Made by a program: the position numbers and the translations under genes
Assembly (NCBI RefSeq): GCF_003334315.1
Contig: NZ_QOWR01000059.1
Source: Escherichia coli
Lineage (GTDB): Bacteria > Pseudomonadota > Gammaproteobacteria > Enterobacterales > Enterobacteriaceae
Length of the DNA stretch: 28,938 nucleotides
Strand: one strand, 5' to 3'
Part shown: one piece after another, positions 1 to 28,938 of the stretch
How the letters are laid out: every line of letters begins with the position of its first letter
Numbering within the stretch: position 1 is the first letter of the stretch
Notes under the pieces: generated by a model
The model's input: the letters and a program-made list of their open reading frames with translations, nothing else
Told to the model about the DNA's origin: nothing
The model's database searches: none

Positions 1-204
1 GGTTGAGAAGCGGTGTAAGTGAACTGCAGTTGCCATGTTTTACGGCAGTGAGAGCAGAGATAGCGCTGATGTCCGGCGGTGCTTTTGCCGTTACGCACCA
101 CCCCGTCAGTAGCTGAACAGGAGGGACAGCTGATAGAAACAGAAGCCACTGGAGCACCTCAAAAACACCATCATACACTAAATCAGTAAGTTGGCAGCAT
201 CACC
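1..204 (-). mobile_element. insA: IS1 insertion sequence, terminal portion (inverted repeat plus 5' part of insA); continues beyond window start
   Basis: Reverse complement of 1..204 reads GGTGATGCTGCCAACTTACTGATTTAGTGTATGATGGTG...GTGGCTTCTGTTTCTATCAGCTGTCCCTCCTGTTCAGCTACTGACGGGGTGGTGCGTAACGGCAAAAGCACC..., which I recognise as the IS1 terminal inverted repeat followed by the insA start (GTG at 149 on minus strand; translation [24 protein letters not shown]...). Recognition from memory, no search run. Confidence 0.85.
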
Positions 205-275
205 CGGCAGCATAACTACCCGTAGCGGCGAATAGTGCGGCAGCCAGCGCAGACGAAATAAATCTTAATTTCATA
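205..275 (-). pseudogene. sfmA: 5' remnant of a fimbrial major-subunit gene (sfmA-like signal peptide), interrupted by IS1 after about codon 23
   Basis: Minus strand from 275 reads ATG AAA TTA AGA TTT ATT TCG TCT GCG CTG GCT GCC GCA CTA TTC GCC GCT ACG GGT AGT TAT GCT GCC G (MKLRFISSALAAALFAATGSYAA), a typical fimbrial signal peptide, then runs straight into the IS1 terminus GGTGATG; the frame hits TGA immediately. Position next to folD matches the K-12 folD/sfmA arrangement. Confidence 0.55.
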
Positions 276-744
276 TATATTCCTTCAATCTCATTTATCG
301 ACTCCACATCCGTATATAACCGATTACTTTATTTAAGACACTGATAGTAGTAAATTCCTTTTTATCCTCTAAGAATGTCTTAATTGAAAATATGCACTCT
401 ATTCTAAAAAATAGAGAGCCCCGTTAGATGAATACTTCCGCGCATAATATATTCAACACAAATATAGACCTGAAGCGGTAAATTACCAGGCTGAAAATTC
501 TTTTTATATTGTCAGGTATTTCTTAAATTATCTTAATCCTTAGACAAGGAAATAAATCAGTTCCAGATTTACAACGCCATCATGGACGAAAAATGAAGCT
601 TTCAGTCTCAGCGACGGTGCGCCTCACCTTCGCAAGAGGTCGCTTCACGCGATAAATCTGAAACGAAACCTGACAGCGCGCCCCGCTTCTGACAAAATAG
701 GCGCATCCCCTTCGACCTACGTAACAGATGGAATCCTCTCTCTG

Positions 745-1611
745 ATGGCAGCAAAGATTATTGACGGTAAAACGATTGCGCAGCAGGTGCGCTCTGAAGT
801 TGCTCAAAAAGTTCAGGCGCGTATTGCAGCCGGACTGCGGGCACCAGGACTGGCCGTTGTGCTGGTGGGTAGTAACCCTGCATCGCAAATTTATGTCGCA
901 AGCAAACGCAAGGCTTGTGAAGAAGTCGGGTTCGTCTCCCGCTCTTATGACCTCCCGGAAACCACCAGCGAAGCGGAGCTGCTGGAGCTTATCGATACGC
1001 TGAATGCCGACAACACCATCGATGGCATTCTGGTTCAACTGCCGTTACCGGCGGGTATTGATAACGTCAAAGTGCTGGAACGTATTCATCCGGACAAAGA
1101 CGTGGACGGTTTCCATCCTTACAACGTCGGTCGTCTGTGCCAGCGCGCGCCGCGTCTGCGTCCCTGCACCCCGCGCGGTATCGTCACGCTGCTTGAGCGT
1201 TACAACATTGATACCTTCGGCCTCAACGCCGTGGTGATTGGCGCATCGAATATCGTTGGCCGCCCGATGAGCATGGAACTGCTGCTGGCAGGTTGCACCA
1301 CTACAGTGACTCACCGCTTCACTAAAAATCTGCGTCATCACGTAGAAAATGCCGATCTATTGATCGTTGCCGTTGGCAAGCCAGGCTTTATTCCCGGTGA
1401 CTGGATCAAAGAAGGCGCAATTGTGATTGATGTCGGCATCAACCGTCTGGAAAATGGCAAAGTTGTGGGCGACGTCGTGTTTGAAGACGCGGCTAAACGC
1501 GCCTCATACATTACGCCTGTTCCCGGCGGCGTTGGCCCGATGACGGTTGCCACGCTGATTGAAAACACGCTACAGGCGTGCGTTGAATATCATGATCCAC
1601 AGGATGAGTAA
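745..1611 (+). CDS. folD: Bifunctional methylenetetrahydrofolate dehydrogenase / methenyl-THF cyclohydrolase
   Basis: 288-aa [26 protein letters not shown]...; length and sequence match my memory of E. coli FolD; TAA stop at 1609..1611. Confidence 0.96.
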
Positions 1612-1612
1612 C

Positions 1613-1825
1613 ATGGCGACATTTTCTTTAGGTAAACATCCGCACGTTGAGCTGTGCGACTTGCTGAAACTGGAAGGCTGGAGCGAAAGCGGCGCGCAGG
1701 CGAAAATCGCGATTGCCGAAGGCCAGGTGAAAGTCGACGGTGCGGTTGAAACGCGCAAACGCTGCAAAATCGTCGCCGGTCAGACAGTGAGTTTTGCAGG
1801 TCACAGCGTACAGGTTGTTGCCTGA
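1613..1825 (+). CDS. ybcJ: Small S4-like RNA-binding protein YbcJ
   Basis: ATG at 1613 two nt after folD stop; 70-aa product MATFSLGKHPHVELCDLLKLEGW... The ORF track's longer 88-aa version starts upstream inside folD and is less likely. Confidence 0.8.
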   Translation: MATFSLGKHPHVELCDLLKLEGWSESGAQAKIAIAEGQVKVDGAVETRKRCKIVAGQTVSFAGHSVQVVA

Positions 1826-1833
1826 TCCCTTTC

Positions 1834-1865
1834 CCGGCCTGTATCAACAGGCCGGTTCTCTTTTC
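1834..1865 (+). terminator. Rho-independent terminator after folD-ybcJ
   Basis: Stem CCGGCCTG (1834..1841), loop TATCAA, stem CAGGCCGG (1848..1855), followed by TTCTCTTTTC. Confidence 0.6.
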
Positions 1866-1932
1866 AGACTTTTGCCCTCTACGCCCCGTTCATCCATGCT
1901 GATAGCATCGACATTTTGCCGAAGCGACCATC

Positions 1933-2454
1933 ATGCCAACCGTTATTACGCACGCCGCCGTTCCCCTATGCATTGGTTTAGGGTTGGGTTCGAAAGTCAT
2001 CCCTCCGCGCCTGTTATTTGCCGGAATCATCCTGGCGATGCTGCCCGATGCCGACGTCTTGTCGTTTAATTTTGGCGTTGCTTACGGCAATGTTTTTGGT
2101 CATCGCGGGTTTACCCATTCGCTGGTGTTTGCGTTTGTTGTCCCGCTGTTATGTGTGCTGATTGGACGTCGATGGTTCAGGGCTGGGCTGATTCGCTGCT
2201 GGCTGTTTTTAACCGTCTCGTTGCTATCGCACAGCTTGCTGGATTCGGTAACCACTGGCGGTAAAGGGGTTGGCTGGCTGTGGCCGTGGTCAGATGAACG
2301 CTTTTTCGCTCCCTGGCAGGTGATTAAAGTCGCGCCGTTTGCATTGTCTCGTTACACCACAGCGTACGGGCATCAGGTGATTATTTCTGAATTGATGTGG
2401 GTGTGGTTGCCGGGGATGCTACTGATGGGAATGTTGTGGTGGCGCAGACGATAA
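1933..2454 (+). CDS. ybcI: Inner-membrane protein YbcI (DUF457 family, putative membrane-bound metal-dependent hydrolase)
   Basis: 173-aa hydrophobic ORF MPTVITHAAVPLCIGLGLGSKV...; matches K-12 YbcI length and position between ybcJ and cysS. Confidence 0.85.
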   Translation: MPTVITHAAVPLCIGLGLGSKVIPPRLLFAGIILAMLPDADVLSFNFGVAYGNVFGHRGFTHSLVFAFVVPLLCVLIGRRWFRAGLIRCWLFLTVSLLSHSLLDSVTTGGKGVGWLWPWSDERFFAPWQVIKVAPFALSRYTTAYGHQVIISELMWVWLPGMLLMGMLWWRRR

Positions 2455-2478
2455 CCGGATGCGAAAACTCGCATCCGG
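2455..2478. terminator. Hairpin between convergent ybcI and cysS (probable bidirectional terminator)
   Basis: CCGGATGCG-AAAACT-CGCATCCGG perfect 9-bp stem directly after ybcI stop and 12 nt before the cysS stop; flanking U-tracts are weak. Confidence 0.5.
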
Positions 2479-2489
2479 CAATAGCGCAA

Positions 2490-3875
2490 TTACTTACGAC
2501 GCCAGGTGGTCCCTTGCGGGCCATCTTCCAGCACGATCCCCATCTCGTTAAGACGATCACGCGCCGCATCCGCCGCCGCCCAGTCTTTCGCTTTACGGGC
2601 ATCCAGACGCTGTTGAATTAACGCTTCAATCTCAGCCACTTCGCTGTCGTCTGCCTGCGCGCCGCTTTGCAGGAACGCTTCCGGTTCTTGCTCCAGCAGG
2701 CCCAATACAGCGGAAAGTTTACGCAGGTGAGATGCCATTGCATTCGCCGCTGCCATATCTTCTGCTTTCAGACGGTTTACTTCACGCGCCATATCAAACA
2801 GTACGGAATAGGCTTCCGGGGTGTTGAAATCGTCGTCCATCGCTTCAATAAAGCGCGCTTCAAACGCTTCGCCACCGGCAGGCGCAACGGTTTTATCTGT
2901 GCCGCGCAGCGCAGTGTAGAGACGCTCCAGCGCCGCACGCGCCTGCTTCAGGTTCTCTTCGCTGTAGTTCAACTGGCTGCGATAGTGGCCCGACATCAGG
3001 AAGTAACGCACGGTTTCCGCGTCGTAGTATTTCAGCACATCGCGCACGGTAAAGAAGTTACCCAGCGATTTGGACATCTTCTCGCGGTCAACCATCACCA
3101 TCCCCGAGTGCATCCAGTAGTTCACATACTGACCATCATGGGCACAGGTGGACTGCGCGATTTCGTTTTCGTGGTGCGGGAACATCAGGTCTGAACCGCC
3201 GCCGTGGATATCAAAGTGGTTACCCAGCTGCTTGCAGTTCATTGCCGAACATTCAATGTGCCAGCCAGGACGACCCGCGCCCCACGGAGACGGCCAGCTC
3301 GGTTCGCCCTCTTTCGACATCTTCCACAGAACGAAGTCCATTGGGTTGCGTTTGTCGTCGACCACGTCAACGCGCGCGCCTGCCTGCAGCTGGTCGAGAT
3401 CCTGACGCGACAGCACGCCATAAGTTGGATCGGTCGGGACGTCGAACATCACGTCGCCGTTGTCCGCCACATAAGCGTGACCTTTGGCGATCAGTTGTTC
3501 AGTGAGTTCAATAATTTCTGCGATATGGTGCGTCGCGCGCGGCTCCATATCCGGGCGCAGAATGTTCAACGCATCAAAATCTTTGTGCATTTCGGCGATC
3601 ATGCGATCCACCAGCGCCACAAAGCTTTCGCCATTTTCATTGGCGCGTTTGATGATTTTGTCGTCGATATCGGTAATGTTGCGCACATACTTCAGCTTAT
3701 AGCCGAGGAAACGCAGATAGCGCGCAACCACGTCAAAAGCAACAAAGGTACGCCCGTGACCGATATGACAGAGATCGTAAACGGTGATTCCACACACGTA
3801 CATGCCGACTTCCCCGGCGTGAATAGGCTTAAATTCCTCTTTTTGGCGTGTCAGAGTATTGAAGATTTTTAGCAT
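2490..3875 (-). CDS. cysS: Cysteinyl-tRNA synthetase
   Basis: 461-aa [46 protein letters not shown]... with class-I aaRS HIGH motif and KMSKS (EKMSKSLGN). Confidence 0.97.
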
Positions 3876-4048
3876 CGAAGATTCCGTTTAGACATGTGTG
3901 GGTAATTGAGTTGCGTATAATACCCATATTTCCCGCGCGAATCAGCATACATTGCGTGATGATCCGATCGTGCGGTTATGCTATAACACCACCCTATATA
4001 TGACCCGAACTGGGTTGAAGCACCAATCAAACGGAACAGGATGCAAAA

Positions 4049-4543
4049 ATGGTTACTTTCCACACCAATCACGGCGATATTGTCATCAAAACTTTTGACG
4101 ATAAAGCACCTGAAACAGTTAAAAACTTCCTGGACTACTGCCGCGAAGGTTTTTACAACAACACCATTTTCCACCGTGTTATCAACGGCTTTATGATTCA
4201 GGGCGGCGGTTTTGAACCGGGCATGAAACAAAAAGCCACCAAAGAACCGATCAAAAACGAAGCCAACAACGGCCTGAAAAATACCCGTGGTACGCTGGCA
4301 ATGGCACGTACTCAGGCTCCGCACTCTGCAACTGCACAGTTCTTCATCAACGTGGTTGATAACGACTTCCTGAACTTCTCTGGCGAAAGCCTGCAAGGTT
4401 GGGGCTACTGCGTGTTTGCTGAAGTGGTTGACGGCATGGACGTGGTAGACAAAATCAAAGGTGTTGCAACCGGTCGTAGCGGTATGCACCAGGACGTGCC
4501 AAAAGAAGACGTTATCATTGAAAGCGTGACCGTTAGCGAGTAA
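4049..4543 (+). CDS. ppiB: Peptidyl-prolyl cis-trans isomerase B (cyclophilin)
   Basis: 164-aa [61 protein letters not shown]..., cyclophilin fold signature. Confidence 0.96.
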
Positions 4544-4545
4544 TC

Positions 4546-5268
4546 GTGGCGACACTCTTTATTGCAGATCTTCATCTCTGCGTGGAAGAACCGGCGATCA
4601 CCGCCGGTTTTCTGCGTTTTTTAGCGGGGGAAGCCCGCAAGGCCGACGCGCTGTATATTCTTGGCGATCTGTTTGAAGCATGGATTGGCGACGACGATCC
4701 CAACCCACTCCATCGCCAGATGGCGGCAGCGATCAAAGCGGTGTCCGATTCCGGCGTTCCCTGTTATTTCATTCATGGCAACCGTGATTTTCTGCTCGGC
4801 AAACGCTTTGCCCGTGAAAGCGGCATGACATTATTGCCGGAAGAAAAGGTGCTCGAACTTTATGGTCGCCGGGTGTTGATTATGCATGGCGACACGCTGT
4901 GCACCGATGACGCGGGTTATCAGGCTTTTCGCGCCAAAGTCCACAAACCCTGGCTGCAAACGCTATTCCTCGCCCTGCCGTTGTTTGTGCGCAAACGCAT
5001 TGCCGCGCGAATGCGAGCGAACAGTAAAGAAGCCAACAGCAGTAAATCGCTGGCGATCATGGACGTTAACCAAAACGCGGTAGTCAGTGCGATGGAAAAA
5101 CATCAGGTGCAATGGCTGATCCACGGGCATACCCATCGCCCGGCGGTACATGAACTTATCGCCAACCAGCAACCTGCTTTTCGCGTGGTACTCGGTGCCT
5201 GGCATACAGAAGGTTCGATGGTGAAAGTCACGGCGGATGACGTTGAGCTGATTCATTTTCCGTTTTAA
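4546..5268 (+). CDS. lpxH: UDP-2,3-diacylglucosamine pyrophosphohydrolase (lipid A biosynthesis)
   Basis: 240-aa [29 protein letters not shown]... calcineurin-like phosphoesterase motifs (DLH, GNRD, GHTH); GTG start 2 nt after ppiB stop. Confidence 0.94.
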
Positions 5269-5298
5269 AAAACCCGCAACTTTGCTGATTTCACAGCC

Positions 5299-5314
5299 AC
5301 GCAACCGTTTTCCT
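5299..5314 (+). promoter_or_regulatory. PurR operator (PUR box) upstream of purEK
   Basis: ACGCAACCGTTTTCCT resembles the PUR-box consensus ACGCAAACGTTTTCNT; located about 70 nt upstream of purE ATG. Confidence 0.6.
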
Positions 5315-5385
5315 TGCTCTCTTTCCGTGCTATTCTCTGTGCCCTCTAAAGCCGAGAGTTGTGCACCACAGGAGTTTTAAGACGC

Positions 5386-5895
5386 ATGTCTTCCCGCAAT
5401 AATCCGGCGCGTGTCGCCATCGTGATGGGGTCCAAAAGCGACTGGGCTACCATGCAGTTCGCCGCCGAAATCTTCGAAATCCTGAATGTCCCGCACCACG
5501 TTGAAGTGGTTTCTGCTCACCGCACCCCCGATAAACTGTTCAGCTTCGCCGAAAGCGCCGAAGAGAACGGTTATCAGGTGATTATTGCGGGCGCAGGCGG
5601 CGCGGCGCACCTGCCAGGTATGATTGCCGCCAAAACGCTGGTGCCGGTGCTGGGCGTGCCAGTACAGAGCGCCGCACTGAGCGGTGTCGATAGCCTCTAT
5701 TCTATCGTACAAATGCCGCGCGGCATTCCGGTGGGTACGCTGGCGATTGGTAAAGCTGGCGCGGCAAACGCGGCGTTACTGGCAGCACAAATTCTTGCGA
5801 CTCATGATAAAGAACTGCACCAGCGTCTGAATGACTGGCGCAATGCCCAGACCGACGAAGTACTGGAAAACCCGGACCCGCGAGGTGCGGCATGA
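5386..5895 (+). CDS. purE: N5-carboxyaminoimidazole ribonucleotide mutase
   Basis: Start taken at ATG 5386 ([20 protein letters not shown]...) preceded by GGAG at 5371..5374; 169 aa; the ORF-track start at 5359 lacks an RBS. Confidence 0.95.
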
Positions 5896-6959
5896 AACAG
5901 GTTTGCGTCCTCGGTAACGGGCAGTTAGGCCGTATGCTGCGTCAGGCAGGCGAACCGTTAGGCATTGCTGTCTGGCCAGTCGGGCTGGACGCTGAACCGG
6001 CGGCGGTGCCTTTTCAACAAAGCGTGATTACCGCTGAGATAGAACGCTGGCCGGAAACCGCATTAACCCGCGAGCTGGCGCGCCATCCGGCCTTTGTGAA
6101 CCGCGATGTGTTCCCGATTATTGCTGACCGTCTGACTCAGAAGCAGCTTTTCGATAAGCTCCACCTGCCGACTGCACCGTGGCAGTTACTTGCCGAACGC
6201 AGCGAGTGGCCTGCGGTGTTTGATCGTTTAGGTGAGCTGGCGATTGTTAAGCGTCGCACTGGTGGCTATGACGGTCGCGGTCAATGGCGTTTACGCGCCG
6301 ATGAAACCGAGCAGTTACCGGCTGAATGCTACGGCGAATGTATTGTCGAGCAGGGCATAAACTTCTCTGGTGAAGTGTCGCTGGTTGGCGCGCGCGGCTT
6401 TGATGGCAGTACCGTGTTTTATCCGCTGACGCATAACCTGCATCAGGACGGTATTTTGCGCACCAGCGTCGCTTTTCCGCAGGCCAACGCACAGCAGCAG
6501 GCGCAAGCCGAAGAGATGCTGTCGGCGATTATGCAGGAGCTGGGCTATGTGGGCGTGATGGCGATGGAGTGTTTTGTCACCCCGCAAGGTCTGCTGATCA
6601 ACGAACTGGCTCCGCGTGTGCATAACAGCGGTCACTGGACACAAAACGGTGCCAGCATCAGCCAGTTTGAGCTGCATCTGCGGGCGATTACCGATCTGCC
6701 GTTACCGCAACCAGTAGTGAATAATCCGTCGGTGATGATCAATCTGATTGGTAGCGATGCGAATTATGACTGGCTGAAATTGCCGCTGGTGCATCTGCAC
6801 TGGTACGACAAAGAAGTCCGTCCGGGGCGTAAAGTGGGGCATCTGAATTTGACCGACAGCGACACATCGCGTCTGACTGCGACGCTGGAAGCCTTAATCC
6901 CGCTGCTGCCGCCGGAATATGCCAGCGGCGTGATTTGGGCGCAGAGTAAGTTCGGTTAA
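5892..6959 (+). CDS. purK: N5-carboxyaminoimidazole ribonucleotide synthetase (ATP-grasp)
   Basis: 355-aa [30 protein letters not shown]...; ATGA overlap with purE stop (translational coupling). Confidence 0.95.
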
Positions 6960-6975
6960 CTGGTGCTCTATTCTT

Positions 6976-7133
<158 letters not shown>

Positions 7134-7153
7134 CAAATGTCTAATGCCTACGA

Positions 7154-8047
7154 CTACAGCGAAATACAGGTCCCCGCTTCGCCCGCCAGCGTCTCTTCAA
7201 TTCGCGATAACGCCCCAATCCACGCGGGTTTACCACCGCTTCTGACATAACCACTCACCGCCGTTACCTTCGGCCCCATCGAACCATCGGCTTTGGCAAA
7301 TGGCGCTAACTCATCCGGTGTGGCATGGCGAATGGCGCGTTGCTGCGGCGTTCCCCAGTTTTCATATACCGCATCAGCATCAGTGAGGATCACCAGCCCA
7401 TCGGCGTTAATCTGCTCAGCGAGCAACGCAGCAGCGAGATCTTTATCAATCACCGCTTCACTCCCTGCCCCATCTTCCGTCACAGGCACACCGCCGCCGC
7501 CACTGCAAATCACCACATGCCCCTCTTTGAGCAACAACTCGATGGCTTCGCTGTCGAGAATTTTACGCGGTTGCGGAGACGCCACCACCCGGCGCAAATA
7601 TTTACCATCACGTTTCATCTGCCAGCCGTAAGCCGCTTCCAGTGCCTCTTGTTCTTCTGGCTGATAAACCGGACCAATAAATTTCTCTGGCTGCAAAAAC
7701 GCCGGATCATCAGGCGAAACCTCAATGCGCGTCAGCACCGTCGTCACGGGCGGCATCTGCGGCTGTGCGCTCAAACTCTGCGCCAGCATATAGCCAATCA
7801 TCCCCTGACTTTCTGCCACCAGCACATCCAGCGGATACGGTTCTACCTCTTTCCACGCCAGATTCTGCAATGCCAGCAGCCCCACCTGCGGCCCGTTGCC
7901 GTGAACAATCGCCAGCCGATAAGAACGGGCCAGGCGCGCCAGCGCGGGTACAGCACTGGCGATATTGCGATATTGATTTTCTGCCGTCAGCGCCTCACCG
8001 CGCTGGAGTAAGGCGTTTCCCCCAAGAGCTACAACCAGTGTTTTCAT
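7154..8047 (-). CDS. ybcF: Carbamate kinase (ArcC-like; reported as AllK)
   Basis: 297-aa [43 protein letters not shown]... amino-acid kinase family; start overlaps ylbF stop (ATGA). Confidence 0.9.
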
Positions 8048-8859
8048 GGTTTTCCTTGTAATAATTGTTGACCAAGCCAGAACCCCAGCAGTGTATCTGC
8101 CCCTGACGTATGCCCCAGCGCCAGCAGCGAATCAATCGCAACAGCGGTACGTTTCGGGCAACTCAGAGCATGAACAAAGTGCAGGAGTGGCGAGGCGAAA
8201 TATCCTTGCGCGGCATAACGTAAATAACTGACGCTCACCGCTGTGGTAACGAGTTGCAGATTGTCGGAACAGGCAAAAAACTGGCGACCGGAGCGCGCAT
8301 CTAAAGCGCCATAATACCAGGCCGCCAGCAGCATTCCGCTCAGCGTGTCATCATGACTCGGCGTTAATCCGGGGCCTTTACCCAGCCAGTGCCGCCAGTC
8401 GGTCTTAACGCCATTGAGCGCGGCCTGAAAACAGTGACGAAACTGGCGTAACTCAGCAGGCAGCGGATCGCTTGCCGCCAACGCCAGTGGCCCGAAAAGC
8501 CCGGTTTCCTCCGCGCATTGCATCCATGCAGCTGCAAGTGGTTGAGGATGCGCAGGCGGCGTAATACGCAGCAAACAATAACGCTGTGGCTGTTTAACCG
8601 TGAAACGCCCGAGGCGAATCCCTTGAGCCACAACCTGTGGTCGTTCATTGCCGCATAATCCACCGCATAACGCATCGAATTGCGCACGGCGAAGCATCCA
8701 TCCTCCGGGGCCGAAACCACTACCCTGACGATGCAGCGTTAACAGTTCGCCGCTTTCCGTCATCAGGTTAATCGCCCGTCGCCACACTCCCGCTAACCGC
8801 CAGGACTGGCGATAATTCGGTGCACTACGGCTGGCAAGCAGAGGATGGATGATCGTCAT
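8044..8859 (-). CDS. ylbF: YlbF (DUF2877 family; reported subunit of oxamate carbamoyltransferase)
   Basis: Start placed at ATG 8857..8859 ([21 protein letters not shown]...) with GAGGA RBS upstream, giving 271 aa; the longer ORF-track start at 8952 lies inside ylbE. Confidence 0.8.
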
Positions 8860-8869
8860 TGCGCGTTCC

Positions 8870-10129
8870 TCAACCAATCCCCATGCTTTCAGCCAGTGCT
8901 TCCAGCGCCTGTTCAAAACACGCCAGCGGTGCCCGCACAGTGCCTGCGCCAATCTGCCCGATCCCCGCCTCTTTATGGGCGATACCGGTATTGATGAGTG
9001 GCGTAATGCCGGTTTCTACCACGCGACGAATGTCCAGTCCCAGGCACGCGCCCTGAAAATCCCAGCCTGGGATCTGCAACTGCATATTGCGCTCAAGGTA
9101 AATTTCCGCCATCTCTTCAGATACCGCTCTGGCCGCTTCCATGCCACCCGCACCGACAAAGCGCGTTACGCCAGGCGCTGCGATCATTGCCGCACCTCCG
9201 ATACCAAAGGTTTCGGTAATCGCGCTATCGCCCATATCCGGGTTCGCCTGCTCCTGCGAGAAGCCGGTGAAAAACAGACCTTGCGGAGTGTTTACAGGCG
9301 CAGTAAACCAGCGTTCGCCCAGCCCGCTTACCCGAATCCCGAACATATTGCCGTTGCGGGTCATTGCCGTGACGATGCTGCCTGCGCGGATCATCGCGCC
9401 AGCATCCATCGCCGCCTTGCAGTAAGCCATCGCGAGGTTGAGGAAGAACTGATCGGTCACGCTGAGGAAATCCATCACTTCGGCGATGTGCTGTTTATCA
9501 TGATCGAGGCGAGCAATTTGTGGGACCAGCGCACGCATTAACAGTGCAGAGGAAGCAATATTGCGTTGATGGAACTCATCGCCCATCGTAATGCCCTGCG
9601 CCATCATCGCCGTGAGATCGATACCGCGCTCCATGCGCCCCAGCGCCGCGCTTAATACTGGCATTAACACATCGCGCATCCAGCGATGGCGAGTCAGGAC
9701 ATCTTCGCCGTAAGCGCCAAAACGCATCACTTTGCCGATACCTTCGTTGAGGTTGCAGTACGCCCGGTTGCCGTCGGTCACGTTCTCAACCACCAGCATC
9801 GGCATACTGGCAGAAGTAATACCGCCCATTGGACCGACGGCATTCACATGGTGACAAGGAATGAAGTTCACTTCCCCCTGCTCCAGTATTGCCAGCGCCT
9901 GCGCTTCATCTTTCGCCCAGCCTTCGAACAGACATGCGCCCACGCACGCCCCTTTCATGGGTCCGGTCATCTCCTGCCAGCGCATTGGCGGCCCGGCGTG
10001 AAGCAGTGTTTTGCCCTCGTTTAGTTCGCTGATAAGTGAAGAAGCCGGTTGCACATCCAGCCAGTGTGGACGAGCGCGACGAATTTGTTCGATAACCGCA
10101 GCATTGGCTTGCGCCACTGATGTAAACAT
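8870..10129 (-). CDS. ylbE: YlbE (DUF1116 family; reported subunit of oxamate carbamoyltransferase), intact
   Basis: Uninterrupted 419-aa [29 protein letters not shown]...; AAGGGG RBS immediately upstream, overlapping the fdrA stop. Confidence 0.85.
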
Positions 10130-10138
10130 GGGAACCCC

Positions 10139-11806
10139 TTATTGCAAACGTTCTAATAAACGAGCCAGTTTTTTATTGCCGCCGGCGACTGGCGACCATT
10201 GGTAATGCACAACCGGTTTGCTGGCGCTTTGTAGCTCCAGCGCAAAGCTGCGTAATCCGATGTTAATCACGGCGACGTTTTCCAGTAATGACGGTGTGTG
10301 TTGCTGAGTGGCAGGCGAAAGCGGACGAATCAGTGCCGCCGCCAGCAAGGTGGCTTCCGGCAGCGAACTCACTACCGCGATCCCTGCATCTTCCAGCGTG
10401 GCGATTTGCTGCGAGCGGCATTGCGGGTCACGTTCAGTGCCTGTCACCGTGGCAATGGCATACAGTGGTTGATTGTCTGAACGCGCAGCACAGGCTTTTT
10501 GCCAGGCGCTTACCAGCGAGGCGGCAGGATCGGCGGTCGCACCGAAGCCAATCACGACATCAAGCAGCAGCACACGCACTTGCGGTTTAGCGCCGAGATC
10601 GGTAATTAACTGGTTGCGTAAGGTTGGGTCGATCATCGGATGGGGACGCCCGACGGTGTAGAAATCATCGCCGAGGTCAATAATCTGGTGGCCATCGGCG
10701 TCCAGCATCATGCCATGTTGATGGGTATCGTCGGCTTCCACGCCAAGGTGCCCGGCAAGTAATCCCGCCGCTTCGGCGGCCAGCGTACCGCCGGTATACA
10801 AACCGCAAATAAATCCGCTGCTGACAGGTGCTATTGCGTTACGTCGCGCCGTGACGCGTGAAAGCAGGCAAGCCAGGCGTGCGGCCTCATCCAGCGAGGA
10901 GGCAAACCAGACATTCTCGTCGCGGGCCACCGCCGGGGTATAACCTAAAAACAGCGCCACCGTCGGTTTGCCGGTTGCTTTCATGGCATTAACAATTTTC
11001 AGACGCACAGCTTCGGCAGGCGGTTTTGAAACAAATGCCAGCACTTCGCTTTTCTCGTCTGCACTGAGCATTTCCAGCGCCGTCAGCGCACTGATGCCGC
11101 CCACTTCACGGCTGAGGTCGCGCCCGCCAAGGCCAATCGCGTGAGTAATTCCCTCCCCTGCCAGCGCAATCTGCGAACACAGTTCCTGAATCCCGGTACC
11201 GGAAGCGCCAATGACGCCAATATTGCCTTCCGGCATCACGTTAGCAAAAGCCAGCGGCGTGCCGGCAATCATCGACGTACCGCAGTCCGGCCCCATCACC
11301 AGCAAGCCTTTTTCCCGCGCGCGGCTTTTAAGTTGGATTTCATCTTCCAGCGTGACGTTATCGGAGAACATCATCACGTTGAGGTTGCGATCCAGCGCCT
11401 GGTTCGCCAGCTCCGCCGCATACTCGCCAGCCACTGAAATCAGCGCCAGACTGGCGTCGGGTAATTTCTGACAGGCACTGTCCCAGCGACGCACCTGCGT
11501 CAAGGCCTGGCTGCTGCCTGACCCCTGCGCCAGTTGTTTTAGCGCCTCTTCAAGCTGCTGCATAATCGCCTACGCGATCCCCGCATCCGCCGCTTCGCTA
11601 CGAATTGTCACGCAAATATCGTTCGACGTGGCGTTATTAAAATCGTCATGCCAGAAACCTGTGGTATCTAATAACGCTTTATTGGCGGGCGTACCCATCA
11701 TTACGGAAACATCATCAACATTTTCTGATTCGCTGAGTTTTCGTGAAATAATCATTAAACTGACCGAATCCTGAAAACACCCTTTTTTAATAAAGGCGTG
11801 GATCAT
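10139..11806 (-). pseudogene. fdrA: fdrA (succinyl-CoA-synthetase-like protein; reported AllF) interrupted by an in-frame TAG at codon 79
   Basis: ORFs 11570..11806 (78 aa, ...AADAGIA) and 10139..11563 (474 aa, MQQLEE...) are in the same frame. Minus strand reads GCG-TAG-GCG-ATT-ATG, so 78 + stop + 2 + 474 = 555 codons, the length I recall for K-12 FdrA. Confidence 0.75.
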
Positions 11807-12043
11807 AACAACTCCTTAAAAATTGCACCCATGGCAATTGCACGAGCAGTGTTAATGTGGCGATTACGGTATCGATGACAACGGGTAAATAAGGTGATGA
11901 ATATTACACAGGGATTATTAACAAAAGAATTCAAATAACCGCCATGCTATTACGTGTTATTTTTTAATAAGCGTGGTTGTTTTAAAAACCAGGTTAAAAG
12001 AGAGCGGATTATCAAATAAATTCTAACTATATTTTTTTGCCTG

Positions 12044-12063
12044 TCTGGATCACATAATCCAGA
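12044..12063. promoter_or_regulatory. Palindrome TCTGGAT-N6-ATCCAGA in the fdrA/allD divergent promoter region (candidate regulator site)
   Basis: Perfect 7-bp inverted repeat about 60 nt upstream of allD ATG in a 316-bp AT-rich intergenic region. Confidence 0.3.
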
Positions 12064-12122
12064 TATTTTCCCTGTATGTTAATTGCAGTCATGCTTCACA
12101 CCGTCGTTAAAAAGGAAGACAG

Positions 12123-13172
12123 ATGAAAATCAGTCGGGAAACACTCCACCAGCTAATCGAGAATAAACTCTGCCAGGCTGGGTTAAAACGTGAGCACGCT
12201 GCAACCGTGGCTGAAGTATTGGTTTACGCCGATGCCAGAGGGATCCACTCTCATGGCGCGGTGCGCGTTGAATACTACGCAGAACGCATTTCAAAAGGCG
12301 GCACCAACCGCGAACCGGAGTTTCGTCTTGAAGAAACCGGGCCGTGCTCGGCAATTTTACATGCCGACAATGCCGCCGGACAGGTCGCGGCGAAAATGGG
12401 TATGGAACATGCCATCAAAACCGCCCAGCAAAAAGGCGTTGCGGTGGTCGGTATCAGCCGGATGGGTCACAGCGGCGCAATCTCTTATTTTGTGCAGCAG
12501 GCAGCCCGCGCTGGATTAATTGGCATTTCGATGTGCCAGTCCGATCCAATGGTGGTGCCGTTTGGCGGCGCGGAAATTTACTACGGTACTAACCCATTGG
12601 CCTTTGCCGCGCCGGGAGAAGGCGATGAGGTCCTTACCTTTGATATGGCGACTACCGTACAGGCATGGGGAAAAGTGCTCGACGCCCGCTCGCGTAATAT
12701 GTCTATTCCGGATACCTGGGCGGTCGATAAAAACGGTGCACCAACAACCGATCCGTTCGCGGTACATGCTCTGCTCCCCGCCGCCGGGCCGAAAGGGTAT
12801 GGCCTGATGATGATGATTGACGTCCTCTCAGGCGTCTTACTCGGCTTACCGTTCGGGCGACAGGTTAGTTCGATGTATGACGATTTACACGCCGGGCGTA
12901 ATTTGGGGCAATTACATGTAGTTATTAACCCGAACTTTTTCTCCTCCAGCGAATTATTCCGTCAACATCTTAGCCAGACCATGCGCGAATTAAATGCCAT
13001 TACCCCCGCGCCCGGTTTTAATCAGGTTTATTATCCCGGACAGGATCAGGATATTAAACAACGCAAAGCCGCCGTCGAAGGCATCGAAATTGTTGATGAT
13101 ATTTACCAGCATTTAATTTCCGACGCGCTTTATAACACGTCATACGAAACGAAAAATCCCTTTGCGCAATAA
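12123..13172 (+). CDS. allD: Ureidoglycolate dehydrogenase
   Basis: 349-aa ORF MKISRETLHQLIENKLCQAGLKREHAATVAEVLVYADARGIHSHGAVRVEYY... (Ldh_2 / malate-L-lactate dehydrogenase family). Confidence 0.93.
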   Translation: MKISRETLHQLIENKLCQAGLKREHAATVAEVLVYADARGIHSHGAVRVEYYAERISKGGTNREPEFRLEETGPCSAILHADNAAGQVAAKMGMEHAIKTAQQKGVAVVGISRMGHSGAISYFVQQAARAGLIGISMCQSDPMVVPFGGAEIYYGTNPLAFAAPGEGDEVLTFDMATTVQAWGKVLDARSRNMSIPDTWAVDKNGAPTTDPFAVHALLPAAGPKGYGLMMMIDVLSGVLLGLPFGRQVSSMYDDLHAGRNLGQLHVVINPNFFSSSELFRQHLSQTMRELNAITPAPGFNQVYYPGQDQDIKQRKAAVEGIEIVDDIYQHLISDALYNTSYETKNPFAQ

Positions 13173-13193
13173 TTATTGAGACAGGACTTTCTT

Positions 13194-14429
13194 ATGATTA
13201 CACATTTTCGTCAAGCCATAGAAGAAACGCTGCCCTGGCTTTCCTCTTTTGGCGCTGACCCAGCGGGTGGGATGACCCGTTTACTTTATTCGCCGGAATG
13301 GCTGGAAACCCAGCAGCAATTTAAAAAAAGAATGGCAGCAAGCGGGCTGGAAACACGTTTCGATGAAGTGGGGAATTTATACGGTCGCCTGAGTGGCACC
13401 GAATATCCACAGGAAGTGGTTCTGAGCGGTTCGCATATCGATACCGTGGTTAACGGCGGTAACCTCGACGGGCAATTCGGCGCGCTGGCGGCGTGGCTGG
13501 CAATTGACTGGTTGAAAACGCAATACGGCGCGCCGTTACGTACGCTTGAAGTGGTGGCGATGGCGGAAGAAGAAGGCAGCCGCTTCCCGTATGTCTTCTG
13601 GGGCAGTAAAAATATCTTTGGGCTGGCGAATCCTGACGACGTGCGGAATATCTGTGATGCCAAAGGAAATAGTTTTGTCGATGCGATGAAGGCTTGCGGA
13701 TTTACTCTGCCGAACGCCCCACTAACTCCGCGTCAGGATATTAAAGCCTTTGTCGAACTGCATATCGAACAGGGCTGTGTGCTGGAAAGTAATGGGCAAT
13801 CAATTGGCGTGGTGAATGCAATTGTCGGGCAACGTCGCTATACGGTGACGCTGAACGGCGAATCAAACCATGCAGGCACCACGCCGATGGGTTATCGTCG
13901 TGATACGGTTTACGCTTTCAGTCGCATTTGCCATCAGTCGATCGAAAAAGCGAAAAAGATGGGCGACCCGCTGGTGCTGACCTTTGGCAAAGTAGAGCCG
14001 CGCCCGAATACGGTGAATGTGGTGCCGGGTAAAACCACGTTCACCATTGATTGTCGTCATACCGACGCCGCCATCCTGCGTGATTTCACCCAACAGTTAG
14101 AAAACGACATGCGGGCGATTTGCGATGAAATGGACATTGGTATTGATATCGATTTATGGATGGACGAAGAACCCGTGCCGATGAATAAGGACCTGGTCGC
14201 CACCCTGACAGAATTGTGTGAAAGTGAAAAACTGAATTACCGGGTGATGCACAGTGGTGCCGGGCATGACGCGCAAATTTTCGCGCCTCGCGTACCAACC
14301 TGCATGATTTTCATTCCCAGCATCAACGGGATCAGCCATAACCCGGCGGAACGCACCAATATTACCGACCTTGCCGAAGGGGTCAAAACGTTGGCAATCA
14401 TGCTTTATCAACTTGCCTGGCAGAAATAA
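13194..14429 (+). CDS. allC: Allantoate amidohydrolase (M20 peptidase family)
   Basis: ATG 13194 (MITHFRQAIEETLPWLSSFGADPAGG...) with GAGACAGGA RBS, 411 aa; the ORF-track start at 13176 is a TTG 18 nt upstream. Confidence 0.93.
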   Translation: MITHFRQAIEETLPWLSSFGADPAGGMTRLLYSPEWLETQQQFKKRMAASGLETRFDEVGNLYGRLSGTEYPQEVVLSGSHIDTVVNGGNLDGQFGALAAWLAIDWLKTQYGAPLRTLEVVAMAEEEGSRFPYVFWGSKNIFGLANPDDVRNICDAKGNSFVDAMKACGFTLPNAPLTPRQDIKAFVELHIEQGCVLESNGQSIGVVNAIVGQRRYTVTLNGESNHAGTTPMGYRRDTVYAFSRICHQSIEKAKKMGDPLVLTFGKVEPRPNTVNVVPGKTTFTIDCRHTDAAILRDFTQQLENDMRAICDEMDIGIDIDLWMDEEPVPMNKDLVATLTELCESEKLNYRVMHSGAGHDAQIFAPRVPTCMIFIPSINGISHNPAERTNITDLAEGVKTLAIMLYQLAWQK

Positions 14430-14439
14430 GGAGTCATAA

Positions 14440-15225
14440 ATGGGATATTTAAATAACGTCACCGGTTACCGCGATGATTTACTGGCTAACCGTGCGATTG
14501 TGAAACACGGTAATTTCGCACTGTTAACCCCGGATGGTCTGGTAAAAAATATTATTCCGGGCTTTGAAAATTGTGACGCGACAATCCTCTCCACGCCAAA
14601 GCTGGGTGCCTCTTTTGTTGATTATCTGGTCACACTGCATCAAAACGGCGGCAACCAACAGGGCTTCGGTGGCGAAGGCATTGAAACGTTCCTGTATGTG
14701 ATCTCTGGAAATATCACTGCCAAAGCCGAAGGCAAAACATTTGCCTTAAGCGAAGGTGGCTATCTTTATTGCCCGCCAGGCTCCTTAATGACGTTTGTTA
14801 ACGCCCAGGCCGAAGACAGCCAAATCTTTTTATATAAGCGCCGCTATGTTCCGGTAGAAGGCCATGCACCGTGGCTGGTTTCTGGCAATGCCAGCGAACT
14901 GGAACGCATTCACTATGAAGGTATGGATGATGTGATCCTGCTGGATTTTCTGCCCAAAGAGTTAGGTTTTGATATGAACATGCATATCCTCTCTTTTGCA
15001 CCAGGTGCCAGCCACGGTTATATCGAAACACACGTTCAGGAACACGGTGCCTATATTCTTTCCGGTCAGGGGGTTTATAACCTCGACAATAACTGGATCC
15101 CGGTGAAAAAAGGCGATTACATCTTTATGGGCGCTTATTCTTTACAGGCTGGTTATGGTGTAGGGCGTGGTGAAGCGTTCAGCTATATTTACTCGAAAGA
15201 TTGTAACCGCGACGTAGAGATTTAA
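14440..15225 (+). CDS. allE: (S)-ureidoglycine aminohydrolase (cupin)
   Basis: 261-aa ORF MGYLNNVTGYRDDLLANRAIVKHGNFALLTPDGL...; AGGAG RBS; follows allC by 10 nt. Confidence 0.9.
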   Translation: MGYLNNVTGYRDDLLANRAIVKHGNFALLTPDGLVKNIIPGFENCDATILSTPKLGASFVDYLVTLHQNGGNQQGFGGEGIETFLYVISGNITAKAEGKTFALSEGGYLYCPPGSLMTFVNAQAEDSQIFLYKRRYVPVEGHAPWLVSGNASELERIHYEGMDDVILLDFLPKELGFDMNMHILSFAPGASHGYIETHVQEHGAYILSGQGVYNLDNNWIPVKKGDYIFMGAYSLQAGYGVGRGEAFSYIYSKDCNRDVEI

Positions 15226-15267
15226 GTCATACCACTCGCCTGATTATTTTTAGCTATGTTGGATTTT

Positions 15268-15294
15268 GCCACGGTTTATACCGTGGCTTTTTTT
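15268..15294 (+). terminator. Rho-independent terminator of allD-allC-allE operon
   Basis: GCCACGG-TTTATA-CCGTGGC followed by TTTTTTT. Confidence 0.75.
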
Positions 15295-15302
15295 GTAACA
15301 TT

Positions 15303-15406
15303 GCCTGATGCGCTTCGCTTATCAGGCCTACATGATCTCTGCAATATATAGAATTTGCGCGATTTTCAGGAAGGATATGGTACTCATGCCGCATCCGGCA
15401 TGAGTA
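15303..15406. repeat. REP-like palindromic elements between convergent allE and glxK
   Basis: GCCTGATGCGCTTCGCTTATCAGGCCTACA (REP-type) at 15303..15332 and palindrome TACTCATGCC-GCATCC-GGCATGAGTA at 15381..15406. Confidence 0.6.
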
Positions 15407-15452
15407 CTGCACTCTTATGCGATATAAATCGCATCCGCTTTAAAGGTAAGGG

Positions 15453-16598
15453 TTAGTTTTTAATTCCCTGACCTATTTTAATGGCGCAGGCAATATTTCG
15501 CGCGCTGTTGAAGAGATTGGTTTCACCGCTGGCGAGCACTTCGGCTAAAGGTGCCAGACGAGGCAAAATGCTGAATACCGCGTCAATGCCGTACTGGTGC
15601 ACCACTTCCACGCCATCACCCAATACGCCAGCAATCCCAATCACCGGTACATTAAACTGCTTCGCCACCGACGCCACACCCAGCGGCGCTTTACCGCCTG
15701 CCGTTTGCGAGTCGATGCGCCCTTCCCCGGTAATCACCAGTGCTGCGCCCTGCACTGCCTGCGCAAGATTGACCGCATTCAACACAATTTCAATGCCCGG
15801 TTTAATATCCGCATTGAGAAATACCGCCGCCGCAATACCCATACCGCCCGCAGCGCCGCCGCCCGCCATCTGGCAGACATTAATTTCAGTTTGCTGTTGT
15901 AAAACACGGGCGTAATTTTGCAGCCCCTGTTCAAGTTCTTCGACCATCTCCGGCGTTGCCCCTTTTTGCGGGCCAAACACCGCCGCCGCGCCGCGTGCCC
16001 CTACCAGCGGGTTATCAACGTCACATGCTACTTCAATATGGCAATTCGCCAGACGCGGATCGCATTCATCCATCTCAATGCTTGCCACGCGCGCTAAATT
16101 ACCACCGTTTGCCGCCAGCGCCTGACCGTCGGCATCAAGGAAACGCACACCGAGCGCCTGCGCCATGCCCATACCGCCGTCGACCGTCGCACTGCCGCCA
16201 ATGCCGAGAATAATATGGCGAATGTCGTTATCCAGCGCATGACGAATTAACTCCCCCGTACCAAAACTGGAGGCCAGCAACGGATTACGCTTTTCAGGCG
16301 CGACCAGCATCAGGCCACTTGCTGCCGCCATCTCAATCACCGCCGTTTTCCCGTCGCCGGTAAGGCCATAAAAAGCATTCACTTTTTCGCCCATCGGCCC
16401 GCAGACTTCAAGCGTCACGATGTTGCCGCCCGTCGCGGCGACCATCGCATCCACCGTCCCTTCGCCGCCATCCGCTATCGGCAAACAGATATAGTTCGCA
16501 TCGGGAAAGAGGGTCGAAAACCCGGCTTTAATTGCCTGACAACATTTTTCTGCACTTAAGCTCTCTTTAAAAGAGTCTGGCGCAATGACAATCTTCAT
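15453..16598 (-). CDS. glxK: Glycerate kinase II
   Basis: [48 protein letters not shown]..., 381 aa from ATG at 16598. Confidence 0.93.
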
Positions 16599-16619
16599 TA
16601 TCAATCCTTTTTCAACAAA

Positions 16620-17927
16620 TTATTCGATGCGTTCCCACGGAATAAGGTTATCCATAAGAACAGCCAGTAAAATCCCGACCAATAAGCCGTTACTGAGCAG
16701 AGGACGAAGCGTTAATGGAAGGTCTTGCAGATACACAGGCGGTAATGCCATTAAAAATATGCCGACAAATAACGGCAATGCGAGTCGATAAATATTGCGA
16801 GCGGTAAACGTTATTTGCTGGCTAAACACCAGCGCGGAAAAGAGTAAAGGCAGATAAGAAACCAGCATGACCGCACTACTCACGGGTAAAGGGATACTGC
16901 AAAACAGTCGCGTGAGTGCAGGAACCAGCGCCACCAGCAGGCAAATAACGCTGCCATAAATAAACGAACGCCGCGTGTAATCGCCAGTCTGGGTTAATAA
17001 ACCAATGGATGAAACAAACGGTGAAAATGGAATTACCGCCAGCGGTACGGTTATCAGCGTCATAAATCCGGTCGCCACAAAGCTACGACGATAACGCGTA
17101 TTCCCTGCGCCCTGCTGCGGATAAAAAACATCCGTGCCCCGAATCGCACCGTAGGTATTGCTGATATTTACCAGACCTGTAATCACCGCCGTCAGAATAA
17201 TTCCCGGCGACAAAGCACCGCCACTGCCGAGCGGGAACCACTGCCAGTGCAACTCACCGGAGAGCGAATGCGAAGAAGGAAAGCAAAAGTACCACAACAA
17301 CCAGCCGGTTATCGTACCGACCAGCAGGCCATAACGGGCAAAACGTTGCGGCAGAAAGATAATCATCGCCAGTACCAGGCACATCACCGCCACCGAGAGC
17401 GCGAACGGTGGTAACTGAATTTTAAAATTTGGGTCGGCTATGCCAAACGGCAGCCCGAGCATACCTTTGAAAAAGATAGTGGTCAGCTGCGCGCCCAGCA
17501 TCAACATAAACAAGACCATCACCGACGGCGTAAATAACCGTGCCAGGCGATGGCCTAATCCGCTAAAACCAATCAACATCGTCAGCACGCCGGAGAGTGC
17601 AATCCCCACCGCCAGACTGGTAGCGATATCGTTGATCGGTGTCCCGCGCGATGCTTCGCCAAGGGTGATAGTAAGGATGGTTCCCCACCACAGGCCACCC
17701 GGCCCTTCCATAATAGCGCGACGATGACCGCAGAACGCCTGAGCGAAGCAGGCCAGTGCGGTAGCAAGAAAAGCATATTGCGTGAGCGTAAGCAGGCTAC
17801 TTTGCGGCAACTGAAAAGCAGAAAGTAGCGTAGGAGGAACCACAACCGTGTTGCAAAAAATAAAGAAAAACCACTGAAATCCTGATAACAGGCTTTCGCG
17901 GCTGACTGCAAAATTGAACATAAACAC
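16620..17927 (-). CDS. ybbY: Putative purine/xanthine permease (NCS2 family)
   Basis: 435-aa polytopic membrane ORF MFMFNFAVSRESLLSGFQWFFFIFCNTVVVPP...; alternative start 2 codons downstream at 17921. Confidence 0.85.
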   Translation of the reverse strand: MFMFNFAVSRESLLSGFQWFFFIFCNTVVVPPTLLSAFQLPQSSLLTLTQYAFLATALACFAQAFCGHRRAIMEGPGGLWWGTILTITLGEASRGTPINDIATSLAVGIALSGVLTMLIGFSGLGHRLARLFTPSVMVLFMLMLGAQLTTIFFKGMLGLPFGIADPNFKIQLPPFALSVAVMCLVLAMIIFLPQRFARYGLLVGTITGWLLWYFCFPSSHSLSGELHWQWFPLGSGGALSPGIILTAVITGLVNISNTYGAIRGTDVFYPQQGAGNTRYRRSFVATGFMTLITVPLAVIPFSPFVSSIGLLTQTGDYTRRSFIYGSVICLLVALVPALTRLFCSIPLPVSSAVMLVSYLPLLFSALVFSQQITFTARNIYRLALPLFVGIFLMALPPVYLQDLPLTLRPLLSNGLLVGILLAVLMDNLIPWERIE

Positions 17928-17977
17928 ACCTTAACCGGAGAATGCCCGCCGCAAGGACGGGCATTGCAGGGGCCAGA

Positions 17978-19339
17978 TTACTGCTGATGTTTAAGGATAA
18001 ATTGACCTTTCGGCGCAACAGGGAAGCCCTGTTCAATGTCGTAAATCACATCACCACGTAAGATGGTTTTCGTGATACGCGCGCCAATGGTACGGCCAAC
18101 ATACGGGCTGACTTTGTGGCGATATTCCAGATCGTCATTGGTAAGAACATAGCTGCTATTCGGCTGAATGAAGACGAAGTCGGCATCTTTTCCTGGGGCG
18201 ATACGGCCTTTTTGCTGCAGACCGAAAATATCTGCTGCGTTAGTCGCCATTAATTTGCCGAACATTGGCAGAGACATACCGCGTTTCTGTACCGCTTCAT
18301 CGAACATCACGTCCATGCAGCTTTGCAGACCGGCGATACCGCCCCATGCTTTCATGATGTTACCGGCTTTCATTTCCGGCGGGCATGGAGAGTGGTCGGA
18401 AACCAGGCAGTCGATTTCACCGTTAAACAGTTTTTCCCACATGCCTTTCTGGTTTTCCAGATCGCGGATCGGCGGTGAACACTTCGCCAGAGTACCGATT
18501 TCTTCGAACTGATCGGTATCCAGTACAAAGTAATGCGGGCAGGATTCACAAGTAACGTCCTGACCTTCCTGACGTGCACGAGTCACTTCCTCAACACCTT
18601 CCGGGCTGCTGACGTGGCAAACGTGCAGACGGCAACCAGCAACTTTCGCCAGATACAGTACGCGGCGAATTGCTTCCACTTCGGTAAATACCGGACGCGA
18701 AGCCACATAGTCATGAGCGGTTACGCGACCTTCACGCTTCGCTTCTTCGCCCAGTTCGTCACAAATCAGCGCGTTTTCGCAGTGCACCAGCACCGGCTGA
18801 CCCAGTTCGCCCAGCTTCTGCGCACCTTTGAAGAACTGCCAGTCGTTTACATCACGGAAGTCGTTGTCGATACCGCGATCGCCACAGGTCGCAACGAAGC
18901 ATTTGAAGCCGACAACGCCCACTTCATCCAGCTCATGCAGACGGTCGATGTTGTAAGACACCAGGCCACCGAGTTGTGCCGCATCAATAGTCAGCTTGCC
19001 TTTAGCGGCATCGAACTTCAGTTCAATTGAAGCGCGGTCAACCGTTGCAGGCAGCTGGTTGAGCGGCATTTCGATCATGGTGGTGATACCACCTTTTGCC
19101 GCTGCGCGAGTACCGGTTTCATAACCTTCCCAGTGGCTACGACCCGGTTCAGAAATATGGGTGTGCGCATCAACCATGCCCGGCGAAACCACCAGACCAG
19201 ACGCATCCATAACTTCTTTTGCATCGCCCAGATCCTGACCGATAGCAGCAATTTTTCCGCCTTTAACGGCGATATCTACAACGCGAGCTTCGTTTTCTAA
19301 AATAACGGTGCCGTTTTTAATGATTAAATCAAAAGACAT
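17978..19339 (-). CDS. allB: Allantoinase (cyclic amidohydrolase)
   Basis: 453-aa [80 protein letters not shown]... with metal-binding HxH motif. Confidence 0.95.
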
Positions 19340-19398
19340 AACAAACTCCTTGTAAAATACAGATTGGTTTTTAACTCAATGTTCAATATCGGGATTAA

Positions 19399-20853
19399 TT
19401 AACCTATGGTTTTTTGCTCTCCTGTTTTTTCTGCTGTTGTACGTTTCTTTAATAAGGCGTAGGCCGCAAAGGCGACGATGACGCCGACAAACCATGAAAC
19501 ACGCGATAACGGTTCCATAAAGTGAATAAACTTACCGCCAAGAGATAAAATAACGGCCACCAGAGTTACTGAAAACGCAGTGAGGTTAAAACCGTTATCG
19601 TAATATTTATAATCGCCAGGTGCGGTATACAGTTCATCAAGATTAATTTGTCCGCGCATCACCACAAAATAATGCGCCATCATGACACCAATTACCGGAC
19701 CAAGCATTCCGCCGATAATATCGAGGAAAAGATAAATGCTGTCCTGATTTTCCATTAATTTTCACGGGCAGATCAGCAAGCTGATAATACTGGCAATCAG
19801 TACGCCGTTTTTATAGGTCAGTTTTGTCGGTGCAATGGCGGCAATCTGATAACCGGCTGGAATAATATTACCGGTCGCGTTAGTGGAGATAGTTGTCATC
19901 AGAATAACCAGTACCGCAAAGAACGAGGCGAACAGGCTGTCCCAACGCTGAACAATATCCAGCACGTTCCAGGTATCAGCGCCGTAGTGAATACTGGCTC
20001 CGGCAATAATACATACCCCGGCGACCGCAAACAGAATATAGGCCACAACTAAACCCAGCGTTTGCCCCAGCGCCTGCTCACGAAACGAGTGGGCGTTTTG
20101 CGTAAAGTCGGATGCGCTCACCGCCGGTGCCGCCCAGACCGCAACTACCGCGTTAATCACCACCAGGAACAGGAAGCCACCGTTTTCTGCTTTCTGAATA
20201 CCGCTCGGAATGTAGTCAAAGATTGGACCGATCCCGATCAGTGAAATCGCCCAAATCGCCATACCGCCGAAAACGATATAGATGCACGGGTTAAGAATGG
20301 CAGTGAATTTATTTAAAACTTTGCCACCGCCAAAACCTATACCAACGTTGACCAGCCAGAAGATTAAGAAAGTAATTAAGCCCGGTAGAGAAAGGCCTAA
20401 CAGAGTGAAATCACCACCGAGAGTTAAAAATCCCGGCCAGATTTTGCCAATCAGAATCAAGCAGGCCAGTGACCCCGCGTAACATTGCAAACCAAACCAC
20501 ATGATGGCGGCAATTCCGCCCCTTAATAATCCGGGAAACAGTGCACCACGTACACCGTAAGAAGCACGCAGGATCATGGCAAAAGGCACACCGTATTTAC
20601 TGCCCGCAGCACCGTTTAATACCATTACCGCGGCAATGAAAAAGGCGCTGAGGATAATTGCCAGCATAATACTAAAGGTAGACAAGCCGAGAATAAAAAA
20701 GCCGCCGACCATCACATAATTGGGAACGTTATGAACCGAACCCATCCATAAGGTAAAATAGTTAAATGTTTTCCAGGTCCGCTGGCTTTGCGTTTTCGGC
20801 AATAGATCTTCGCTATAGCCGCGTTGCTGGAATAGTTTTCTCTGATGTTCCAT
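19399..20853 (-). pseudogene. ybbW: Allantoin permease (NCS1 family) interrupted by an in-frame TGA at codon 364
   Basis: ORFs 19762..20853 (363 aa ...LLICP) and 19399..19755 (118 aa MENQDS...) share a frame. Minus strand reads ...TGA-AAA-TTA-ATG-GAA, so 363 + stop + 2 + 118 = 484 codons, the length I recall for K-12 YbbW/AllP. Confidence 0.75.
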
Positions 20854-20990
20854 AAATCCCTCTTAATTTCACGTATCGAATAACGTTGTTTTAATCTAGC
20901 TATGAGGAACAAATAAAATAAAAATATTATTTTTAATACTGAAGCAACATCTTTGGCTGCTTTCTTTTTTAATATTGCTGGCCGATTCAT
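20712..20990 (-). CDS. ybbV: Hypothetical small protein YbbV (doubtful ORF overlapping ybbW 5' end)
   Basis: 92-aa ORF MNRPAILKKKAAKDVASVLKIIFLFYLFLIARLKQ... in the position of annotated K-12 ybbV; AT-rich, overlaps ybbW by about 140 nt. Confidence 0.3.
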   Translation of the reverse strand: MNRPAILKKKAAKDVASVLKIIFLFYLFLIARLKQRYSIREIKRDLWNIRENYSSNAAIAKIYCRKRKASGPGKHLTILPYGWVRFITFPIM

Positions 20991-21021
20991 TTTCTGATAT
21001 CGGCCATTTTTATTGCGGGTA

Positions 21022-21900
21022 TCAGGCCAGTTTATGGTTAGCCATTAATTCCAGCGCCTGCACTAACGCAGAGTGATCCAACTGGCTGCCACCGTTTGCC
21101 GCACAGGTATTAAATAACTCCTGGCAGGTCGCAGTGTTTGGCAGGTTCAGCGCAAGTGCTTTCGCACTTTGCAGTGCCAGGTTGAGATCTTTCTGGTGCA
21201 GAGCGATTTTGAAGCCCGGATTAAAGGTGCGTTTAATCATACGCTCGCCATGAACTTCCAGAATACGTGAGGAAGCAAAGCCGCCCATCAGCGCCTGGCG
21301 CACACGTACCGGGTCCGCACCAGCTTTTGAAGCAAATAGCAGGGCTTCAGAAACCGCTTCAATATTGAGCGCCACGATAATCTGATTTGCCACTTTGCAG
21401 GTTTGACCATCGCCGTTACCGCCCACGAGGGTGATATTTTTACCGAGCAGTTCAAACAGCGGTTTAACACGTTCAAATACCGCTTCATCACCGCCAACCA
21501 TAATCGACAACGTCCCTTCACGCGCACCGATTTCACCGCCGGAGACTGGCGCATCGAGATAATCGCCGCCCAGTTCATTCACCTGACGAGCGAAACGCTT
21601 AGTTTCAATCGGGGAAATGGAGCTCATATCAACAATGGTTTTGCCCTTCAGCGAGGCTTTGGTACAACCATTTTCACCGAACAGAACTTCTTCAACCTGA
21701 GGTGTGTCCGGCACCATAATAAAAATGATGTCCGATGCTTCCGTTACCTGGCGAGCAGTTTCAACACTGACGGCACCCAGTGACAGTAATTCATCAGCAA
21801 CCGGTCCAATGGTCGTGACATGTAATTGATGACCGGCACGCGCCAGATTAATGGCCATCGGTGTACCCATAATGCCTAAGCCAATAAATCCCAGTTTCAT
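21022..21900 (-). CDS. glxR: Tartronate semialdehyde reductase (2-hydroxy-3-oxopropionate reductase)
   Basis: 292-aa ORF MKLGFIGLGIMGTPMAINLARAGHQLHVTT... NAD-binding GxGxxG of the 3-hydroxyisobutyrate dehydrogenase family. Confidence 0.93.
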   Translation of the reverse strand: MKLGFIGLGIMGTPMAINLARAGHQLHVTTIGPVADELLSLGAVSVETARQVTEASDIIFIMVPDTPQVEEVLFGENGCTKASLKGKTIVDMSSISPIETKRFARQVNELGGDYLDAPVSGGEIGAREGTLSIMVGGDEAVFERVKPLFELLGKNITLVGGNGDGQTCKVANQIIVALNIEAVSEALLFASKAGADPVRVRQALMGGFASSRILEVHGERMIKRTFNPGFKIALHQKDLNLALQSAKALALNLPNTATCQELFNTCAANGGSQLDHSALVQALELMANHKLA

Positions 21901-21999
21901 AATTAACCTCTTTTAAATTTCGCTTTTCCTGAATTCAGACAACACGATCCCCAGCCAACTTAGCGGCCTAAAAAAGCATTGTCTGAATAGCGTTACGTT

Positions 22000-22776
22000 T
22001 TAACGGTACGGATCCATCCAGCGTAAACCGGCTTCCGTGGTGGTTTGGGGTTTATATTCACACCCAACCCAACCGTTGTAGTCAGAATTTTCGATTACCT
22101 TAAAGAGATAATCATAATTAATTTCTCCGGTTCCCGGTTCGCCGCGATGCGGATTATCGGCAATTTGCAGGTGACCAATTTTATCAGCCCACTGAGTCAT
22201 GGTGTTGGTTAATTCACCTTCCATCCGCTGCATATGATAAATGTCATACTGAATTTTCAAATTGCAGCAACCAACATCATCAATCAATTTCAGCGCCTGC
22301 CGAGTTCCGGTGAGATGGAAACCAGGAATATCAAAATGGTTAATAGGTTCAATCAGTAATAAAATATCTTCTTTCATCAGCATATTCGCGGCATAACGCA
22401 GGTTTTCTACAAGCGTTGCGTGAATCTGTTCACTGCTGAAACCAGCCGGCGTTTTACCGACCAGACAGTTAATTTTTTTATTACCCAGCGCACGGGCATA
22501 ACGAATCGCTGCTGCTACGCCATCCCGAAACTCTTCTTCACGGCCAGGAATACAGGCAATACCGCGCTCCCCCGCCGCCCAGTCACCCGCCGGTAAATTG
22601 TGCAGCGTATGTTCGAGTTTATTACTCGCCAGCACATGTTTTAATTCTTCAATGTCGTAGTCATAAGGAAACATAAATTCAACGCCGCGAAAACCACACT
22701 GCGCAGCTTTCTCAAAACGGGCGAGAAAATCATATTCTCCAAATAACATCGATAAATTAGCAGAGAAACGTAACAT
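22000..22776 (-). CDS. hyi: Hydroxypyruvate isomerase
   Basis: 258-aa ORF MLRFSANLSMLFGEYDFLARFEKAAQCGFRGVEF... (xylose-isomerase-like TIM barrel). Confidence 0.93.
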   Translation of the reverse strand: MLRFSANLSMLFGEYDFLARFEKAAQCGFRGVEFMFPYDYDIEELKHVLASNKLEHTLHNLPAGDWAAGERGIACIPGREEEFRDGVAAAIRYARALGNKKINCLVGKTPAGFSSEQIHATLVENLRYAANMLMKEDILLLIEPINHFDIPGFHLTGTRQALKLIDDVGCCNLKIQYDIYHMQRMEGELTNTMTQWADKIGHLQIADNPHRGEPGTGEINYDYLFKVIENSDYNGWVGCEYKPQTTTEAGLRWMDPYR

Positions 22777-22788
22777 TATTTATCTCCC

Positions 22789-24570
22789 TTATTCATAGTG
22801 CATGAAGCAGGTTTCAGTCGGTGCGTCCGCTGCGTTATCGGCGATATCTTCAAATTCCATGACGTTATCCAGTTCGCTGCCCATCGAAATATTGGTCACA
22901 CGCTCGAGAATAACTTCCACGACTACCGGTACCCGATATTGCGCCATTAAGGCTTTCGCCTGTTCAAAGGCTGGCGCAATATCTTCCGGTTTGAAGACGC
23001 GAATAGCTTTACAACCTAAACCTTCCGCTACTTTTACGTGGTCAACACCGTAGCCATTCACTTCACTGGAGTTGATATTCTCGAAAGCGAGTTGCACGCA
23101 GTAGTCCATGTCAAAAGCGCGTTGTGACTGACGAATCAGCCCCAGATAAGCGTTGTTGACCAGCACATGGATGTACGGAATGTTGAACTGCGCGCCAACA
23201 GCTAACTCTTCAATCAGGAACTGGAAGTCAAAGTCGCCAGAAATCGCCACCACATTGCGTTTCGGATCAGCGGCACAAACCCCTAGCGCAGCCGGAATCG
23301 TCCAGCCTAACGGACCAGCCTGACCACAGTTGATCCAGTGGCGGTCTTTAAAGACATGCAGCATTTGTGCCGCAGCGATTTGTGACAGACCAATGGTGGT
23401 GACATAACAAACATCGCGACCAAAGGCTTTGTTCATCTCTTCATACACGCGCTGCGGTTTCACCGGCACGTTGTCGAAGTGGGTTTTGCGCAGCAAAGTG
23501 CGTTTACGCTGCTGGCAGTCGGCGACCCATTCTTTACGACACGGCAGACGACCCGCTTTTTGCATCTCCTGCGCCACTTCAACCAGCAGTGTCAGCGCCG
23601 CTTTAGCATCAGAGACAATACCGAGATCCGGACACAGCACGCGACCAATTTGCGTCGGCTCAATATCAATATGAACGATTTTGCGCCCTTCGGTGTATTT
23701 CTCTACCGAGCCGGTATGACGGTTAGCAAAACGGTTACCGATACCAAACACCATGTCAGACGCCAGCAGCGTTGCGTTACCGTAACGATGCGCGGTTTGC
23801 AGACCCACCATCCCGGCCATCAGTTCATGATCGTCCGGGATACAGCCCCAGCCCATTAGCGTTGGGATCACCGGAACGCTGGTCAGTTCAGCAAACTGTT
23901 GTAACAGTGCAGCTGCGTCAGCATTAATTACCCCGCCCCCGGCAACAATCACCGGACGTTCGGCCTGGATTAACATTTCTACAGCTTTTTCGATCTGCAT
24001 ACGGCTGGCAGCAGGTTTGTAGACCGGCAGCGGTTCGTACATGTCAGGATCAAACTCGATTTCCGCAACCTGAACGTCGAACGGTAAATCCACCAGTACC
24101 GGACCCGGACGACCAGAACGCATCAGGTGAAATGCCTGTTGCAGCACGCGAGGCACCAGCGCCGCTTCACGAACTGTAACCGCCATTTTGCTGACCGGTT
24201 TAGCAATTGCTTCAATATCTACGGCCTGAAAATCTTCTTTATGCAGACGGGCGCGCGGTGCCTGGCCGGTAATGCACAGAATAGGAATGGAATCAGCAGA
24301 AGCGGAATAGAGCGCGGTGATCATGTCCGTGCCCGCAGGACCGGAAGTCCCCAGACATACGCCGATATTCCCTGCCGTTGCGCGGGTATAACCTTCCGCC
24401 ATGTGCGAAGCACCTTCCACATGACGCGCCAGAATGTGACGAATACCGCCGTGCTTACGCATCGCTGAGTAGAACGGATTGATTGCAGCTCCCGGAACAC
24501 CGAAGGCGGTAGTGATACCTTCTTTCTCCAGCACATACATTGCCGCGTCAACGGCTCTCATTTTTGCCAT
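22789..24570 (-). CDS. gcl: Glyoxylate carboligase (tartronate-semialdehyde synthase, ThDP-dependent)
   Basis: Start at ATG 24568..24570 ([34 protein letters not shown]...), 593 aa; the ORF-track start at 24660 is 30 codons upstream in the promoter. Confidence 0.95.
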
Positions 24571-24590
24571 TTTATTCCTACCTCTATTTA

Positions 24591-24607
24591 TTGGAAAATT
24601 TTTCCAA
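24591..24607. promoter_or_regulatory. AllR operator in the gcl promoter
   Basis: Palindrome TTGGAAAATTTTTCCAA about 20 nt upstream of the gcl start; matches the AllR box as I recall it. Confidence 0.7.
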
Positions 24608-24620
24608 CTTTCAAATTTTG

Positions 24621-24647
24621 TCAAAAAAACCCGCTCCGCAGAGCGGG
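24621..24647 (-). terminator. Rho-independent terminator of allR
   Basis: On minus strand: CCCGCTC-TGCG-GAGCGGG followed by TTTTTTT, about 12 nt after the allR stop. Confidence 0.75.
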
Positions 24648-24659
24648 ATGCGACAGACA

Positions 24660-25475
24660 TTATGGATGTGCTTTCAGTCCCAACGCCGTGCTGATATCGC
24701 GGGCGGTGTCTCTGACCAGCTCACCCTGACTGACAAAACGATCTTCTGTCAGTCTTGATGAAGGCCCGGAGATGGAGATAGCGGCAACAACACTACCGAC
24801 ATCATCGTAAATTGCTGAAGCTATGCAATTCAGACCTACAACATGCTCTTCTTTATCTACGGTATAGCCCAGTTCACGCGCTTGTTCCAGGTCCTTCAGC
24901 AAGGTGGGCATATCCACAAGCGTAGTTGGCGTAAACTGCTGCAAACCGGTTTGCAGAATGATGCTCATCAACTCCTCTTCCGCCAGCGGATAAAGCAGCG
25001 CTTTGCCCGCACCGGAAGCATGCAGTGGCAGACGACTGCCCAGTGGCGCACACATCCTGACCATCGATTTACACTCTAACTGACCAATTAATACCGCTTC
25101 ATTGCCGTTACGGATCGCGACATTGACCGTTTCGCCGGAAAGTAACATCAGGCGGCGCATAAACGGCCCGGCGACGGAGAGGACATCGCGGTTATGGATG
25201 TACGCCGCACCGACGTTAAAGACACCTAATCCTATATGCCACCAGCCTAATTGACTGTCCTGATAGACAAAATCCGCTGCCTGTAAAACCTTCAGCAAGC
25301 GAAAGGTCGTGGAGAGCGGCAAATCCAGATTGAGAGAAATATCGCTAACCGACGAACTTCCCCCACTTTTTTCCAAATATTGCAGAATCGCAATTCCCCG
25401 CTCTAACGCCTGTGCGCCCTTCTGTGCCACAGGCTCCGCCTGTCCTGGCCTGCCGCGCCGTCTAACTTCCGTCAT
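24660..25475 (-). CDS. allR: IclR-family repressor of allantoin/glyoxylate genes
   Basis: 271-aa [67 protein letters not shown]... (IclR HTH plus effector domain). Confidence 0.95.
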
Positions 25476-25552
25476 ACCTACGTTAACTCCGACCTACAAG
25501 TGAGCATAAACAATGAACAATTAGTTTATCTTATGCAAGTCGGTTGCAGGCG

Positions 25553-26035
25553 TCACGCAAAACAGAGTTCCTGTTCAGGAATACTTTCAACATCACAGTT
25601 GTCACTGCCGCCGCGATCGATGGTCAGAAAATCGGTGACGCGCTGCCAGGCGAAAAGTGGGTGATGCCAGACGTTACGATGGTAATTCACTCCCTGTTCG
25701 CCGTTGGTGATAAACGCCCGCAGCGTTGACAGGTCTGGTTTGTCGTCACCTAACGCCACGACCACCACAAACACCTCACCTTTCATCGGGATAAAGGCCT
25801 GAGTACCCAGCGGATGACGTTCGAGTTCGTGAATGGTCAGCGGCAGATTCGCCGGTTGCGCGCGGTTAATGCTGATAAGCGTACGGTCTTGCTCAAGAAT
25901 CTCAACCAGCGCCAAATCGTGGTAACGCTCCACCAGGCCATTGTTAATATGGAAAAAATCCCGTTGCTGCGTTTCGATTACGTCGCCATAAGCACTAAAG
26001 GCTTCCTGACTTAACGGTAATACCTGAAGTTTCAT
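25553..26035 (-). CDS. allA: Ureidoglycolate lyase
   Basis: 160-aa [45 protein letters not shown]... Confidence 0.93.
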
Positions 26036-26140
26036 CTTTTTGTCCTTGTAACATAATTCCGTTCAACCACCGCCGACCGGTCAGCTTGGTTTCAATAACA
26101 GGCAATCTAAAACCTTAAGAGAACAACATCAATACAAAAG

Positions 26141-26157
26141 TTGGAATATTTTTCCAA
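26141..26157. promoter_or_regulatory. AllR operator in the allA/allS divergent intergenic region
   Basis: TTGGAATATTTTTCCAA, one mismatch from the gcl-promoter palindrome, located between divergent allA and allS. Confidence 0.65.
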
Positions 26158-26264
26158 AACTAGATTTAGTCCACAAATTGAACAGGGTTATCATGTAAAA
26201 ATACTGATAAATCAGAGGATAAGAAAATCACGCAACTTGCGGATTTAAAAGGGGATACCTGAAG

Positions 26265-27191
26265 ATGTTCGATCCAGAAACCTTGCGGACTTTCATTGCG
26301 GTTGCTGAAACAGGAAGTTTTTCAAAAGCGGCAGAACGATTATGTAAAACCACGGCGACGATCAGTTATCGCATTAAACTTCTGGAAGAGAATACCGGAG
26401 TAGCGCTGTTTTTCCGTACGACTCGCAGCGTGACGTTGACAGCGGCTGGCGAGCATCTACTTTCCCAGGCCAGAGACTGGCTGAGCTGGCTGGAAAGTAT
26501 GCCAAGCGAGCTGCAACAGGTGAATGATGGCGTGGAACGCCAGGTGAATATTGTCATCAACAACCTGCTCTACAACCCCCAGGCCGTCGCCCAGTTGCTG
26601 GCGTGGCTGAATGAGCGTTACCCCTTTACCCAGTTTCACATCTCCCGACAAATCTATATGGGCGTCTGGGACTCGCTATTGTACGAAGGTTTTTCGCTGG
26701 CTATCGGCGTCACGGGAACTGAGGCGCTGGCAAATACCTTTAGTCTTGATCCCTTAGGATCGGTGCAATGGCGCTTTGTCATGGCGGCGGATCATCCGCT
26801 GGCGAACGTTGAAGAGCCGCTAACAGAAGCGCAGTTGCGGCGCTTTCCGGCGGTCAATATTGAAGACAGCGCCCGCACCTTAACCAAACGCGTCGCCTGG
26901 CGATTGCCAGGGCAAAAAGAGATTATTGTTCCCGATATGGAAACGAAAATCGCCGCCCATCTGGCGGGCGTTGGCATTGGTTTTTTGCCAAAATCGCTTT
27001 GCCAGTCAATGATCGATAATCAACAACTGGTCAGCCGGGTAATCCCAACGATGCGCCCTCCTTCGCCATTGAGTCTGGCATGGCGCAAATTTGGCAGCGG
27101 CAAAGCGGTAGAAGATATTGTGACCTTGTTTACCCAGCGCAGGCCGGAAATCAGCGGATTTTTAGAAATTTTCGGCAACCCACGCAGTTAA
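26265..27191 (+). CDS. allS: LysR-family activator of allD operon
   Basis: 308-aa [68 protein letters not shown]... (LysR HTH). Confidence 0.93.
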
Positions 27192-27244
27192 AAATCAAGT
27201 TTCCTTGCGCGTTGGCGCGTAAAATAGCGCGCAAGCTGATTTGA

Positions 27245-28354
<1,110 letters not shown>

Positions 28355-28410
28355 TGAGGGACGTATTTGTATTAGTCGCGACTTGATCTGACACATGGCC
28401 TTGAAAGGTT

Positions 28411-28470
28411 GAGAGTTACCGGTTTTGATATGAGTGTCGAATCCTTATCCAAAACAAGAGGTAACTCTCA
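28411..28470 (+). other. Long inverted repeat / stem-loop spanning the RBS and start codon of the downstream HTH ORF
   Basis: GAGAGTTACCGGTTTTG (28411..28427) pairs with CAAAACAAGAGGTAACTCTC (28451..28470); the 3' arm contains AAGAGG and ends one nt before ATG 28471. Confidence 0.5.
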
Positions 28471-28841
28471 TGCTTCATACTGCCAATCCCGTCATCAAAC
28501 ACAAAGCCGGTTTGCTCAATCTGGCTGAAGAACTCAGCAACGTATCAAAAGCCTGTAAAATCATGGGCGTTTCGCGTGATACGTTTTATCGTTACCGCGA
28601 ACTGGTCGCTGAAGGCGGTGTGGATGCGCAGATTAATCGTAGTCGCCGCGCTCCTAACCTTAAGAACCGTACCGATGAGGCAACTGAACAGGCTGTTGTT
28701 GATTACGCCGTCGCTTTCCCGACACATGGTCAGCACCGGGCCAGCAACGAGCTGCGTAAACAGGGGGTTTTTATCTCCGACAGTGGTGTCCGTTCTGTCT
28801 GGTTACTCCATAACCTTGAGAATCTCAAAAGACGATACTGA
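28471..28841 (+). pseudogene. ylbG: Transposase-like helix-turn-helix protein fragment (ylbG-like IS remnant)
   Basis: MLHTANPVIKHKAGLLNLAEELSNVSKACKIMGVSRDTFYRYRELVAEGGVDAQ... resembles the N-terminal HTH of IS-family transposases with no catalytic domain following; start taken at ATG 28471 behind AAGAGG rather than the ORF-track start 28434. The position matches where I recall the K-12 pseudogene ylbG. Confidence 0.5.
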
Positions 28842-28861
28842 ACAAATTTTATCAGGTGACG

Positions 28862-28938
28862 TGATCTTACCCAGCAATAGTGGACACGCGGCTAAGTGAG
28901 TAAACTCTCAGTCAGAGGTGACTCACATGACAAAAACA
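28862..28938 (+). mobile_element. insE: IS3 left end (IRL and start of orfA), continues beyond window end
   Basis: TGATCTTACCCAGCAATAGTGGACACGCGGCTAAGTGAGTAAACTCTCAGTCAGAGGTGACTCACATGACAAAAACA matches my memory of the IS3 left terminus and the OrfA start (ATG 28927, MTKT...). Confidence 0.85.

Follow-up and report, generated by a model that had tools for sequence, protein, structure and literature searches.

An IS1 left end joined to codon 24 of sfmA in Escherichia coli: probable endpoint of an IS1-mediated adjacent deletion

Results

An IS1A left end lies at the left edge of the window

The window is the whole stretch of E. coli DNA analysed here, 28,938 nucleotides in length. Its first 204 nt are, on the minus strand, the left end of an IS1 element of the IS1A type, which runs past the left edge of the window (Table 1). 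Window 1-204 was identical at 204 of 204 positions to the IRL-proximal 204 nt of complete 768-bp IS1A copies. The copies compared were those of VTB97420v, NT1F31, LCP22S3_I2, PI12, TOE3 and cM2a, which carry the RefSeq label 'IS1-like element IS1A family transposase'. The terminal inverted repeat GGTGATGCTGCCAACTTACTGAT stands exactly at the element boundary (204..182, minus strand). A zinc-ribbon InsA starts about 55 nt inside IRL, with a promoter overlapping IRL. The CTGCCA/TATGAT site (170..197, minus strand) is presumably the known IS1 promoter that lies partly inside IRL. A recorded product identical to the 49-aa InsA fragment of the window is assigned to PF03811 (Zn_ribbon_InsA), and the fragment itself is uninformative, being present in 832 blocks in the exact-protein look-up. 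An earlier note, made from the sequence alone, had called the element IS1. The IRL, the insA start and the 204/204 match to IS1A copies confirm this, and what adjoins sfmA in window 1-204 is indeed IRL followed by insA codons 1-49.

Both ends of the window stop inside IS elements (IS1 at 1-204, the left end of an IS3 from about 28863), and the window looks like a contig bounded by repeats.

Table 1. Features at the left end of the window, and simple IS1 insertions found in sfmA of other genomes
Feature	Position	Strand	Basis or remark
IS1 left end: IRL, insA promoter and insA codons 1-49	1..204	-	identity to IS1A copies
insA 5' part, GTG start at 149, 49 codons, cut by window edge	1..149	-	translation
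Promoter-like site of insA (PIRL): CTGCCA, 16-nt spacer, TATGAT	170..197	-	consensus scan
IRL, 23 bp, GGTGATGCTGCCAACTTACTGAT, outermost base 204	182..204	-	direct reading and pattern match
Short reading frame MKLRFISSALAAALFAATGSYAAG*, stop TGA (202..200) from IS1 terminus	200..274	-	ORF list and sequence
sfmA remnant: nt 1-70, codons 1-23 and first base of codon 24	205..274	-	K-12 b0530 comparison
ATGCTGCCG (sfmA nt 62-70), 9 bp adjoining IRL, presumed 9-bp target	205..213	-	sequence
folD-sfmA divergent intergenic region, intact, GC about 0.39, upstream regions of both genes	275..744	.	K-12 comparison
folD, intact, 288 aa	745..1611	+	ORF and annotation of identical sequence in relatives
Simple IS1 insertion, RM9088	sfmA nt 112-120		duplication AATGCTGCC
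Simple IS1 insertion, PSS-16	sfmA nt 140-147		
Simple IS1 insertion, EC-TO75	sfmA nt 321-329		
Simple IS1 insertion, KMi006	sfmA nt 397-405		

The sfmA remnant ends at nucleotide 70

The IS1 end is joined to the 5' part of sfmA. Nucleotides 1-70 of sfmA (window 274..205, minus strand) are identical to K-12 b0530, and the sequence diverges into IS1 thereafter. The same 70 nt are also identical to the intact sfmA of the nearest relative, LCP22S3_I2. The match of both parts is far beyond chance, because it is perfect over the full length to known sequences. On the minus strand the junction reads ...TATGCTGCCG followed directly by GGTGATGCTGCC. Past sfmA nt 70, K-12 continues as ...TATGCTGCCGTTGTAGATGG and the window as ...TATGCTGCCGGGTGATGCTGCC; nt 71 is T in K-12, and the window has the terminal G of IS1 there. 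The identification of the gene as sfmA of sfmACDHF, divergent from folD, is upheld by the 70-nt identity and by the position, with a 470-bp intergenic region between the two genes. The segment 205..275, which had been proposed as sfmA, does align to the gene, but the ATG begins at 274 and not at 275. The peptide read from it was correct and is followed by one further codon (G) and then by a TGA formed at the junction.

The first 8 bases of ATGCTGCCG are the same as IS1 IRL nt 5-12. Consistently, the 8-mer ATGCTGCC occurs twice on the minus strand, at plus-strand positions 206-213 and 193-200, as the earlier note had pointed out. The note had also concluded that the junction is ambiguous by a few bases. 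This ambiguity is ruled out: the two ATGCTGCC copies flank the junction with GGGTG between them, and 70 sfmA bases and 204 IS1 bases tile positions 1-274 with no base in common.

The complete sfmA frame has 180 codons, and 23 codons and one base are left. The claimed inactivation of sfmA is therefore right; the gene is a 24-codon stub that is unable to make a fimbrial subunit. The first 22 or so residues of SfmA are a predicted signal peptide, judging from their hydrophobic character, and the remnant is essentially this signal peptide with about two residues more.

The junction between IRL and sfmA nt 70 had no exact match in 5,426 complete E. coli genomes, in JGI metagenome contigs or in GTDB species representatives. 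The 35-aa ORF of the sfmA stub was not on record in the exact-protein look-up. Element, gene and mechanism had all been described before; what is new, within the collections searched, is this exact junction alone.

The IS1 end is not expected to affect folD

The intergenic region of 470 nt has 2 mismatches against K-12 and no SNP against NT1F31. Its intactness bears on the proposal that outward transcription from IS1 could reach folD, since folD lies 540 nt from the IS1 end with its own upstream region. IS1 ends form fusion promoters if a -10 in the flank is correctly distanced (PMC9330008). The only promoter-like site in the IS1 end of the window is the insA promoter, which is on the minus strand and directed away from both sfmA and folD. 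An outward -35-like hexamer, TTGGCA, is found in IRL at 191-196. No acceptable -10 was found for it at 16-18 nt (TAACTA, AACTAC and ACTACC match at most 2 of 6 positions), and a consensus scan found no plus-strand promoter before position 384. Thus a hybrid promoter with its -35 in the IS end and a spaced -10 in the flank was not found, the proposal is unsupported, and no effect of the IS1 junction on folD is expected.

The lineage of the window carries a resident IS1A in sfmD

The window belongs to a phylogroup-A-like, IS1-rich lineage. Beyond the IS1-sfmA junction, its identity to a group of IS1-rich E. coli isolates is about 99.97%, and 9 SNPs in 28.7 kb separate it from NT1F31. A Shigella origin, which the IS1 load had raised, is not needed given this identity to named E. 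coli isolates. At the right end of the window the IS3 left end (from about 28863) adjoins a ylbG remnant, and this IS3-ylbG junction is common to about 55 complete genomes. The YlbG product is ubiquitous, and its end is the normal ylbG end and not made by IS3. The YlbE variant of the window was found by exact-protein look-up in 101 blocks, in other lineages. The truncated 474-aa FdrA recovers this clone from SRR10357290, with 100% identity over 14.5 kb, and from ERR271230, with 100% identity over 8.2 kb; the contigs concerned stop at window position 7105, short of sfmA.

LCP22S3_I2, NT1F31 and TOE3 have a simple IS1A insertion in sfmD with a 9-bp duplication of nt 489-497. It is oriented like the window's IS1 end, IRL toward sfmC, sfmA and folD. 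The exact junction between IRL and sfmD nt 497 was found in 34 records, and 19 of the window's 25 nearest relatives are among them. Two of the 25 (cM2a and PI12) have derived forms, and the other 4 did not show the ancestral junction. Among relatives, the resident IS1A copy is the same at 768 of 768 positions, and the window matches its last 204 nt without a difference. This distribution suggests that the lineage of the window ancestrally carries IS1A in sfmD.

The resident copy has been rearranged repeatedly in these relatives. In cM2a, IRL now adjoins sfmD nt 145 and IRR adjoins sfmH nt 434. In PI12, IRL is at sfmC nt 36 and IRR lies in fimZ, everything from sfmC to fimZ having been lost. 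Two of the 19 genomes with the ancestral IRL junction are changed as well. 2018-11-3CC has a small deletion on the IRR side, which puts this side at sfmD nt 526. In ST12468 the segment from sfmD nt 497 to about sfmA nt 94-102 is inverted; two IS1A copies in inverted orientation bracket it, and the 9-bp target TTGAAGGCG is duplicated in inverted form. ST12468 shows the classical inversion product of intramolecular replicative transposition, with the resident copy attacking sfmA. A resident IS1 with the observed end facing the segment that would be lost, as an adjacent deletion demands, is thus found nearby in the relatives. The sfmD copy is not universal in the wider lineage with the IS3-ylbG junction: in PSS-16 sfmD is intact, and IS1 is a simple insertion in sfmA.

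IS1 junctions at sfmA in finished genomes are deletions as well as insertions

Chimeric junction queries were run against complete E. coli genomes and the loci were then read. With IRL toward the 5' part of sfmA, as in the window, 10 further junction classes were found in 32 genomes; IS1 junctions in the opposite orientation made up 8 classes in 13 genomes. Among the 10 IRL-proximal classes, 4 are simple insertions with 8-9-bp duplications (Table 1) and 6 are deletions (VTB97420v, 19SZHZ886Rt, 26561, 6409, ECONIH4 and E1535). These six one-sided junctions are assigned to deletions because the other IS1 end adjoins sfmD, sfmH or fimZ. 26561 and 6409 have a common IRR flank (sfmD nt 302), with IRL at sfmA nt 230 in the one and at intergenic nt 38 in the other, which is the signature of adjacent deletions growing from one resident copy. 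In ECONIH4 and E1535, IRL is at or near the sfmA end and IRR is in fimZ, with sfmC, sfmD, sfmH and sfmF lost. The combination of an unchanged flank and a new flank without direct repeat was seen in cM2a, PI12 and 2018-11-3CC, and in 26561 compared with 6409.

An IRL-like 8-mer adjoins three IS1 junctions in sfmA

Homology between IS1 ends and hot spots was noted in the early 1980s. The 8-mer ATGCTGCC, which is IRL nt 5-12, has three copies in sfmA (nt 62, 113 and 263), and IRL was found directly adjoining each of them. The copy at nt 62 is that of the window, with the junction after nt 70. At nt 263, 19SZHZ886Rt and three other genomes have the junction after nt 271, at the same 9-mer ATGCTGCCG (nt 263-271). 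At nt 113, RM9088 has a simple insertion with the target duplication AATGCTGCC at nt 112-120. The events in the window, RM9088 and 19SZHZ886Rt are independent: 157 mismatches in 19.6 kb separate 19SZHZ886Rt from the window, and RM9088 is set apart by a duplication of its own and by a variant IRL.

Under a crude, uniform null over a stretch of about 540 nt, the probability that at least 2 of the 10 other IRL junctions fall on 4 motif-adjacent positions is P ~0.002. None of the 8 opposite-orientation classes was at a motif position, with positions estimated from match spans. Genome-wide, IRL followed by at least 7 nt of CGGCAGCAT was found in 4 genomes, as one event; IRL followed by GGCAGCA(T) was found in 23 records, about 5 events by annotated locus; and the orientation-flipped control gave 2 records and 1 event. 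The genome-wide signal is weak, and this test is weakly informative.

It is a doubtful but conceivable explanation that IS1 has an undescribed, orientation-specific local preference, by which its left end joins DNA that copies its own inner terminal 8-mer. A possible cause is that InsAB' uses its end-binding domain to dock on target DNA as well. If such a preference were true, GGCAGCAT should be enriched beside IRL only, over the orientation-flipped control, and if the reuse of IRL-like 8-mers held genome-wide, it would add detail to IS1 target selection. For now, the reuse of ATGCTGCC is a modest, unproven curiosity.

Discussion

The junction is probably the endpoint of a deletion made by the resident IS1

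Since the window ends 204 nt inside IS1, neither a deletion nor a simple insertion is provable from it. Our preferred reading, to which we give a probability of roughly 0.6, is that the junction arose by an IS1-mediated adjacent deletion of about 1.9 kb, made by the resident IS1A of sfmD, and not by a fresh insertion. It is more likely to be a deletion endpoint because the resident sfmD copy has repeatedly made one-sided deletions and an inversion into sfmC and sfmA. We infer both that the ancestor of this isolate carried the sfmD copy and that the junction is a deletion endpoint. The wording of the earlier note, by which IS1 was inserted into sfmA, is probably incorrect: one IS1 end is visible, and an IS1A in the same orientation was already in sfmD of the lineage.

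Intramolecular target-primed transposition leads to adjacent deletions or inversions and leaves the element without direct repeats, which is typical of IS1/Tn9 (PMC9330008). In the proposed route, IS1A would already have been resident in sfmD, with the 9-bp duplication of nt 489-497 and IRL facing sfmA. The resident IRL end would then have attacked a target in cis, ATGCTGCCG at sfmA nt 62-70. With the deletion geometry, everything between this target and the element would be lost, namely sfmA nt 71-543, sfmC and sfmD nt 1-497, which spans 1,912 bp at K-12 coordinates 558,282-560,193. The predicted product is folD, the intergenic region, sfmA nt 1-70, IRL-IS1-IRR and sfmD from nt 489 onward, or a further eroded form of it. 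Beyond IRR, the sequence in the plus-strand sense of the window would be expected to be CGCTCACGG..., which is sfmD nt 497 to 489, and the remaining element would have no target-site duplication. By this deletion the sfm operon, already inactive, would lose the major subunit, the chaperone and part of the usher, and the upstream region of folD would be kept.

Two other ways of deriving the junction from known alleles were rejected. The inversion product of the resident sfmD::IS1 would join the 5' part of sfmA to IRR, as in ST12468, and the window has IRL there. Slippage from the nt-271 allele, as a 201-bp deletion between the two ATGCTGCCG repeats, does not fit the background, in that the 19SZHZ886Rt lineage differs (157 mismatches in 19.6 kb).

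The main rival is a fresh simple insertion, in which a complete IS1 from elsewhere entered sfmA at codon 24 and duplicated ATGCTGCCG. The rest of sfmA (nt 62-543) and the operon would then lie beyond the element, possibly together with sfmD::IS1 1.9 kb downstream, and IRR would be followed by ATGCTGCCG and then by GTTGTAGATGGCGG..., with sfmA resumed from nt 62. Such an event is entirely feasible, because four simple IS1 insertions with 8-9-bp duplications are known in sfmA elsewhere (RM9088, PSS-16, EC-TO75 and KMi006). These lineages have about 35-40 IS1 places per genome, and the region is relatively AT-rich (GC 0.45 in sfmA and 0.39 in the intergenic region, against 0.52 in the window); a preference of IS1 for A/T-rich targets is reported (PMC12903888). 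However, the nearest relatives have a correctly oriented IS1 only 1.9 kb away that is demonstrably rearranging locally, the resident sfmD copy and a separate simple sfmA insertion were found together in no genome examined, and deletion endpoints account for 6 of the 10 IRL-proximal junctions at sfmA. We therefore regard a fresh insertion as unlikely, though it is the reading that competes most closely with the adjacent deletion. A fresh insertion followed by homologous recombination between the two IS1 copies would give the same end structure by another route.

The other side of IS1 could also be joined to sequence outside the sfm operon, if a long deletion had run through fimZ/argU or if IS1 copies far apart had recombined. 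ECONIH4 and E1535, with IRL at or near the sfmA end and IRR in fimZ, provide examples of such an arrangement, and PI12, in the window's own lineage, lost sfmC through fimZ. Mechanistically, this larger rearrangement is still the deletion model in a variant form; it requires extra events on the IRR side, where most close relatives have kept the IRR-sfmD junction, and we consider it improbable. Least probable is an assembly artefact, in which IS1 reads were mis-joined onto an intact sfmA at the contig end. The window does end inside IS elements on both sides, as is typical of contig breaks at repeats, and the junction is in no other dataset searched. Against this, the break is exactly at the IS1 terminus with 9 bp of target-like sequence adjoining, which is how genuine IS1 junctions look. 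A base-perfect IS terminus is not something that assembly produces by chance, and analogous junctions are common at sfmA in finished genomes.

Meaning of the junction

The sfm operon of K-12 is poorly expressed, cryptic and H-NS-repressed (PMC5797941), and the sfm cluster is ancestral and was lost in some phylogroups (PMC3559732). A phenotype is not expected from the junction, because the operon was already broken in sfmD in the lineage of the window. The truncation of a cryptic, H-NS-silenced fimbrial gene by IS1 is routine genome decay and matters little alone. More generally, calling a lone IS end an insertion should be avoided when it lies at the edge of a contig. Such an end frequently marks a deletion or an inversion in IS1-rich lineages, and gene-content calls for the rest of the operon hinge on which of these it is. 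The lineage of the window also provides a natural series of intramolecular IS1 products at one locus, covering the ancestral insertion, one-sided deletions from either end and an inversion, which is a possible case for teaching or benchmarking.

Comparison with known systems

Compared with IS1 (IS1A, 768 bp; E. coli and Shigella), the window has the same IRL, promoter, insA start and 49 insA codons. It covers 204 of the 768 bp, and insB', the -1 frameshift site, IRR and the target duplication lie beyond it. As for the fusion promoters of IS1 (Prentki et al. 1986, as cited in PMC9330008), the IRL of the window also has the outward -35-like TTGGCA, but unlike them the sfmA flank has no -10-like hexamer at 16-18 nt.

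In the adjacent deletions and inversions of IS1/Tn9 (Turlan & Chandler 1995, as cited in PMC9330008), one end of the element is joined to a new nearby target. The relatives of the window resemble this system in their one-sided deletions and in an inversion with an inverted 9-bp duplication. The window differs in that its fixed (IRR) side is out of view, and we infer its membership from the relatives. The other IS1 junctions at sfmA have the gene and the element in common with the window, and the 10 IRL-proximal classes also share its orientation; unlike them, the junction of the window is at nt 70, the most 5' position found.

IS-disrupted chaperone-usher operons are known in E. coli, such as IS2::yqiG and IS5::yhcE in K-12 and IS3::fimG in Crooks (PMC3032704; PMC3559732). 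Like these, the window shows decay of a poorly expressed fimbrial operon by an insertion sequence. Unlike the yqiG, yhcE and fimG cases, another operon and another element are involved, and a whole lineage has been eroded stepwise from a single resident copy.

Erosion of the sfm operon from a resident IS1

The cryptic fimbrial operon sfmACDHF is eroded stepwise from a resident IS1. Within single lineages, one flank of the element stays constant and the other flank shifts (strains 26561 at locus L006 and 6409 at L010; comparison loci L002, L034-L037 and L039). In 26561 and 6409, the constant flank is fixed at sfmD nt 302, and the left terminal inverted repeat (IRL) is joined to sfmA nt 230 in one of the two strains and to intergenic nt 38 in the other. 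The lineage with the flank at sfmD nt 489-497, the duplication around the resident copy in the window's lineage, showed moved junctions on both sides of the element. Those of the IRL were found at sfmC nt 36 and at sfmD nt 145, those of the right repeat (IRR) at sfmD nt 526, sfmH nt 434 and in fimZ. ST12468 carries a textbook IS1 intramolecular inversion, in which the 3' part of sfmA, sfmC and the 5' part of sfmD are inverted between two inverted IS1A copies, with the two copies of the 9-bp target duplication, TTGAAGGCG, in inverted orientation to each other.

The 8-mer ATGCTGCC, which is identical to nt 5-12 of the IRL, occurs three times in sfmA, and each copy was adjoined by an IS1 IRL; the three cases belong to lineages that are independent of one another. 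The eight IS1 junctions in the opposite orientation all lay elsewhere. IS1 may prefer, in one orientation, targets similar to its own end.

Coordinates of the features discussed
Feature	Sequence	Coordinates	Strand	Remark
IRL / ATGCTGCC site	window	193-213		
IRL / ATGCTGCC site	L003	2541-2549		
IRL / ATGCTGCC sites	L004	1764-1772 and 2541-2549		
IS1 inversion	L040 (ST12468)	4204-7627		
STnc480 and ES036 (CssrF) sRNA matches	window	15232-15298 and 15324-15366	-	Rfam, above gathering score
ylbG remnant region	window	28434-28841		
IS3 left end	window	28863-28938		right edge, just past ylbG remnant
allW IS1B insertion region	L032 (19SZHZ886Rt)	22818-25048		
allW IS1B insertion region	L039 (cM2a)	27249-29480		

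Contig boundaries

Because it stops inside an IS element at either end, the window is probably a contig bounded by repeats. The exact IS3-ylbG junction at the right edge is common to about 55 complete E. coli genomes and is therefore a lineage marker. At the left edge, the 49-aa InsA fragment (window 1-149), cut precisely as in the window, recurs identically in the assembly collection, in 832 blocks. Many such blocks (compare L012-L021) are scaffold-internal, with the called IS1 genes in pieces, and therefore several assemblies seem to split IS1 at one shared internal position. Inside the window, independent Logan contigs of SRR10357290 and ERR271230, which belong to the same clone, have a common end at approximately position 7105, between purK and ybcF, and contigs of related strains (L050-L052) end likewise at this place, which suggests a repeat or an assembly-breaking sequence there.

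Changes in the allantoin-utilisation cluster

Seven substitutions were derived in the window relative to its close relative NT1F31, at positions 9525, 11572, 11905, 13110, 19762, 20238 and 21322. When the more distant 19SZHZ886Rt was used as the outgroup, six of them could be polarised, and polarisation failed for 11905. All seven lie inside the allantoin-utilisation cluster (9.5-21.3 kb), and no derived substitution relative to NT1F31 was found in the remaining ~17 kb of the window. G:C>A:T changes make up six of the seven, and the set includes two nonsense mutations, fdrA Q79* and allW W364*. The alleles at 11572 and 11905, the two that were checked, were present in none of 5,426 complete genomes. 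The window's alleles were matched at 100% identity by Logan contigs of SRR10357290 and ERR271230; therefore, the substitutions are genuine, and this clone has been sequenced more than once.

Between allE and glxK, two sRNAs, STnc480 and ES036 (CssrF), were also matched.

In other strains, IS1B insertions were observed in allW (ybbW) at differing positions in two lineages, 19SZHZ886Rt and cM2a. Internal stops were present in glxR and allS of 19SZHZ886Rt, and in ylbE of cM2a. The allantoin cluster seems to have decayed repeatedly in these strains.

Follow-up and report, generated by a model that had tools for sequence, protein, structure and literature searches.

The cryptic 'Salmonella-like fimbriae' operon of Escherichia coli begins with sfmA. 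The spacer between sfmA and its neighbour folD was previously described in K-12 as a 351-bp 'promoter island' located at U00096.2 557105 (Panyukov and Ozoline 2013, PMC3661553), in a study that also treats the H-NS motifs of this island and the short RNAs arising from it. Table 1 of that paper lists the island as H-NS-bound in the data sets of Kahramanoglou (MG1655) and Oshima (W3110), and not in that of Grainger. PMC5797941, in a statement citing Korea et al. 2010, describes the sfm operon as cryptic and repressed by H-NS, and it reports that sfmHF expression rose 2.6-fold upon overproduction of SlyA, an antagonist of H-NS. On the activating side, the passages of PMC10767902 and PMC12471899 that refer to Ogawa et al. 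2022 state that phosphorylated FimZ induces the genes for Sfm pili in E. coli.

The comparable promoter of Salmonella enterica is PfimA, which is activated by FimZ and FimY, is modulated by Lrp and contains H-NS motifs (PMC3203922). In S. Typhimurium, Baek et al. (PMC3203922) determined a FimZ footprint from -98 to -47 of PfimA, with AAAATAAGA at -100 and ATTAAAAGA at -51. The leader of the Salmonella fim transcript titrates CsrA, according to the description of Sterzenbach 2013 given in PMC6844306. In E. coli, the positional orthologue of this Salmonella cluster is sfm, which no B2-group strain was found to carry (PMC3604780).

The window analysed here is the whole 28,938-nt stretch of E. coli contig NZ_QOWR01000059.1. 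In this window, the ORF list and the sequence place the sfmA-folD spacer at 275-744 (470 bp) between divergent genes, with the sfmA ATG at 274->272 on the minus strand and the folD ATG at 745 on the plus strand. An earlier note on this DNA had recognized the 470-bp spacer but set its limits at 276-744, one base short of the true ones. Alignment of 205-760 with E. coli K-12 MG1655 revealed two SNPs (445 and 716) and no indels in 556 bp; with only two differences, publications on the K-12 folD/sfmA spacer apply directly to this strain. The locus is the same as that of the K-12 promoter island, with the same cryptic, 'alien' fimbrial gene (PMC3661553), except that sfmA is cut here by IS1 after 70 nt. 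Very probably, the spacer is an H-NS-silenced, FimZ-responsive sfmA region combined with an ordinary folD promoter, in which a small palindrome is incidental and the fimbrial side has been killed by IS1. It is an ordinary, previously published regulatory region, and nothing in it is new.

The base composition of the spacer is not uniform. Positions 276-600 contain 31.7% GC compared with 51.9% in the whole window, and they form the lowest 325-bp stretch in the 28.9 kb, where 0.15% of all segments of this length are equally GC-poor. A step in GC content occurs at approximately 600, and 601-744 has 54.9% GC, similar to the folD coding sequence (54.3%). The description of the intergenic region as strongly AT-rich is therefore correct for 276-600 and incorrect for 601-744. 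Judged by composition, the AT-rich tract extends over 254..604 (no strand assigned) at approximately 31% GC and corresponds to the folD/sfmA promoter island. The island was placed on these positions through the gap-free MG1655 alignment and a genome-version offset of 777 bp, which we take to be the shift in coordinates from U00096.2 to U00096.3. Ten A-tracts occur per 325 bp, approximately 1.9 sd more than the mean in the window (4.7, sd 2.7). A curvature and AT-content profile had been proposed as a check; besides the AT-richness confined to 276-600, an analysis of A-tracts showed no helical phasing, as the AA/TT power at 10-11 bp was not above that of shuffled sequences, and intrinsic curvature is for this reason not claimed.

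H-NS occupancy of the homologous locus had been named as the observation on which the silencing claim would stand or fall. Such occupancy is listed for K-12 in two of the three data sets in Table 1 of PMC3661553 and, together with the published expression reports, it supports the view that this is a sfm fimbrial control region of the H-NS-silenced type. The best candidate binding site, TCGATAAATG at 292..301 on the minus strand, agrees with the high-affinity consensus TCGATAAATT at 9 of 10 positions, and weaker matches (8/10) occur at 475-484 and 649-658. In the whole window, however, consensus matches are not above chance, with 35 found against 28.5 +/- 5.8 in shuffles. A promoter scan of 150-850 detected four sigma-70-like sites against 1.5 +/- 1.5 in shuffles. 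The arrangement resembles H-NS nucleation and spreading at proU and bgl, in that the AT-rich tract covers both the promoter and the transcribed leader, and the near-consensus TCGATAAAT candidate site (292-301) would lie downstream of the predicted sfmA start. Unlike those systems, no phased A-tracts were found at this locus.

The regulatory picture drawn earlier lacked an activator side, missing both a homologue of the FimZ site and a long leader. In S. diarizonae, AAAATAAGA and ATTAAAAGA are 49 nt apart, exactly the published spacing, so that the start in Salmonella falls 194 nt upstream of the ATG, with TTTAAT as the -10. The spacer alignment is gap-free from the proximal heptamer to the -10, and the E. 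coli equivalents of the FimZ region, the -10 and the start could therefore be placed. By homology, the region protected by FimZ in Salmonella PfimA (-98..-47) would correspond to 503..554 on the minus strand. The proximal heptamer TTCTTAA (520-526) matches at 6 of 7 positions, and its distal partner TTAATCC (533-539) at 3 of 7, relative to the TTCTTAT-N6-ATAAGAA inverted repeat of other genera. Because the distal heptamer is degenerate, the exact E. coli FimZ site may lie elsewhere. TCTTAA/TTAAGA occurs four times in 276-600 against 0.66 expected, for a motif that was picked post hoc. The candidate sfmA -10, TCTATA or TATATT, is located at 461..468 on the minus strand, where it aligns with the Salmonella TTTAAT, and no good -35 accompanies it. 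On the evidence of this one alignment, sfmA transcription is predicted to start near 456, which would give a leader (5' UTR) of approximately 182 nt at 275..456 on the minus strand. According to the K-12 annotation, only fimZ is present between sfmF and argU, while fimY and fimW are absent; fimZ is situated beyond the edge of the window.

Spacers from 14 Enterobacteriaceae (this E. coli and 13 others), drawn from the loci in which folD diverges from a pilin gene, were aligned, and several conserved blocks were found. These are the folD-proximal block at ~660-744, a block at ~500-540 built on TTCTTAT-N6-ATAAGAA, a TAAATTAA block at ~455-468, ATCC (GGAU on the sfmA strand) at ~308-311 and 364-367, and the Shine-Dalgarno sequence at 280-286, which reads GAAGGAA for sfmA. 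The GGAU motifs of the predicted leader (307-313 and 364-370) have ACAGGAUG motifs as their aligned counterparts in Salmonella and Citrobacter, and their conservation suggests that the E. coli sfmA leader could also bind CsrA. Folding of the 180-nt leader was no better than that of shuffled sequences (z = -0.9), and RNAalifold analysis of 10 leaders yielded only three short helices, whose covariation term (-0.12 kcal/mol) is insufficient to argue for a conserved structure.

The sfmA side of the spacer thus resembles Salmonella enterica PfimA in its orthologous place between folD and the major pilin gene, in its alignable FimZ-footprint region and -10, and in its long predicted leader with GGAU motifs and a Shine-Dalgarno sequence. 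FimZ activation is reported for both species in the passages cited above. In contrast, E. coli has a degenerate distal FimZ heptamer, K-12 is without fimY and fimW, and the E. coli tract has 68.5% AT compared with 61.8% in Salmonella (PMC3661553). In addition, an AT-rich palindrome occupies the position of a GGA-loop hairpin in the leader, and the sfm operon is cryptic, whereas the Salmonella operon is expressed.

The folD side does not belong to the fimbrial system, and the view of the spacer as a purely fimbrial control region had to be abandoned, since 660-744 (plus strand) comprises the conserved core promoter and leader of folD. This element was recognized by the promoter scan and is near-invariant in the 14 Enterobacteriaceae. 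It consists of a -35 CTGACA (670-675), a 17-nt gap and an extended -10 TGaCAAAAT (690-698), with a predicted start near 705. The folD coding sequence, defined by ORF and annotation, follows at 745..1611 on the plus strand and encodes 288 aa. The folD-proximal end was matched in 5,426 of 5,426 complete E. coli genomes, and the whole spacer in 4,192. In E. coli without sfm, homology upstream of folD begins only at ~660, approximately 10 nt upstream of the folD -35, and in one such strain, EC65, the tRNA-Arg gene (argU) with the fimZ-argU spacer is joined to folD at ~660. Because sfm-less strains keep only the sequence from 660 onward, 660-744 can be regarded as the core folD promoter and 275-659 as an accessory sfm segment. 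The earlier opinion that the output of the region is of little phenotypic consequence is consequently acceptable for the sfm side, which is disrupted by IS1, and not for the folD promoter (660-744), which is kept even in strains without sfm.

Some further features were observed on this side. In sfm-less E. coli (NZ_CM128671.1, 3738-4085), argU and prophage integrase remnants are located directly upstream of folD. Between the AT-rich tract and the core promoter, the alignment delimits a variable spacer of normal GC content at 605..659 (no strand), which is absent in E. albertii. Some E. coli have a 9-bp tandem duplication, CTCAGCGAC, at 607-615, and a 20-codon ORF at 593-655 (plus strand), which overlaps the variable spacer, is probably not a gene. 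A PurR-box-like sequence, ACGCAAACG in Citrobacter and ACACAAACGTT in Salmonella, is present just upstream of the folD -35, corresponding to 656-669 of the window, and the E. coli version, TCTGAAACGAAAC, is degenerate. PurR control of E. coli folD was rejected on the basis of this degenerate box and of the main text of the K-12 PurR ChIP-chip paper, which does not name folD.

The disruption of sfmA by IS1 that had been claimed was borne out. The left end of IS1 occupies 1..204 on the minus strand as read from the sequence, and the element continues beyond the edge of the window. Its left inverted repeat, GGTGATGCTGCCAACTTACTGAT, corresponds to 204->182, and insA is co-oriented with sfmA. The IS1 part matches thousands of copies in E. 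coli genomes that are annotated as IS1A-family transposase. MG1655 homology begins at 205, directly past the IS1 end. What is left of sfmA is a 5' remnant of 70 nt at 205..274 on the minus strand (274->205), which is identical to MG1655 sfmA (b0530) in the alignment and encodes MKLRFISSALAAALFAATGSYAA. The remnant is followed by a Gly codon across the junction and then by an in-frame TGA within IS1, and the corresponding ORF spans 200..307. Since IS1 truncates sfmA after 70 nt, fimbrial output is abolished in this strain.

The exact IS1/sfmA junction was not found among the matches listed in a search of 5,426 complete E. coli genomes; each of these matches was split in two and had its IS1 at a different distance. 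The closest complete genomes, for example NZ_CP033096.1 (2040-4774), have ~100% identity over 205-12000. In these genomes sfmA and sfmC are intact, and sfmD harbours a like-oriented IS1 at a point 1,912 bp more distant from folD. Because of this same-orientation IS1 in sfmD, the junction at 204/205 could have arisen not by simple insertion but by an IS1-mediated adjacent deletion; the sequence to its left is beyond the edge of the window. In other E. coli, covering NZ_CP147032.1 (3256-3953) and a set of 34 genomes, independent IS1 copies are present at varied distances in and around sfmA, and in strain 22F46 an IS1 is inserted inside the sfmA-folD spacer. The AT-rich tract looks like a recurrent target of IS1.

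The inverted repeat that had been noticed around 396..416 exists, although its register was slightly off. The core arms are CTCTATT (397-403) and AATAGAG (410-416), separated by a 6-nt spacer, and the extended palindrome GCACTCTATT-CTAAAA-AATAGAGAGC found by the repeat search occupies 394..419 (no strand), with arms at 394-403 and 410-419 that pair at 9 of 10 positions. Its abundance by chance was evaluated with 1000 dinucleotide-preserving shuffles of the spacer, allowing loops of 3-12 nt. Perfect stems of 7 bp or more arose in 25% of the shuffles, and stems of 9 or more pairs with one mismatch in 14%, so the palindrome is no more than expected by chance. E. albertii, Salmonella and Citrobacter lack the palindrome, as do the remaining genera with alignable sequence to its left and right. 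The association of the palindrome with H-NS silencing was not upheld, as no link between the two was found and the repeat is statistically unremarkable and unconserved. Most likely, it is an incidental product of AT-enrichment in the sfmA leader, without a function of its own.

Two functions have nevertheless to be weighed against this incidental origin. The palindrome would lie at ~+38..+63 of the predicted leader, and it could act there as an RNA hairpin, either as a weak terminator or attenuator or as a stabilizing stem, and so further the silence of sfm. On the sfmA strand it folds with -10.7 kcal/mol, forms in 58% of the ensemble and is followed by the U-rich tail AUAUUUUC, and its location corresponds to that of a short CUC-AGGN-GAG hairpin in the Salmonella and Citrobacter leaders (+47..+58). 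However, only 4 of its 9 pairs are G-C, which is not the G+C-rich stem of a terminator, and it is missing from the output of the terminator scan. Stems of similar quality in 14-25% of the shuffles, the non-significant fold of the whole leader, the lack of the palindrome in E. albertii and, in E. coli NCCP 13905, a naturally occurring T->A substitution of the left arm that is not compensated all count against such a role, and it is considered quite unlikely. An Rfam 15 scan of 1-2000 on both strands returned no matches at E<=10. It is conceivable, though of low probability, that AT-enrichment turned the CUC-AGGN-GAG hairpin into the E. coli palindrome. The reading in which this GGA-loop hairpin, likely a CsrA site, was replaced in the E. 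coli lineage by a longer, AT-rich and GGA-less attenuator with a U-rich tail at 394-419 that aids the crypticity of sfm together with H-NS is very unlikely. The palindrome could otherwise serve as the operator of a dimeric DNA-binding protein that regulates sfm or folD, as suggested by its two-fold symmetry with 7 perfect bp and a 6-bp spacer and by its near-invariance in E. coli, although the entire region is equally invariant. Its distance to the folD start codon is ~330 bp, and relative to the predicted sfmA start it is on the downstream side. Moreover, it is at chance level, is unlike every PfimA motif discussed (FimZ, Lrp and H-NS) and is conserved in no other genus, unlike the FimZ, -10 and folD promoter blocks, which makes an operator highly improbable.

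Other explanations concern the AT-rich segment as a whole. It shares with fimS of the E. coli fim operon a similar size and the nature of an AT-rich, H-NS-bound fimbrial promoter region, and it was therefore considered as an invertible, phase-variable switch. Perfect 8-bp inverted repeats are indeed present, for example ATTTATCG (293-300) and CGATAAAT (650-657), which are 349 bp apart, but the five 8-mer inverted pairs are not significantly above the 2.4 expected (P=0.15), and none reaches 9 bp. Whereas fimS has flanking 9-bp inverted repeats and recombinase genes, the K-12 annotation of this locus includes no recombinase gene. One orientation is shared by all aligned sequences from E. coli, E. 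albertii and other genera, and no inverted one was detected across 4192 genomes. With repeats at chance level, no recombinase and one orientation, a fimS-type switch was rejected and is given practically no credence. The AT-rich tract has also been interpreted as a mark of recent acquisition of sfm from Salmonella (PMC3661553) rather than of old vertical inheritance. Several predictors call sfm 'alien' (PMC3661553), and it is missing from ~23% of complete E. coli genomes, with no B2-group strain carrying it in the published survey. However, an SfmA scan with one genome per species, which recovered 31 loci, showed folD divergently upstream of a fimA/sfmA-type pilin gene in 24 of them, and these represent eight genera (Escherichia, Salmonella, Citrobacter, Trabulsiella, Leclercia, Lelliottia, Kosakonia and Phytobacter). 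Like Salmonella fimA, the E. coli pilin gene is a major pilin gene of the gamma-1 type that diverges from folD. The spacers that could be aligned are comparably AT-rich (38-46% GC), the identity of SfmA with the Salmonella FimA proteins found in the scan is only 64-65%, and the strains without sfm look like deletions that joined argU to folD at ~660. The cross-genus alignment thus favours an old syntenic locus over the recent-transfer view of PMC3661553, and recent transfer appears unlikely.

A number of observations were made elsewhere. In JADFNT010000058.1, a metagenome bin labelled 'Proteobacteria bacterium', the encoded SfmA is 100% identical, whereas FolD matched at only 65% by tblastn; this mismatch may reflect faulty assembly, a frameshift or a chimera. 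Within the window, fdrA has an in-frame amber codon at 11570-11572 (minus strand), where A at 11572 replaces the G of MG1655 (CAG->TAG, Q79*) and the 555-aa gene is divided into two ORFs (78 and 474 aa). An in-frame TGA is present at 19762-19764 (minus strand) in allW (ybbW), the gene for the allantoin transporter, where T at 19762 replaces the C of MG1655 (TGG->TGA, W364*), leaving ORFs of 363 and 118 aa. The allW stop and the IS elements suggest gene decay in this lineage. MG1655 homology ends at 28862, and the remaining 76 nt (28863-28938) begin with TGATCTTACCCAGCAATAGTGGACAC and contain an ORF starting with MTKT at 28928. These nucleotides are presumably the left end of an IS3-type element; with IS1 at one end and IS3 at the other, the window resembles a contig that was interrupted at repeats. 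Other 325-bp stretches with less than 40% GC occur at ~11600-12250, ~19200-19680, ~20600-21130 and ~25890-26440 (extents derived from the start positions of the segments), in or near the allantoin-cluster spacers fdrA/allD, allB/allW, allW/glxR and allA/allS; none of them is as AT-rich as the sfmA tract.

Together, these data point to 275-744 as a composite divergent spacer, which would comprise the control region and leader of sfmA, an unconstrained part and the folD promoter. Judging from the K-12 literature, the AT-rich tract at ~254-604 would be coated by H-NS and remain silent under laboratory conditions. Transcription of sfmA would require the orphan response regulator FimZ, which may act at the homologous region ~503-554, upstream of a weak, -35-less candidate -10 near 461-468. 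The leader produced would retain GGAU motifs akin to those of the CsrA-titrating Salmonella fim leader. The segment 605-659 is probably unconstrained spacer, and 660-744 would function as an ordinary sigma-70 promoter and leader of folD, whose expression should be untouched by IS1.

The palindrome at 394-419 offers no reason to be retained as a feature. The anatomy of the region is corrected, in that one third of the 'fimbrial control region' consists of unconstrained spacer and the folD promoter, and the FimZ footprint and transcription start of Salmonella are now placed on the E. coli sequence. The locus represents textbook-style H-NS silencing of a cryptic chaperone-usher fimbrial operon, the K-12 copy of which has already been analysed base by base.

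Follow-up and report, generated by a model that had tools for sequence, protein, structure and literature searches.

The window analysed here, a stretch of 28,938 nucleotides from a strain of Escherichia coli other than K-12, is the folD-cysS-ppiB-lpxH-purEK-ybcF-all region of the E. coli chromosome, an assignment made because a 401-bp piece around the site discussed below was matched in all 5426 complete E. coli genomes and because lpxH and purE carry their RefSeq annotations; the same 401 bases are 100% identical to those of strain 120899 and of several other genomes. The lpxH gene (4546..5268; TIGR01854, 389 bits) is followed by a 117-bp spacer and then by the operon purEK on the plus strand, whose first gene, purE (5386..5895; TIGR01162, 219.9 bits, cut-off 149.6), encodes N5-carboxyaminoimidazole ribonucleotide mutase and whose second, purK (5892..6959; NF004678, 673 bits, cut-off 444), encodes N5-CAIR synthase, all three genes being annotated as such in RefSeq. 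The start of purK overlaps the stop of purE by 4 nt (ATGA). Within the lpxH-purE spacer, 31 bp past the lpxH stop and 72 bp ahead of the purE ATG (5386), lies a 16-bp imperfect palindrome at 5299..5314, a feature without strand, which consists of ACGCAAC followed by CGTTTTCCT and has a central CpG at 5306-5307 (box positions 8-9). Read directly from the window, 5299..5314 is ACGCAACCGTTTTCCT, as an initial sequence-only reading had given it in proposing a PUR box, the operator of the purine repressor PurR, upstream of purEK; its reverse complement is AGGAAAACGGTTGCGT.

PurR is a purine repressor of the LacI family, the dimer of which binds its operators together with the corepressor hypoxanthine or guanine; adenine is converted to hypoxanthine in the cell. 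Crystal structures such as 1PNR place the hinge helices of the repressor, with Leu54 inserted, at the central CpG of the operator, and the PDB holds further PurR structures, including 1BDI and 2PUA. Work of 1989-1990 reportedly found that PurR together with hypoxanthine or guanine represses purEK, which ChIP-chip later confirmed on a genome-wide scale, and the original E. coli studies, attributed to He in 1990, Tiedeman in 1989, and Watanabe in 1989, are said to have included footprinting and primer extension. Direct in vitro binding of PurR to the E. coli purE fragment is reportedly part of this record, as cited in other papers. The K-12 purR gene itself lies outside the window and was found in 5425 of the 5426 complete E. 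coli genomes.

A PurR log-odds matrix was constructed from the 27 ChIP-bound sites that are left in Table 1 of Cho 2011 (28 instances) once purE is omitted. Under this leave-one-out position weight matrix (PWM), the site at 5299..5314 scores 19.63 bits and ranks first among the 57,846 positions that the two strands of the window offer, far above the 7.8 bits on this matrix to which the FIMO cut-off of Cho 2011 (p = 1e-4) corresponds, and it differs from two statements of the PurR consensus, ACGCAAACGTTTTCNT and ACGNAAACGTTTGCNT, by one and two mismatches, respectively; the fit to the consensus that had been claimed from the letters thereby holds under a formal matrix scan. Among the 28 ChIP-bound sites, which range from 11.9 to 25.4 bits, the site ranks 17th. 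Its exact p-value is 1.5e-7, which gives 0.0085 expected matches per window and 3e-5 in the 117-bp spacer, and 22 of 1000 simulated Markov-1 windows attained 19.6 bits at any position. The palindrome ACGCAAACGTTTGCGT, searched with up to three mismatches, likewise has the PUR box as its sole match in the window; taken alone this test is non-significant, at least one match having arisen in 28 of 100 shuffled windows, and the palindrome search was for this reason replaced by the PWM. The central CG is found in all 27 of the other ChIP-bound sites.

The position of the box relative to the purE promoter was obtained from a mapped transcription start site (TSS), which the Kim 2012 supplement (PMC3415461) places on the minus strand at NC_000913 552,365; it is supported by 32 reads and gives a 5′UTR of 42 nt. 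With K-12 version 2 coordinates on NC_000913 equal to 557,709 minus the window coordinate, +1 of purE falls at 5344 on the plus strand, within a conserved gCCCTc block at 5341..5346, and the 51-nt purE promoter string in the same supplement (PMC3415461), CAGCCACGCAACCGTTTTCCTTGCTCTCTTTCCGTGCTATTCTCTGTGCCC, is identical to window 5294..5344. The 42-nt 5′UTR accordingly occupies 5344..5385 (+) and contains a Shine-Dalgarno sequence, AGGAG, at 5370..5374. An extended -10 element, TGcTATTCT, is located at 5328..5336 (+), with its TG at 5328-5329 (-16/-15) and its hexamer TATTCT at 5331..5336 (-13..-8); it is conserved at a fixed offset from the box and agrees with the TSS. From the spacing to this conserved -10 and from the mapped TSS, the -35 slot was assigned to TTTTCC at 5308..5313 (+), 17 bp ahead of the -10, which matches TTGACA at three of six positions and lies wholly within the PUR box. 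Counted from the TSS at 5344, the box thus spans -45..-30 with its centre at -37.5 and overlaps the -35 slot of the sole mapped purE promoter, which bears out the earlier statement that it stands at the expected position, and it is placed at the upstream edge of the zone from -35 to -10 that Cho 2011 describes.

A strict scan for sigma-70 promoters and terminators over 5150..5450 returned no promoter and no terminator; it missed the purE promoter because the -35 matches at three of six positions only. Extended -10 promoters can function without -35 contacts, and on this established footing the extended -10 would account for the purE promoter working despite its weak -35. An Rfam scan returned no RNA element in the purE 5′UTR (5344..5385), and an RNA regulator in the purE leader, considered as a candidate, was dropped on that result. 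A weak internal TSS in purE, at window 5810 (K-12 551905) and 88 nt ahead of purK, is supported by 2 reads in the Kim 2012 supplement (PMC3415461); either a minor promoter for purK only or noise may account for it.

Across E. coli a 60-bp core (5290..5349) was found in 5425 of 5426 genomes and is identical in 4161. Three core variants were inspected, and their changes fall either at 5316..5320 in the spacer or on the upstream side of the box, leaving the PUR box intact. The purEK operator of E. coli K-12 MG1655 has the identical 16-mer, lpxH-purE spacer, TSS, and promoter string, such that the element shows no differences between that strain and the window.

In about one fifth of complete E. 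coli genomes, exemplified by IHE3034, EC08, and SCU-112 (loci L122 and L123), the upstream neighbour of purE is a hypothetical coding sequence of 109 aa (WP_001188438/9) and not lpxH. In these genomes homology to the window (here about 5269..5298) is lost no more than about 3 bp ahead of the PUR box, and the box and the core promoter are untouched.

Conservation beyond the species was evaluated on purE loci fetched with a degenerate DNA pattern from purE codons 12-27, a retrieval independent of the operator. It yielded 120 loci that represent no fewer than 36 genera of Enterobacterales, and the 115 loci whose upstream sequence extends for 200 nt or more were analysed; the genera include Salmonella, Citrobacter, Enterobacter, Klebsiella, Yersinia (with Y. 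pestis), Serratia, Erwinia, Pantoea, Pectobacterium, Dickeya, Brenneria, Hafnia, Budvicia, and Leminorella. Within 220 nt, the top leave-one-out PWM match in 114 of the 115 loci is the PUR-box 16-mer or a variant of it by 1-2 nt. The top match within 220 nt at the locus L091 scores only 7.5 bits; in the box-anchored alignment the box is present in all 115 loci, in one of them 242 nt upstream, and we infer that this distant box is that of L091. Eighty of the 115 boxes are identical to that of E. coli and the others differ from it at one or two positions, mainly position 1, which varies between A and G, and position 7; the central CG is invariant in all 115.

The same alignment shows that conservation is confined to a few elements held at constant spacing. 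Information content is 0.17 bits per column upstream of the box, 1.89 in the box, 0.45 in the next 11 bp, 1.57 in CaTGnTATnnTcT, 1.23 in the gCCCTc start region, and 0.16 beyond it (box-anchored, 115 loci). The TG of the extended -10 is present in all 115 species at a fixed offset from the box, and TATnnT is likewise invariant in all of them at +32..+37 from the box start, whereas purE itself lies anywhere between 118 and 242 nt from the box, depending on the species. From these constant offsets, set against the variable distance to the gene, it follows that the conserved unit is the operator together with the core promoter in fixed phase. As judged from the aligned sequences, the control region of purE forms a rigid cassette of some 48 bp, retained in no fewer than 36 genera and composed of the PUR box, a fixed 13-bp gap to the TG, the extended -10, and the GC-rich gCCCTc. 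The gCCCTc block (5341..5346) around the purE TSS is conserved and the remainder of the 5′UTR is not; its conservation could reflect constraints on the start site or the discriminator, for instance stringent control.

Occupancy and repression at this site are documented. The PurR ChIP-chip survey of E. coli K-12 by Cho 2011 (PMC3159470) lists in its Table 1 a purE-purK region at 552,127-552,626 with a motif at 552,395-552,410 that reads AGGAAAACGGTTGCGT, the exact reverse complement of the box as read in the window, which agrees with the claim of a PUR box upstream of purEK. The log2 enrichment of this region was 2.08 with adenine and 0.86 without it, and purEK is counted there among the operons that the PurR-hypoxanthine complex represses in E. 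coli (Cho 2011, PMC3159470). In the same survey (PMC3159470), the usual place of a PurR motif is the interval bounded by the -35 and -10 elements, as in 14 of 32 regulated promoter regions, a placement from which its authors conclude that PurR regulates transcription initiation. In Y. pestis, a purR deletion mutant showed purE and purK increased by 3.0-3.8 log2, and purified PurR shifted the purE-purK promoter in an EMSA (PMC10673613); the upstream region of purE in Y. pestis (locus L083) carries a 16-mer identical to the PUR box of E. coli.

The purF operator, which is seen in PDB 1PNR and related structures, also binds PurR and is likewise a pseudo-palindrome of 16 bp centred on a CpG. In the orientation of the Cho table its sequence, AAGAAAACGTTTGCGT, agrees at 14 of 16 positions with that of the purE site, which has G and not T at position 10 and G and not A at position 2. 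The purB and purR operators share repressor and motif with the purE box; they lie inside an ORF and block elongation as a roadblock (Cho 2011, PMC3159470), whereas the box of purE covers the -35 slot, ahead of the TSS, and, because of this placement, acts at initiation. The PurR and PurBox of Bacillus subtilis and Lactococcus have in common with the enterobacterial system the name and a role in the control of pur genes, but differ from it in DNA motif, mechanism, and protein family.

We conclude, with a probability of roughly 0.93 and with no weighty argument to the contrary, that 5299..5314 is the PurR operator (PUR box) of purEK, at which the corepressor-bound PurR dimer acts. The feature is already known, being E. 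coli's own PUR box of purEK and not just a related one. The site combines the motif, the central CpG, a location at a promoter beside purine genes, the presence of the repressor gene, and conservation, together with occupancy and PurR-dependent repression, the latter two taken from the literature. By analogy with the purF operator, a PurR dimer carrying hypoxanthine or guanine would bind 5299..5314 and place its hinge helices on the central CpG. The box, spanning -45 to -30 of the sigma-70 promoter of purE, takes in the whole -35 slot of a promoter that has a weak -35 and probably relies on its extended -10, TGcTATTCT. Because the box covers the entire -35 slot, bound PurR most likely keeps RNA polymerase off the purE promoter, presumably by steric exclusion at the -35 region, and plentiful purines would then lead to less initiation of purE-purK transcription. 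The value of the PUR box in the present analysis is that of a positive control: a textbook operator was recognisable by eye in this window, and a procedure that combines a PWM, a mapped TSS, and a phylogenetic footprint recovers a known site cleanly. The by-products are modest, namely the quantified rigidity of the box and extended -10 across Enterobacterales and a separate lead in folD, described below.

An improbable alternative, although the best of those we weighed, accepts that PurR binds the box and holds that it represses by a route other than exclusion from the -35, for instance by a bend that traps the closed complex or by blocking promoter escape. PurR bends its operator DNA by roughly 45-50 degrees. 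The invariant TG of the extended -10 together with a -35 that matches at three of six positions means that contact with the -35 may be dispensable, and the rigid phasing of the box and the -10 across 115 species would suit a mechanism that depends on geometry. Against this, the box occupies the place usually taken by sigma region 4 and the alpha C-terminal domain, and Cho 2011 (PMC3159470) infers control of initiation from the placement of the motifs. We hold that PurR at the purEK operator more probably acts by denying RNA polymerase access to the -35 region.

A second alternative, which we regard as very improbable, is that the 16-mer is mainly a promoter element (a -35 or UP-like sequence) or is bound by a different member of the LacI family, for instance RbsR, Cra, or GalR, with its likeness to PurR sites being incidental. 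The right half of the box does coincide with the -35 slot, and a AAACGTTT-like core is common to LacI-family operators; all 16 bp are conserved, however, among them the left arm (-45..-38), to which the -35 hexamer does not extend. Readings of the site as a Cra, GalR, RbsR, CytR, or LacI operator were rejected at 6-10 mismatches to the operators of these paralogues, in contrast to the 1-2 mismatches to the PurR consensuses, in a lead-level check against their consensus strings. The adenine response of the PurR ChIP-chip enrichment at the locus also speaks against this alternative, as does the derepression of purEK upon deletion of purR in Y. pestis, a species with an identical box. Chance likeness to the PurR consensus without function has a negligible probability, since the ease with which shuffled windows produce loose palindromes is outweighed by the PWM p-value and the 3e-5 matches expected in the spacer, by near-invariance of the box in 115 species between unconserved flanks, and by the in vivo occupancy documented in Cho 2011 (PMC3159470). 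The chance-match reading and the readings of another regulator or of a promoter element only are effectively refuted, leaving the PurR operator of purEK as the interpretation of 5299..5314.

Position 7 of this operator departs from the pattern of the other sites. Its C, which corresponds to the G at position 10 when the site is written as in the Cho table, occurs in none of the 27 other ChIP-bound sites in the same orientation, and the symmetry-equivalent C is found in the purL, purB, and guaB sites. Replacement of position 7 by A or T raises the matrix score from 19.5 to about 25 bits; the 115 loci have C in 97 cases, T in 14, and A in 4. A speculative reading, and in our estimation an unlikely one, is that the operator is deliberately sub-optimal and would thereby set the purine threshold of purEK, with the start region providing a second, PurR-independent input through ppGpp/DksA or the sensing of the initiating nucleotide.

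The second-best match to the PurR matrix in the window lies inside folD (745..1611), at 766..781 (+), where GGTAAAACGATTGCGC covers codons 8-13 (G-K-T-I-A-Q) and scores 15.5 bits (p = 2.3e-6, with 0.13 matches expected per window). The folD gene supplies 10-formyl-THF for purine synthesis. Exact GGTAAAACGATTGCGC is kept in 27 of the 29 Enterobacterales loci that include the 5′ end of folD, which span Salmonella to Serratia, Yersinia, Dickeya, Erwinia, and Pectobacterium and in which FolD protein identity falls to as low as 83%. Among 28 full-length folD genes it is the most conserved 16-mer of the gene, and codons 8-13 rank first of 275 six-codon windows, with a third-position identity of 0.97 (mean 0.63, SD 0.17). 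Ravcheev et al. are said to have predicted folD as a PurR target by comparative genomics in 2002. The folD TSS lies at window 705 in the Kim 2012 supplement (PMC3415461), which puts GGTAAAACGATTGCGC at +62..+77, and intragenic PurR sites are known in purB and purR (Cho 2011, PMC3159470). The folD 16-mer could be a PurR operator of the same intragenic kind. The ChIP-chip table of Cho 2011 (PMC3159470) does not contain folD, and the literature searched yielded no mention of folD as a PurR target. A rival explanation is a general synonymous constraint at the 5′ ends of genes, given that folD codons 2-6 are conserved as well.

Further observations were made elsewhere in the window. The purK-ybcF spacer (6960..7153) differs from that of strain 120899 by a 10-nt indel, with ybcF at 7154..8047 in the window and at 7164..8057 in L125, and by eye it resembles what we take to be palindromic repeats of the REP type. 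In the allE-glxK intergenic region, two Rfam matches lie on the minus strand: the sRNA STnc480 at 15232..15298, with 87.6 bits and above the gathering threshold, and ES036/CssrF at 15324..15366, with 38.1 bits (cut-off 37.6).

Follow-up and report, generated by a model that had tools for sequence, protein, structure and literature searches.

The allFGHK operon of Escherichia coli encodes the terminal, ATP-yielding steps of anaerobic allantoin degradation and closes the last gap in the pathway of this species. From the 1960s on, oxamate carbamoyltransferase counted as an orphan enzyme, and the work assigning genes to it was published between 2021 and 2025. Kim and Kim (AEM 2024) reported that oxamate formation needs allF, allG, and allH each, that single and triple deletions of these genes abolish oxamate, and that the purified K-12 AllF-AllG-AllH proteins are an oxamic transcarbamylase (OXTCase), which forms oxalurate from oxamate and carbamoyl phosphate with KM values of 1.3 mM (carbamoyl phosphate) and 36.9 mM (oxamate) (PMC11326118). 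The fourth product, YbcF/AllK, is a catabolic carbamate kinase, and the four genes are co-transcribed in K-12 according to RT-PCR (Kim and Kim 2022; PMC9843812). AllS and ArcA activate the allF promoter and bind it in EMSA (2025; PMC12535856). In the wild type, one mRNA is made from a promoter that AllS and ArcA switch on when cells grow anaerobically on allantoin; AllF, AllG, and AllH convert oxalurate and phosphate to oxamate and carbamoyl phosphate; and AllK uses carbamoyl phosphate and ADP to give ATP, NH3, and CO2. Our literature search found no structure of an AllFGH complex.

Two other groups of enzymes share parts of this chemistry. Classical transcarbamylases (ATCase PyrB, OTCase ArgI/ArgF, and YgeW) catalyze the same type of reaction, moving a carbamoyl group between carbamoyl phosphate and the nitrogen of an amino or amide group, but AllFGH has no sequence relationship to them and is built from three different subunits where they have one or two. 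Domain searches with AllF, AllG, and AllH recovered no OTCase or ATCase domain. The arginine deiminase pathway, with the catabolic OTCase ArcB and the carbamate kinase ArcC, follows the same logic, in which a kinase of this type forms ATP from the carbamoyl phosphate that a phosphorolytic transcarbamylase delivers; the substrate here is oxalurate rather than citrulline, and the three AllFGH subunits are unrelated to the arginine enzyme.

The window examined here, meaning the whole 28,938-nucleotide stretch that was analyzed, is E. coli chromosome and carries fdrA-ylbE-ylbF-ybcF on the minus strand at positions 7154 to 11806. The region is the already characterized allFGHK operon, and finding it again adds nothing new. 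A reading made from the sequence alone had pointed to a report of fdrA, ylbE, and ylbF as the oxamate carbamoyltransferase, feeding carbamoyl phosphate to the carbamate kinase; the first part is indeed published (PMC11326118) and the literature agrees with the second (PMC9843812). The novelty implied there is not supported, as the function has been published and already appears in Pfam and RefSeq names. The features are as follows.

7154-8047, minus strand: allK (ybcF), 297 aa, catabolic carbamate kinase
8044-8859, minus strand: allH (ylbF), 271 aa, intact, start ATG at 8859
8870-10129, minus strand: allG (ylbE), 419 aa, intact, ATG at 10129
10139-11806, minus strand: allF (fdrA), ATG at 11806, frame broken by TAG at codon 79
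11573-11806, minus strand: allF 5' piece, codons 1-78, N-terminal domain PF27530 HMA_AllF_N
11570-11572, minus strand: allF premature amber TAG (Gln79, CAG to TAG), seen in the translation of 10139-11806
10139-11563, minus strand: allF 3' piece, 474-codon ORF from Met82, CoA_binding and Ligase_CoA core
11807-12122, minus strand: allD-allF divergent intergenic region with the allF promoter, its EMSA fragments placed by coordinate transfer

Gene order, lengths, spacing, and the divergent allD neighbor are the same as in K-12 (fdrA b0518, ylbE b4572, ylbF b0520, and ybcF b0521); the four genes differ from their K-12 counterparts at 37, 10, 11, and 20 nucleotides. According to the gene map, the operon sits in the allantoin cluster and is divergent from allDCE. 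At least 80% of the region was found in 5,408 of the 5,426 complete E. coli genomes, and many E. coli genomes with annotated fdrA-ylbE-ylbF-ybcF match it at 100.0% identity after rounding (2 mismatches in 4,653 nt). The coordinates agree with the earlier description of four minus-strand genes separated by 9- to 10-nt gaps or an ATGA overlap. Between the fdrA stop TAA (10141-10139) and the ylbE ATG lie 9 nt (ggggttccc), so that the ylbE Shine-Dalgarno sequence AAGGGG overlies the fdrA stop (TAAGGGG), as had been pointed out. The ylbE stop TGA (8872-8870) lies 10 nt before the ylbF ATG, and ATGA at 8047-8044 is common to the ylbF stop and the ybcF start. Such spacing would fit translational coupling, which may help to match the output of the three subunits with that of the kinase and with one another. 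A promoter and terminator scan of positions 6960 to 12130 gave sites no more numerous than in shuffled sequence and none at the expected places, an inverted-repeat search of both operon flanks gave no match, and an Rfam scan gave none inside the operon.

Domain searches placed all four products in the families that the sequence-only reading had named. Pfam now calls DUF1116 "AllG" (PF06545) and DUF2877 "AllH" (PF11392), and the window's AllG and AllH match these models with E values of 1.9e-97 and 2.1e-29, respectively; NCBIfam has no model for either, whereas Pfam has both. The ylbE ORF has the 419 intact codons attributed to it. AllK scores 619 bits against the NF006926 carbamate kinase equivalog (cut-off, 416) and 426 bits against the TIGR00746 arcC model, and it also matches Pfam AA_kinase. 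The operon has an intact AllG, an intact AllH, and a carbamate kinase as its last gene. AllF is represented by two pieces, the first matching positions 1-78 of NF004760 and the second positions 82-555 (869 bits). The Pfam domains of the 3' piece are CoA_binding (193-287) and Ligase_CoA (336-491), and the 78-aa product is annotated as PF27530.

The core of AllF shares the fold of the NDP-forming acyl-CoA synthetase/succinyl-CoA synthetase (SCS) superfamily, which includes the ACD alpha subunit, SucD, and ATP-citrate lyase. The superfamily fold joins alpha-subunit domains 1 and 2 to a beta-type Ligase_CoA domain; in AllF, Pfam finds CoA_binding and Ligase_CoA, and Foldseek matches ACD, SCS, and ACLY, with E values of 1e-13 to 1e-8 for ACD1, PH0766, 4-hydroxybutyryl-CoA synthetase, and SCS alpha; sequence matches to SucD reach an E value of 1e-11. 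Fold and sequence, together with the RefSeq name "acyl-CoA synthetase FdrA," which still persists, favor an older annotation of FdrA as an acyl-CoA synthetase or oxamate:CoA ligase acting after a separate carbamoyltransferase, of which it would not itself be a subunit. Identity to the superfamily is only 15 to 20%, and AllF differs from it in having an extra conserved N-terminal domain (PF27530) and in requiring AllG and AllH. No succinyl-CoA synthetase activity of FdrA was detected, and deletion of fdrA stops oxamate production but not oxamate removal (PMC8550087). Purified AllFGH has OXTCase activity, and the reaction involved is carbamoyl transfer to phosphate, with no CoA-ligase activity found (PMC11326118, PMC8550087). 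The older annotation is already contradicted by the published work, and we consider that there is almost no chance of its being correct.

The window differs from the characterized operon in allF itself. Codon 79 reads TAG instead of CAG (11572-11570, minus strand), an in-frame stop in a 555-codon gene, and the only ORF listed for fdrA is the 474-aa ORF at 10139-11563. Relative to K-12, AllF has this Q79amber change and nine substitutions. The sequence-only reading had noted that ylbE is intact but overlooked the stop in fdrA. Codon 79 is CAG (Gln) in six close complete genomes, and the exact 81-mer with TAG occurs in none of the 5,426 complete RefSeq E. coli genomes. A difference of one base from every complete genome is what an error of sequencing or assembly would produce, in which case the operon would be intact and ordinary. 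However, the independently assembled contigs L007 (SRR10357290, 14.5 kb) and L008 (ERR271230, 8.2 kb) are each 100% identical to the window, TAG included, and a 78-aa AllF product is on record from five contigs. An error is thus very improbable. The same TAG recurs in the assemblies of two runs that are independent of each other, so the amber allele is a real clonal mutation. The nine contigs with a 474-aa product were considered as a measure of the size of the amber clone and rejected, as TAG is present only in L007, L008, and possibly L013, which is too short. Contigs L009 to L012 and L014 have CAG at codon 79 and part from the window 5' of Met82, at five different points; these are probably insertion sequence junctions or contig ends.

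The most likely consequence is that, in this clone, the recent nonsense mutation Q79amber leaves the oxamate/ATP branch of the allFGHK operon lost or severely impaired. Full-length AllF, a protein of about 555 aa with HMA_AllF_N, CoA_binding, and Ligase_CoA (NF004760), is absent from the window, which has a nonsense allele in its place; in other E. coli lineages that encode exactly this AllG protein, FdrA is 555 aa long and has all three domains. Of the 150 best family representatives, 141 have alignments that begin at or before query residue 10, and only two short fragments are without the N-terminal domain. Across 59 sequences of 35 to 47% identity, residues D13, S14, L17, and N42 never vary, and all four lie in the piece spanning codons 1-78. 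Loss or severe impairment is likely because the missing domain, with its invariant residues, occurs in essentially every homologue and because allF deletion abolishes oxamate. The working ATP-yielding branch that had been assumed for this strain is not supported, given the allF amber codon and that a strain deleted for allF makes no oxamate. The 5' piece retains AAGGAG as a strong Shine-Dalgarno sequence, 5 nt ahead of the start codon at 11806. Ribosomes would release the 78-residue N-terminal domain at the amber codon and, at best, restart at Met82 to give a 474-residue core. Once the oxamate branch is lost, ureidoglycolate would be expected to go through AllA to glyoxylate.

Some observations weigh against loss or severe impairment. 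The 82-555 fragment of AllF is soluble and was crystallized as PDB 3DMY, a structure described as a homodimer (PMC11326118); the restart codon lies only 6 nt past the stop (TAG GCG ATT ATG), so that a two-piece AllF could keep some activity; and allG, allH, and allK are without decay, which would be expected if the mutation were very recent but also if the operon were in use. One alternative is a functional split AllF, in which reinitiation at Met82 supplies the second piece, the pieces assemble noncovalently or the core suffices, and OXTCase and the ATP branch work. Short-range termination-reinitiation is established in bacteria. A weak AGG stands 5 nt upstream of the Met82 codon. The 474-aa ORF begins at residue 1 of the crystallized 3DMY chain ("Protein fdrA") and runs to its C terminus, and the AllF model matches 3DMY with a TM score of 0.95 normalized to the target. 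In the confident model of AllF, the last strand of the N-terminal unit precedes the cut, which is predicted to fall within the opening turns of helix 75-94. The downstream genes being intact would also be in keeping with a working enzyme. In contrast, essentially every homologue has the N-terminal domain in fused form, with no naturally split or N-domain-less family among the 150 representatives, and a split would leave D13, S14, L17, and N42 on a separate 78-aa peptide. Reinitiation usually gives only a fraction of normal expression, and the same clone has lost the allantoin transporter, arguing against selection on the pathway. We therefore regard a functional split enzyme as unlikely and favor loss or severe impairment of the branch.

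Full-length AllF could also be made in useful amounts if a suppressor tRNA or leaky termination let ribosomes pass the amber codon. Amber suppressors exist in some E. coli strains. However, strong suppressors are rare in natural isolates, nothing in the window supports read-through, and the other nonsense mutation of the clone is a TGA, beyond rescue by an amber suppressor. Read-through is a highly unlikely explanation, and impairment of the oxamate branch remains the preferred one.

The second nonsense mutation is in the allantoin transporter gene allW (W364opal, TGA), and it is present in both the window and L007. Nonsense mutations in allW and allF together fit a lineage with decaying allantoin use. 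They also form an annotation caveat, as gene presence alone would score this strain as positive for the oxamate branch. The amber allele is a minor curiosity that could provide a ready-made test of the need for the AllF N-terminal domain. A further reading is that Q79amber is a natural split-AllF experiment, in which the restart gives the 3DMY fragment, or that the allF and allW nonsense mutations and five other private transitions, confined to the all cluster, mark a selected loss of allantoin catabolism; we find this improbable. If it were true and the clone made oxamate, the N-terminal domain would work in trans or be dispensable, giving a first handle on how the subunits of the unusual three-gene transcarbamylase are arranged.

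Seven changes are private to the clone, all of them transitions and six of the seven G:C to A:T, and they lie within positions 9525 to 21322, with none in the other 17 kb of the window. Chemical mutagenesis or a mutator burst was considered as their source and rejected: the clustering is marginal (p of about 0.02, our own estimate from the range of seven points), G:C to A:T is the usual bacterial bias, and the genotype is present in several independent public runs. Recombination was rejected as well. AllG carries A202V relative to the closest genomes; elsewhere in E. coli, V202 is common among the lineages, and those with the identical AllG(V202) protein differ from the window over 7.2 kb by 57 to 132 substitutions (four lineages) or by more than 1,000 mismatches (L018). 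Recombination does not explain the private SNPs because far more than seven changes would have come in with an imported tract. The AllK protein is identical to that of the closest genomes.

One of the private changes lies in the allF promoter. Transfer of coordinates from PMC12535856 relative to the allF ATG places the AllS EMSA fragment (-203/-144) at window positions 11950 to 12009 and the ArcA-P EMSA fragment (-142/-83) at 11889 to 11948. The promoter aligns with that of K-12 without gaps, with 10 substitutions located from -195 to -78, and the 77 nt immediately upstream of the start codon, ribosome-binding site included, are identical. The substitution at -99 (G to A, window position 11905) falls inside the ArcA fragment and is private to the clone in comparison with the six close genomes.

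The window is E. coli chromosome. Over 745-28835 its genes extend from folD to ylbG and take in the purine genes and the entire allantoin cluster, in the order folD-ybcJ-ybcI-cysS-ppiB-lpxH-purE-purK, ybcF-ylbF-ylbE-fdrA, allD-allC-allE-glxK-ybbY-allB-allW-glxR-hyi-gcl-allR-allA-allS and mnmH-ylbG. It begins within an IS1 copy (1-~360) that adjoins a fimbrial gene (fimA-like, sfmA) located upstream of folD; IS1 is also found at this place in the closest genomes, with a different junction or orientation. The fdrA-ylbE-ylbF-ybcF operon, now allF-allG-allH-allK, is made up as follows.

7154-8047, minus strand: ybcF (allK)
8044-8859, minus strand: ylbF (allH)
8870-10129, minus strand: ylbE (allG), 419 codons, intact
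10139-11806, minus strand: fdrA (allF), with an in-frame stop at codon 79

The sequence-only reading described this layout accurately, including the intact ylbE. The fdrA stop is followed after 9 nt by the ylbE ATG, with a Shine-Dalgarno sequence over the stop in TAAGGGG; 10 nt separate the ylbE stop from the ylbF ATG, and ylbF and ybcF overlap in ATGA. A REP-like palindromic sequence (e.g., gcctgatgcgacgcttgacgcgtcttatcaggc) lies in the ybcF-purK intergenic region (6960-7153), where a scan found no canonical intrinsic terminator 3' of ybcF. The stretch 7154-11806 matches annotated fdrA-ylbE-ylbF-ybcF in 5,424 of the 5,426 complete RefSeq E. coli genomes, at least 80% of it is covered in 5,408 of the 5,426, and only two bases in it separate the best-matching genomes from this strain.

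What that reading missed is the stop in fdrA. Translation of 10139-11806 gives an in-frame TAG at codon 79 (11572-11570), because of which an ORF listing contains only a 474-codon frame (10139-11563). The codon is CAG (Gln) in all six close complete genomes, and none of the 5,426 complete genomes contains the exact 81-mer spanning the TAG. We ruled out an artefact, as public assemblies list both the 78- and the 474-aa FdrA product and the same TAG appears in contigs from two runs (SRR10357290, 14.5 kb; ERR271230, 8.2 kb), both 100% identical to the window. The amber mutation is recent. Five other public contigs (L009-L012 and L014) encode an identical 474-aa C-terminal ORF but have CAG at codon 79, and are different alleles or contig ends; each departs from the window sequence at its own point within codons 1-81 (window-equivalent 11608-11678), 5' of Met82, which may reflect independent IS insertions in the fdrA 5' end or plain assembly breaks.

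The role proposed for these genes, oxamate carbamoyltransferase plus carbamate kinase, was right (PMC11326118, PMC9843812). In 2021, FdrA was tied to oxamate formation, as a delta-fdrA strain made no oxamate, and the fdrA promoter was found to be induced by allantoin under anaerobiosis (PMC8550087). YbcF was identified as a catabolic carbamate kinase in 2022, with all four genes on a common transcript (PMC9843812). In 2024, allF, allG, and allH were each shown to be required, with zero oxamate from delta-allF; purified AllF-AllG-AllH, an enzyme without similarity to classical transcarbamylases, converts oxamate and carbamoyl phosphate to oxalurate (KM of 36.9 mM and 1.3 mM, respectively) (PMC11326118). 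AllS and ArcA were reported as activators of the operon in 2025, AllS binding a -203/-144 fragment and ArcA-P a -142/-83 fragment (PMC12535856). Both the system and its mechanism had thus already been described.

Domain searches bore out the proposed families (a CoA-ligase-like protein, DUF1116, DUF2877, and carbamate kinase). In NCBIfam, the two parts of FdrA fall on positions 1-78 and 82-555 of the NF004760 profile ("acyl-CoA synthetase FdrA"), and with Q79 restored the protein contains Pfam CoA_binding (193-287) and Ligase_CoA (336-491). YlbE matches PF06545 (E = 1.9e-97), currently named "Oxamate carbamoyltransferase subunit AllG"; YlbF matches PF11392 (E = 2.1e-29), currently "AllH," and some RefSeq records already call it "oxamate carbamoyltransferase subunit AllH family protein." YbcF scores 619 bits against the carbamate kinase equivalog NF006926, above the curated cut-off of 416.

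Termination-reinitiation could in principle yield a functional two-piece AllF: the next ATG, Met82 (11563), lies 6 nt past the stop and is preceded, at 5 nt, by a weak AGG, and the 474-aa product covers PDB chain 3DMY ("Protein fdrA"), a homodimer per published analysis (PMC11326118), from residue 1 to the C terminus. We consider such an enzyme unlikely. An AlphaFold model of Q79-restored AllF (pLDDT 92.9) superposes on 3DMY with a TM score of 0.95 (normalised to target), the next-best structural matches being ADP-forming acetyl-CoA synthetases and succinyl-CoA synthetase alpha subunits. The model shows a beta-alpha-beta-alpha-beta unit at residues 2-69, and stop and restart both fall in the first turns of a long helix (75-94). 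Of the 150 top-ranking representatives of the family (35-50% identity), 141 have alignments that start at or before query residue 10, and the N-terminal domain is missing only from two short fragments; D13, S14, L17, and N42 do not vary across an alignment of 59 sequences. Pfam assigns the lost piece to a family of its own, HMA_AllF_N. This near-universal alignment, the invariant residues, the dedicated family, and the delta-allF phenotype suggest that the N-terminal piece matters. The function proposed for the operon is documented, but from the allF amber we infer, as our best reading, that the oxamate/ATP branch is probably lost or badly impaired in the clone sharing this genotype. The window's allG, allH, and allK are undamaged.

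Seven substitutions (9525, 11572, 11905, 13110, 19762, 20238, and 21322) occur in the window but in none of the six close genomes; all are transitions, six of them G:C->A:T. All lie inside the allantoin cluster, within 9525-21322, the remaining ~17 kb having no such change, and all but one of the six coding changes affect the protein sequence.

allG A202V
allF Q79* (11572)
promoter -99 (11905)
allD Y330H
allW W364* (19762)
allW V206I (20238)
glxR, synonymous

The second nonsense mutation converts W364 (TGG->TGA) of the allantoin transporter gene allW (ybbW, 19399-20853, minus strand). The SRR10357290 contig has the same AllW split (363 + 118 aa), and the exact 81-mer around this TGA is in no complete RefSeq E. 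coli genome. Other E. coli lineages, which are more divergent, encode an identical AllG(V202) protein together with a full 555-aa FdrA. The pattern of private substitutions fits a relaxation of selection on allantoin use but may also be due to chance, the clustering being only marginally significant (rough p ~0.02).

The G->A change at 11905 (-99 from the allF ATG) is inside the 60-bp -142/-83 fragment shifted by ArcA-P in a K-12 EMSA and turns TGTGTGATAT into TGTGTAATAT, whose resemblance to a -10 element is greater. Between allE and glxK, on the minus strand (15232-15298 and 15324-15366), are Rfam sRNA matches to STnc480 (87.6 bits) and ES036/CssrF (38.1 bits), both above gathering score.

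Follow-up and report, generated by a model that had tools for sequence, protein, structure and literature searches.

Does an uninterrupted ylbE gene set an Escherichia coli strain apart from the K-12 reference MG1655? The question is raised by a contig of 28,938 nucleotides (NZ_QOWR01000059.1, assembly GCF_003334315.1), which we call the window, meaning this whole stretch at its full length. A preliminary description of it saw ylbE as one open frame, named the MG1655 copy a split pseudogene and took the difference as a marker of strain background. The gene itself had been delimited correctly: the ORF listing gives a single uninterrupted minus-strand frame of 419 codons with an ATG start at 8870-10129, comprising 1260 nt with its TGA stop (8870-8872), and a frame of 419 codons would stay open by chance with a probability of about 2e-9, from (61/64)^419. 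The ribosome-binding site, which had been called good, is indeed AAGGGG at 5 nt from the start codon. By direct reading, the minus strand before the ylbE start runs CAA-TAA-GGGGTTCCC-ATG, and fdrA ends with its TAA stop (10139-10141) 9 nt ahead of the ylbE ATG, an arrangement typical for translationally coupled operon genes. The features of the gene are as follows.

8870-10129, minus strand: ylbE (allG) coding sequence, predicted AllG subunit of oxamic transcarbamylase, from the ORF, the Pfam AllG match, the MG1655 comparison and homology to PDB entry 3CLQ.
10135-10140, minus strand: ylbE Shine-Dalgarno sequence AAGGGG, 5 nt before the ATG (10127-10129) and sharing two bases with the end of the fdrA TAA, from sequence reading.
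9874-9878, minus strand: run of five G residues at ylbE nt 252-256, the historical K-12 frameshift site, with four G residues in the W3110 record and the old MG1655 reference.
9525, minus strand: ylbE nt 605 C>T (GCC>GTC, A202V), the sole difference in the gene from the nearest complete genomes.

The YlbE product matches the Pfam family PF06545 AllG (formerly DUF1116) over the whole model (1-215 of 215, E = 1.9e-97); no NCBIfam model matched it. A full-length profile match is thus joined by orthology to the K-12 protein and by operon context, all three of which identify the gene as a member of the AllG family. Two other frames at the locus, a plus-strand ORF at 8849-9541 that overlaps ylbE and a TTG-extended version of ylbF at 8044-8952, were set aside as mechanical shadow ORFs, since the annotated records that we compared have no gene at the former and none annotated in the latter form. 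We therefore consider it very probable that 8870-10129 is an ordinary, ancestral and intact ylbE (allG) allele, the second gene of allFGHK (fdrA-ylbE-ylbF-ybcF), a judgement that we make jointly with three points argued below, namely that the gene has the AllG function, that it is not a strain marker and that its product is now an orphan subunit. The literature already covers AllG, its function (described in 2024) and how the K-12 gene came to be annotated as a 'pseudogene'.

The current MG1655 sequence bears directly on the marker. In NC_000913.3, ylbE (b4572, YP_009029994.1) is an intact 1260-bp CDS annotated as 'DUF1116 domain-containing protein YlbE', to which the window gene aligns without a gap at 99.2% nucleotide identity (10 substitutions, eight of them synonymous); 417 of the 419 residues of the protein are identical, the two differences being A202V and S355G. 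At the two sites that define the K-12 frameshift allele, which has GGGG at nt 252-256 and A at nt 114, the window carries GGGGG and G114, identical to version 3 of MG1655. In the W3110 RefSeq record (NC_007779.1), ylbE is annotated as 'frameshifted' with a length of 1259 bp (NC_007779.1 locus extract 2582-3840); this copy differs from that of MG1655 version 3 at exactly two places, A114 and GGGG for GGGGG, and in the alignment the W3110-type frame stops after codon 85 (...EQGK*). Both of these bases were corrected for MG1655 in U00096.3 and are still present in the W3110 record. The same two positions recur in papers that used the older reference, in which MG1655 stocks or other K-12 strains are described as departing from that reference by +G at ylbE base 253 (old coordinate 547,831) and by a silent substitution at base 114 (PMC5460176, PMC4404585, PMC3045373). 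One of them gives, for the 'ylbE pseudogene', the changes '547,831 +G' and '547,694 A>G', which 'make ORF' (PMC5460176), another says of NCM3722 that the frameshift difference 'restored an intact ancestral gene' (PMC3045373), and the third describes the extra ylbE base as known genetic variation of common MG1655 stock cultures, citing Freddolino et al. 2012 (PMC4404585). U00096.2 was replaced by U00096.3 in 2013, according to EcoCyc (PMC5210515).

It is thus very unlikely that an uninterrupted ylbE alone separates this strain from an MG1655 whose copy is a frameshifted pseudogene. The frameshifted 1259-bp gene of the W3110 record and the naming of ylbE as a pseudogene in work on the old MG1655 reference both speak for such a separation, but the revised reference has the intact gene with the same five G residues, and the extra base was already recognised in MG1655 stocks. 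A split ylbE is true of the old reference and is still true of the W3110 record, but not of NC_000913.3. The 'pseudogene' of K-12 was a difference of one base, four G residues versus five, in the earlier reference. E. coli has ylbE intact by default, and the intact gene is of no use as a non-K-12 marker. Indeed, the interval was matched in 5421 of 5426 complete E. coli genomes, with at least 80% of the gene covered in 5418 of the 5426, and ylbE is an ordinary annotated CDS in REL606, LCP22S3_I2 and 30EVA2. Among nine ylbE alleles, 13 codons vary synonymously only and three carry an amino-acid change. This pattern argues that ylbE is under purifying selection across the species, the open reading frame being the presumed ancestral, selected state.

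That the strain is not MG1655, as had been proposed, follows from substitutions and insertion sequence (IS) events rather than from the intact ylbE. Identity with MG1655 across the ylbE interval, which the preliminary description had named as the refuting outcome, does not hold, given the 10 substitutions in the gene. Positions 205-28486 of the window are the reverse complement of NC_000913.3 530000-558281 at 99.19% identity, with 229 substitutions, including those 10, and no gap. Over these 28,282 collinear bp, which run from the remaining 5' end of sfmA and folD to selU, the gene order is shared with MG1655, just as had been stated. Two IS elements bound the window.

1-204, no strand assigned: IS1 end abutting sfmA codon 23; only the first 70 nt of sfmA are left (205-274).
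28862-28938, plus strand: left end of an IS3 (77 nt), 20 nt past the ylbG stop and a 100% match to the end of MG1655 IS3C.

The IS3 beside ylbG is a genuine difference from MG1655; it is absent there and in REL606 and present in LCP22S3_I2 and 30EVA2. The IS1 had been placed in sfmA, and its junction is likewise absent from MG1655 and REL606, but an insertion into sfmA is not the whole event: relative to LCP22S3_I2, 1,911 bp beside the IS1 are missing, a segment that takes in the 5' portion of sfmD, the whole of sfmC and the 3' portion of sfmA. By this alignment the sfm lesion is an IS1-flanked adjacent deletion and not a simple insertion into sfmA. With both ends falling in repeats, the window has the look of a contig assembled from short reads.

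The search for a nearest match, also suggested beforehand, led to pig commensal LCP22S3_I2 (NZ_CM149864.1) as the closest complete genome over 28.7 kb, with 8 substitutions, and to an even closer draft, GCA_958326205.1, which differs at 5 positions in 21 kb. REL606 stands at a distance of about 1%, with indels, and its ylbE differs from that of the window by 7 nt. By these sequence distances, the nearest relatives are commensal, phylogroup-A-like E. coli. Two other origins were considered and rejected. A synthetic recoding, suggested by 229 mismatches without indels relative to MG1655, is ruled out by the IS elements and by natural isolates 5 to 8 differences away; a Shigella origin, suggested by an IS-bounded contig with nonsense mutations and no exact match in complete E. 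coli genomes, is unsupported, the nearest sequence being commensal E. coli at 99.97% and the stop in fdrA, described below, being present in no more than a handful of public runs. Elsewhere in the window, selU/mnmH (27260-28354) has 12 nucleotide differences from MG1655, and all 7 amino-acid changes fall in residues 109-153; allS, next to it, shows no difference. The pattern resembles a small patch of recombination, which may have happened on the K-12 side.

Of the two amino-acid differences from MG1655, A202V raises the question of whether the intact frame encodes a working protein. The change is found in none of the 5,426 complete genomes, the best match having one mismatch, and it arose in a lineage that also gained stop codons in fdrA and allW, both of which would fit a gene that is functionally dead through a damaging A202V, a pseudogene in all but name. 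We regard this as highly improbable. The YlbE protein of the window, with V202, is indexed in 101 blocks of a public contig collection, and all five of the contigs shown carry an intact fdrA of 555 aa; in three of those drafts the ylbE DNA is identical to that of the window, with flanks about 1% different. Recombination or recurrent mutation could explain the V202 allele in such unrelated drafts. Moreover, the counterpart of residue 202 in the Enterococcus homologue 3CLQ is threonine, which argues that the position tolerates beta-branched residues. On these grounds, A202V is probably neutral.

What, then, would an intact YlbE do in this strain? fdrA, ylbE and ylbF have been renamed allF, allG and allH and jointly encode oxamic transcarbamylase (Kim & Kim 2024, PMC11326118), which catalyses oxalurate + Pi <-> oxamate + carbamoyl phosphate, a long-orphan step of anaerobic allantoin degradation (PMC11326118). 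Oxamate was not formed by the ΔallF and ΔallG mutants and reached 1.2 mM in ΔallH, compared with 17.7 mM in the wild type; the triple mutant was not rescued by single genes, 16% of wild-type oxamate was regained with allGH alone, and the purified AllF-AllG-AllH complex, in which AllF was used full-length, was active (PMC11326118). A carbamate kinase gene closes the operon allFGHK (PMC9843812), the transcription of which is activated by AllS and ArcA, binding at -203/-144 and -142/-83 from the allF ATG (PMC12535856). For the window, the enzymatic role of AllG is carried over from this K-12 literature and would apply by analogy. The two downstream genes of the operon are both intact.

8044-8859, minus strand: ylbF (allH), 271 aa; its ATG lies 10 nt past the ylbE stop, and a contig with 100% identical DNA carries the AllH Pfam label.
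7154-8047, minus strand: ybcF (allK), carbamate kinase, 297 aa, last gene of the operon (NCBIfam NF006926, 619 bits).

AllK, the carbamate kinase, converts carbamoyl phosphate to ATP and ammonia. The order allF-allG-allH-allK, divergent from allD-allC-allE, is as in MG1655 over 28.3 kb, and contigs identical to the window carry the Pfam labels AllF, AllG, AllH and AA_kinase. Translation of each MG1655 gene within the window did, however, reveal two genes with nonsense mutations, and a further change lies upstream of allF.

10139-11806, minus strand: fdrA (allF), with an amber stop at codon 79 (CAG>TAG, 11570-11572), from translation against MG1655.
19399-20853, minus strand: allW (allantoin transporter), interrupted at codon 364 by an opal stop (TGG>TGA, 19760-19762), from translation against MG1655.
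11807-12122, minus strand: allD-allF intergenic and promoter region, with a lineage-private SNP at 11905.

The amber stop leaves fdrA as a 78-aa HMA_AllF_N fragment plus a 474-aa ORF that begins at the ATG of codon 82 (11561-11563), which lies 6 nt after the stop and has a weak AGG 5 nt upstream; the two pieces occupy positions 1-77 and 82-555 of the NCBIfam FdrA model. The opal stop cuts the allW product from 484 to 363 aa and is private to the lineage, and a second allW change, V206I (window 20238), is common to the closest draft, GCA_958326205.1. Of the three subunits of AllFGH, AllG and AllH are thus intact and AllF is interrupted. The SNP at 11905 is a G>A change on the coding strand at -99 from the allF ATG (TGTGTGATAT > TGTGTAATAT), which makes a TAATAT hexamer; it falls within the -142/-83 fragment bound by ArcA-P (PMC12535856), and a simple promoter scan called no site at it. 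The private changes relative to the closest draft number four and are all G:C>A:T (ylbE A202V, fdrA Q79*, -99 of allF and allW W364*). We make no case for chemical mutagenesis or mutation clustering from them: there are only four events, their clustering is not significant (P = 0.29), and ylbE C605T occurs in unrelated backgrounds as well.

Assembly or sequencing error would be another account of the two stops, and a contig of short-read appearance, with one end inside IS1 and the other exactly 77 nt into IS3, might invite it. It is extremely improbable nonetheless: both stops are base substitutions and not homopolymer indels, and the fdrA stop, with its split into 78 and 474 aa, recurs at 100% identity to the window in contigs of two runs that were assembled independently, SRR10357290 (14.7 kb) and ERR271230 (8.2 kb), the former of which also spans the allW stop, with a split into 363 and 118 aa. 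The 474-aa FdrA products in five other public contigs were discarded as further instances, since codon 79 is CAG there and each contig breaks off immediately upstream of the predicted gene; one more public contig does not span codon 79. Both fdrA and allW are intact in LCP22S3_I2 and GCA_958326205.1.

Despite the amber stop, the operon might still function, either by a restart at Met82 of allF or by suppressor readthrough, with the AllF core assembling with AllG and AllH. Several observations favour this reading. The stop and the codon-82 ATG are only 6 nt apart, PDB entry 3DMY is exactly FdrA residues 82-555 and was crystallised as a stable dimer, this 474-aa core keeps the CoA_binding and Ligase_CoA domains according to Pfam labels, and allG, allH and allK are all intact. 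We nevertheless think it unlikely that the operon works, as the 78-aa HMA_AllF_N domain may not be dispensable, the active enzyme contained full-length AllF (PMC11326118), and the loss of allW and the promoter-region SNP in the same lineage look like pathway decay and not maintenance. A more elaborate version, for which we see only a slim chance, would be a natural 'domain-split' AllF, in which the 78-aa HMA-like N-domain and the 474-aa core are made separately by termination-reinitiation and form, with the intact AllG and AllH, an oxamic transcarbamylase that is active or altered; if true, it would explain the intact allG, allH and allK and reveal the purpose of the N-domain. Some AllF function could survive by reinitiation or through an amber suppressor elsewhere in the genome. 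The loss of AllF may also not be absolute, by analogy with the oxamate regained from allGH alone (PMC11326118), and other routes of uptake may make up for the truncated AllW.

The reading that we prefer is that of an intact gene in a disabled pathway. AllG is not known to act outside the three-subunit enzyme. Since allF, allG and allH are all needed for oxamate and allF is stopped, the intact AllG is probably an orphan subunit; the amber stop in allF and the opal stop in allW would most likely leave it so, in a crippled oxamate branch. The lesions are recent, as neither gene is interrupted in the closest relatives, 5 to 8 differences away, and allG has probably been kept intact only for that reason. 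Judging from the sequence, the intact ylbE of the window thus probably sits in a crippled pathway, and fdrA Q79* and allW W364* predict that the strain has lost the oxamate branch when it uses allantoin anaerobically.

Other members of this group show damage to the same cluster. In 30EVA2 and one more close relative, an IS1 stands in place of allW-glxR and cuts into allB; in GCA_022489375.1, a 1057-bp IS with a 9-bp duplication lies in fdrA near codons 13-15. The relatives with allantoin-cluster lesions are 99.95-99.97% identical to the window, and the look-up that found them favoured differing contexts, so that no frequency can be taken from them. The stops in allF and allW add to this small set of independent allantoin-cluster lesions in close relatives, a pattern that would fit weakened selection for the use of allantoin within the clade.

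For annotation and strain typing the lesson is that an intact ylbE is found in the corrected MG1655 reference as well. Useful strain markers in the window are instead its SNPs, fdrA Q79*, allW W364*, the IS3 next to ylbG and the sfm deletion flanked by IS1, and the mildly interesting points, namely the two nonsense mutations and a possible split AllF, fall outside the ylbE interval.

Set beside known systems, the ylbE locus of the window corresponds to that of MG1655, whose YlbE/AllG has the same length (419 aa), start, stop, ribosome-binding site and place between fdrA and ylbF, whereas allF and allW, both intact in MG1655, carry an amber and an opal stop here. The frameshifted ylbE of W3110 and U00096.2 occupies the same locus between the same flanking genes, but the form in the window is intact. 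Among natural isolates, LCP22S3_I2, 30EVA2 (NZ_CP138419.1) and GCA_958326205.1 differ from the window by 1 nt in ylbE and by 5 to 8 positions over 21-28.7 kb; they have an intact fdrA and lack V202, and LCP22S3_I2 and 30EVA2 share the IS3 beside ylbG, although their IS1 lies in sfmD and does not abut sfmA. The sole solved structure of the DUF1116 family that we found is PDB entry 3CLQ, an uncharacterised DUF1116 protein of 421 aa from Enterococcus, which is homologous to YlbE over its full length (residues 2-414 to 7-418, E = 5e-112); it is a distant orthologue, entered without an assigned function and solved without AllF or AllH partners.

Follow-up and report, generated by a model that had tools for sequence, protein, structure and literature searches.

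The window analyzed in this study is a whole stretch of Escherichia coli DNA of 28,938 nucleotides (contig NZ_QOWR01000059.1). It carries cysS-ppiB-lpxH-purEK, followed by the minus-strand genes ybcF-ylbF-ylbE-fdrA, which are divergent from allD-allC-allE, and then the rest of the allantoin regulon. The gene order is identical to that of strain NT1F31 and of K-12, where allD is divergent from allF, which is followed by allG, allH, and allK. The window sequence shares about 99.97% identity with a group of phylogroup-A-like isolates, obtained from pigs, poultry, and humans; for K-12 the figure is 99.2%.

The four genes fdrA-ylbE-ylbF-ybcF have been renamed allF-allG-allH-allK; AllF, AllG, and AllH make up the oxamic transcarbamylase, while AllK is the catabolic carbamate kinase (PMC11326118). 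The earlier note on this DNA had named fdrA as the first gene of an operon with the other three, in agreement with their co-transcription as revealed by RT-PCR (PMC9843812; PMC11326118). Transcription of allFGHK is activated by AllS and ArcA (PMC12535856). In the window, allG/ylbE (8870-10129), allH/ylbF (8044-8859), and allK/ybcF (7154-8047), all on the minus strand, are intact, allG having a private A202V substitution. The allF (fdrA) frame itself (10139..11806, minus strand) comprises 555 codons and a stop codon, and has one interruption.

The amber codon of allF

It was found that the minus strand reads GCG GGG ATC GCG TAG GCG ATT ATG CAG CAG at 11555-11584, a sequence occurring once in the window. 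The TAG (11570..11572, minus strand) is codon 79 of allF and corresponds to a CAG>TAG change, Q79*. The list of open reading frames has a 78-aa ORF (11570-11806) and a 474-aa ORF (10139-11563) in a common frame. The former has 78 codons (11573..11806, minus strand) and encodes the HMA_AllF_N domain (PF27530), while the latter (10139..11563, minus strand) runs from an in-frame ATG at 11563, the codon for Met82, to the native stop codon and encodes the CoA_binding and Ligase_CoA domains. The 78 codons, the stop codon, the 2 codons behind it, and the 474 codons add up to 555, which is the length of K-12 FdrA (555 aa) and is also the length given in Table 5 of PMC11326118. The sequence, the coordinates, the codon arithmetic, the 555-codon length of the intact gene, and the ATG opening the 474-codon ORF were all as the earlier note had described them.

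The earlier note had also ascribed the split to a single nonsense substitution without rearrangement. This was borne out by a base-by-base comparison with the fdrA gene of strain CP53, which differs at one of 1,668 nucleotides, namely gene position 235 (window position 11572). Likewise, the closest alleles have no difference in allF from the window beyond CAG>TAG. The plus strand has an A at 11572, while its relatives have a G; since the G is present in all five strains compared (K-12 MG1655, CP53, NT1F31, 13C1065T, and cM2a), the A is the derived state. The K-12 allF gene (b0518) resembles the window gene in locus, synteny, and 555-codon length, and the two proteins have nine residue differences besides the stop. 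However, codon 79 is CAG in K-12 and TAG here, so that no full-length subunit is possible.

Is this interruption found in other E. coli strains? An annotated fdrA gene ("acyl-CoA synthetase FdrA") matches the stretch in 5,411 of the 5,426 complete RefSeq E. coli genomes. A colinear copy is present in 5,403 of the 5,426, so the split-ORF pattern is not due to chance. As the earlier note had suggested, codon 79 was compared with reference alleles: a 61-mer centred on this codon has matches in 5,372 complete genomes, all with at most 98.4% identity, and the TAG occurs in none of them. A TAG-bearing 43-mer had no match in the JGI metagenome contigs. The allF gene of the window thus has the features of a nonsense pseudogene, being otherwise colinear and having a derived in-frame stop codon which is absent from the orthologous alleles. 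An insertion hot-spot at codon 78/79 was not found among the cluster members, whose truncations lie at various other positions.

Private substitutions and the reality of the allele

The window lineage has seven private substitutions, which all lie within 9525-21322. On the plus strand they are G>A at 9525 (allG, A202V), G>A at 11572 (allF, Q79*), C>T at 11905 (between allD and allF, at -99 from the allF ATG), T>C at 13110 (allD, Y330H), C>T at 19762 (allW, W364*, TGG>TGA), C>T at 20238 (allW, V206I), and G>A at 21322 (glxR, synonymous). Six of the seven are G:C>A:T changes. None of them lies in a CCWGG site when the contexts were inspected by eye for a Dcm deamination hot-spot. The C>T at 11905 lies in the divergent allD-allF control region (11807..12122), and at 99 nucleotides upstream of the allF ATG it falls inside the -142/-83 fragment upstream of allF to which ArcA-P binds in EMSA (PMC12535856).

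The second private stop codon, W364* of the allantoin transporter gene allW (ybbW; 19399..20853, minus strand), was missed in the earlier note; it is 8 kb from the allF stop. The TGA is at 19762-19764, and the same gene has the V206I change (20238). In the complete genomes this stop is absent, as none of 1,920 matches was exact. The cut falls where a hydrophobic segment ends and a short loop is about to begin, and it removes the last three hydrophobic segments; the NCBIfam allantoin transporter score of the AllW product is 695, which is below the cut-off of 800. The stop codon is found in the context TGA AAA TTA ATG, with an in-frame ATG two codons on (6-nt spacing).

As the allF change is a single-base difference found in no complete reference genome, it was assessed whether the TAG might be a sequencing or assembly error, the true codon being CAG. 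This is very unlikely, because the same TAG is present in two independent read-set assemblies. Contigs of SRR10357290 and ERR271230 (Logan assemblies from different archives) carry the TAG; they show 100% identity to the window along 14,702 nucleotides in the former and 8,241 nucleotides in the latter, so that no base differs over these 8-15 kb, and both also carry those other private SNPs which they cover. Five assembled contigs have a record of the exact 78-aa product, one of them being a contig of SRR12406425. The linked truncated AllW product is also found on five contigs, among them one from a third run, SRR3824135, and the allF site is outside any homopolymer. The evidence comes from assembled read sets, and it indicates that Q79* is a lineage-private mutation for which an artefact is very unlikely. 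No mention of ERR271230 or SRR10357290 was found in the literature.

Several other loci were discarded as evidence for the allele. The SRR12406425 contig ends at codon 79 with four mismatches, and the L011 locus begins just downstream of codon 79; both are uninformative. Five loci with the exact 474-aa product (L007-L010 and L012) all have CAG at codon 79, and their 474-aa calls arose because a contig ended there or an IS1 element adjoined.

The severed N-terminal domain and the fate of the message

In the wild-type AllF, Pfam assigns CoA_binding (PF02629) to residues 193-287 and Ligase_CoA (PF00549) to residues 336-491, while PF27530 (HMA_AllF_N) is assigned to the 78-aa fragment in the precomputed annotation. 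The listed full-length orthologues of other genera (554-555 aa) have all three domains in one chain; here, TAG79 splits the domains over two ORFs. Against the NCBIfam model NF004760, whose curated cut-off is 433 bits, the wild-type allele scores 1037.6 bits (positions 1-555), the 474-aa ORF 868.9 bits (model positions 82-555), and the 78-aa ORF 146.3 bits (1-78).

Ten AllF orthologues with 75-85% identity were used to assess conservation. Conservation is highest in residues 1-69 (94.5% mean column identity, 77% of the columns invariant); residues 101-555 have 85.5% mean column identity, and the segment between these blocks, residues 70-100, is variable (69%). The stop codon falls in this variable segment. 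Eight of the ten orthologues have Q at position 79, and the other two have R. At position 82, M is found in E. coli alone, and L, V, or F in the other orthologues; since Met82 is not conserved, the 474-codon ORF does not encode a conserved alternative product.

More distant homologues tell the same. An exhaustive search was used to select the best 150 representatives, mostly with 35-50% identity. In 141 of these, the alignment begins at the N-terminus of the homologue and at residue 10 or earlier of the query. The remaining nine comprise seven that start at residues 18-30, which look like matters of start-codon calling, one C-terminal fragment, and one that starts at residue 102. No natural start resembling Met82 was found among these 150. 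No convincing stand-alone N-domain gene or N-domain-less homologue was found either, the N-domain occurring alone only in truncated enterobacterial alleles. These alignments show that the N-terminal domain cut off by the stop is integral to the family and under strong constraint. Since it is so conserved and is kept in nearly all homologues, a product without it is probably inactive or badly impaired.

Might the stop codon be read through, by virtue of a host amber suppressor (supE/glnV44-like, inserting Gln) or of a programmed recoding signal? CAG>TAG is a classic supE-suppressible change, and insertion of Gln restores the exact wild-type protein. Even a low natural read-through of UAG would insert Gln and restore wild-type AllF, which counts against inactivation. 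The base after the stop is a G (UAGG), a further point in favor of read-through. On the other hand, suppressors are rare in natural isolates, TAG79 is present in no other E. coli genome examined, and the companion stop in allW is a TGA, so that an amber suppressor is unable to rescue allW. No tRNA gene was found in the window. The lack of conservation of the stop (0 of 5,372 genomes; Q or R in the orthologues) rules out programmed read-through or recoding. Altogether, the probability that the allF stop is read through is considered very low.

Another possible fate is restart of translation. In TAG-GCGATT-ATG, the AUG82 codon is in frame and begins 6 nucleotides after the stop, a spacing of a few nucleotides such as that of coupled ORF pairs. 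An AGG lies at -8 to -6 of AUG82; the best anti-SD duplex is formed by a GGGG at about -19 and has -5.7 kcal/mol, as compared with -8.7 for the native start. AUG82 itself sits in a predicted hairpin. From these predictions, de novo initiation at AUG82 looks weak. Early lacI and T4 rIIB nonsense mutants reinitiate at nearby in-frame start codons. Those mutants and the reinitiation pairs of PMC10666635 and PMC6728339 resemble the present case in having an in-frame AUG a few nucleotides past the stop; unlike those systems, the window gene, for which restart is putative, has no strong SD sequence and its downstream start codon is not conserved. Reinitiation data from E. coli reporter pairs are available for the +2, +14, and +38 nt spacings; the +2 nt spacing cost 5-70% of reinitiation and the +38 nt spacing 80-100% (PMC10666635). 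By analogy with such pairs, termination-reinitiation at AUG82 is plausible.

The crystal structure 3DMY ("Protein fdrA") in the PDB corresponds to K-12 residues 82-555, its substitutions matching K-12, and it is described as a homodimer (PMC11326118). The leftover 474-codon ORF of the window shares the Met82 start and the Gln555 end with the crystallized construct. As this fragment was expressed and crystallized, the restart product could fold. 3DMY is an engineered expression construct, while the fragment here would be made only if ribosomes initiated internally, or restarted, on the natural mRNA.

Thus, it was considered whether the split allF gene is still functional, with ribosomes restarting at AUG82, the two polypeptides reassembling with AllG and AllH, no Rho polarity arising, and allW behaving alike. 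The 6-nt distance, which is near the efficient +2 nt reporter spacing (PMC10666635), the AGG before AUG82, the solved structure of the 82-555 fragment, and the position of the stop between the conserved blocks are in line with this, as is the allW cut at a loop between hydrophobic segments. Moreover, both private stops (allF and allW) have an in-frame ATG exactly 6 nucleotides (+3 codons) after the stop, for which the chance is 0.0005-0.006, a post hoc figure; such a pattern would arise if tolerated alleles were limited to non-polar ones that permit restart. The baseline for it was the 627 possible G:C>A:T nonsense sites in the genes of the window, among which an ATG follows at +3 codons in 2.2% and within three codons in 7.5%. 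However, the SD-like pairing is weak and the start codon lies in the hairpin, Met82 is not conserved in the orthologues, no natural form lacking the N-domain was seen among the best 150 representatives, and no precedent is known for fragment complementation of AllF. A working split gene is therefore quite unlikely.

A further step would be to regard allF UAG79 and allW UGA364 as restart-competent split-gene alleles, cut at domain or loop boundaries, partly functional, and sparing the downstream genes. If this were true, natural selection would filter nonsense alleles by their restart capacity. The related strain cM2a has an allG stop without a nearby restart codon, indicating that there is no general restart filter in the clade, and I regard the idea as hardly probable.

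The earlier note had pointed out that the stop could be polar on the downstream genes. Without restart, the ribosomes would leave about 1.4 kb of the allF mRNA untranslated and exposed. Past the stop, C-rich and G-poor segments of this mRNA are found heuristically at nt 1105-1242 and 1441-1566, so that Rho-dependent polarity on allGHK is possible, and reinitiation 6 nucleotides downstream of TAG79 may reduce it. Apart from the stop, the rest of allF as well as allG, allH, and allK are undamaged, an observation which speaks against inactivation and would mean either that the lesion is young or that the split gene is working.

Probable decay of the allantoin regulon

Independent lesions were found in the same gene cluster of near-identical relatives. 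The cM2a strain has an internal stop in allG (W356*) and an IS1 in allW, in CP53 an IS5 replaces allD/allC and part of allE, and 14EC017 and SRR21143493 have an IS1 in fdrA. In addition, many different early FdrA truncations are present on Mb-scale contigs of public assemblies. These fdrA and all-cluster pseudogene alleles resemble the window allele in being independent inactivating lesions of the same dispensable anaerobic pathway in close backgrounds, while they differ in molecular event and position, and Q79* is found in no complete genome. The simplest reading is that a dispensable anaerobic pathway is recurrently decaying in this phylogroup-A clade, as in ordinary pathway decay.

Is the loss adaptive, such that inactivation of the oxamate branch and of allantoin uptake has been selected repeatedly in the clade? 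The recurrence of the lesions in relatives would fit this, and so would two figures from the window: of the private coding G:C>A:T changes, which number five, two are nonsense, where mutation by itself would be expected to give 4.6% (p = 0.02), and an 11.8-kb stretch of the allantoin cluster holds all seven private SNPs (p = 0.02). It is also known that an allF point mutant alters the fermentation flux in laboratory evolution (PMC8550087). That FdrA variant, from a methanogen co-culture evolution, is D296Y in MG1655 and is not the allele of the window (PMC8550087). However, both p values of about 0.02 are post hoc, are affected by the selection of the window, and were discounted. Given that the window was flagged for one stop, the probability of at least one more stop in the remaining four changes is 0.17. 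The relatives have two to four private SNPs each across the same span, so that the seven of the window are unexceptional. The recurrent lesions can be explained equally well by relaxed selection, the anaerobic pathway being dispensable, and adaptive loss is considered unlikely.

Probably, then, a recent lineage-private C>T change turned Gln79 into an amber codon and inactivated AllF while the allantoin regulon of this lineage was decaying, a process to which the opal stop of allW belongs as well. The C>T in the CAG codon of allF would mean that full-length AllF is no longer made. Translation from the native start would stop after the 78-residue HMA-like domain, while some ribosomes may restart at AUG82 and yield a 474-residue body without the N-domain, which would have little or no activity. 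Anaerobic allantoin degradation would lose its oxamate branch, with no oxamate formed and the flux directed to glyoxylate and oxalate, whereas growth on allantoin would change little. The loss of enzyme activity, the restart, and the polarity are deduced, whereas the mutation, its restriction to this lineage, its occurrence in independent read sets, the domain boundaries and conservation, and the second stop were demonstrated.

What phenotype is known for the loss of allF? Oxamate formation requires allF, and none of the three subunits can be dispensed with (PMC11326118 Tables 1-3; PMC8550087 Table 4). The ΔfdrA mutant of MG1655 consumes allantoin and reaches an OD of 0.6, as compared with 0.7 for the wild type (PMC8550087 Table 4; PMC11326118 Table 1), while it forms zero oxamate and has raised oxalate (PMC8550087 Table 4; PMC11326118 Tables 1-3). 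Since the knock-out grows nearly as well as the wild type, growth on allantoin, the test suggested in the earlier note, cannot discriminate between an active and an inactive allele, whereas oxamate would.

Q79* had not been catalogued before and is of a familiar type, a lineage-private nonsense pseudogene allele in a dispensable catabolic operon; it is an ordinary gene-inactivating mutation, and not a new biological feature. For annotation, both allF and allW of the isolate should be flagged as pseudogenes with an internal stop. Because the 474-aa ORF scores far above the NF004760 cut-off, pipelines may call it an intact, shorter FdrA. The 6-nt geometry of the stop and the ATG in both genes, together with an ORF matching 3DMY, offers a convenient natural test of whether AllF needs its N-domain. 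The strain is predicted to be without the ATP-yielding oxamate/carbamoyl-phosphate branch when it degrades allantoin anaerobically. It is a further instance of the seemingly recurrent decay of the allantoin cluster in a phylogroup-A clade.

Private substitutions and a second stop in the allantoin cluster

It was found that allF (fdrA) is not the only transport or catabolic gene of the cluster with a stop codon restricted to this lineage. The allantoin transporter gene allW (ybbW, 19399-20853) has a lineage-private nonsense mutation, W364* (TGG to TGA, 19762-19764 on the minus strand), and a private V206I substitution (20238). The W364* allele was found in no complete E. coli genome; five Logan contigs, which are assemblies of public read sets, carry it. 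In total, seven substitutions are private to the lineage when K-12 MG1655 and the close relatives CP53, NT1F31, 13C1065T, and cM2a are compared (window positions 9525, 11572, 11905, 13110, 19762, 20238, and 21322). All seven lie inside 11.8 kb of the allantoin cluster, while none was found in the left flank (9.3 kb of housekeeping genes) or in the right flank (7.6 kb). G:C to A:T changes account for six of the seven, and the coding changes comprise two nonsense, three missense, and one synonymous substitution.

The remaining change is a C to T in the allD-allF intergenic region (11905), 99 nucleotides upstream of the allF ATG; on the allF strand it reads as G to A (TGTGATATT to TGTAATATT). The position falls within a 60-bp fragment (-142 to -83) that is bound by ArcA-P in EMSA (PMC12535856).

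In-frame ATG codons after the two stops

An in-frame ATG lies exactly 6 nt 3′ of each private stop, as TAG GCG ATT ATG in allF (11561-11572, minus strand) and as TGA AAA TTA ATG in allW (19753-19764, minus strand). Such an arrangement is available at 2.2% of the possible G:C to A:T nonsense sites of the window, and the joint chance of this geometry at both private stops, computed post hoc, is 0.0005-0.006. The truncated 474-aa ORF of allF (10139-11563) scores 868.9 bits against NCBIfam NF004760, whose cut-off is 433. Thus, automated annotation could name this ORF as a normal FdrA and thereby mask the pseudogene. The gene calls of Logan contigs already enter the 474-aa ORF as a separate protein.

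Ends of the window

On its left side (1-205), the window begins within an IS1 end (1-204), which is immediately followed by the 3′ portion of sfmA (annotated as fimA). Relative to NT1F31, 1,911 bp are absent here, namely an N-terminal remnant of sfmD together with sfmC and the greater part of sfmA. A comparable deletion adjoining IS1, but with another end point (window 362), is present in strain 13C1065T. Since an IS3 copy adjoins the position matching the right end (28938) in relatives, the window probably represents an entire draft contig, flanked by IS1 on the left and IS3 on the right. Window position 7105, between purK and allK, is a common break point of Logan contigs from two runs.

Lesions of the cluster in close relatives

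Other lesions were found in backgrounds near-identical to the window. Strain cM2a has allG W356* and an IS1 in allW (9370-10629 and 19899-22130 of the cM2a locus), CP53 has an IS5 in place of allD, allC, and part of allE (4192-5582 of the CP53 locus), and both 14EC017 and SRR21143493 have an IS1 insertion in fdrA. These independent lesions suggest that the allantoin cluster decays recurrently in this clade.

Follow-up and report, generated by a model that had tools for sequence, protein, structure and literature searches.

Two premature stop codons in the allantoin regulon of a rare Escherichia coli clone, a probable case of early lineage-specific pseudogenisation

Host-restricted or invasive Salmonella (S. 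Typhimurium ST313, Typhi/Paratyphi A) are known to carry point-mutation pseudogenes in their allantoin permease and catabolic genes. In E. coli, allantoin is imported by AllW, whereas AllF forms one of the subunits of oxamic transcarbamylase (PMC10163214, PMC11326118); the consequences of losing either protein have been described for engineered K-12 strains. Deletion of allW, in an allC-deletion background, reduces allantoin uptake to zero (PMC10163214). Strains deleted for allF (also called fdrA) still consume allantoin; they produce no oxamate, and carbon is diverted to oxalate (PMC11326118, PMC8550087).

The window, i.e. the whole 28.9-kb stretch of DNA that was analysed, harbours interrupted forms of both genes, which the first-pass annotation had placed in the allantoin regulon in agreement with these functions. 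The features concerned are as follows:

10139..11806, minus strand: fdrA/allF, oxamic transcarbamylase subunit, a 555-codon frame whose translation is broken by a single stop, at codon 79
11570..11572, minus strand: allF Q79*, premature TAG, ancestral CAG; changed base 11572, G>A on the plus strand
11561..11563, minus strand: allF Met82, in-frame ATG two codons past the TAG, start of a 474-residue ORF (10139-11563)
19399..20853, minus strand: ybbW/allW, NCS1-family allantoin transporter, a 484-codon frame whose translation is broken by a single stop, at codon 364
19762..19764, minus strand: allW W364*, premature TGA, ancestral TGG; changed base 19762, C>T on the plus strand
19753..19755, minus strand: allW Met367, in-frame ATG two codons past the TGA, start of a 118-residue C-terminal ORF (19399-19755)

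We compared the window with the six closest complete genomes (99.96-99.97% identical, ECZP248 being aligned first) and with K-12. All of these relatives have a G at 11572 and a C at 19762 on the plus strand, and hence the ancestral codons are CAG (Gln) and TGG (Trp). The alignment thus bears out what the first-pass annotation had deduced from the letters alone, namely that both stops replace sense codons, that the latter were CAG and TGG, and that both changes are G:C>A:T transitions. K-12 and each of the six close genomes have an annotated, intact fdrA of 555 residues, and K-12 and five of the six have an intact allW of 484 residues. When the six bases private to the lineage of the window are reverted, each of the 26 annotated CDSs has a single stop, at its end; therefore, just allF and allW are interrupted in the actual sequence, and the 24 other genes of the window are intact. 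The flanking genes folD, ybcJ, ybcI, cysS, ppiB, lpxH, purE, purK and mnmH/selU are full length, so that the earlier description of the housekeeping neighbourhood was also correct.

The allF stop is located between the HMA_AllF_N domain, found in the 78-residue product, and the CoA_binding and Ligase_CoA domains, found in the 474-residue product. The structure deposited as 'Protein fdrA' (PDB 3DMY) corresponds exactly to residues 82-555. In AllW, which is homologous to Mhp1, W364* deletes the last three hydrophobic helices (TM10-12); Trp364 is aligned with a conserved Trp of Mhp1, just ahead of the TM10-equivalent segment. The Met82 codon of allF is preceded by a weak AGG only as a Shine-Dalgarno sequence, and the Met367 codon of allW has no good one upstream. 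From the reading frames, we infer only that translation might be reinitiated at allF Met82 and likewise at allW Met367. Selenocysteine incorporation or programmed recoding at the allW TGA was considered and rejected, as the stop is missing from all relatives and the 70 nt downstream do not fold better than shuffled sequence (z=-0.83). An Rfam search of the region downstream of the TGA gave no match, and a search for tRNA genes within the window found none.

Both stops are genuine alleles of a rare E. coli lineage. The Logan assemblies of SRR10357290 and ERR271230 match the window at 100% identity and contain both stops and all six private alleles, and a Logan contig of SRR3824135, also 100% identical, carries the allW stop and two adjacent private alleles. 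The presence of both stops in assemblies of independent runs, and of an identical haplotype in runs from different submissions, excludes sequencing or assembly error. Two single-base changes might a priori be such errors, and nothing else speaks in favour of this explanation; with all six private alleles, the stops among them, identical in two runs and a third run matching as well, we consider its probability to be negligible. As to rarity, the allF Q79* allele (searched for as a 61-mer) and the TGA allele of allW W364* are both absent from the 5,426 complete E. coli genomes scanned, which rules out a known polymorphism. The 78-residue FdrA fragment was found in five Logan contigs, as was the 363-residue AllW fragment. 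Queries for carriers with the 474-residue FdrA product mostly matched contig-end artefacts devoid of the TAG. Scans of metagenome and species-representative collections with 40-mers and 37-mers yielded zero matches.

The six substitutions private to this lineage are all G:C>A:T and all lie within 9525-21322. The four that accompany the stops, and one change shared with a single relative, are the following:

9525, minus strand: ylbE/allG A202V (GCC>GTC), private; G>A on the plus strand, no exact 61-mer match in 5,426 genomes
11905, minus strand: private intergenic change, 99 nt upstream of the allF ATG; C>T on the plus strand, 0/5,426 genomes
20238, minus strand: allW V206I (GTC>ATC), private; C>T on the plus strand, 0/5,426 genomes
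21322, minus strand: glxR A193A (GCC>GCT), private and synonymous; G>A on the plus strand, 1/5,426 genomes
13110, plus strand: allD Y330H (TAT>CAT), common only to the window strain and ES6

No intermediate genotypes were found: three of the four accompanying alleles are missing from the complete genomes, and the sole genome with 21322A, that of strain 1332KP, represents an unrelated background. The allG A202V protein allele is also found in distant lineages (98-99% identical DNA) and is thus homoplasic. The change at 11905 is inside the -142/-83 fragment upstream of allF, to which phosphorylated ArcA was seen to bind by gel shift (PMC12535856); promoter-like hexamers overlapping this position were sought, and none was found. 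Because allD Y330H is common only to the window strain and ES6, the latter is likely the sister lineage. The IS1 junction at window position 204/205, used as a marker for closer relatives, gave no single-piece match.

The first-pass annotation had proposed relaxed selection or a mutator history, and it had stressed that only the all locus was hit. Our substitution counts, which cover the 28.7 kb alignable part of the window, do not support the latter two claims. The mutations could be by-products of a mutator phase, chemical mutagenesis or cytosine deamination that struck the all locus by chance, with alkylating agents as an example of agents that give G:C>A:T changes and clustered co-mutations. 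Consistent with this idea, the private substitutions are 6/6 G:C>A:T, they are confined to an 11.8-kb part of the 28.7 kb (range test, p=0.046), and CAG>TAG and TGG>TGA are typical stop-creating C>T outcomes. However, the ES6 branch is equally long (six private changes, against 0-3 in each of the other relatives) and has a near-equal bias (5/6), and hence a mutator is not supported. The spectrum itself is as had been stated, but its contrast with the relatives taken together (8/15 G:C>A:T) is marginal (Fisher p=0.055). Furthermore, mismatch-repair mutators produce mostly A:T>G:C changes, of which there are none among the private substitutions, none of the six sites is a Dcm site (CCWGG), and we found no consistent flanking-base or alkylation context at them. 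G:C>A:T is in any case the dominant spontaneous change in E. coli, and altogether we deem a mutagenic episode improbable. As for location, 70% of the alignable window belongs to the all regulon; therefore, the presence of all six private changes inside it is not significant (p=0.115). The SNPs of the relatives fall inside and outside the regulon in proportion.

The all genes are under purifying selection across the species. Their species-wide pN/pS values of 0.08-0.11 are comparable to those of the adjoining housekeeping genes (0.05-0.10), and 5,288 of the 5,426 complete genomes contain the 10.7-kb segment. Thus, the loss is specific to the lineage of the window. The coding changes on its terminal branch comprise two nonsense, two missense and one synonymous substitution, compared with six non-synonymous and three synonymous ones in the relatives, counts too small to tell relaxed selection apart from the surplus of not yet purged changes that terminal branches usually show. 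Inactivating lesions have also arisen in a close relative. Strain cM2a (NZ_CM176588.1), which carries none of the private alleles of the window, has allG W356* (TGG>TGA) and an IS1 insertion in allW. Inactivating lesions thus affect 2 of the 17 regulon genes in the window lineage and two genes in cM2a as well, and the independent events in cM2a indicate that decay recurs in this clade. In other backgrounds, allW W364* has arisen independently through TGG>TAG, and IS elements have inserted into this gene several times. We do not regard allW as a hotspot for IS insertions and repeated W364* changes, as these cases came from a search with the 118-residue C-terminal ORF and reflect ascertainment. 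The decay that was initially suggested is in line with the parallel lesions of cM2a, but relaxed selection on the pathway in general finds no echo in the species-wide pN/pS, which is on a par with that of the adjoining housekeeping genes.

These data also bear on whether giving up allantoin import and the oxamate branch was positively selected in the niche of this clade, as a case of adaptive gene loss. Two of five coding changes are nonsense, against a neutral expectation of 4.6% per change (p=0.02, for a window that was flagged for these very codons). This excess is not predicted by pure drift, though the window was ascertained through its stops. Two lineages of the seven-genome clade have each acquired two disruptive lesions in the same two modules, and the additional independent allW disruptions in other backgrounds point in the same direction. 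However, ascertainment weighs on all of this, as the window was chosen for its stops and the other allW lesions were found via the truncated product. In addition, species-wide purifying selection keeps the genes, and we know of no benefit conferred by the loss of AllW or AllF. Positive selection for the loss hence appears very unlikely. Alternatively, both genes might be alive, with translation restarting two codons past each stop and/or reading through it to give two-piece AllF and AllW proteins that retain partial function; AllF would then be made of an HMA-like domain and the 82-555 body, and AllW of TM1-9 and TM10-12. In that case, the nonsense alleles would persist because they are mild and function is kept. 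Restart past nonsense codons is known in lacI, functional split permeases are known in the case of LacY, and UGA, being a leaky stop, can be decoded by tRNA-Trp, so that the protein would regain its original residue. An in-frame ATG occurs within three codons at 7.5% of the possible G:C>A:T nonsense sites in the window, and the joint chance that both stops have one is 0.0056, a statistic that was computed post hoc. The positions of the breaks would also suit split proteins: that of fdrA falls between Pfam domains, upstream of a portion of the protein that was crystallised alone, and that of allW falls in a short segment between hydrophobic helices 9 and 10. Against retained function, the Shine-Dalgarno sequences of both restart codons are poor, as described above, and AllW is unstable when it merely lacks AllB binding (PMC10163214). 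Moreover, the lesions of cM2a in the same modules are clearly destructive, which indicates that outright loss is tolerated in this clade. We therefore regard the persistence of function as unlikely.

We consider it probable that, in a rare, phylogroup-A-like E. coli clone, two genes of the allantoin (AllR/AllS) regulon each lost their function recently and independently, through a point mutation specific to this lineage. Both stops would have arisen by the commonest spontaneous base change, G:C>A:T. The W364* mutation is predicted to end the NCS1-family importer past its ninth transmembrane helix, and this truncation most likely prevents the cell from taking up external allantoin, the step with which the pathway begins. 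Q79* would end the oxamic transcarbamylase subunit past its small N-terminal domain. Without AllF, the oxamate branch and its yield of carbamoyl phosphate and ATP are most likely shut off, and polarity of the allF stop may also lower the expression of the downstream genes allG, allH and ybcF/allK. As the 15 other regulon genes are intact, this would be a single lineage at the very start of pathway erosion, and the tolerance of the lesions suggests that the pathway is dispensable in the niche of that lineage, i.e. that selection on it is relaxed. On sequence grounds, the locus is thus best described as a case of ordinary early pseudogenisation, lineage-specific and with probable loss of function. 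The heading 'decay of anaerobic allantoin utilisation' under which these stops were first reported is right in that two genes of the regulon are stopped, but it is overstated for 2 of 17 genes, one of which can be deleted in K-12 with allantoin still consumed.

The finding has little weight beyond strain-level annotation. Judging by the sequence data at hand, it represents routine pseudogene formation by the commonest spontaneous mutation. It leads to the prediction that the clone can neither import allantoin nor run the ATP-yielding oxamate branch. It also adds a natural case, paralleled in cM2a, of a commensal-type E. coli whose allantoin regulon has begun to erode. The all locus of cM2a is one counterpart: the two strains are members of one tight clade (99.96-99.98% identical), and each has a lesion in the transporter gene and another in a gene for an oxamic transcarbamylase subunit. 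They differ by the genes, sites and mechanisms involved, with an IS1 insertion rather than a point mutation in allW of cM2a. The engineered K-12 deletions affect the same genes, allW and allF, and supply the expected phenotype of the natural alleles. In contrast with those deletions, each natural allele consists of a nonsense codon with a potential restart codon close by, in a background that is 99.2% identical to K-12 in this region. Finally, the Salmonella pseudogenes resemble those of the window in that allantoin genes are affected while neighbouring housekeeping genes are intact, a pattern read as the loss of a dispensable nutrient pathway. The case described here differs in that it concerns two genes only, in one rare E. 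coli lineage known from 28.9 kb.

Translation of the window showed, as the first-pass annotation had described, a single internal stop codon in each of two genes of the allantoin regulon; all the remaining annotated CDSs, including the flanking housekeeping genes, are uninterrupted:

10139-11806, minus strand: fdrA (allF), 555-codon frame, TAG at codon 79
19399-20853, minus strand: ybbW (allW), 484-codon frame, TGA at codon 364

The six closest complete genomes (ECZP248, LCP22S3_I2, cM2a, L6-21, ES6 and NT1F31; 99.96-99.97% identity to the window; from pigs, frogs, waterfowl and humans) and K-12 (99.2% identity) all have G at position 11572 and C at 19762. This makes CAG in fdrA and TGG in allW the ancestral codons, as had been guessed from the sequence, and relative to these genomes each gene acquired its nonsense codon by a G:C>A:T transition.

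The window, part of an E. coli chromosome, is organized as follows:

Left part: IS1 end, 5' end of sfmA, folD, ybcJ, ybcI, cysS, ppiB, lpxH, purEK
Next: the complete allantoin (AllR/AllS) regulon, ybcF-ylbF-ylbE-fdrA, allDCE, glxK-ybbY-allB-allW-glxR-hyi-gcl, allR, allA, allS
Right end: mnmH/selU, then ylbG truncated by IS3
15232-15298 and 15324-15366, minus strand: Rfam matches to the enterobacterial sRNA families STnc480 (87.6 bits) and ES036 (38.1 bits, barely over threshold), allE-glxK intergenic region

The IS1 end (1-204) joins the 5' part of sfmA, annotated as fimA in relatives, at 204/205, around codon 24, which leaves the sfm fimbrial operon interrupted or deleted in this strain. This exact junction has no single-piece match among 5,426 complete genomes. 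IS1 is placed differently in relatives, in fimD in LCP22S3_I2, and deletions end at window positions 563 in ECZP248 and 362 in L6-21. At 28434-28938, ylbG is cut short by an IS3-family element, which truncates it in all close relatives as well; short-read contigs stop at 28889. Short-read contigs of the same strain also break at 15320/15345, between allE and glxK, and this suggests that a repeated element lies there. A poly-A run at 24623, between allR and gcl, has the majority length in the window and is one A shorter in ECZP248 alone; it lies in the gcl promoter/allR 3' region, to which the K-12 annotation assigns the sRNA AllZ.

Are the stops real? Sequencing error was ruled out by matching contigs in Logan assemblies of other public sequencing runs. 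Both stops are present in contigs of SRR10357290 and ERR271230, which match the window at 100% identity, and SRR3824135 has the allW stop. Look-up of the exact truncated products found them only in assemblies of a handful of such runs; most other contigs retrieved with the 474-residue FdrA fragment are contig-end artefacts with a normal CAG. None of the 5,426 complete RefSeq E. coli genomes matches exactly the 61-mers centred on either stop, every match differing by one base, and stop-bearing 37-40-mers were absent from the metagenome contigs and species-representative genomes scanned. Given these identical contigs and absences, the stops are true alleles, belonging to a rare clone of which several sequencing runs exist.

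Six substitutions are private to the window relative to the six close genomes and K-12, all of them G:C>A:T.

Private substitutions of the window
9525: ylbE/allG, A202V
11572: fdrA, Q79*
11905: intergenic, 99 nt upstream of the allF ATG, C>T
19762: allW, W364*
20238: allW, V206I
21322: glxR, synonymous

The change at 11905 (-99) falls within the 60-bp fragment (-142/-83) bound by phosphorylated ArcA, which activates the allF operon (PMC12535856). Among the 5,426 genomes, the four non-stop alleles point to no closer relative. Three lack an exact match, and 21322A occurs in one complete genome of unrelated background. The A202V protein allele of AllG is also present in distant lineages and is therefore homoplasic. 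ES6 is likely the sister lineage, since it alone shares AllD Y330H (13110) with the window.

A mutator history, one of two causes proposed in the first-pass annotation, is not supported. The ES6 branch has as many private changes in the same 28.7 kb (six, five of them G:C>A:T), and no spontaneous change is commoner in E. coli than G:C>A:T. Across all relatives, 8/15 polarised changes are of this type, against 6/6 in the window (one-sided Fisher test, p=0.055). None of the six positions is a Dcm site, and their flanking bases share no consistent context. Judged within these 28.7 kb, neither a mutator nor a mutagen is needed. All six changes lie inside the regulon, but it fills 70% of the alignable window, so the chance of this is 0.115; their spacing is marginally clustered (range test, p=0.046). 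Pathway-specific targeting is thus beyond what the window can show.

The other proposed cause, relaxed selection, does not hold for the species at large. In comparisons with K-12 and three other backgrounds, pN/pS is 0.08-0.11 for the all genes, similar to the 0.05-0.10 of flanking housekeeping genes; no internal stops occur in those orthologues, and the 10.7-kb segment is found in 5,288 of the 5,426 genomes. On the terminal branch of the window, two nonsense, two missense and one synonymous coding changes were counted, and six non-synonymous (one nonsense) and three synonymous on those of the relatives, numbers too small to tell relaxed selection apart from the usual surplus of recent changes not yet purged. 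Of all the G:C>A:T coding changes that the window could undergo, 4.6% create stops; two nonsense out of five exceeds neutrality (p=0.02), a value not to be taken at face value because the window was flagged for these very codons.

Tolerated loss within the clade, in contrast, fits lesions found in cM2a. This member of the same tight clade has its own allG W356* (TGG>TGA, equivalent to 9062), an IS1 within allW (equivalent to 19876-19886) and a ybcF missense change; like the window strain, it thus has one oxamic transcarbamylase subunit and the importer disrupted. These parallel lesions are the best support for real erosion of the pathway in the clade. Look-up of the 118-residue C-terminal AllW ORF revealed further disruptions: an independent W364* through TGG>TAG in SRR29639426 (background 98.6% identical to the window), IS1 in S163-2 (two copies) and GCA_053151375.1, and another IS in GCA_964044515.1. 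The insertions map to window equivalents 19783-19892 and 20617-20625, a clustering that is meaningless because they were ascertained through that ORF. The cases do establish that allW has been lost repeatedly. In LR134225.1 and another long-read assembly, the stretch with allB, ybbY, glxK and glxR contains many split genes, which resemble indel errors more than real pseudogenes and call for caution in any pseudogene census of the locus.

W364* deprives AllW of its last three hydrophobic helices; in an alignment with the Mhp1 hydantoin transporter, Trp364 is paired with a conserved Trp just ahead of the TM10-equivalent segment. AllW is the allantoin importer, and no uptake was detected in a strain without allW and allC (PMC10163214). 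FdrA forms the oxamic transcarbamylase with AllG and AllH, and K-12 without allF still consumes allantoin, makes no oxamate and diverts carbon to oxalate (PMC11326118; PMC8550087). One report identifies YbcF as the carbamate kinase of the oxamate branch (PMC9843812). From this K-12 literature, we predict that the strain lacks import and the oxamate/ATP branch, so that the proposed decay of allantoin utilization would not extend to every enzyme. Polar effects are possible on allG, allH and ybcF/allK downstream of fdrA, and on allB, ybbY and glxK downstream of allW.

Partial function might persist through restart or UGA readthrough. An in-frame ATG lies two codons past both stops (FdrA Met82, 11563-11561; AllW Met367, 19755-19753; minus strand); only 7.5% of the sites in the window where G:C>A:T could create a nonsense codon have an ATG within three codons, which gives a joint chance, calculated post hoc, of 0.0056. 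Moreover, the fdrA stop separates the HMA_AllF_N domain from the CoA-binding/ligase body, and the 474-residue ORF that follows (10139-11563, minus strand) corresponds exactly to the construct of PDB 3DMY ('Protein fdrA', residues 82-555, K-12-like allele), hence this piece can fold alone. However, neither ATG has more than a weak ribosome-binding sequence, and cM2a, with its clearly destructive lesions, shows that outright loss is tolerated, which makes such residual function improbable. Recoding at the allW TGA was rejected: the stop is not conserved, and there is neither a SECIS-like fold (z=-0.83) nor an Rfam match.

The initial interpretation is supported in part: a mutator history finds no support, and pathway-specific targeting is more than this window can show. 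What stands are two nonsense transitions, real, recent and of independent origin, which hit different genes of the same regulon in a rare lineage; the pathway would be dispensable there and its loss tolerated, a reading that the parallel case of cM2a fits. The phenomenon is an ordinary one, early pseudogenization, and is likewise known for the allantoin genes of host-restricted Salmonella.

Follow-up and report, generated by a model that had tools for sequence, protein, structure and literature searches.

The window analysed here, a 28.9-kb stretch of DNA (28,938 nt in full), is an Escherichia coli K-12-like chromosome segment that carries the allantoin/glyoxylate cluster on its minus strand. 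The RefSeq annotation gives the gene order as gcl-hyi-glxR-allW-allB-ybbY-glxK, and gcl-glxK is treated as a single operon (PMC10163214). Within this cluster, allB, which encodes allantoinase, occupies 17978..19339 on the minus strand and ends in a TAA stop codon at 17978-17980, as read from the list of open reading frames and from the RefSeq annotation of identical sequence. It is followed by ybbY (16620..17921, minus strand, ATG at 17921-17919), encoding an NCS2-family permease of the uracil/xanthine type, and then by glxK (15453-16604, minus strand), both placed by the same two sources. A first-pass annotation of this DNA had begun ybbY at a GTG at 17927, leaving a gap of 50 nt; the start annotated in RefSeq and conserved in a multi-species alignment is the ATG at 17921, and the gap between allB and ybbY measures 56 nt. 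Over the 351 bases around the hairpin that occupies this gap, many RefSeq E. coli chromosomes match the window at 100% identity.

A hairpin between allB and ybbY in E. coli

The first-pass annotation had pointed to 7-bp arms, ATGCCCG and CGGGCAT, separated by 9 nt at 17942-17964, and a check of the sequence found them exactly there. A palindrome scan of the window extended the perfect stem to eight pairs (17941-17965). Folded as sense (minus-strand) RNA, 17941-17965 reads AAUGCCCGUC-CUUGC-GGCGGGCAUU and forms a hairpin of 10 bp (8 Watson-Crick pairs plus U·G and C-G) with a 5-nt loop and a dG of about -15.4 kcal/mol, which is retained in both the MFE and the centroid folds of 71-nt and 201-nt contexts. 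The 5' arm lies at 17956..17965 and the 3' arm at 17941..17950 (minus strand; sequence, folding and covariation), and the loop at 17951..17955 (minus strand; folding and comparison of E. coli alleles). With five G-C pairs among the eight perfect ones, the hairpin has the form of the GC-rich stem-loop that intrinsic terminators show in the sense RNA (about 5-14 bp with a loop of 3-8 nt), and it is placed as such terminators are, past a stop codon and in the orientation of the gene. Equally, it is a stable stem-loop at the 3' end of an upstream cistron, the structure expected of a stabilising hairpin.

The hairpin begins 12 nt past the allB stop codon. The intervening spacer, UCUGGCCCCUGC (17966..17977, minus strand), is conserved in length, usually 9-14 nt among the roughly 20 orthologous loci in which distances were taken, and not in sequence. 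On its other side the hairpin is followed by a degenerate U-tract, CUCCGGUUAA (17931..17940, minus strand), delimited by alignment A2 and by tail scores, and by the ybbY Shine-Dalgarno region UAAGGUG (17927..17933, minus strand), which coincides with a conserved AAGG/GAGG column in A2. The hairpin ends 19 nt ahead of the ybbY AUG, and its 3' edge lies 7 nt upstream of the Shine-Dalgarno region, with no pairing between the two.

Evidence for this structure from E. coli alone is weak. Perfect hairpins with a stem of 8 bp or more and a loop of 3-12 nt number 10 in the window, against about 4.4 expected by simple arithmetic, so that an 8-bp palindrome is not rare by itself. The best hairpin in the E. 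coli gap is mildly unusual (z = -2.3, with 2 of 60 dinucleotide shuffles as good), and the 71-nt region as a whole shows no significant structure when folded in the sense direction (z = -1.14).

Of 5426 complete E. coli genomes, 5339 contain the 48-nt gap sequence, each in one copy and with nothing annotated beneath it. A sensitive blastn search of those 5339 genomes placed it at a median of one site per genome, where a REP or BIME would have many copies, and the window holds no second copy of the hairpin with up to 3 mismatches allowed; identity as a dispersed or REP repeat was rejected on this single copy number. The allele of the window is carried by 4227 genomes and a variant differing in one loop base (C/U) by 1103, together 5330 of the 5339, and this C/U change at loop position 17951 is the sole common E. 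coli polymorphism in the hairpin. In the divergent lineage E69, the U·G pair is replaced by C-G. One genome of the 5339, GPEC1446, has the 9 nt between the perfect arms inverted, reading CCGCAAGGA in place of TCCTTGCGG in the sense direction, with the arms intact (L045 1517-1525, corresponding to window 17949-17957). This is the pattern that an inversion or a template switch at a quasi-palindrome leaves behind, unless the assembly is at fault.

Several other features of the window lie near this gap. In allW (ybbW, allantoin transporter; 19399-20853, minus strand), an in-frame TGA at 19762-19764 stands where other E. coli have TGG (W364*), which breaks the gene up into two ORFs, of 363 aa and 118 aa. 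The 61-mer around this TGA has no exact match among complete E. coli genomes, the best match among 1920 genomes having 1 mismatch. W364* is a sequencing error, or else a private nonsense allele that could exert polarity on allB-ybbY-glxK. The glxR-allW gap holds a second intercistronic hairpin (20979-21006; 8 bp, 12-nt loop) about 15 nt past the glxR stop, which lacks a U-tract on the sense strand but shows a run of T on the antisense side; at the same place, a hairpin of different sequence occurs in other genera. Downstream of it, the motif TTGTTCC(T/G)CATAGCT (20898-20912, minus strand) is conserved upstream of allW in several genera and may represent an operator or a promoter within the operon. 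Among the REP-like palindromes downstream of glxK, two Rfam families match above their gathering scores, STnc480 (87.6 bits; 15232-15298, minus strand) and ES036/CssrF (38.1 bits; 15324-15366, minus strand); in Klebsiella and Raoultella, too, STnc480 comes after glxK. Since its T-run is on the plus strand, the hairpin at 15268-15287 looks like a terminator of allE rather than of glxK. Finally, the palindrome TTGGAAAATTTTTCCAA at 24591-24607 resembles the AllR operator consensus.

Conservation, covariation and strand across Enterobacterales

We gathered orthologous loci by querying one genome per species with AllB and by tracing YbbY homologues to their contigs, for a total of about 30 loci. 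A hairpin was found in every allB-ybbY locus examined (about 25, all in Enterobacterales), usually 9-14 nt past the allB stop. These loci come from Escherichia, Salmonella, Citrobacter, Enterobacter, Superficieibacter, Buttiauxella, Atlantibacter, Klebsiella/Raoultella, Serratia, Rahnella, Yersinia, Providencia and Budvicia, and their hairpins are built from at least 10 unrelated stem sequences. The AUGCCCG stem is shared by Escherichia, Salmonella, Citrobacter, Superficieibacter and Enterobacter; other loci have AUGCCCA/UGGGCAU, GCGCCCG, GCUGCGCUCG (Buttiauxella), GCUGUGCUCA (Atlantibacter), UCGCGUUCA and GCGCUCG (Serratia), CCCGCUG (Rahnella), AAUCGCCCC (Yersinia), ACAGCACAC (Providencia), CCUGCCCGC (Budvicia) or AGCGCCUG (Klebsiella/Raoultella).

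In 17 of the 20 orthologous loci with a short gap, none of 60 shuffles matched the energy of the native hairpin. Within the clade that could be aligned (12 taxa), 91% of cells were paired, compared to 36-42% when the partners were slid; 7 of the 12 pairs showed compensatory double changes, and the covariation score was reached by none of 500 shuffles. RNAalifold consensus folds of 11-12 taxa, which included 18 nt of the allB 3' end, returned the same helix alone and nothing else, and the spacer was not conserved. These folds thus contain a single hairpin, without the conserved competing structure that an attenuator or riboswitch would have. The covariation counts leave out alignment A3 as well as the distant genera recovered with a covariance model of the close clade, which found them at the right position but with E-values of 1-8. 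Across species, the occurrence of the hairpin is far beyond chance, and it is the comparative data, not E. coli alone, that decide that it is genuine. The notion in the first-pass annotation of a real RNA structure between allB and ybbY is thus borne out by covariation and conservation, as a selected structure of the sense strand.

The strand on which this selection acts is indicated by G·U pairs, of which the 25 orthologous hairpins contain 26 when folded in the sense direction and 0 when folded in the antisense direction. The sense fold was also the more stable one in 18 of the 25; for both comparisons, hairpin boundaries had been picked on the sense fold. G·U pairs confined to the sense strand point to the sense RNA, not a DNA palindrome, as the target of selection, and a DNA palindrome or an antisense function was rejected by this asymmetry.

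We also asked with which of its two neighbours the hairpin travels. UBA3516, which has no ybbY and in which glxK comes directly after allB, retains the hairpin. Conversely, no such hairpin was found just upstream of ybbY homologues that do not adjoin allB (L036, L037 and L040-L042), which come from Escherichia sp. E4385, Kluyvera, Erwinia, Providencia huaxiensis and Morganella. On this distribution, the hairpin belongs to the 3' end of allB and not to ybbY.

A number of rearrangements were encountered at these loci. In Escherichia sp. E4385, ybbY (87% identical) directly follows split hyi fragments, with purK next on the other strand; glxR-allW-allB and glxK are deleted, and the hairpin is gone along with allB. 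Three E. coli entries (P0009, P0063 and P0066; 573-758 aa) are annotated as single proteins with both an amidohydrolase (AllB) and a Xan_ur_permease (YbbY) domain, which implies deletions or frameshifts joining allB and ybbY across the gap. In E. coli ECONIH1, ISEcp1 with blaCTX-M-15 has inserted a little past the hairpin, about 35 nt inside ybbY (L004 ~2745-5245). In Superficieibacter sp. 1612_C1 (L023 4357-4560), the hairpin is present twice in the gap, in nearly identical form, on either side of an insert of about 110 bp, and the covariance model detects each copy. The insert matches no Rfam family; it is possibly a small mobile element by which the terminator hairpin is targeted or duplicated. 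Klebsiella and Raoultella loci (L014, L016, L017, L028, L030 and L038) have about 120-150 bp of palindromic repeats, either REP-like (of the GCCGGATAAGGCG type) or of the GGGAGAGGG/CCCTCTCCC type, between the allB stop and the hairpin, and there the terminator-like hairpin AGCGCCUG...CAGGCGCU UUUUC sits just upstream of ybbY. Four contigs (L013, L030, L032 and L033), labelled as Chryseobacterium sp. 18061, a Sporobacter termitidis MAG, Streptomyces cahuitamycinicus and Corynebacterium striatum, carry an enterobacterial allB at 91-100% identity, one of them (L032) with a gap identical to that of Salmonella; contamination or mis-binning is the likely cause.

Terminator character and competing readings

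The first-pass annotation had described the hairpin as lacking a U-tract. This holds in part: the tail in E. coli is CUCCGGUU, or AUUCUCCGG with the basal A-U pairs open, and counting these pairs as tail gives AUUCUCCGGUU, with 3 U in the first 8 nt, a U-tract that is degraded rather than absent. The view of a hairpin other than a terminator is not supported by the orthologues. In Enterobacter, the identical stem (AAUGCCCGUC/GACGGGCAUU) is followed by UUUUUUU, and in the Citrobacter-like 18061/18056, Buttiauxella and Rahnella by 6-7 U (5-7 consecutive U over all four groups), so that hairpins at the same position and in the same orientation after allB have in these genera the U-tract of about 7-9 nt 3' of the stem that marks canonical intrinsic terminators. 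The tail of Salmonella and C. werkmanii is CUCUAUUUU. E. coli, Salmonella and Enterobacter thus offer one stem with tails of 3, 5 and 7 U, respectively.

We ranked these structures with a d'Aubenton-Carafa-style score computed with modern energy parameters, which serves for ranking against calibrators and not for absolute classification. On this heuristic scale the canonical orthologues (Enterobacter, Citrobacter-like 18061/18056, Buttiauxella and Rahnella) reach 43-60, on par with the calibrators trpA, rrnB T1 and lambda tR2 (38-48), and most other orthologues reach 15-30. E. coli, with a tail score of 3.37, obtains a d of 5.9 against the 38-48 of the textbook terminators; among the 24 orthologues with a score, just two rank below it, Serratia H1w (-25.4) and K. 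grimontii (-11.9). By this comparison the element is an intrinsic terminator by descent, of which the Escherichia version has an eroded U-tract. Given that only 3 of 8 tail positions are U, termination in E. coli itself may be negligible.

The reading that we consider probable, if far from certain, is that of an intrinsic terminator within the operon that is prone to read-through and doubles as a 3'-protecting hairpin, that is weakened in E. coli, and that lowers ybbY-glxK relative to allB. RNA polymerase would transcribe the GC-rich stem and its U-containing tail, and some transcripts would end just before the ybbY ribosome-binding site; the remainder would read through and allow ybbY and glxK to be expressed. 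At the 3' end of terminated or trimmed transcripts, the hairpin would also shield the gcl-allB message from 3' exonucleases, and the net outcome would be lower expression of ybbY-glxK than of allB. In Escherichia, where the U-tract has decayed to 3 in 8, termination is predicted to be weak and the stabilising role to be relatively more important. The differential expression proposed in the first-pass annotation is compatible with this placement, which suits a difference between allB with its upstream genes and ybbY-glxK; partial termination is the likelier primary mechanism.

Any such terminator has to be partial. Across loci, the hairpin and the ybbY start are separated by only 12-33 nt, which leaves no room for a promoter, and a promoter scan found no sigma-70-like site in the allB 3' end. 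An internal ybbY promoter was rejected on these two grounds, and transcription of ybbY-glxK must thus cross the hairpin. We counted against a leaky terminator that the literature treats gcl-glxK as one operon (PMC10163214).

Leakiness may also follow from the position of the stem, only 9-14 nt past the stop codon, where a ribosome terminating on allB probably hinders folding and would keep even the strong orthologues leaky. In reporters carrying lambda tR2, termination was about zero a few bp past the stop, variable at distances of 17-18 bp (0.12 versus 0.8) and highest at more than about 30 bp, because the terminating ribosome kept the hairpin from folding (PMC4824070). The conserved spacing would place the allB hairpin in the repressed or variable part of this range, and may thus explain its leakiness. 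The likeness to ribosome-repressed terminators (the lambda tR2 constructs and the pyrBI attenuator cited in PMC4824070) lies in this range of reduced termination; the tR2 work concerned synthetic constructs, a strong terminator and a distance dependence that was sequence-specific.

A competing explanation, compatible with the leaky terminator, is a pure mRNA-stability element without any termination. The hairpin would then stand in the way of 3'-to-5' exonucleases (PNPase, RNase II) that attack ends made by endonucleolytic cleavage or by Rho-dependent termination further downstream, stabilising the gcl-allB segment relative to ybbY-glxK much as the malE-malF REP hairpins do, which is essentially what the first-pass annotation had in mind. 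In E. coli, Serratia H1w, Budvicia and Citrobacter R56, a strong hairpin is kept without a good U-tract, suggesting selection beyond termination, for example for 3'-end protection. Consistent with such a role are also the linkage of the hairpin to the allB 3' end and the acquisition in the Klebsiella/Raoultella gap of REP-like repeats, for which stabilisation of the mRNA upstream of them is documented as a class. However, most orthologues have a U-rich tail right after the stem, several of them a canonical one, and a pure exonuclease barrier needs none. We regard stability without termination as a possible but minority explanation.

More tentatively still, the leaky terminator could be a translation-gated valve across Enterobacterales, in which the ribosome finishing allB decides whether the hairpin folds and ybbY-glxK is transcribed only when allB is actively translated. 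Such a valve might tune the AllB:GlxK ratio, and erosion of the U-tract would have retuned it in Escherichia-like lineages. GlxK allosterically activates AllB, and AllB stabilises AllW (PMC10163214), which would provide a rationale for controlling this ratio. We consider so specific an arrangement rather unlikely.

A direct effect on translation of ybbY, in which the hairpin and its flanks sequester the ybbY Shine-Dalgarno sequence and AUG until ribosomes finishing allB open the structure, is improbable. It draws on the E. coli MFE folds (71 nt and 201 nt), which add outer helices pairing the allB stop region with the Shine-Dalgarno sequence and AUG of ybbY. However, these helices are weak, with whole-region z-scores of only -1.1 and -1.5, and they are missing from the consensus fold of 11 related taxa, in which the central hairpin alone is conserved; a sequestering outer helix was rejected as a conserved feature on this account. 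The central hairpin stops short of UAAGGUG and leaves it unpaired, and UBA3516 keeps the hairpin though it has no ybbY. The role in translation that the first-pass annotation had also entertained thus finds no support.

That the hairpin has no function as RNA, being a chance palindrome, a protein-binding site in DNA or a relic of a REP or MITE, is very improbable: the marginal advantage over shuffles in E. coli, the frequency of 8-bp palindromes in the window and the use of the site as an insertion hot spot in Klebsiella and Superficieibacter would fit, but the position is conserved with unrelated stems and compensatory changes, the sense-only G·U pairs argue against a DNA site, and the element is single-copy in each genome with no Rfam or REP match.

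Related elements and implications for the gcl operon

Searches of Rfam at the allB hairpin returned no match at the gathering threshold or at a permissive E-value, the best sub-threshold hit scoring 15 bits against cut-offs of 35-43. We found no description of an allB-ybbY hairpin in the literature, full-text searches for allB or ybbY with "terminator" gave nothing, and the Term-seq supplements of PMC7815308 and PMC12207403 have no entries for allB, ybbY or glxK. This absence from Term-seq data is expected, since the operon is repressed by AllR and silent under standard conditions. The hairpin is thus an unannotated, single-copy and newly described example of a well-known kind of element.

Its closest counterparts are the orthologues in Enterobacter, the Citrobacter-like 18061/18056, Buttiauxella and Rahnella, which share its position and orientation and, in Enterobacter, its stem, and which differ from it in their runs of U and in their scores, 43-60 against 5.9 in E. 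coli. Partial intrinsic terminators are also found within other E. coli operons, as T1 between rpsU and dnaG (rpsU-dnaG-rpoD) and as the attenuator between rplL and rpoB. These are likewise GC-rich intercistronic hairpins of the sense strand that distal genes need read-through to pass, producing a step-down within the operon. Their 3' ends have been mapped and their efficiencies measured, whereas the allB hairpin is known from sequence; by comparison, its E. coli version has an unusually poor U-tract (3/8) and lies 12 nt past a stop codon and 19 nt before a start codon.

Intercistronic hairpins that stabilise mRNA are exemplified by the REP elements between malE and malF. The allB hairpin is likewise a stable stem-loop just past an upstream cistron, where it could halt 3' exonucleases and thereby increase the ratio of upstream to downstream mRNA. 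It differs in being single-copy, in lacking the REP consensus, in its lineage-specific, covarying stems and in the mostly U-rich tails of its orthologues.

If the leaky-terminator reading is true, the gcl operon of E. coli is not uniform and contains a conserved internal step-down after allB, with possibly another after glxR. This would help to explain the levels of the module of allantoin transporter and allantoinase compared to those of the YbbY permease and glycerate kinase. No general concept is changed by the allB hairpin; its use lies in operon annotation and in the natural series of terminators that it offers, the same stem being followed by 7 U down to 3 U. It would represent a well-supported, covarying and leaky terminator within an operon, whose strength has drifted between genera.

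Follow-up and report, generated by a model that had tools for sequence, protein, structure and literature searches.

A premature opal codon splits the allantoin transporter gene allW in an Escherichia coli lineage

Introduction

The allantoin transporter gene allW (ybbW/allP) of Escherichia coli is a single reading frame of 484 codons in K-12, whereas in the 28,938-nucleotide stretch of E. coli DNA analyzed here, hereafter the window, the corresponding locus is read as two open reading frames. Does this split reflect a genuine nonsense allele, an error of sequencing, or a gene that keeps working across an internal UGA codon, and what would it mean for the uptake of allantoin?

The gene is part of the gcl operon, the structure of which has been described by Rodionova et al., who also gave YbbW its current name, AllW (PMC10163214). 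According to the same study, AllW is needed for allantoin transport, and the operon is strongly induced during allantoin use. In addition, the allantoinase AllB acts as a stabilizing partner of AllW, which is unstable unless bound to AllB (PMC10163214).

The account that we hold with considerable confidence is that the window carries a genuine, lineage-specific nonsense allele of allW, from which no transport is expected, which may be slightly leaky, and for which loss of the pathway is the simplest picture.

The split gene and its identity

The list of open reading frames contains a 363-residue frame (19762-20853, minus strand), opening at the allW start codon ATG at 20853, and a 118-residue frame (19399-19755, minus strand) in the same register. 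Around the junction, the minus strand reads CTG ATC TGC CCG TGA AAA TTA ATG GAA AAT CAG, in which codon 363 (CCG) occupies 19767-19765, followed by TGA (19764-19762), AAA (19761-19759) and TTA (19758-19756). A preliminary description of this DNA had reported an in-frame opal codon at allW codon 364 within 19756-19767, a range that coincides exactly with codons 363-366. The same description had taken the two frames as parts of one gene of 484 codons; indeed, 363 codons, the stop, a lysine, a leucine and the remaining 118 codons add up to 484, which agrees with the length of K-12 AllW/YbbW (1455 nt including the natural stop). The coordinates of all features are listed in Table 1.

Table 1. Positions of the allW features and of the private changes of the lineage in the window
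Feature	Position	Strand	Remarks
allW (ybbW/allP), allantoin transporter gene, now a pseudogene/split gene	19399..20853	-	484 codons plus natural stop
Premature opal codon TGA, codon 364, from TGG (Trp)	19762..19764	-	G>A at gene position 1092
N-terminal fragment, 363 aa	19765..20853	-	TM1-TM9 of the NCS1 fold, from hydropathy and Mhp1 alignment
C-terminal in-frame ORF, 118 aa plus stop	19399..19755	-	TM10-TM12; opens at ATG codon 367
allB (allantoinase), next gene of the operon	17978..19339	-	ORF intact; no SNP compared to relatives
ylbE A202V	9525		private derived SNP
fdrA (allF) Q79*, CAG>TAG	11570..11572 (SNP 11572)	-	private nonsense
fdrA/allD intergenic site	11905		private derived SNP
allD Y330H	13110		private derived SNP
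allW W364*	19762		private derived SNP
allW V206I, G616A, GTC>ATC	20238	-	second private derived SNP in allW; conservative
glxR synonymous change	21322		private derived SNP

Both pieces match NCBIfam NF047713, a model of 471 positions that represents the curated allantoin-transporter equivalog with a cut-off of 800 bits. The 363-residue piece covers positions 2-363 with 695.2 bits and the 118-residue piece positions 367-470 with 176.4 bits, so that neither encoded product attains the score of at least 800 bits over the whole model that marks a full-length AllW. By contrast, a repaired protein of 484 residues, in which the stop is replaced by Trp and Ile206 is kept, scores 896.4 bits, above the cut-off; the rest of the gene is therefore not degraded.

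Moreover, the genes gcl-hyi-glxR-allW-allB-ybbY-glxK follow each other in the window in the order of the operon, and the window is colinear with the annotated relatives and with K-12, without indels. K-12 AllW/YbbW (b0511, WP_000401100.1, annotated as allantoin transporter) lies at the same locus and in the same operon context, and its gene is identical to that of the window at 1453 of 1455 bases. On account of the synteny, the near-identity and the score of the repaired protein, we assign the locus as an orthologue of allW. The pattern of two split frames is not due to chance, since both pieces match the allantoin-transporter model and the DNA differs from that of K-12 at only 2 of 1455 bases.

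Ancestral state and rarity of the allele

Base-by-base alignment with the MG1655 gene (b0511), the comparison suggested at the outset, located the two differences as G616A, which gives V206I, and G1092A, which gives W364*. Compared to K-12, where codon 364 is TGG, the gene of the window has TGA and its product ends at 363 residues, in addition to carrying V206I. The proposal that a Trp codon TGG had changed to TGA is thus borne out by MG1655, as well as by the three closest complete genomes, LCP22S3_I2, NT1F31 and PI12, all of which have TGG at this codon. As in a nonsense pseudogene, a sense codon is found both in the close relatives and in the outgroup.

Of 5,426 complete E. coli genomes searched by megablast with the 1455-nt gene, 5,337 contain allW, and the best uninterrupted matches all have 2676 bits, corresponding to two mismatches. 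The exact 61-mer centered on the TGA is absent from all 5,426 complete genomes, a count that is blind to a TGA in genomes whose haplotype diverges on both sides of the codon (the 61-mer has no match in about 3,400 genomes). With one mismatch, the 61-mer occurs in 1,920 of the 5,426 genomes; the TGG itself was read in K-12 and the three closest relatives. Since K-12 and its closest relatives have TGG and no complete genome searched has the exact TGA 61-mer, TGA at codon 364 is the derived state.

Position of the stop in the NCS1 fold

The hydantoin permease Mhp1, the structural archetype of the NCS1 family, is homologous to AllW: K-12 AllW aligns with it (2JLN/4D1A) over residues 19-438 with an E value of about 1e-24. 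In this alignment, Trp364 falls on the Trp of a conserved ‘PW’ motif that both proteins share, at Mhp1 residue ~353 and at the end of TM9; beyond it, a strongly conserved block represents TM10, and the alignment continues from there. In Mhp1, the TM9/TM10 loop comprises N360-F362, and Leu363 belongs to TM10, the helix that acts in the LeuT-type fold as extracellular thin gate (PMC3812048). Hydropathy analysis revealed three hydrophobic segments downstream of the stop (residues 372-399, 420-447 and 449-470). The preliminary description had expected the last transmembrane helices to be lost, and the position of Trp364 immediately before TM10 together with these three segments agrees with that expectation. 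Unlike the intact Mhp1, the 363-residue product lacks TM10-TM12 and hence does not contain the complete 12-TM NCS1/LeuT fold with its TM10 gate.

Because the gate helix and the last two helices are missing, we infer that the 363-residue AllW would lack activity and probably stability. Judged from the sequence, the most likely outcome is a transporter that is null or severely reduced, and allantoin uptake in the lineage is expected to be defective or, at best, strongly lowered. Strong Rho-dependent polarity on the downstream allB gene is not predicted, and this candidate effect was set aside: by a crude measure, the C/G ratio over the 423 nt past the stop ranges from 0.46 to 1.31, and no C-rich, G-poor tract was found there.

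Other private changes of the lineage

Beyond allW, positions 205-28938 of the window are colinear with LCP22S3_I2 without indels and differ from it at eight positions. With K-12 as outgroup, seven of the eight differences are derived and private to the lineage of the window (Table 1). One of them is a second nonsense change, Q79* in fdrA (10139-11806, minus strand), which splits this gene into frames of 78 and 474 residues. None of the 5,372 complete E. coli genomes with this segment has the exact 61-mer around it, and one contig of the Logan collection, which holds assemblies of public sequencing runs, carries both the fdrA Q79* codon and the allW stop.

The ratio of nonsynonymous to synonymous changes among the private coding SNPs is 5:1, compared to 49:160 for the older differences between K-12 and the window in this region (Fisher p = 0.004), a pattern that marks the private changes as recent or unselected. 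All seven are transitions, and six of the seven are G:C>A:T. Set against the regional baseline, the excess of transitions lacks significance (7:0 versus 164:58, p = 0.20), as does the clustering of all seven SNPs within the allantoin cluster when taken alone (~0.08, as a simple proportion), and no consistent sequence context was seen around the private SNPs. A mutator or mutagenesis signature was therefore not adopted, given the transition-only spectrum at p = 0.20 and the lack of a consistent context, and is retained as a hint only. The pattern suggests either relaxed selection on anaerobic allantoin catabolism in the clone or a mutator/mutagenic burst, which the window alone cannot separate.

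A broader interpretation would tie these changes together. Two private nonsense mutations in different operons (allW and fdrA/allF) and three private missense mutations lie within 12 kb, as might be left by a coordinated and possibly adaptive loss of anaerobic allantoin catabolism combined with a readthrough-leaky allW, or by a past episode of mutator activity or alkylation mutagenesis. In the case of coordinated loss, the UGA-A context could leave residual AllW that varies with temperature or cAMP, through tRNA-Trp readthrough that restores the native residue; in the other case, the spectrum of six in seven G:C>A:T changes and the 5:1 ratio may be a record of the past episode. We regard this broader interpretation as unlikely.

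Alternative explanations

Might the TGA be an error of sequencing or assembly in the contig, behind which the true gene is intact with TGG? Such an error would be in keeping with the absence of the allele from the 5,426 complete genomes, with the resemblance of the window to a short-read contig that has IS1 and IS3 at its ends, and with an excess of C>T/G>A changes like that of deamination-type artefacts. However, the change is a substitution rather than an error of homopolymer length, and the exact 363-residue product, including Ile206, was found on five Logan contigs, as was the exact 78-residue FdrA fragment. The contigs of runs SRR10357290, ERR271230 and SRR3824135, whose accessions belong to different series, agree with the window at 100% of 19,128, 13,570 and 7,248 bases, respectively, and contain each private SNP within their span. 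Since these three independent run assemblies match the window including the TGA base, a base-call error in a single assembly is very unlikely, and this explanation was dropped. The allele is thus reproducible in independent sequence data, as a nonsense pseudogene should be, and is already present in public read archives, though unannotated. A single distributed strain might nevertheless be the source of all these runs. The 363-residue AllW and 78-residue FdrA fragments, on five Logan contigs each, have no NCBI protein accession, which would fit the handling of both fragments as pseudogenes by the NCBI pipeline.

A genuine UGA codon may still be read as sense. In K-12 reporters, UGA readthrough amounts to about 2% at 37 °C and 4% at 25 °C, with Trp-tRNA-Trp competing with RF2 (PMC10570021), and according to PMC5289835, which cites Engelberg-Kulka 1981, UGA is especially misread by tRNA-Trp when the +4 base is A. 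The stop of allW stands in a UGA-A context, and tRNA-Trp would put back the original Trp; for these two reasons, the allele may be slightly leaky and yield a small amount of essentially wild-type AllW (with Ile206). The RF2 of K-12 is unusually weak (Ala246 versus Thr246), and readthrough in the present non-K-12 strain may therefore be, and probably is, lower than in K-12. A leaky hypomorph, in which readthrough of a few percent supplies useful AllW and the phenotype is mild, would profit from the wild-type nature of the inserted residue and from the strong induction of the gcl operon on allantoin, but AllW is unstable without bound AllB (PMC10163214), and the fdrA nonsense change and the missense changes suggest a pathway that is not under selection. 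All in all, we consider useful leakiness improbable. Programmed recoding, either as selenocysteine or by regulated readthrough, would leave the gene fully functional and could draw on the same leakiness of UGA-A, with insertion of the ancestral Trp. Against it, the UGA is not conserved among orthologues: those inspected, including the relatives, have TGG, Mhp1 has Trp, and the TGA 61-mer occurs in no complete genome, so that nothing has evolved around this stop. A permissive Rfam scan of 19300-20100 returned only sub-threshold eukaryotic snoRNA noise and no SECIS or other recoding element, and when the 60 nt that follow the UGA were folded, no adjacent hairpin formed, the only stem being a weak one (-6.7 kcal/mol) 36 nt downstream. 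A further, unrelated nonsense codon (the TAG of fdrA) and the neutral-looking ratio of changes point to decay. On the Rfam scan, the local folding and the TGG of the orthologues examined, recoding was rejected, and we regard it as scarcely credible. Finally, the TM1-9 and TM10-12 fragments might be made separately, by reinitiation at ATG-367, and assemble into a working transporter, as split LacY fragments are known to do. The ATG lies in frame 6 nt past the stop, opens the 118-residue frame that spans TM10-12, and gene callers predict both pieces; yet no favorable duplex with the anti-Shine-Dalgarno sequence was found upstream of it, this arrangement belongs to a single rare clone, W364, K365 and L366 are all lost by the cut at a conserved motif, and no NCS1 precedent was found in the present work. 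Reinitiation driven by a Shine-Dalgarno sequence was accordingly rejected, and the split gene is kept as a rival of extremely low probability.

We thus return to a genuine nonsense allele as the preferred explanation. A single G:C-to-A:T transition turned the TGG codon of Trp364 into an opal TGA, and translation normally stops with residue 363, where TM9 ends. The product, devoid of TM10 with its function as extracellular thin gate and of TM11 and TM12, would be incapable of transport and probably degraded, leaving the allantoin uptake of the clone defective or at best severely reduced. In the UGA-A context, low readthrough by tRNA-Trp may produce a small percentage of essentially wild-type protein, the I206 variant. 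The simplest picture would be that relaxed selection is letting the clone lose anaerobic allantoin utilization, to which a mutator or mutagenic episode may have contributed. The data show the mutation itself, its direction, rarity and reproducibility, and its place in the fold; loss of function, readthrough and decay of the pathway are inferred from them.

Other disrupted alleles and implications

Inactivation of allW is not unusual in E. coli. In other complete genomes, the gene is interrupted by IS1 (near nt 1338), IS5 (near nt 1071) or IS903B, as found in J6, ETEC1720 and CFS3273, respectively, where the remains are annotated as pseudogene fragments. These are independent natural inactivations, and the gene has thus been inactivated more than once. 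They differ from the allele of the window in that an IS insertion allows no rescue by readthrough, whereas the present change is a point nonsense mutation. Fragments of IS-disrupted allW are often annotated as ‘cytosine permease’ pseudogenes.

Altogether, allW W364* is no novel feature of biology but an ordinary nonsense allele, specific to the strain, in the gene of a non-essential transporter; outside annotation and strain phenotype its importance is slight. For annotation, an allW pseudogene fits the locus better than two ‘cytosine permease’ or NCS1 frames. For the phenotype, the prediction is that the strain can draw little or no nitrogen from external allantoin. Given the nonsense change in fdrA and the neutral-looking pattern of SNPs, the clone provides a small example of pathway decay. 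In addition, ybbW serves as an E. coli-specific target for PCR and RPA, and a point mutation of this kind would leave detection unaffected.

Flanking regions of the window

Both ends of the window consist of IS sequence. Positions 1-204 are part of IS1, whose terminal repeat ...ATCAGTAAGTTGGCAGCATCACC ends at position 204 and directly adjoins the 5' end of sfmA/fimA, a gene reduced to about 70 nt (205-275). Compared to LCP22S3_I2, about 1.9 kb are gone at this end, including the N-terminus of the usher, the chaperone gene and most of sfmA, and in relatives this sfm fimbrial operon has lost other stretches next to IS1. At the other end, positions 28863-28938 are the first 76 nt of the left end of IS3, located just past the ylbG remnant. 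This insertion is shared by three close relatives and absent from K-12, the alignment with which ends at 28862. As an IS element stands at each end, the window has the appearance of a whole short-read contig between two IS copies.

Within the allantoin cluster, ybbY (about 16620-17921) has 12 synonymous differences between K-12 and the lineage of the window, whereas glxK, allB, allW, glxR, hyi, allR and allS, which flank it, have no differences from K-12 other than the private ones. By this distribution, ybbY looks like a small recombination patch.

Follow-up and report, generated by a model that had tools for sequence, protein, structure and literature searches.

A short stem-loop separates glxR from allW (formerly ybbW) in Escherichia coli. 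It lies in an AT-rich island between two genes transcribed from the minus strand, is oriented as a terminator of the opposite strand, and encloses the start of a doubtful reading frame, ybbV. The question raised by this locus is what such a structure does there; a preliminary description had offered an antisense terminator, an internal regulatory structure of the gcl operon transcript, or a relic. The stretch of DNA analyzed here (the window, 28,938 nucleotides) represents the allantoin/glyoxylate cluster of E. coli, encoded on the minus strand, and gcl-glxK is treated as a single operon in recent literature (PMC10163214, PMC12535856). Features of the locus are listed in Table 1. The spacer between glxR and allW has a GC content of 30% compared with 52% for the window, which bears out its description as an AT-rich island, and PGAP called no feature within it. 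The 451 bp around the spacer were found in 5336 of 5426 complete E. coli genomes, with 100% identity to many chromosomes. The spacer is non-coding and composite, consisting of the stem-loop, the stub of an MFS gene, and an AT-rich tract with the allW leader; each of the three proposals proved partly right, for one portion of it or another. It is an ordinary operon spacer with a phantom open reading frame that can be explained, and our findings leave the general understanding of bacterial gene expression unchanged.

Table 1. Positions in the window of the features at and around the glxR-allW spacer.
Feature	Position	Strand	Basis or remark
gcl	22789-24660	-	ORF list, RefSeq annotation
hyi	22000-22776	-	ORF list, RefSeq annotation
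glxR	21022-21900	-	ORF list, RefSeq annotation of identical sequence
glxR stop codon, TGA	21022-21024	-	ORF list, RefSeq annotation of identical sequence
glxR-allW spacer, 168 bp	20854-21021		between two minus-strand genes
T5AT2 tract, TTTTTATT	21007-21014	+ only	directly 3' of the stem on the plus strand
Stem-loop, arms TGGCCGAT (20979-20986) and ATCGGCCA (20999-21006)	20979-21006		8-bp perfect pairs plus 3 inner pairs
ybbV ORF, 92 codons, ATG at 20988-20990	20712-20990	-	ORF list; interpreted as a chance ORF
MFS gene fossil: last ~12 codons, stop and first downstream bases	20926-20974	-	local alignment
A6 run, A6/A7 polymorphic within E. coli	20965-20970	-	alignment; the A7 allele puts ybbV out of frame
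AT-rich tract homologous to the MFS-allW spacer of other genera	20913-20936	-	sequence alignment
allW leader, ~60 nt: box A, box B, Shine-Dalgarno	20854-20912	-
Box A, TTGTTCCTCATAGCTAGAT, consensus TTGTTCCnCATAGCTAAAC	20894-20912	-	cross-genus conservation
Box B, ACGTTATTCGATACGTG, consensus ACGTwATyCGATrCGTG	20870-20886	-	one copy in the 28.9-kb cluster
allW Shine-Dalgarno AAGAGGGA (20857-20864) and ATG (20851-20853)	20851-20864	-
allW (formerly ybbW)	19399-20853	-	ORF list, RefSeq annotation
allB	17978-19339	-	ORF list, RefSeq annotation
Second hairpin without U-tract, directly after allB	about 17945-17967

The inverted repeat had been reported as GGCCGAT-N12-ATCGGCC at 20980-21005. Sequence reading and a repeat finder both confirmed these arms (20980-20986 and 20999-21005), and each arm extends to 8 bp. 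Twelve nucleotides separate the 8-bp arms, and with three further pairs formed inside them the loop is 5 nt long; the structure lies 15 nt downstream of the glxR stop codon. Five of the eight outer pairs are G-C, with a stability of -14.6 to -16 kcal/mol. Folding of 61 nt of the operon strand gave -16.0 kcal/mol (z = -4.6, none of 200 shuffles being equally stable) and folding of 61 nt of the plus strand gave -15.6 kcal/mol (z = -3.15). A simple terminator scan with a loop limit of 8 nt left this hairpin uncalled, only because its nominal loop is longer than that. The minus-strand RNA of the window has equally stable hairpins at 20 loci over 28.9 kb, or one in about every 1.45 kb, so that the chance of meeting such a hairpin no more than 60 nt from any particular stop codon is roughly 4%. 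The stem-loop by itself is unremarkable, and its position is what stands out.

The flanks of the stem give it a polarity. On the operon strand the T5AT2 tract reads AAUAAAAA(U) and lies immediately 5' of the stem; the stem is flanked by AAUAAAAAU before and GCAAUAUUAAAAAAG after, there is no U-tract, and none of the first five bases 3' of the stem is a U. Since the stem is followed by TTTTTATT on the plus strand and by GCAAUAUUAAAAAAG on the operon strand, the terminator-like polarity is antisense to both glxR and allW, as had been described. When the features of an intrinsic terminator were looked for in the sense direction, the GC-rich stem-loop was present and the U-rich tract 3' of it was absent, so that the hairpin qualifies neither as a sense nor as a bidirectional terminator; on the plus strand a GC-rich stem-loop is followed by a U-rich tract.

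The interpretation we favour, with moderate confidence and as somewhat better than an even proposition, is that the hairpin is read through on the operon strand, protects the gcl-hyi-glxR message from 3' exonucleases, and terminates antisense transcription coming from the allW leader. The stem-loop would then be an RNA structure between two cistrons of the gcl-hyi-glxR-allW-allB-ybbY-glxK operon. As the operon strand carries no U-tract, RNA polymerase is expected to read through and the operon to be continuous. In the mRNA, the stem-loop would most likely act as a barrier to 3'-to-5' exonucleases, and once the AU-rich spacer is cut, the distal segment would decay sooner than gcl-hyi-glxR. Because an A-tract precedes the stem, the opposite strand presents a stem followed by U5AU2, the canonical layout of an intrinsic terminator, which would halt antisense transcription from the AT-rich allW leader before it reached glxR. 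The anatomy of the locus, the recurring position of the hairpin, the scar of a deletion and the lack of conservation of ybbV are observations; read-through, stabilization and antisense termination are inferred.

Stem-loops of this kind have precedents: the REP hairpins of malE-malF and the hairpins of the puf and pap operons protect upstream cistrons from 3' exonucleases. The glxR stem-loop shares with these intercistronic stabilizers a GC-rich stem-loop past a stop codon within a polycistron, the absence of a U-tract on the mRNA strand and AU-rich single-stranded RNA downstream. A second hairpin without a U-tract directly follows allB, which would make non-terminating intercistronic stem-loops a feature of the gcl operon. 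It differs from REP hairpins in being single-copy and not a REP sequence: a 65-nt query found a median of one place per genome and one match in the window, with no indication of a REP, a BIME or another dispersed repeat. A scan of the spacer against Rfam at E <= 10 retrieved only sub-threshold chance matches (pan, RalA), and a scan of the whole window at gathering thresholds retrieved nothing at the spacer. If the proposed role is correct, the stem-loops after glxR and allB may set the ratio of the glyoxylate-branch enzymes to the proteins of allantoin uptake and hydrolysis.

Evidence comes from other genomes. In 18-19 of 21 loci a strong hairpin, with energies of -12 to -22 kcal/mol, starts within about 0-26 nt past the glxR stop codon, and one is also present in Salmonella, Enterobacter and L091 loci that were added later. 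Across about 12 genera these hairpins are built from at least 10 unrelated stem sequences, the 5' arms being GGCCGAU in Escherichia, CCCGCCG in Superficieibacter, Citrobacter 18056 and Enterobacter, CGCCACAUC in RIT691, GCACUGCGC in Buttiauxella, GGAUGGC in Atlantibacter, GUAUCGCUGCA in Salmonella and Citrobacter, GCUGCCGG in Klebsiella and Raoultella, GUUGCAGGC in Serratia, GGCUGGCA in Rahnella and CUGGCGCUGAUAA in Budvicia. In genomes where an MFS gene is inserted between glxR and allW, the hairpin remains beside glxR and not beside allW. The same position combined with a complete turnover of sequence points to a structural role, at the level of RNA or of transcription, and not to a protein-binding sequence. 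Judged from these comparisons, the stem-loop at the post-glxR position appears to be under selection. The suggestion that it is an internal structure of the gcl operon transcript gains support from this positional conservation across genera, and the hairpin after allB fits.

Within the genus, the hairpin is invariant among seven diverse E. coli strains. No compensatory double changes were found in the stem within Escherichia, and the T5AT2 tract is kept in E. coli, strain E69 and E. whittamii.

That the spacer has a history of its own became evident from the gene order of related bacteria. Salmonella, Klebsiella and Raoultella, and likewise Citrobacter FP75 and C. werkmanii, carry a gene for an MFS transporter of ~415-440 aa between glxR and allW, on the same strand. 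In E. coli, positions 20926-20974 are colinear with the 3' end of this gene (alignment score 61, compared with 23.6 +/- 3.4 and a maximum of 36 for shuffles), so that colinear homology, a syntenic place and the order glxR, remnant, allW leader all identify a gene remnant. An intact MFS gene in the relatives and a colinear stub in E. coli indicate that Escherichia deleted ~1.25 kb of the gene. The proposal that the island is a relic therefore holds in the middle of the spacer, where the deleted MFS gene has left its 3' stub; it does not extend to the hairpin itself.

Could the hairpin nevertheless be a neutral by-product, either left behind by the rearrangement in which the MFS gene was lost or descended from a terminator that has decayed? 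The deletion scar is demonstrably in the spacer, the frequency of equally stable hairpins in the window is in line with this reading, and the hairpin sequence is specific to Escherichia, its similarity to the glxR-MFS region of Salmonella and Citrobacter being at chance level (23 compared with 21 +/- 2.9). Diversity within E. coli is moreover too low for the invariance of 28 nt to mean much. However, a post-glxR hairpin in nearly every genus, each time with a different sequence, is hard to explain without selection; where E69 and E. whittamii differ, the substitutions are in the loop and the flanks, with six GC-rich pairs intact; and an insertion of 33 nt has even given E69 a second hairpin. 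We regard a neutral origin as possible, if unlikely.

Further evidence bearing on the favoured reading, that of a read-through stabilizer with an antisense terminator on its reverse, came from the orientation of the tails. T-tracts were scored on either side of each core stem; d-scores were computed with ViennaRNA energies, and only the relative T-tract values are trustworthy. In E. coli, the sense tail GCAAUAUU scored 0.14 and the antisense tail UUUUUAUU (21007-21014) scored 2.59, a value that holds for the stem cut back to its outermost G-C pair and is expected to be higher when the outer U-A pair is counted as stem. The E. coli d-scores, computed with the G-C-trimmed stem, were negative on both strands. 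Genomes in which allW directly follows glxR represent five independent stem families (Escherichia, the CCCGCCG family, RIT691, Buttiauxella and Atlantibacter), and in every one of these the antisense tract was richer than the sense tract. Where an MFS gene follows glxR, the sense tract was equal or richer in four of five genomes, the exception being K. spallanzanii with a slightly lower sense score (1.73 compared with 2.46); this contrast in orientation rests on only ~7 independent stem families. The post-glxR hairpins of Rahnella and Serratia have sense-oriented tails. The pattern suggests that the hairpin must not stop transcription of the operon, yet stops transcription returning from the allW leader. 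The A-richness upstream of the stem in several genera is partly due to tandem TAA stop codons.

The idea of an antisense terminator thus stands as regards anatomy, with a GC-rich stem, U5AU2 on the plus strand only, and an orientation bias in five unrelated families; an antisense transcript or promoter to go with it was not found. There is no plus-strand gene upstream of the hairpin, and a simple promoter scan of both strands of the spacer found none. In a -35/-10 PWM scan of the spacer the best scores, 8.0 for the sense strand and 9.8-9.9 for the antisense strand, did not rise above shuffles (mean 8.9, 95th percentile 12.2). The Term-seq supplement of Adams (2021) has no glxR/allW entry and TERMITe lists nothing at the site, probably because the operon was repressed in those media. 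Cappable-seq has no coordinates matching the spacer, SMRT-Cappable-seq shows only an allR-gcl-hyi transcript at the locus, and a literature search for glxR/ybbW terminators or ChIP returned nothing relevant. One preprint describes bacterial promoters as frequently bidirectional (bioRxiv 10.1101/2020.01.31.928960). A role as a backstop for read-through from allDCE was also considered and rejected by reasoning, since over 5 kb of antisense RNA, untranslated, would lie between allDCE and the hairpin.

Compared with known intrinsic terminators, including bidirectional ones, the plus strand has the familiar 8+3 bp GC-rich stem and U5AU2, in the layout A-tract, hairpin, tail; it differs from them in that no plus-strand gene or mapped plus-strand transcript ends at the hairpin. 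Bidirectional terminators, which Ju et al. reportedly described in 2019 by SEnd-seq, combine an A-tract on the 5' side with a U-tract on the 3' side of a hairpin and typically separate convergent genes, whereas here the A-tract has no U-tract on the sense strand to match it and the genes are co-directional.

The converse arrangement would be a leaky sense attenuator at the end of a gcl-hyi-glxR sub-operon, with allW-allB-ybbY-glxK transcribed mainly from a promoter of their own in the AT-rich leader. The post-glxR hairpins of Klebsiella, Raoultella, Rahnella, Serratia and Citrobacter FP75 do have U-rich 3' tails, the allW leader is conserved and moves with allW, and -10-like hexamers end 55-61 nt before the allW ATG in six genera. 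Against this stand the E. coli sense tail, with its low T-tract score and no U in the first five bases past the stem, and the promoter scores of the spacer, which are not above shuffles. Cusa et al. are said to have found, in 1999, only three promoters for the structural genes, which also counts against an attenuator. The treatment of gcl-glxK as one operon in the literature is a further objection (PMC10163214, PMC12535856). A microarray time course of E. coli O157 Sakai speaks on both sides: induction exceeded 4-fold for gcl, hyi (gip), glxR (ybbQ) and the ybbV probe, and ybbW and allB are absent from the same >4-fold table (PMC2241611). The missing distal genes would suit an attenuator, and they are also the one hint at an upstream segment that is more stable or abundant, as a stabilizer would make it; the ybbV probe, located downstream of the hairpin and co-induced with glxR, would not. 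This co-induction is consistent with the spacer being transcribed together with the proximal genes, with the reservation that the probe may read either strand. On balance we consider a sense attenuator unlikely.

If any part of the spacer has a potential for novelty, it is the allW leader, which is unannotated. It travels with allW whatever the upstream gene, and not with glxR, and its conservation across genera is as strong as that of coding sequence. Box A is kept in Escherichia, Salmonella, Citrobacter, Klebsiella, Raoultella, Enterobacter, Superficieibacter, RIT691 and Izhakiella, and in L091 a box A-like sequence also precedes an M20 peptidase gene. There is no second copy of box A in the E. 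coli cluster. As a regulon motif box A was rejected on that ground; a near-match at 15248, inside the STnc480 region, looks like chance. RNAalifold and single-sequence folding of leaders from six genera predicted the same topology, in which UGUUCC pairs with GGAACA (codons 1-3) and encloses the ribosome-binding site, with a 4-bp ACGU/ACGU stem and one covarying pair (G-C to U-A in four sequences). The consensus energy was -7.4 kcal/mol and the z-scores of -0.8 to -1.8 were not better than shuffles; the predicted RNA structure of the leader is not established. The leader might regulate the allantoin permease gene in cis as an element not yet described, conserved across Enterobacteriaceae and acting either as a translational leader through UGUUCC/GGAACA or as the operator and promoter of an unrecognized allW-allB sub-operon, a proposal that we regard as speculative and quite unlikely. 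Were it correct, the glxR hairpin would be an upstream insulator facing the antisense direction.

The palindrome TGGCCGAT-N12-ATCGGCCA could also be a DNA operator for a dimeric transcription factor controlling allW, given its perfect dyad symmetry and its position upstream of that gene. This is very improbable, as outside Escherichia the structure is kept and the sequence is not, the palindrome has no second copy in the cluster or in the genome, and, located 125 bp before the start of allW, it keeps to glxR and not to allW where an MFS gene is present. The spacer also contains neither an AllR box (TTGGAAAAAnnTTCCAA), which within the window occurs only at 24591-24607 and 26141-26157, nor a RutR box (TTGACCAnnTGGTCAA), for which only chance-level matches were found elsewhere.

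There remains ybbV, which the preliminary description had called doubtful, noting its overlap with the 5' end of ybbW and its odd, lysine-rich composition. Both features proved correct: the frame overlaps allW by 142 nt in a different frame and is rich in lysine and arginine. Its ATG sits in the loop of the hairpin, and the ybbV residues ILKKKAAKDVASV match, in the same frame, the C-terminus LYKKKATQRIASA* of the Salmonella MFS protein. The lysine-rich N-terminus is thus explained by its running in the former MFS frame, and since the MFS stop codon TAA has become TTA in E. coli, the ybbV frame runs on by chance. In the papers naming ybbV that were consulted, no statement was found that its lysine-rich N-terminus derives from a remnant.

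Conservation of the frame was the obvious check, and the frame is not conserved. Differences in the spacer among the seven diverse E. coli strains are mainly in the length of the A6/A7 run. An exact 65-mer with A6 occurs in 3001 of the 5426 E. coli genomes and an exact 66-mer with A7 in 1684, which puts the share of complete E. coli genomes with a frameshifted ybbV at 31% or more. In the A7 strains, in E69 and in E. whittamii the frame either is closed upstream or has no start, and likewise in Salmonella, Citrobacter, Klebsiella, Raoultella, Enterobacter, Superficieibacter, RIT691 and Izhakiella; apart from E69 and E. whittamii, it was closed in all 12 of the other loci examined. A search of 5.8 billion proteins retrieved nine matches, all from Escherichia or Shigella and several of them frameshift chimeras with the permease, and no Pfam domain was found in these matches except in the artefactual permease fusions. 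In the K-12 MG1655 record NC_000913.3 the locus tags pass from b0509 (glxR) to b0511 (allW), the once annotated b0510 (ybbV) being absent. On these comparisons, ybbV is a chance reading frame that begins in the hairpin loop, passes through the MFS stub in its former frame and then the leader, and ends out of frame within allW, and it resembles other retired phantom ORFs of K-12 and gene-remnant pseudogenes in having been dropped from the annotation, in its unconserved frame and in its partial origin from the MFS stub.

That ybbV is instead a real small basic protein whose translation is regulated by the hairpin around its start codon is hardly credible: it is a 92-codon ATG frame in K-12-like strains, was formerly annotated, and its microarray probe was induced along with the operon (PMC2241611), but it is frameshifted or closed in the genomes listed above, has only the few and partly artefactual protein matches, has no Shine-Dalgarno sequence ahead of its start codon, no longer stands in RefSeq K-12 and goes uncalled in PGAP genomes, and its N-terminal third is the fossil C-terminus of another gene and its last 47 codons are out-of-frame allW. 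The locus tag b0510 can stay retired, its odd composition being the fossil tail of an MFS transporter.

The leader of allW, the allantoin permease gene, comprises box A, box B and the Shine-Dalgarno sequence; it carries no annotation and is kept in at least nine genera. Comparison across genera showed that this leader travels with allW and not with glxR. An outer helix, UGUUCC/GGAACA, could possibly form around the ribosome-binding site within it, with weak thermodynamic and covariation support for the predicted pairing. In one enterobacterial comparison locus, L091, where a gene for an M20 peptidase has been inserted 3' of glxR, a box A-like sequence, TTCCGAATAGCTAAGT, lies upstream of that gene, and the canonical box A is also found before allW. 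The copy preceding the peptidase gene is a hint that more than one gene could share box A as a DNA motif.

The gap between glxR and allW is occupied by an MFS transporter gene in Salmonella, Citrobacter, Klebsiella and Raoultella. This gene has been lost in Escherichia, and only its last ~12 codons remain in E. coli. E. coli strain E69, which stands in GTDB as the representative of a species of its own, has a 33-nt insertion directly 3' of the glxR stop, which brings a second hairpin (GGCATCG...CGATGCC) ahead of the usual post-glxR hairpin. Elsewhere in the operon, another GC-rich hairpin, AUGCCCGUCCUUGCGGCGGGCAU, directly follows the allB stop; it is without a U-tract on the operon strand and scores in the plus-strand scan too.

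Segmentation of the gcl operon may also occur upstream of glxR. Adams et al. (2021) list in their supplement an RNA 3' end located ~34 nt into hyi, which they class as primary with respect to gcl and as internal with respect to hyi, and an allR-gcl-hyi transcript has been reported by SMRT-Cappable-seq. In the convergent glxK-allE spacer, gathering-level Rfam matches were obtained for the sRNAs STnc480 and ES036 (CssrF), both adjoining REP-like sequences. The AllR operators at the gcl promoter (TTGGAAAAAtTTTCCAA) and at allS-allA (TTGGAAAAAtATTCCAA) served as control, and the window held no other matches.

Compared with MG1655, the allW coding sequence of the window has one V-to-I change and a G>A substitution at nt 1092, which turns TGG into TGA and creates the in-frame stop W364*; the window thus encodes a truncated allantoin permease. 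The exact 67-nt allele with this stop was found in 0 of 5426 complete E. coli genomes, so that it is either a private mutation or else a sequencing error.

Several Listeria species encode an AllW homologue with 77–78% identity to the E. coli protein, nearer to it than the homologues of Providencia or Photobacterium, which suggests horizontal transfer. A contig labelled Chryseobacterium sp. 18061 (L012) was nearly identical, in the spacer shown, to that of Citrobacter sp. 18056 (L013) from the same study, and likely represents a contaminated or mislabelled assembly.

Coordinates of features in the window and in comparison loci
Feature	Position	Strand
allW leader	window 20854-20912	-
Box A-like and box A sites in L091	L091:326-341; L091:2948-2963	
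MFS transporter gene remnant	window 20926-20974	-
MFS transporter gene in relatives	L088:1658-2905; L010:1081-2403; L014:1111-2412	
Insertion in E69	L008:2304-2336	
Post-allB hairpin	window about 17945-17967	-
RNA 3' end in hyi	window about 22742 (MG1655 535744 +)	-
STnc480 match	window 15232-15298	-
ES036 (CssrF) match	window 15324-15366	-
AllR operator TTGGAAAAAtTTTCCAA	window 24591-24607	
AllR operator TTGGAAAAAtATTCCAA	window 26141-26157	
allW W364*	window 19762-19764	-
AllW homologues of L. newyorkensis, L. booriae, L. grandensis, L. rustica, L. portnoyi	L028, L030-L033

Follow-up and report, generated by a model that had tools for sequence, protein, structure and literature searches.

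The allantoin cluster of Escherichia coli analyzed here raises the question of whether two near-identical palindromes, one in front of gcl and the other between allA and allS, are the operators of the repressor AllR, and whether the regulatory circuit centered on them is intact in a cluster whose structural genes carry nonsense codons. Both points had been put forward in a first-pass annotation made from the nucleotide sequence. The DNA in question (hereinafter the window, i.e., the whole stretch of 28,938 bases that was analyzed) is a piece of the E. coli chromosome in the opposite orientation to K-12. Comparisons with NCBIfam equivalog models confirmed the identity of AllR, AllS, AllA, and Gcl, whose genes surround the two palindromes as follows:

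22789..24570, minus strand: gcl, glyoxylate carboligase (TIGR01504, 1283 bits), the first gene of the gcl operon
24660..25475, minus strand: allR, IclR-family repressor of 271 aa, intact (NF007548 AllR equivalog, 619 bits against a cut-off of 406)
25553..26035, minus strand: allA, ureidoglycolate lyase (NCBIfam equivalog), running leftward from the divergent region
26265..27191, plus strand: allS, LysR-type activator of allD/allF, intact (NF007501, 644 bits against a cut-off of 372)

AllR is 100% identical to its K-12 counterpart and free of internal stops, with PDB 1TF1, the AllR effector domain, as its structure match; AllS is likewise 100% identical to K-12 AllS, and the mnmH gene lies on the plus strand like allS. 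The operon headed by gcl has been described as gcl-hyi-glxR-allW-allB-ybbY-glxK (PMC10163214, PMC12535856). An 89-nt spacer separates the allR stop (24660) from the gcl ATG (24570), and a divergent spacer of 229 nt lies between the ATGs of allA (26035) and allS (26265). A 623-aa 'gcl' frame in the program-made list of open reading frames, which runs through the first palindrome, was set aside as an artefact of an upstream in-frame ATG, the true start being at 24570.

Each of these two spacers holds one palindrome, and both 17-mers are read exactly at the positions given in the first-pass annotation:

24591-24607, strand not assigned (.): putative AllR operator at the gcl promoter, TTGGAAAATTTTTCCAA; the corresponding 19-mer is 24590-24608
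26141-26157, strand not assigned (.): putative AllR operator in the allA/allS divergent control region, TTGGAATATTTTTCCAA; the corresponding 19-mer is 26140-26158

The gcl site, which ends 20 nt upstream of the ATG, is a perfect 8-1-8 palindrome (TTGGAAAA-T-TTTTCCAA), and the allA/allS site, at a distance of 1,550 bp, shows a single mismatch between its arms (TTGGAATA-T-TTTTCCAA). The two differ from each other at 1 of 17 positions, and both are instances of the inverted repeat TTGGAA-N5(A/T)-TTCCAA. They are the only loci in the 28.9-kb window with three or fewer mismatches to the 17-mer (0.36 expected from shuffles), and exact 12/12 half-site matches likewise occur at these two places only.

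Both control regions are 100% identical to those of E. coli K-12 MG1655, and, as AllR regulation was elucidated in K-12, this identity supports their assignment to AllR. Suvorova and Gelfand (2021; PMC8222616 Table 1, after Rintoul 2002) give the AllR motif as KTTGGAAWAWTWTTCCAAC. It matches 24590-24608 with a single mismatch and the minus strand of 26140-26158 with none, and recovers no third locus in the window (0.15 hits expected by chance). Two further published elements could be placed on the same DNA:

26131..26167, minus strand: the 37-nt 'AllR recognition site' AAATCTAGTTTTGGAAAAATATTCCAACTTTTGTATT, quoted in PMC13300388 from Rintoul et al. 2002 (its reference 10); one exact match in the window, centered on the allA/allS site
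24578..24658, minus strand: the 81-bp gclP fragment, mapped by the 3′ ends of the PMC13300388 primers; contains the gcl site

The second of these served as the AllR-repressed promoter in an MG1655 Pgcl-lux biosensor (PMC13300388). One summary of the literature (PMC12535856) names the gcl operon promoter and the control region shared by allS and allA as the places where AllR binds, glyoxylate as the inducer, and allantoin as a co-repressor; AllR targets and effectors are also summarized elsewhere (PMC10163214, PMC5934670), and ChIP-seq and BLI/binding-energy measurements exist for AllR in K-12 (PMC12059191, BoltzNet). Thus, the claim that the sites fit the known repression of gcl and allS/allA by AllR is supported by the K-12 identity, the consensus match, the 37-nt match, and the reporter fragment. 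We consider it very probable that both palindromes are the known AllR operators, such that bound AllR would repress the gcl operon, allA, and allS; for binding and effector response at both sites we rely on the literature on the identical K-12 DNA. In comparison with the K-12 operators (Rintoul et al., 2002; Hasegawa et al., 2008; Walker et al., 2006), the control-region DNA of the window is identical, and the flanking genes, gene order, AllR, and AllS are all alike, with no difference in any operator or regulator. The identification is correct but ordinary, in that both AllR operators were already known.

We then compared 21 enterobacterial loci with AllR orthologues that are 66-100% identical, ranging from Escherichia, Klebsiella, Citrobacter, Raoultella, Buttiauxella, Izhakiella, and Atlantibacter to Providencia. 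When no more than a single half-site mismatch was tolerated, TTGGAA-N5-TTCCAA was found at the allS-allA and gcl positions only (21 allR loci, up to ~7.8 kb each). All 19 loci that span both positions have both occupied, and two truncated Escherichia loci each carry a site at the one position that they reach. Counted by position, the gcl site is present in 20/20 allR loci reaching gcl (half-sites 0.996 conserved), and the allS/allA site in 20/20 loci reaching that spacer (half-sites 0.986 conserved). Majority-base conservation at the center is 0.90 for the allS/allA operator and 0.82 for the gcl operator, with 0.63 in the ±15-nt flanks, and the center is 95-100% A/T across the loci. The distance from the gcl operator to the gcl ATG varies from 12 to 27 nt and is mostly 18-21 nt.

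The motif scan suggested as a check in the first-pass annotation was run with a symmetrised weight matrix built from 40 sites in 20 non-Escherichia loci. Over the whole window, the gcl site scored 37.9 bits and the allA/allS site 34.7 bits; the next distinct position reached 2.4 bits, and the best of 200 local shuffles 15.4 bits. The two palindromes thus stand far above the rest, and the scan placed no site elsewhere: upstream of allR, in the allD/allF spacer, and across the remainder of the window nothing rose above background. The result at allD/allF agrees with a published account in which AllS activates allD and allF and there is no AllR site at allF (PMC12535856). Since the AllR box has barely changed at either position between Escherichia and Providencia, these sites offer clean data on which to train a weight matrix.

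Sampled variant alleles within E. coli differ mostly outside the 17-mers. One strain, E. coli ES6, has a gcl operator with the half-site TCGGAA (ATCGGAAAATTTTTCCAAC) together with a change in the gcl Shine-Dalgarno region, and this operator allele may be partly derepressed. A 61-mer megablast census recovered the gcl site in 2,537/5,426 genomes; this low count is probably methodological, the DNA being A/T-rich and carrying extra SNPs, and we set it aside as a conservation figure. Among the database entries, CACSKA010000001.1, titled 'Chryseobacterium sp. 18061', carries an enterobacterial allS-allA-allR-gcl locus almost identical to that of Citrobacter sp. 18056, and this assembly is probably mislabelled or contaminated.

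The closest rival for these sites is the paralogous regulator IclR, which also responds to glyoxylate and which might bind the palindromes mainly or in addition to AllR. Its motif, TGGAAATNATTTCCA (PMC8222616 Table 1), has the TGGAA-N5-TTCCA half-sites and spacing common to both palindromes; moreover, AllR itself scores 248 bits with the IclR equivalog model and matches IclR effector-domain structures. That score, however, lies below the model's cut-off of 380 bits, and, while the half-sites and spacing fit an IclR box, neither the center nor the location does: the central 5 nt differ from the IclR center ATNAT at 2-4 positions, and the sites stand at gcl and allS/allA rather than at aceB/iclR, accompanying allR in the 21 loci at these two positions. 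Further, the outer T and A of TTGGAA/TTCCAA are nearly invariant, though the IclR consensus does not require them, and the literature assigns the sites to AllR. Hence, we regard binding by IclR as very unlikely. The IclR boxes at aceBAK/iclR are nevertheless a close parallel, sharing with the AllR sites the regulator family, the TGGAA-N5-TTCCA repeat with its A/T-rich center, and the glyoxylate effector, but belonging to another regulator and regulon (the glyoxylate bypass); the AllR sites, for their part, have additional bases kept at the outer ends (TTGGAA/TTCCAA, flanked by G/C) and a center of their own. Like AllR, KdgR (another IclR-family regulator, with A/T-rich palindromes) and BhcR (glyoxylate/glycolate) have palindromic operators at the promoters of adjacent catabolic genes; they differ from it in half-site sequences, organisms, and pathways, and AllR falls below their equivalog cut-offs, with BhcR as its second-best family match (269 bits).

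Two other readings dispense with a DNA-binding protein altogether. The inverted repeats could act as RNA hairpins in the gcl mRNA leader or in the divergent transcripts, and they are indeed predicted to fold (-6.5, -5.4, and -4.4 kcal/mol; z of about -2.5 for two of these). Such hairpins are weak against the adjacent true terminator (-14.8 kcal/mol); both arms are conserved in sequence without compensatory changes across 20 genera-level loci, with only the loop-equivalent center varying, and this combination of arm conservation without covariation and weak folding argues for recognition by a protein rather than RNA pairing. Additionally, the allA/allS site is upstream of both predicted promoters and so is probably not transcribed. 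A role as RNA is extremely unlikely on these grounds. As for chance, the intergenic DNA is A/T-rich and 1 of 100 shuffles reached four relaxed matches; yet exact half-sites occur at two places only in the window and at the orthologous places in 21 diverged genomes whose flanks are 63% conserved, and no shuffle exceeded 15.4 bits, against 35-38 bits for the two sites. The notion that these are functionless palindromes in A/T-rich DNA is effectively refuted, and we give it only a negligible probability.

Taking the palindromes as AllR operators, we asked how each is placed relative to the promoters that it would control. On the gcl side, the following elements were recognized:

24623..24647, minus strand: intrinsic terminator of allR/AllZ, with the hairpin at 24647..24630 followed by a U-tract to 24623 (terminator scan)
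24619..24624, minus strand: predicted gcl -35 box TTGACA (from the sequence, a TTGnnn at a fixed distance in other genera, and the 81-bp reporter)
24601..24596, minus strand: predicted gcl -10 box AAATTT, a poor one, at a 17-nt spacer from TTGACA and within the operator

The terminator hairpin (-14.8 kcal/mol, z -3.3) is conserved across genera, and the spacer reads, in order, allR hairpin, U-tract, TTGACA, 11 nt, operator, Shine-Dalgarno, and ATG. The 81-bp fragment works as a promoter and the hairpin fills its upstream third, which leaves TTGACA as the only plausible -35 box. The gcl start would then lie near 24589, within the operator or just at its border, and bound AllR would occlude the -10/+1 region and exclude RNA polymerase. 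The overlap of the gcl operator with the -10/start region is thus a predicted geometry, and the short operator-ATG distance across genera fits such an occlusion. The sole result of a consensus promoter scan, TTTCCA-17-TAAAAT, was rejected, as its -10 box overlaps the gcl start codon and falls outside the functional 81-bp fragment. A RutR box has been reported upstream of the gcl operon (PMC10163214); searching the window with its consensus gave only two three-mismatch matches, in allC and allE, which is at chance level. The same spacer also bears on a small RNA: positions 24623-24857 of the minus strand correspond to the K-12 sRNA AllZ (b4831; Bar et al., 2021), which derives from the allR 3′ end, and the K-12 AllZ 3′ end at 533863 maps to window position 24623. 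The likely gcl -35 box, TTGACA, shares bases with the U-tract of AllZ/allR, so that terminator and promoter-operator are packed into ~60 nt.

In the divergent spacer, two candidate promoters flank the second palindrome:

26104..26132, minus strand: predicted allA promoter, TTGATG (26132..26127)-17-TAGATT (26109..26104), with hexamers conserved in the 21-sequence alignment
26165..26194, plus strand: predicted allS promoter, TTTAGT (26165-26170)-18-TATCAT (26189-26194), from conserved blocks

On the allS side, the alignment shows conservation of a AGATTTAG.CCACA block and a TAnnAT-like hexamer. The predicted -35 boxes begin 8 nt (allA) and 7 nt (allS) from the operator edge, and both promoters fall below the threshold of the consensus scan. 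The allS/allA operator would accordingly sit between two back-to-back -35 boxes. The 37-nt recognition region would overlap the -35/upstream regions of both, such that a single bound AllR could block the two promoters at once. If the predicted starts, near 26097 for allA and 26201 for allS, are right, the operator is centered near -52 from both; a center at -52 involves no classical overlap with the core promoter, and the mechanism of repression at allS/allA is therefore less certain than that at gcl. Downstream of the predicted allS -10 box is a further strongly conserved allS-side block (26189-26215), which reads ATGCAAAAATACTTATAAATCAG in most genera; it could be an autoregulatory site of AllS, a site for another factor, or the real allS promoter.

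Based on these placements, a conditional scheme of control can be laid out. The inverted repeat is of the kind that would be read by the two helix-turn-helix domains of an AllR dimer. AllR at 24591-24607 would shut off gcl-hyi-glxR-allW-allB-ybbY-glxK, and AllR at 26141-26157 the divergent allA and allS; through the repression of allS, the AllS-dependent allD and allF operons would indirectly be kept off. Glyoxylate is expected to release AllR from the DNA, whereupon derepressed AllS would activate allD and allF, and allantoin is reported to strengthen repression by AllR. In solution, AllR is a tetramer. A tetramer, with one strong dimer-type palindrome in each control region, makes bridging possible: one AllR tetramer might span the 1,550 bp between the operators, with allA-allR looped out, or else the allS/allA operator, exactly midway between the two predicted divergent starts (~-52 from each), might act by occluding the -35/upstream regions rather than the core promoters. 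We hold this proposal to be unlikely. If looping did take place, repression of gcl, allA, and allS would be coupled into one cooperative switch. The helical phase of the two operators is uninformative at this distance, as their spacing ranges over 1541-1636 bp across the loci with no conserved phase.

We next turned to the claim that the regulatory architecture is intact even though structural genes carry nonsense codons. With a near-identical strain as reference (10 SNPs in 26.9 kb, no indels), two such codons were borne out, all the remaining genes of the cluster being open:

11572: fdrA/allF Q79*, TAG
19762: allW W364*, TGA

Both distinguish the window from K-12, where neither the gcl operon carries allW W364* nor the AllS-dependent operon fdrA/allF Q79*. 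Among 5,426 complete E. coli genomes, the fdrA stop SNP was seen in none of the 5,372 that match its 61-mer and the allW stop SNP in none of the 1,920 that match its own. The closest relatives, found via the exact AllD sequence, have neither nonsense codon and encode full-length genes. As allW lies within the AllR-controlled gcl operon, polarity of W364* on allB-ybbY-glxK is possible.

In every comparison with close relatives, four changes were private to the window (9525, 11572, 11905, and 19762), and all four are G:C>A:T transitions; besides the two nonsense codons, they are ylbE A202V and an intergenic change. Such a set may carry the signature of a mutational process (mutagenesis or deamination), or may stem from sequencing error or chance. 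The intergenic change, C>T at 11905, also distinguishes the window from K-12 and is located at -99 relative to the allF ATG, within the control region between the divergent allD and allF. It falls inside the -142/-83 fragment that was used as an ArcA-binding EMSA probe (PMC12535856) and turns TGTGTG into TGTGTA on the allF strand, beside a TGTTAA ArcA-like repeat. Because of this change, intactness is shown for the AllR part of the architecture only, i.e., for allR, allS, and the operators, all of which are unchanged.

To judge from its DNA, then, this cluster is losing pathway genes but has kept the AllR part of its circuit whole. Intact regulators and operators go together with private stops in allW, which encodes the allantoin transporter, and allF/fdrA, which encodes a subunit of the oxamate transcarbamylase, and this suggests that the anaerobic use of allantoin, and not the glyoxylate-responsive circuit, was lost recently and in this lineage specifically. 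The sites themselves are textbook-level elements of the E. coli allantoin/glyoxylate regulon and are in use in biosensors, so that the value of locating them here is mainly one of annotation. IS1 has inserted independently into allC, ybbY, and allW in the close relatives FACU 2024, cM2a, and CP138419, among which there is also a deletion, linked to IS1, that runs from allW to glxR; the cluster, these observations suggest, decays recurrently in the clade of the source strain. In the window itself, positions 1-~204 match an IS1 end, at 99.5-100% to IS1 copies in related genomes, which places an IS1 upstream of folD in the source genome.
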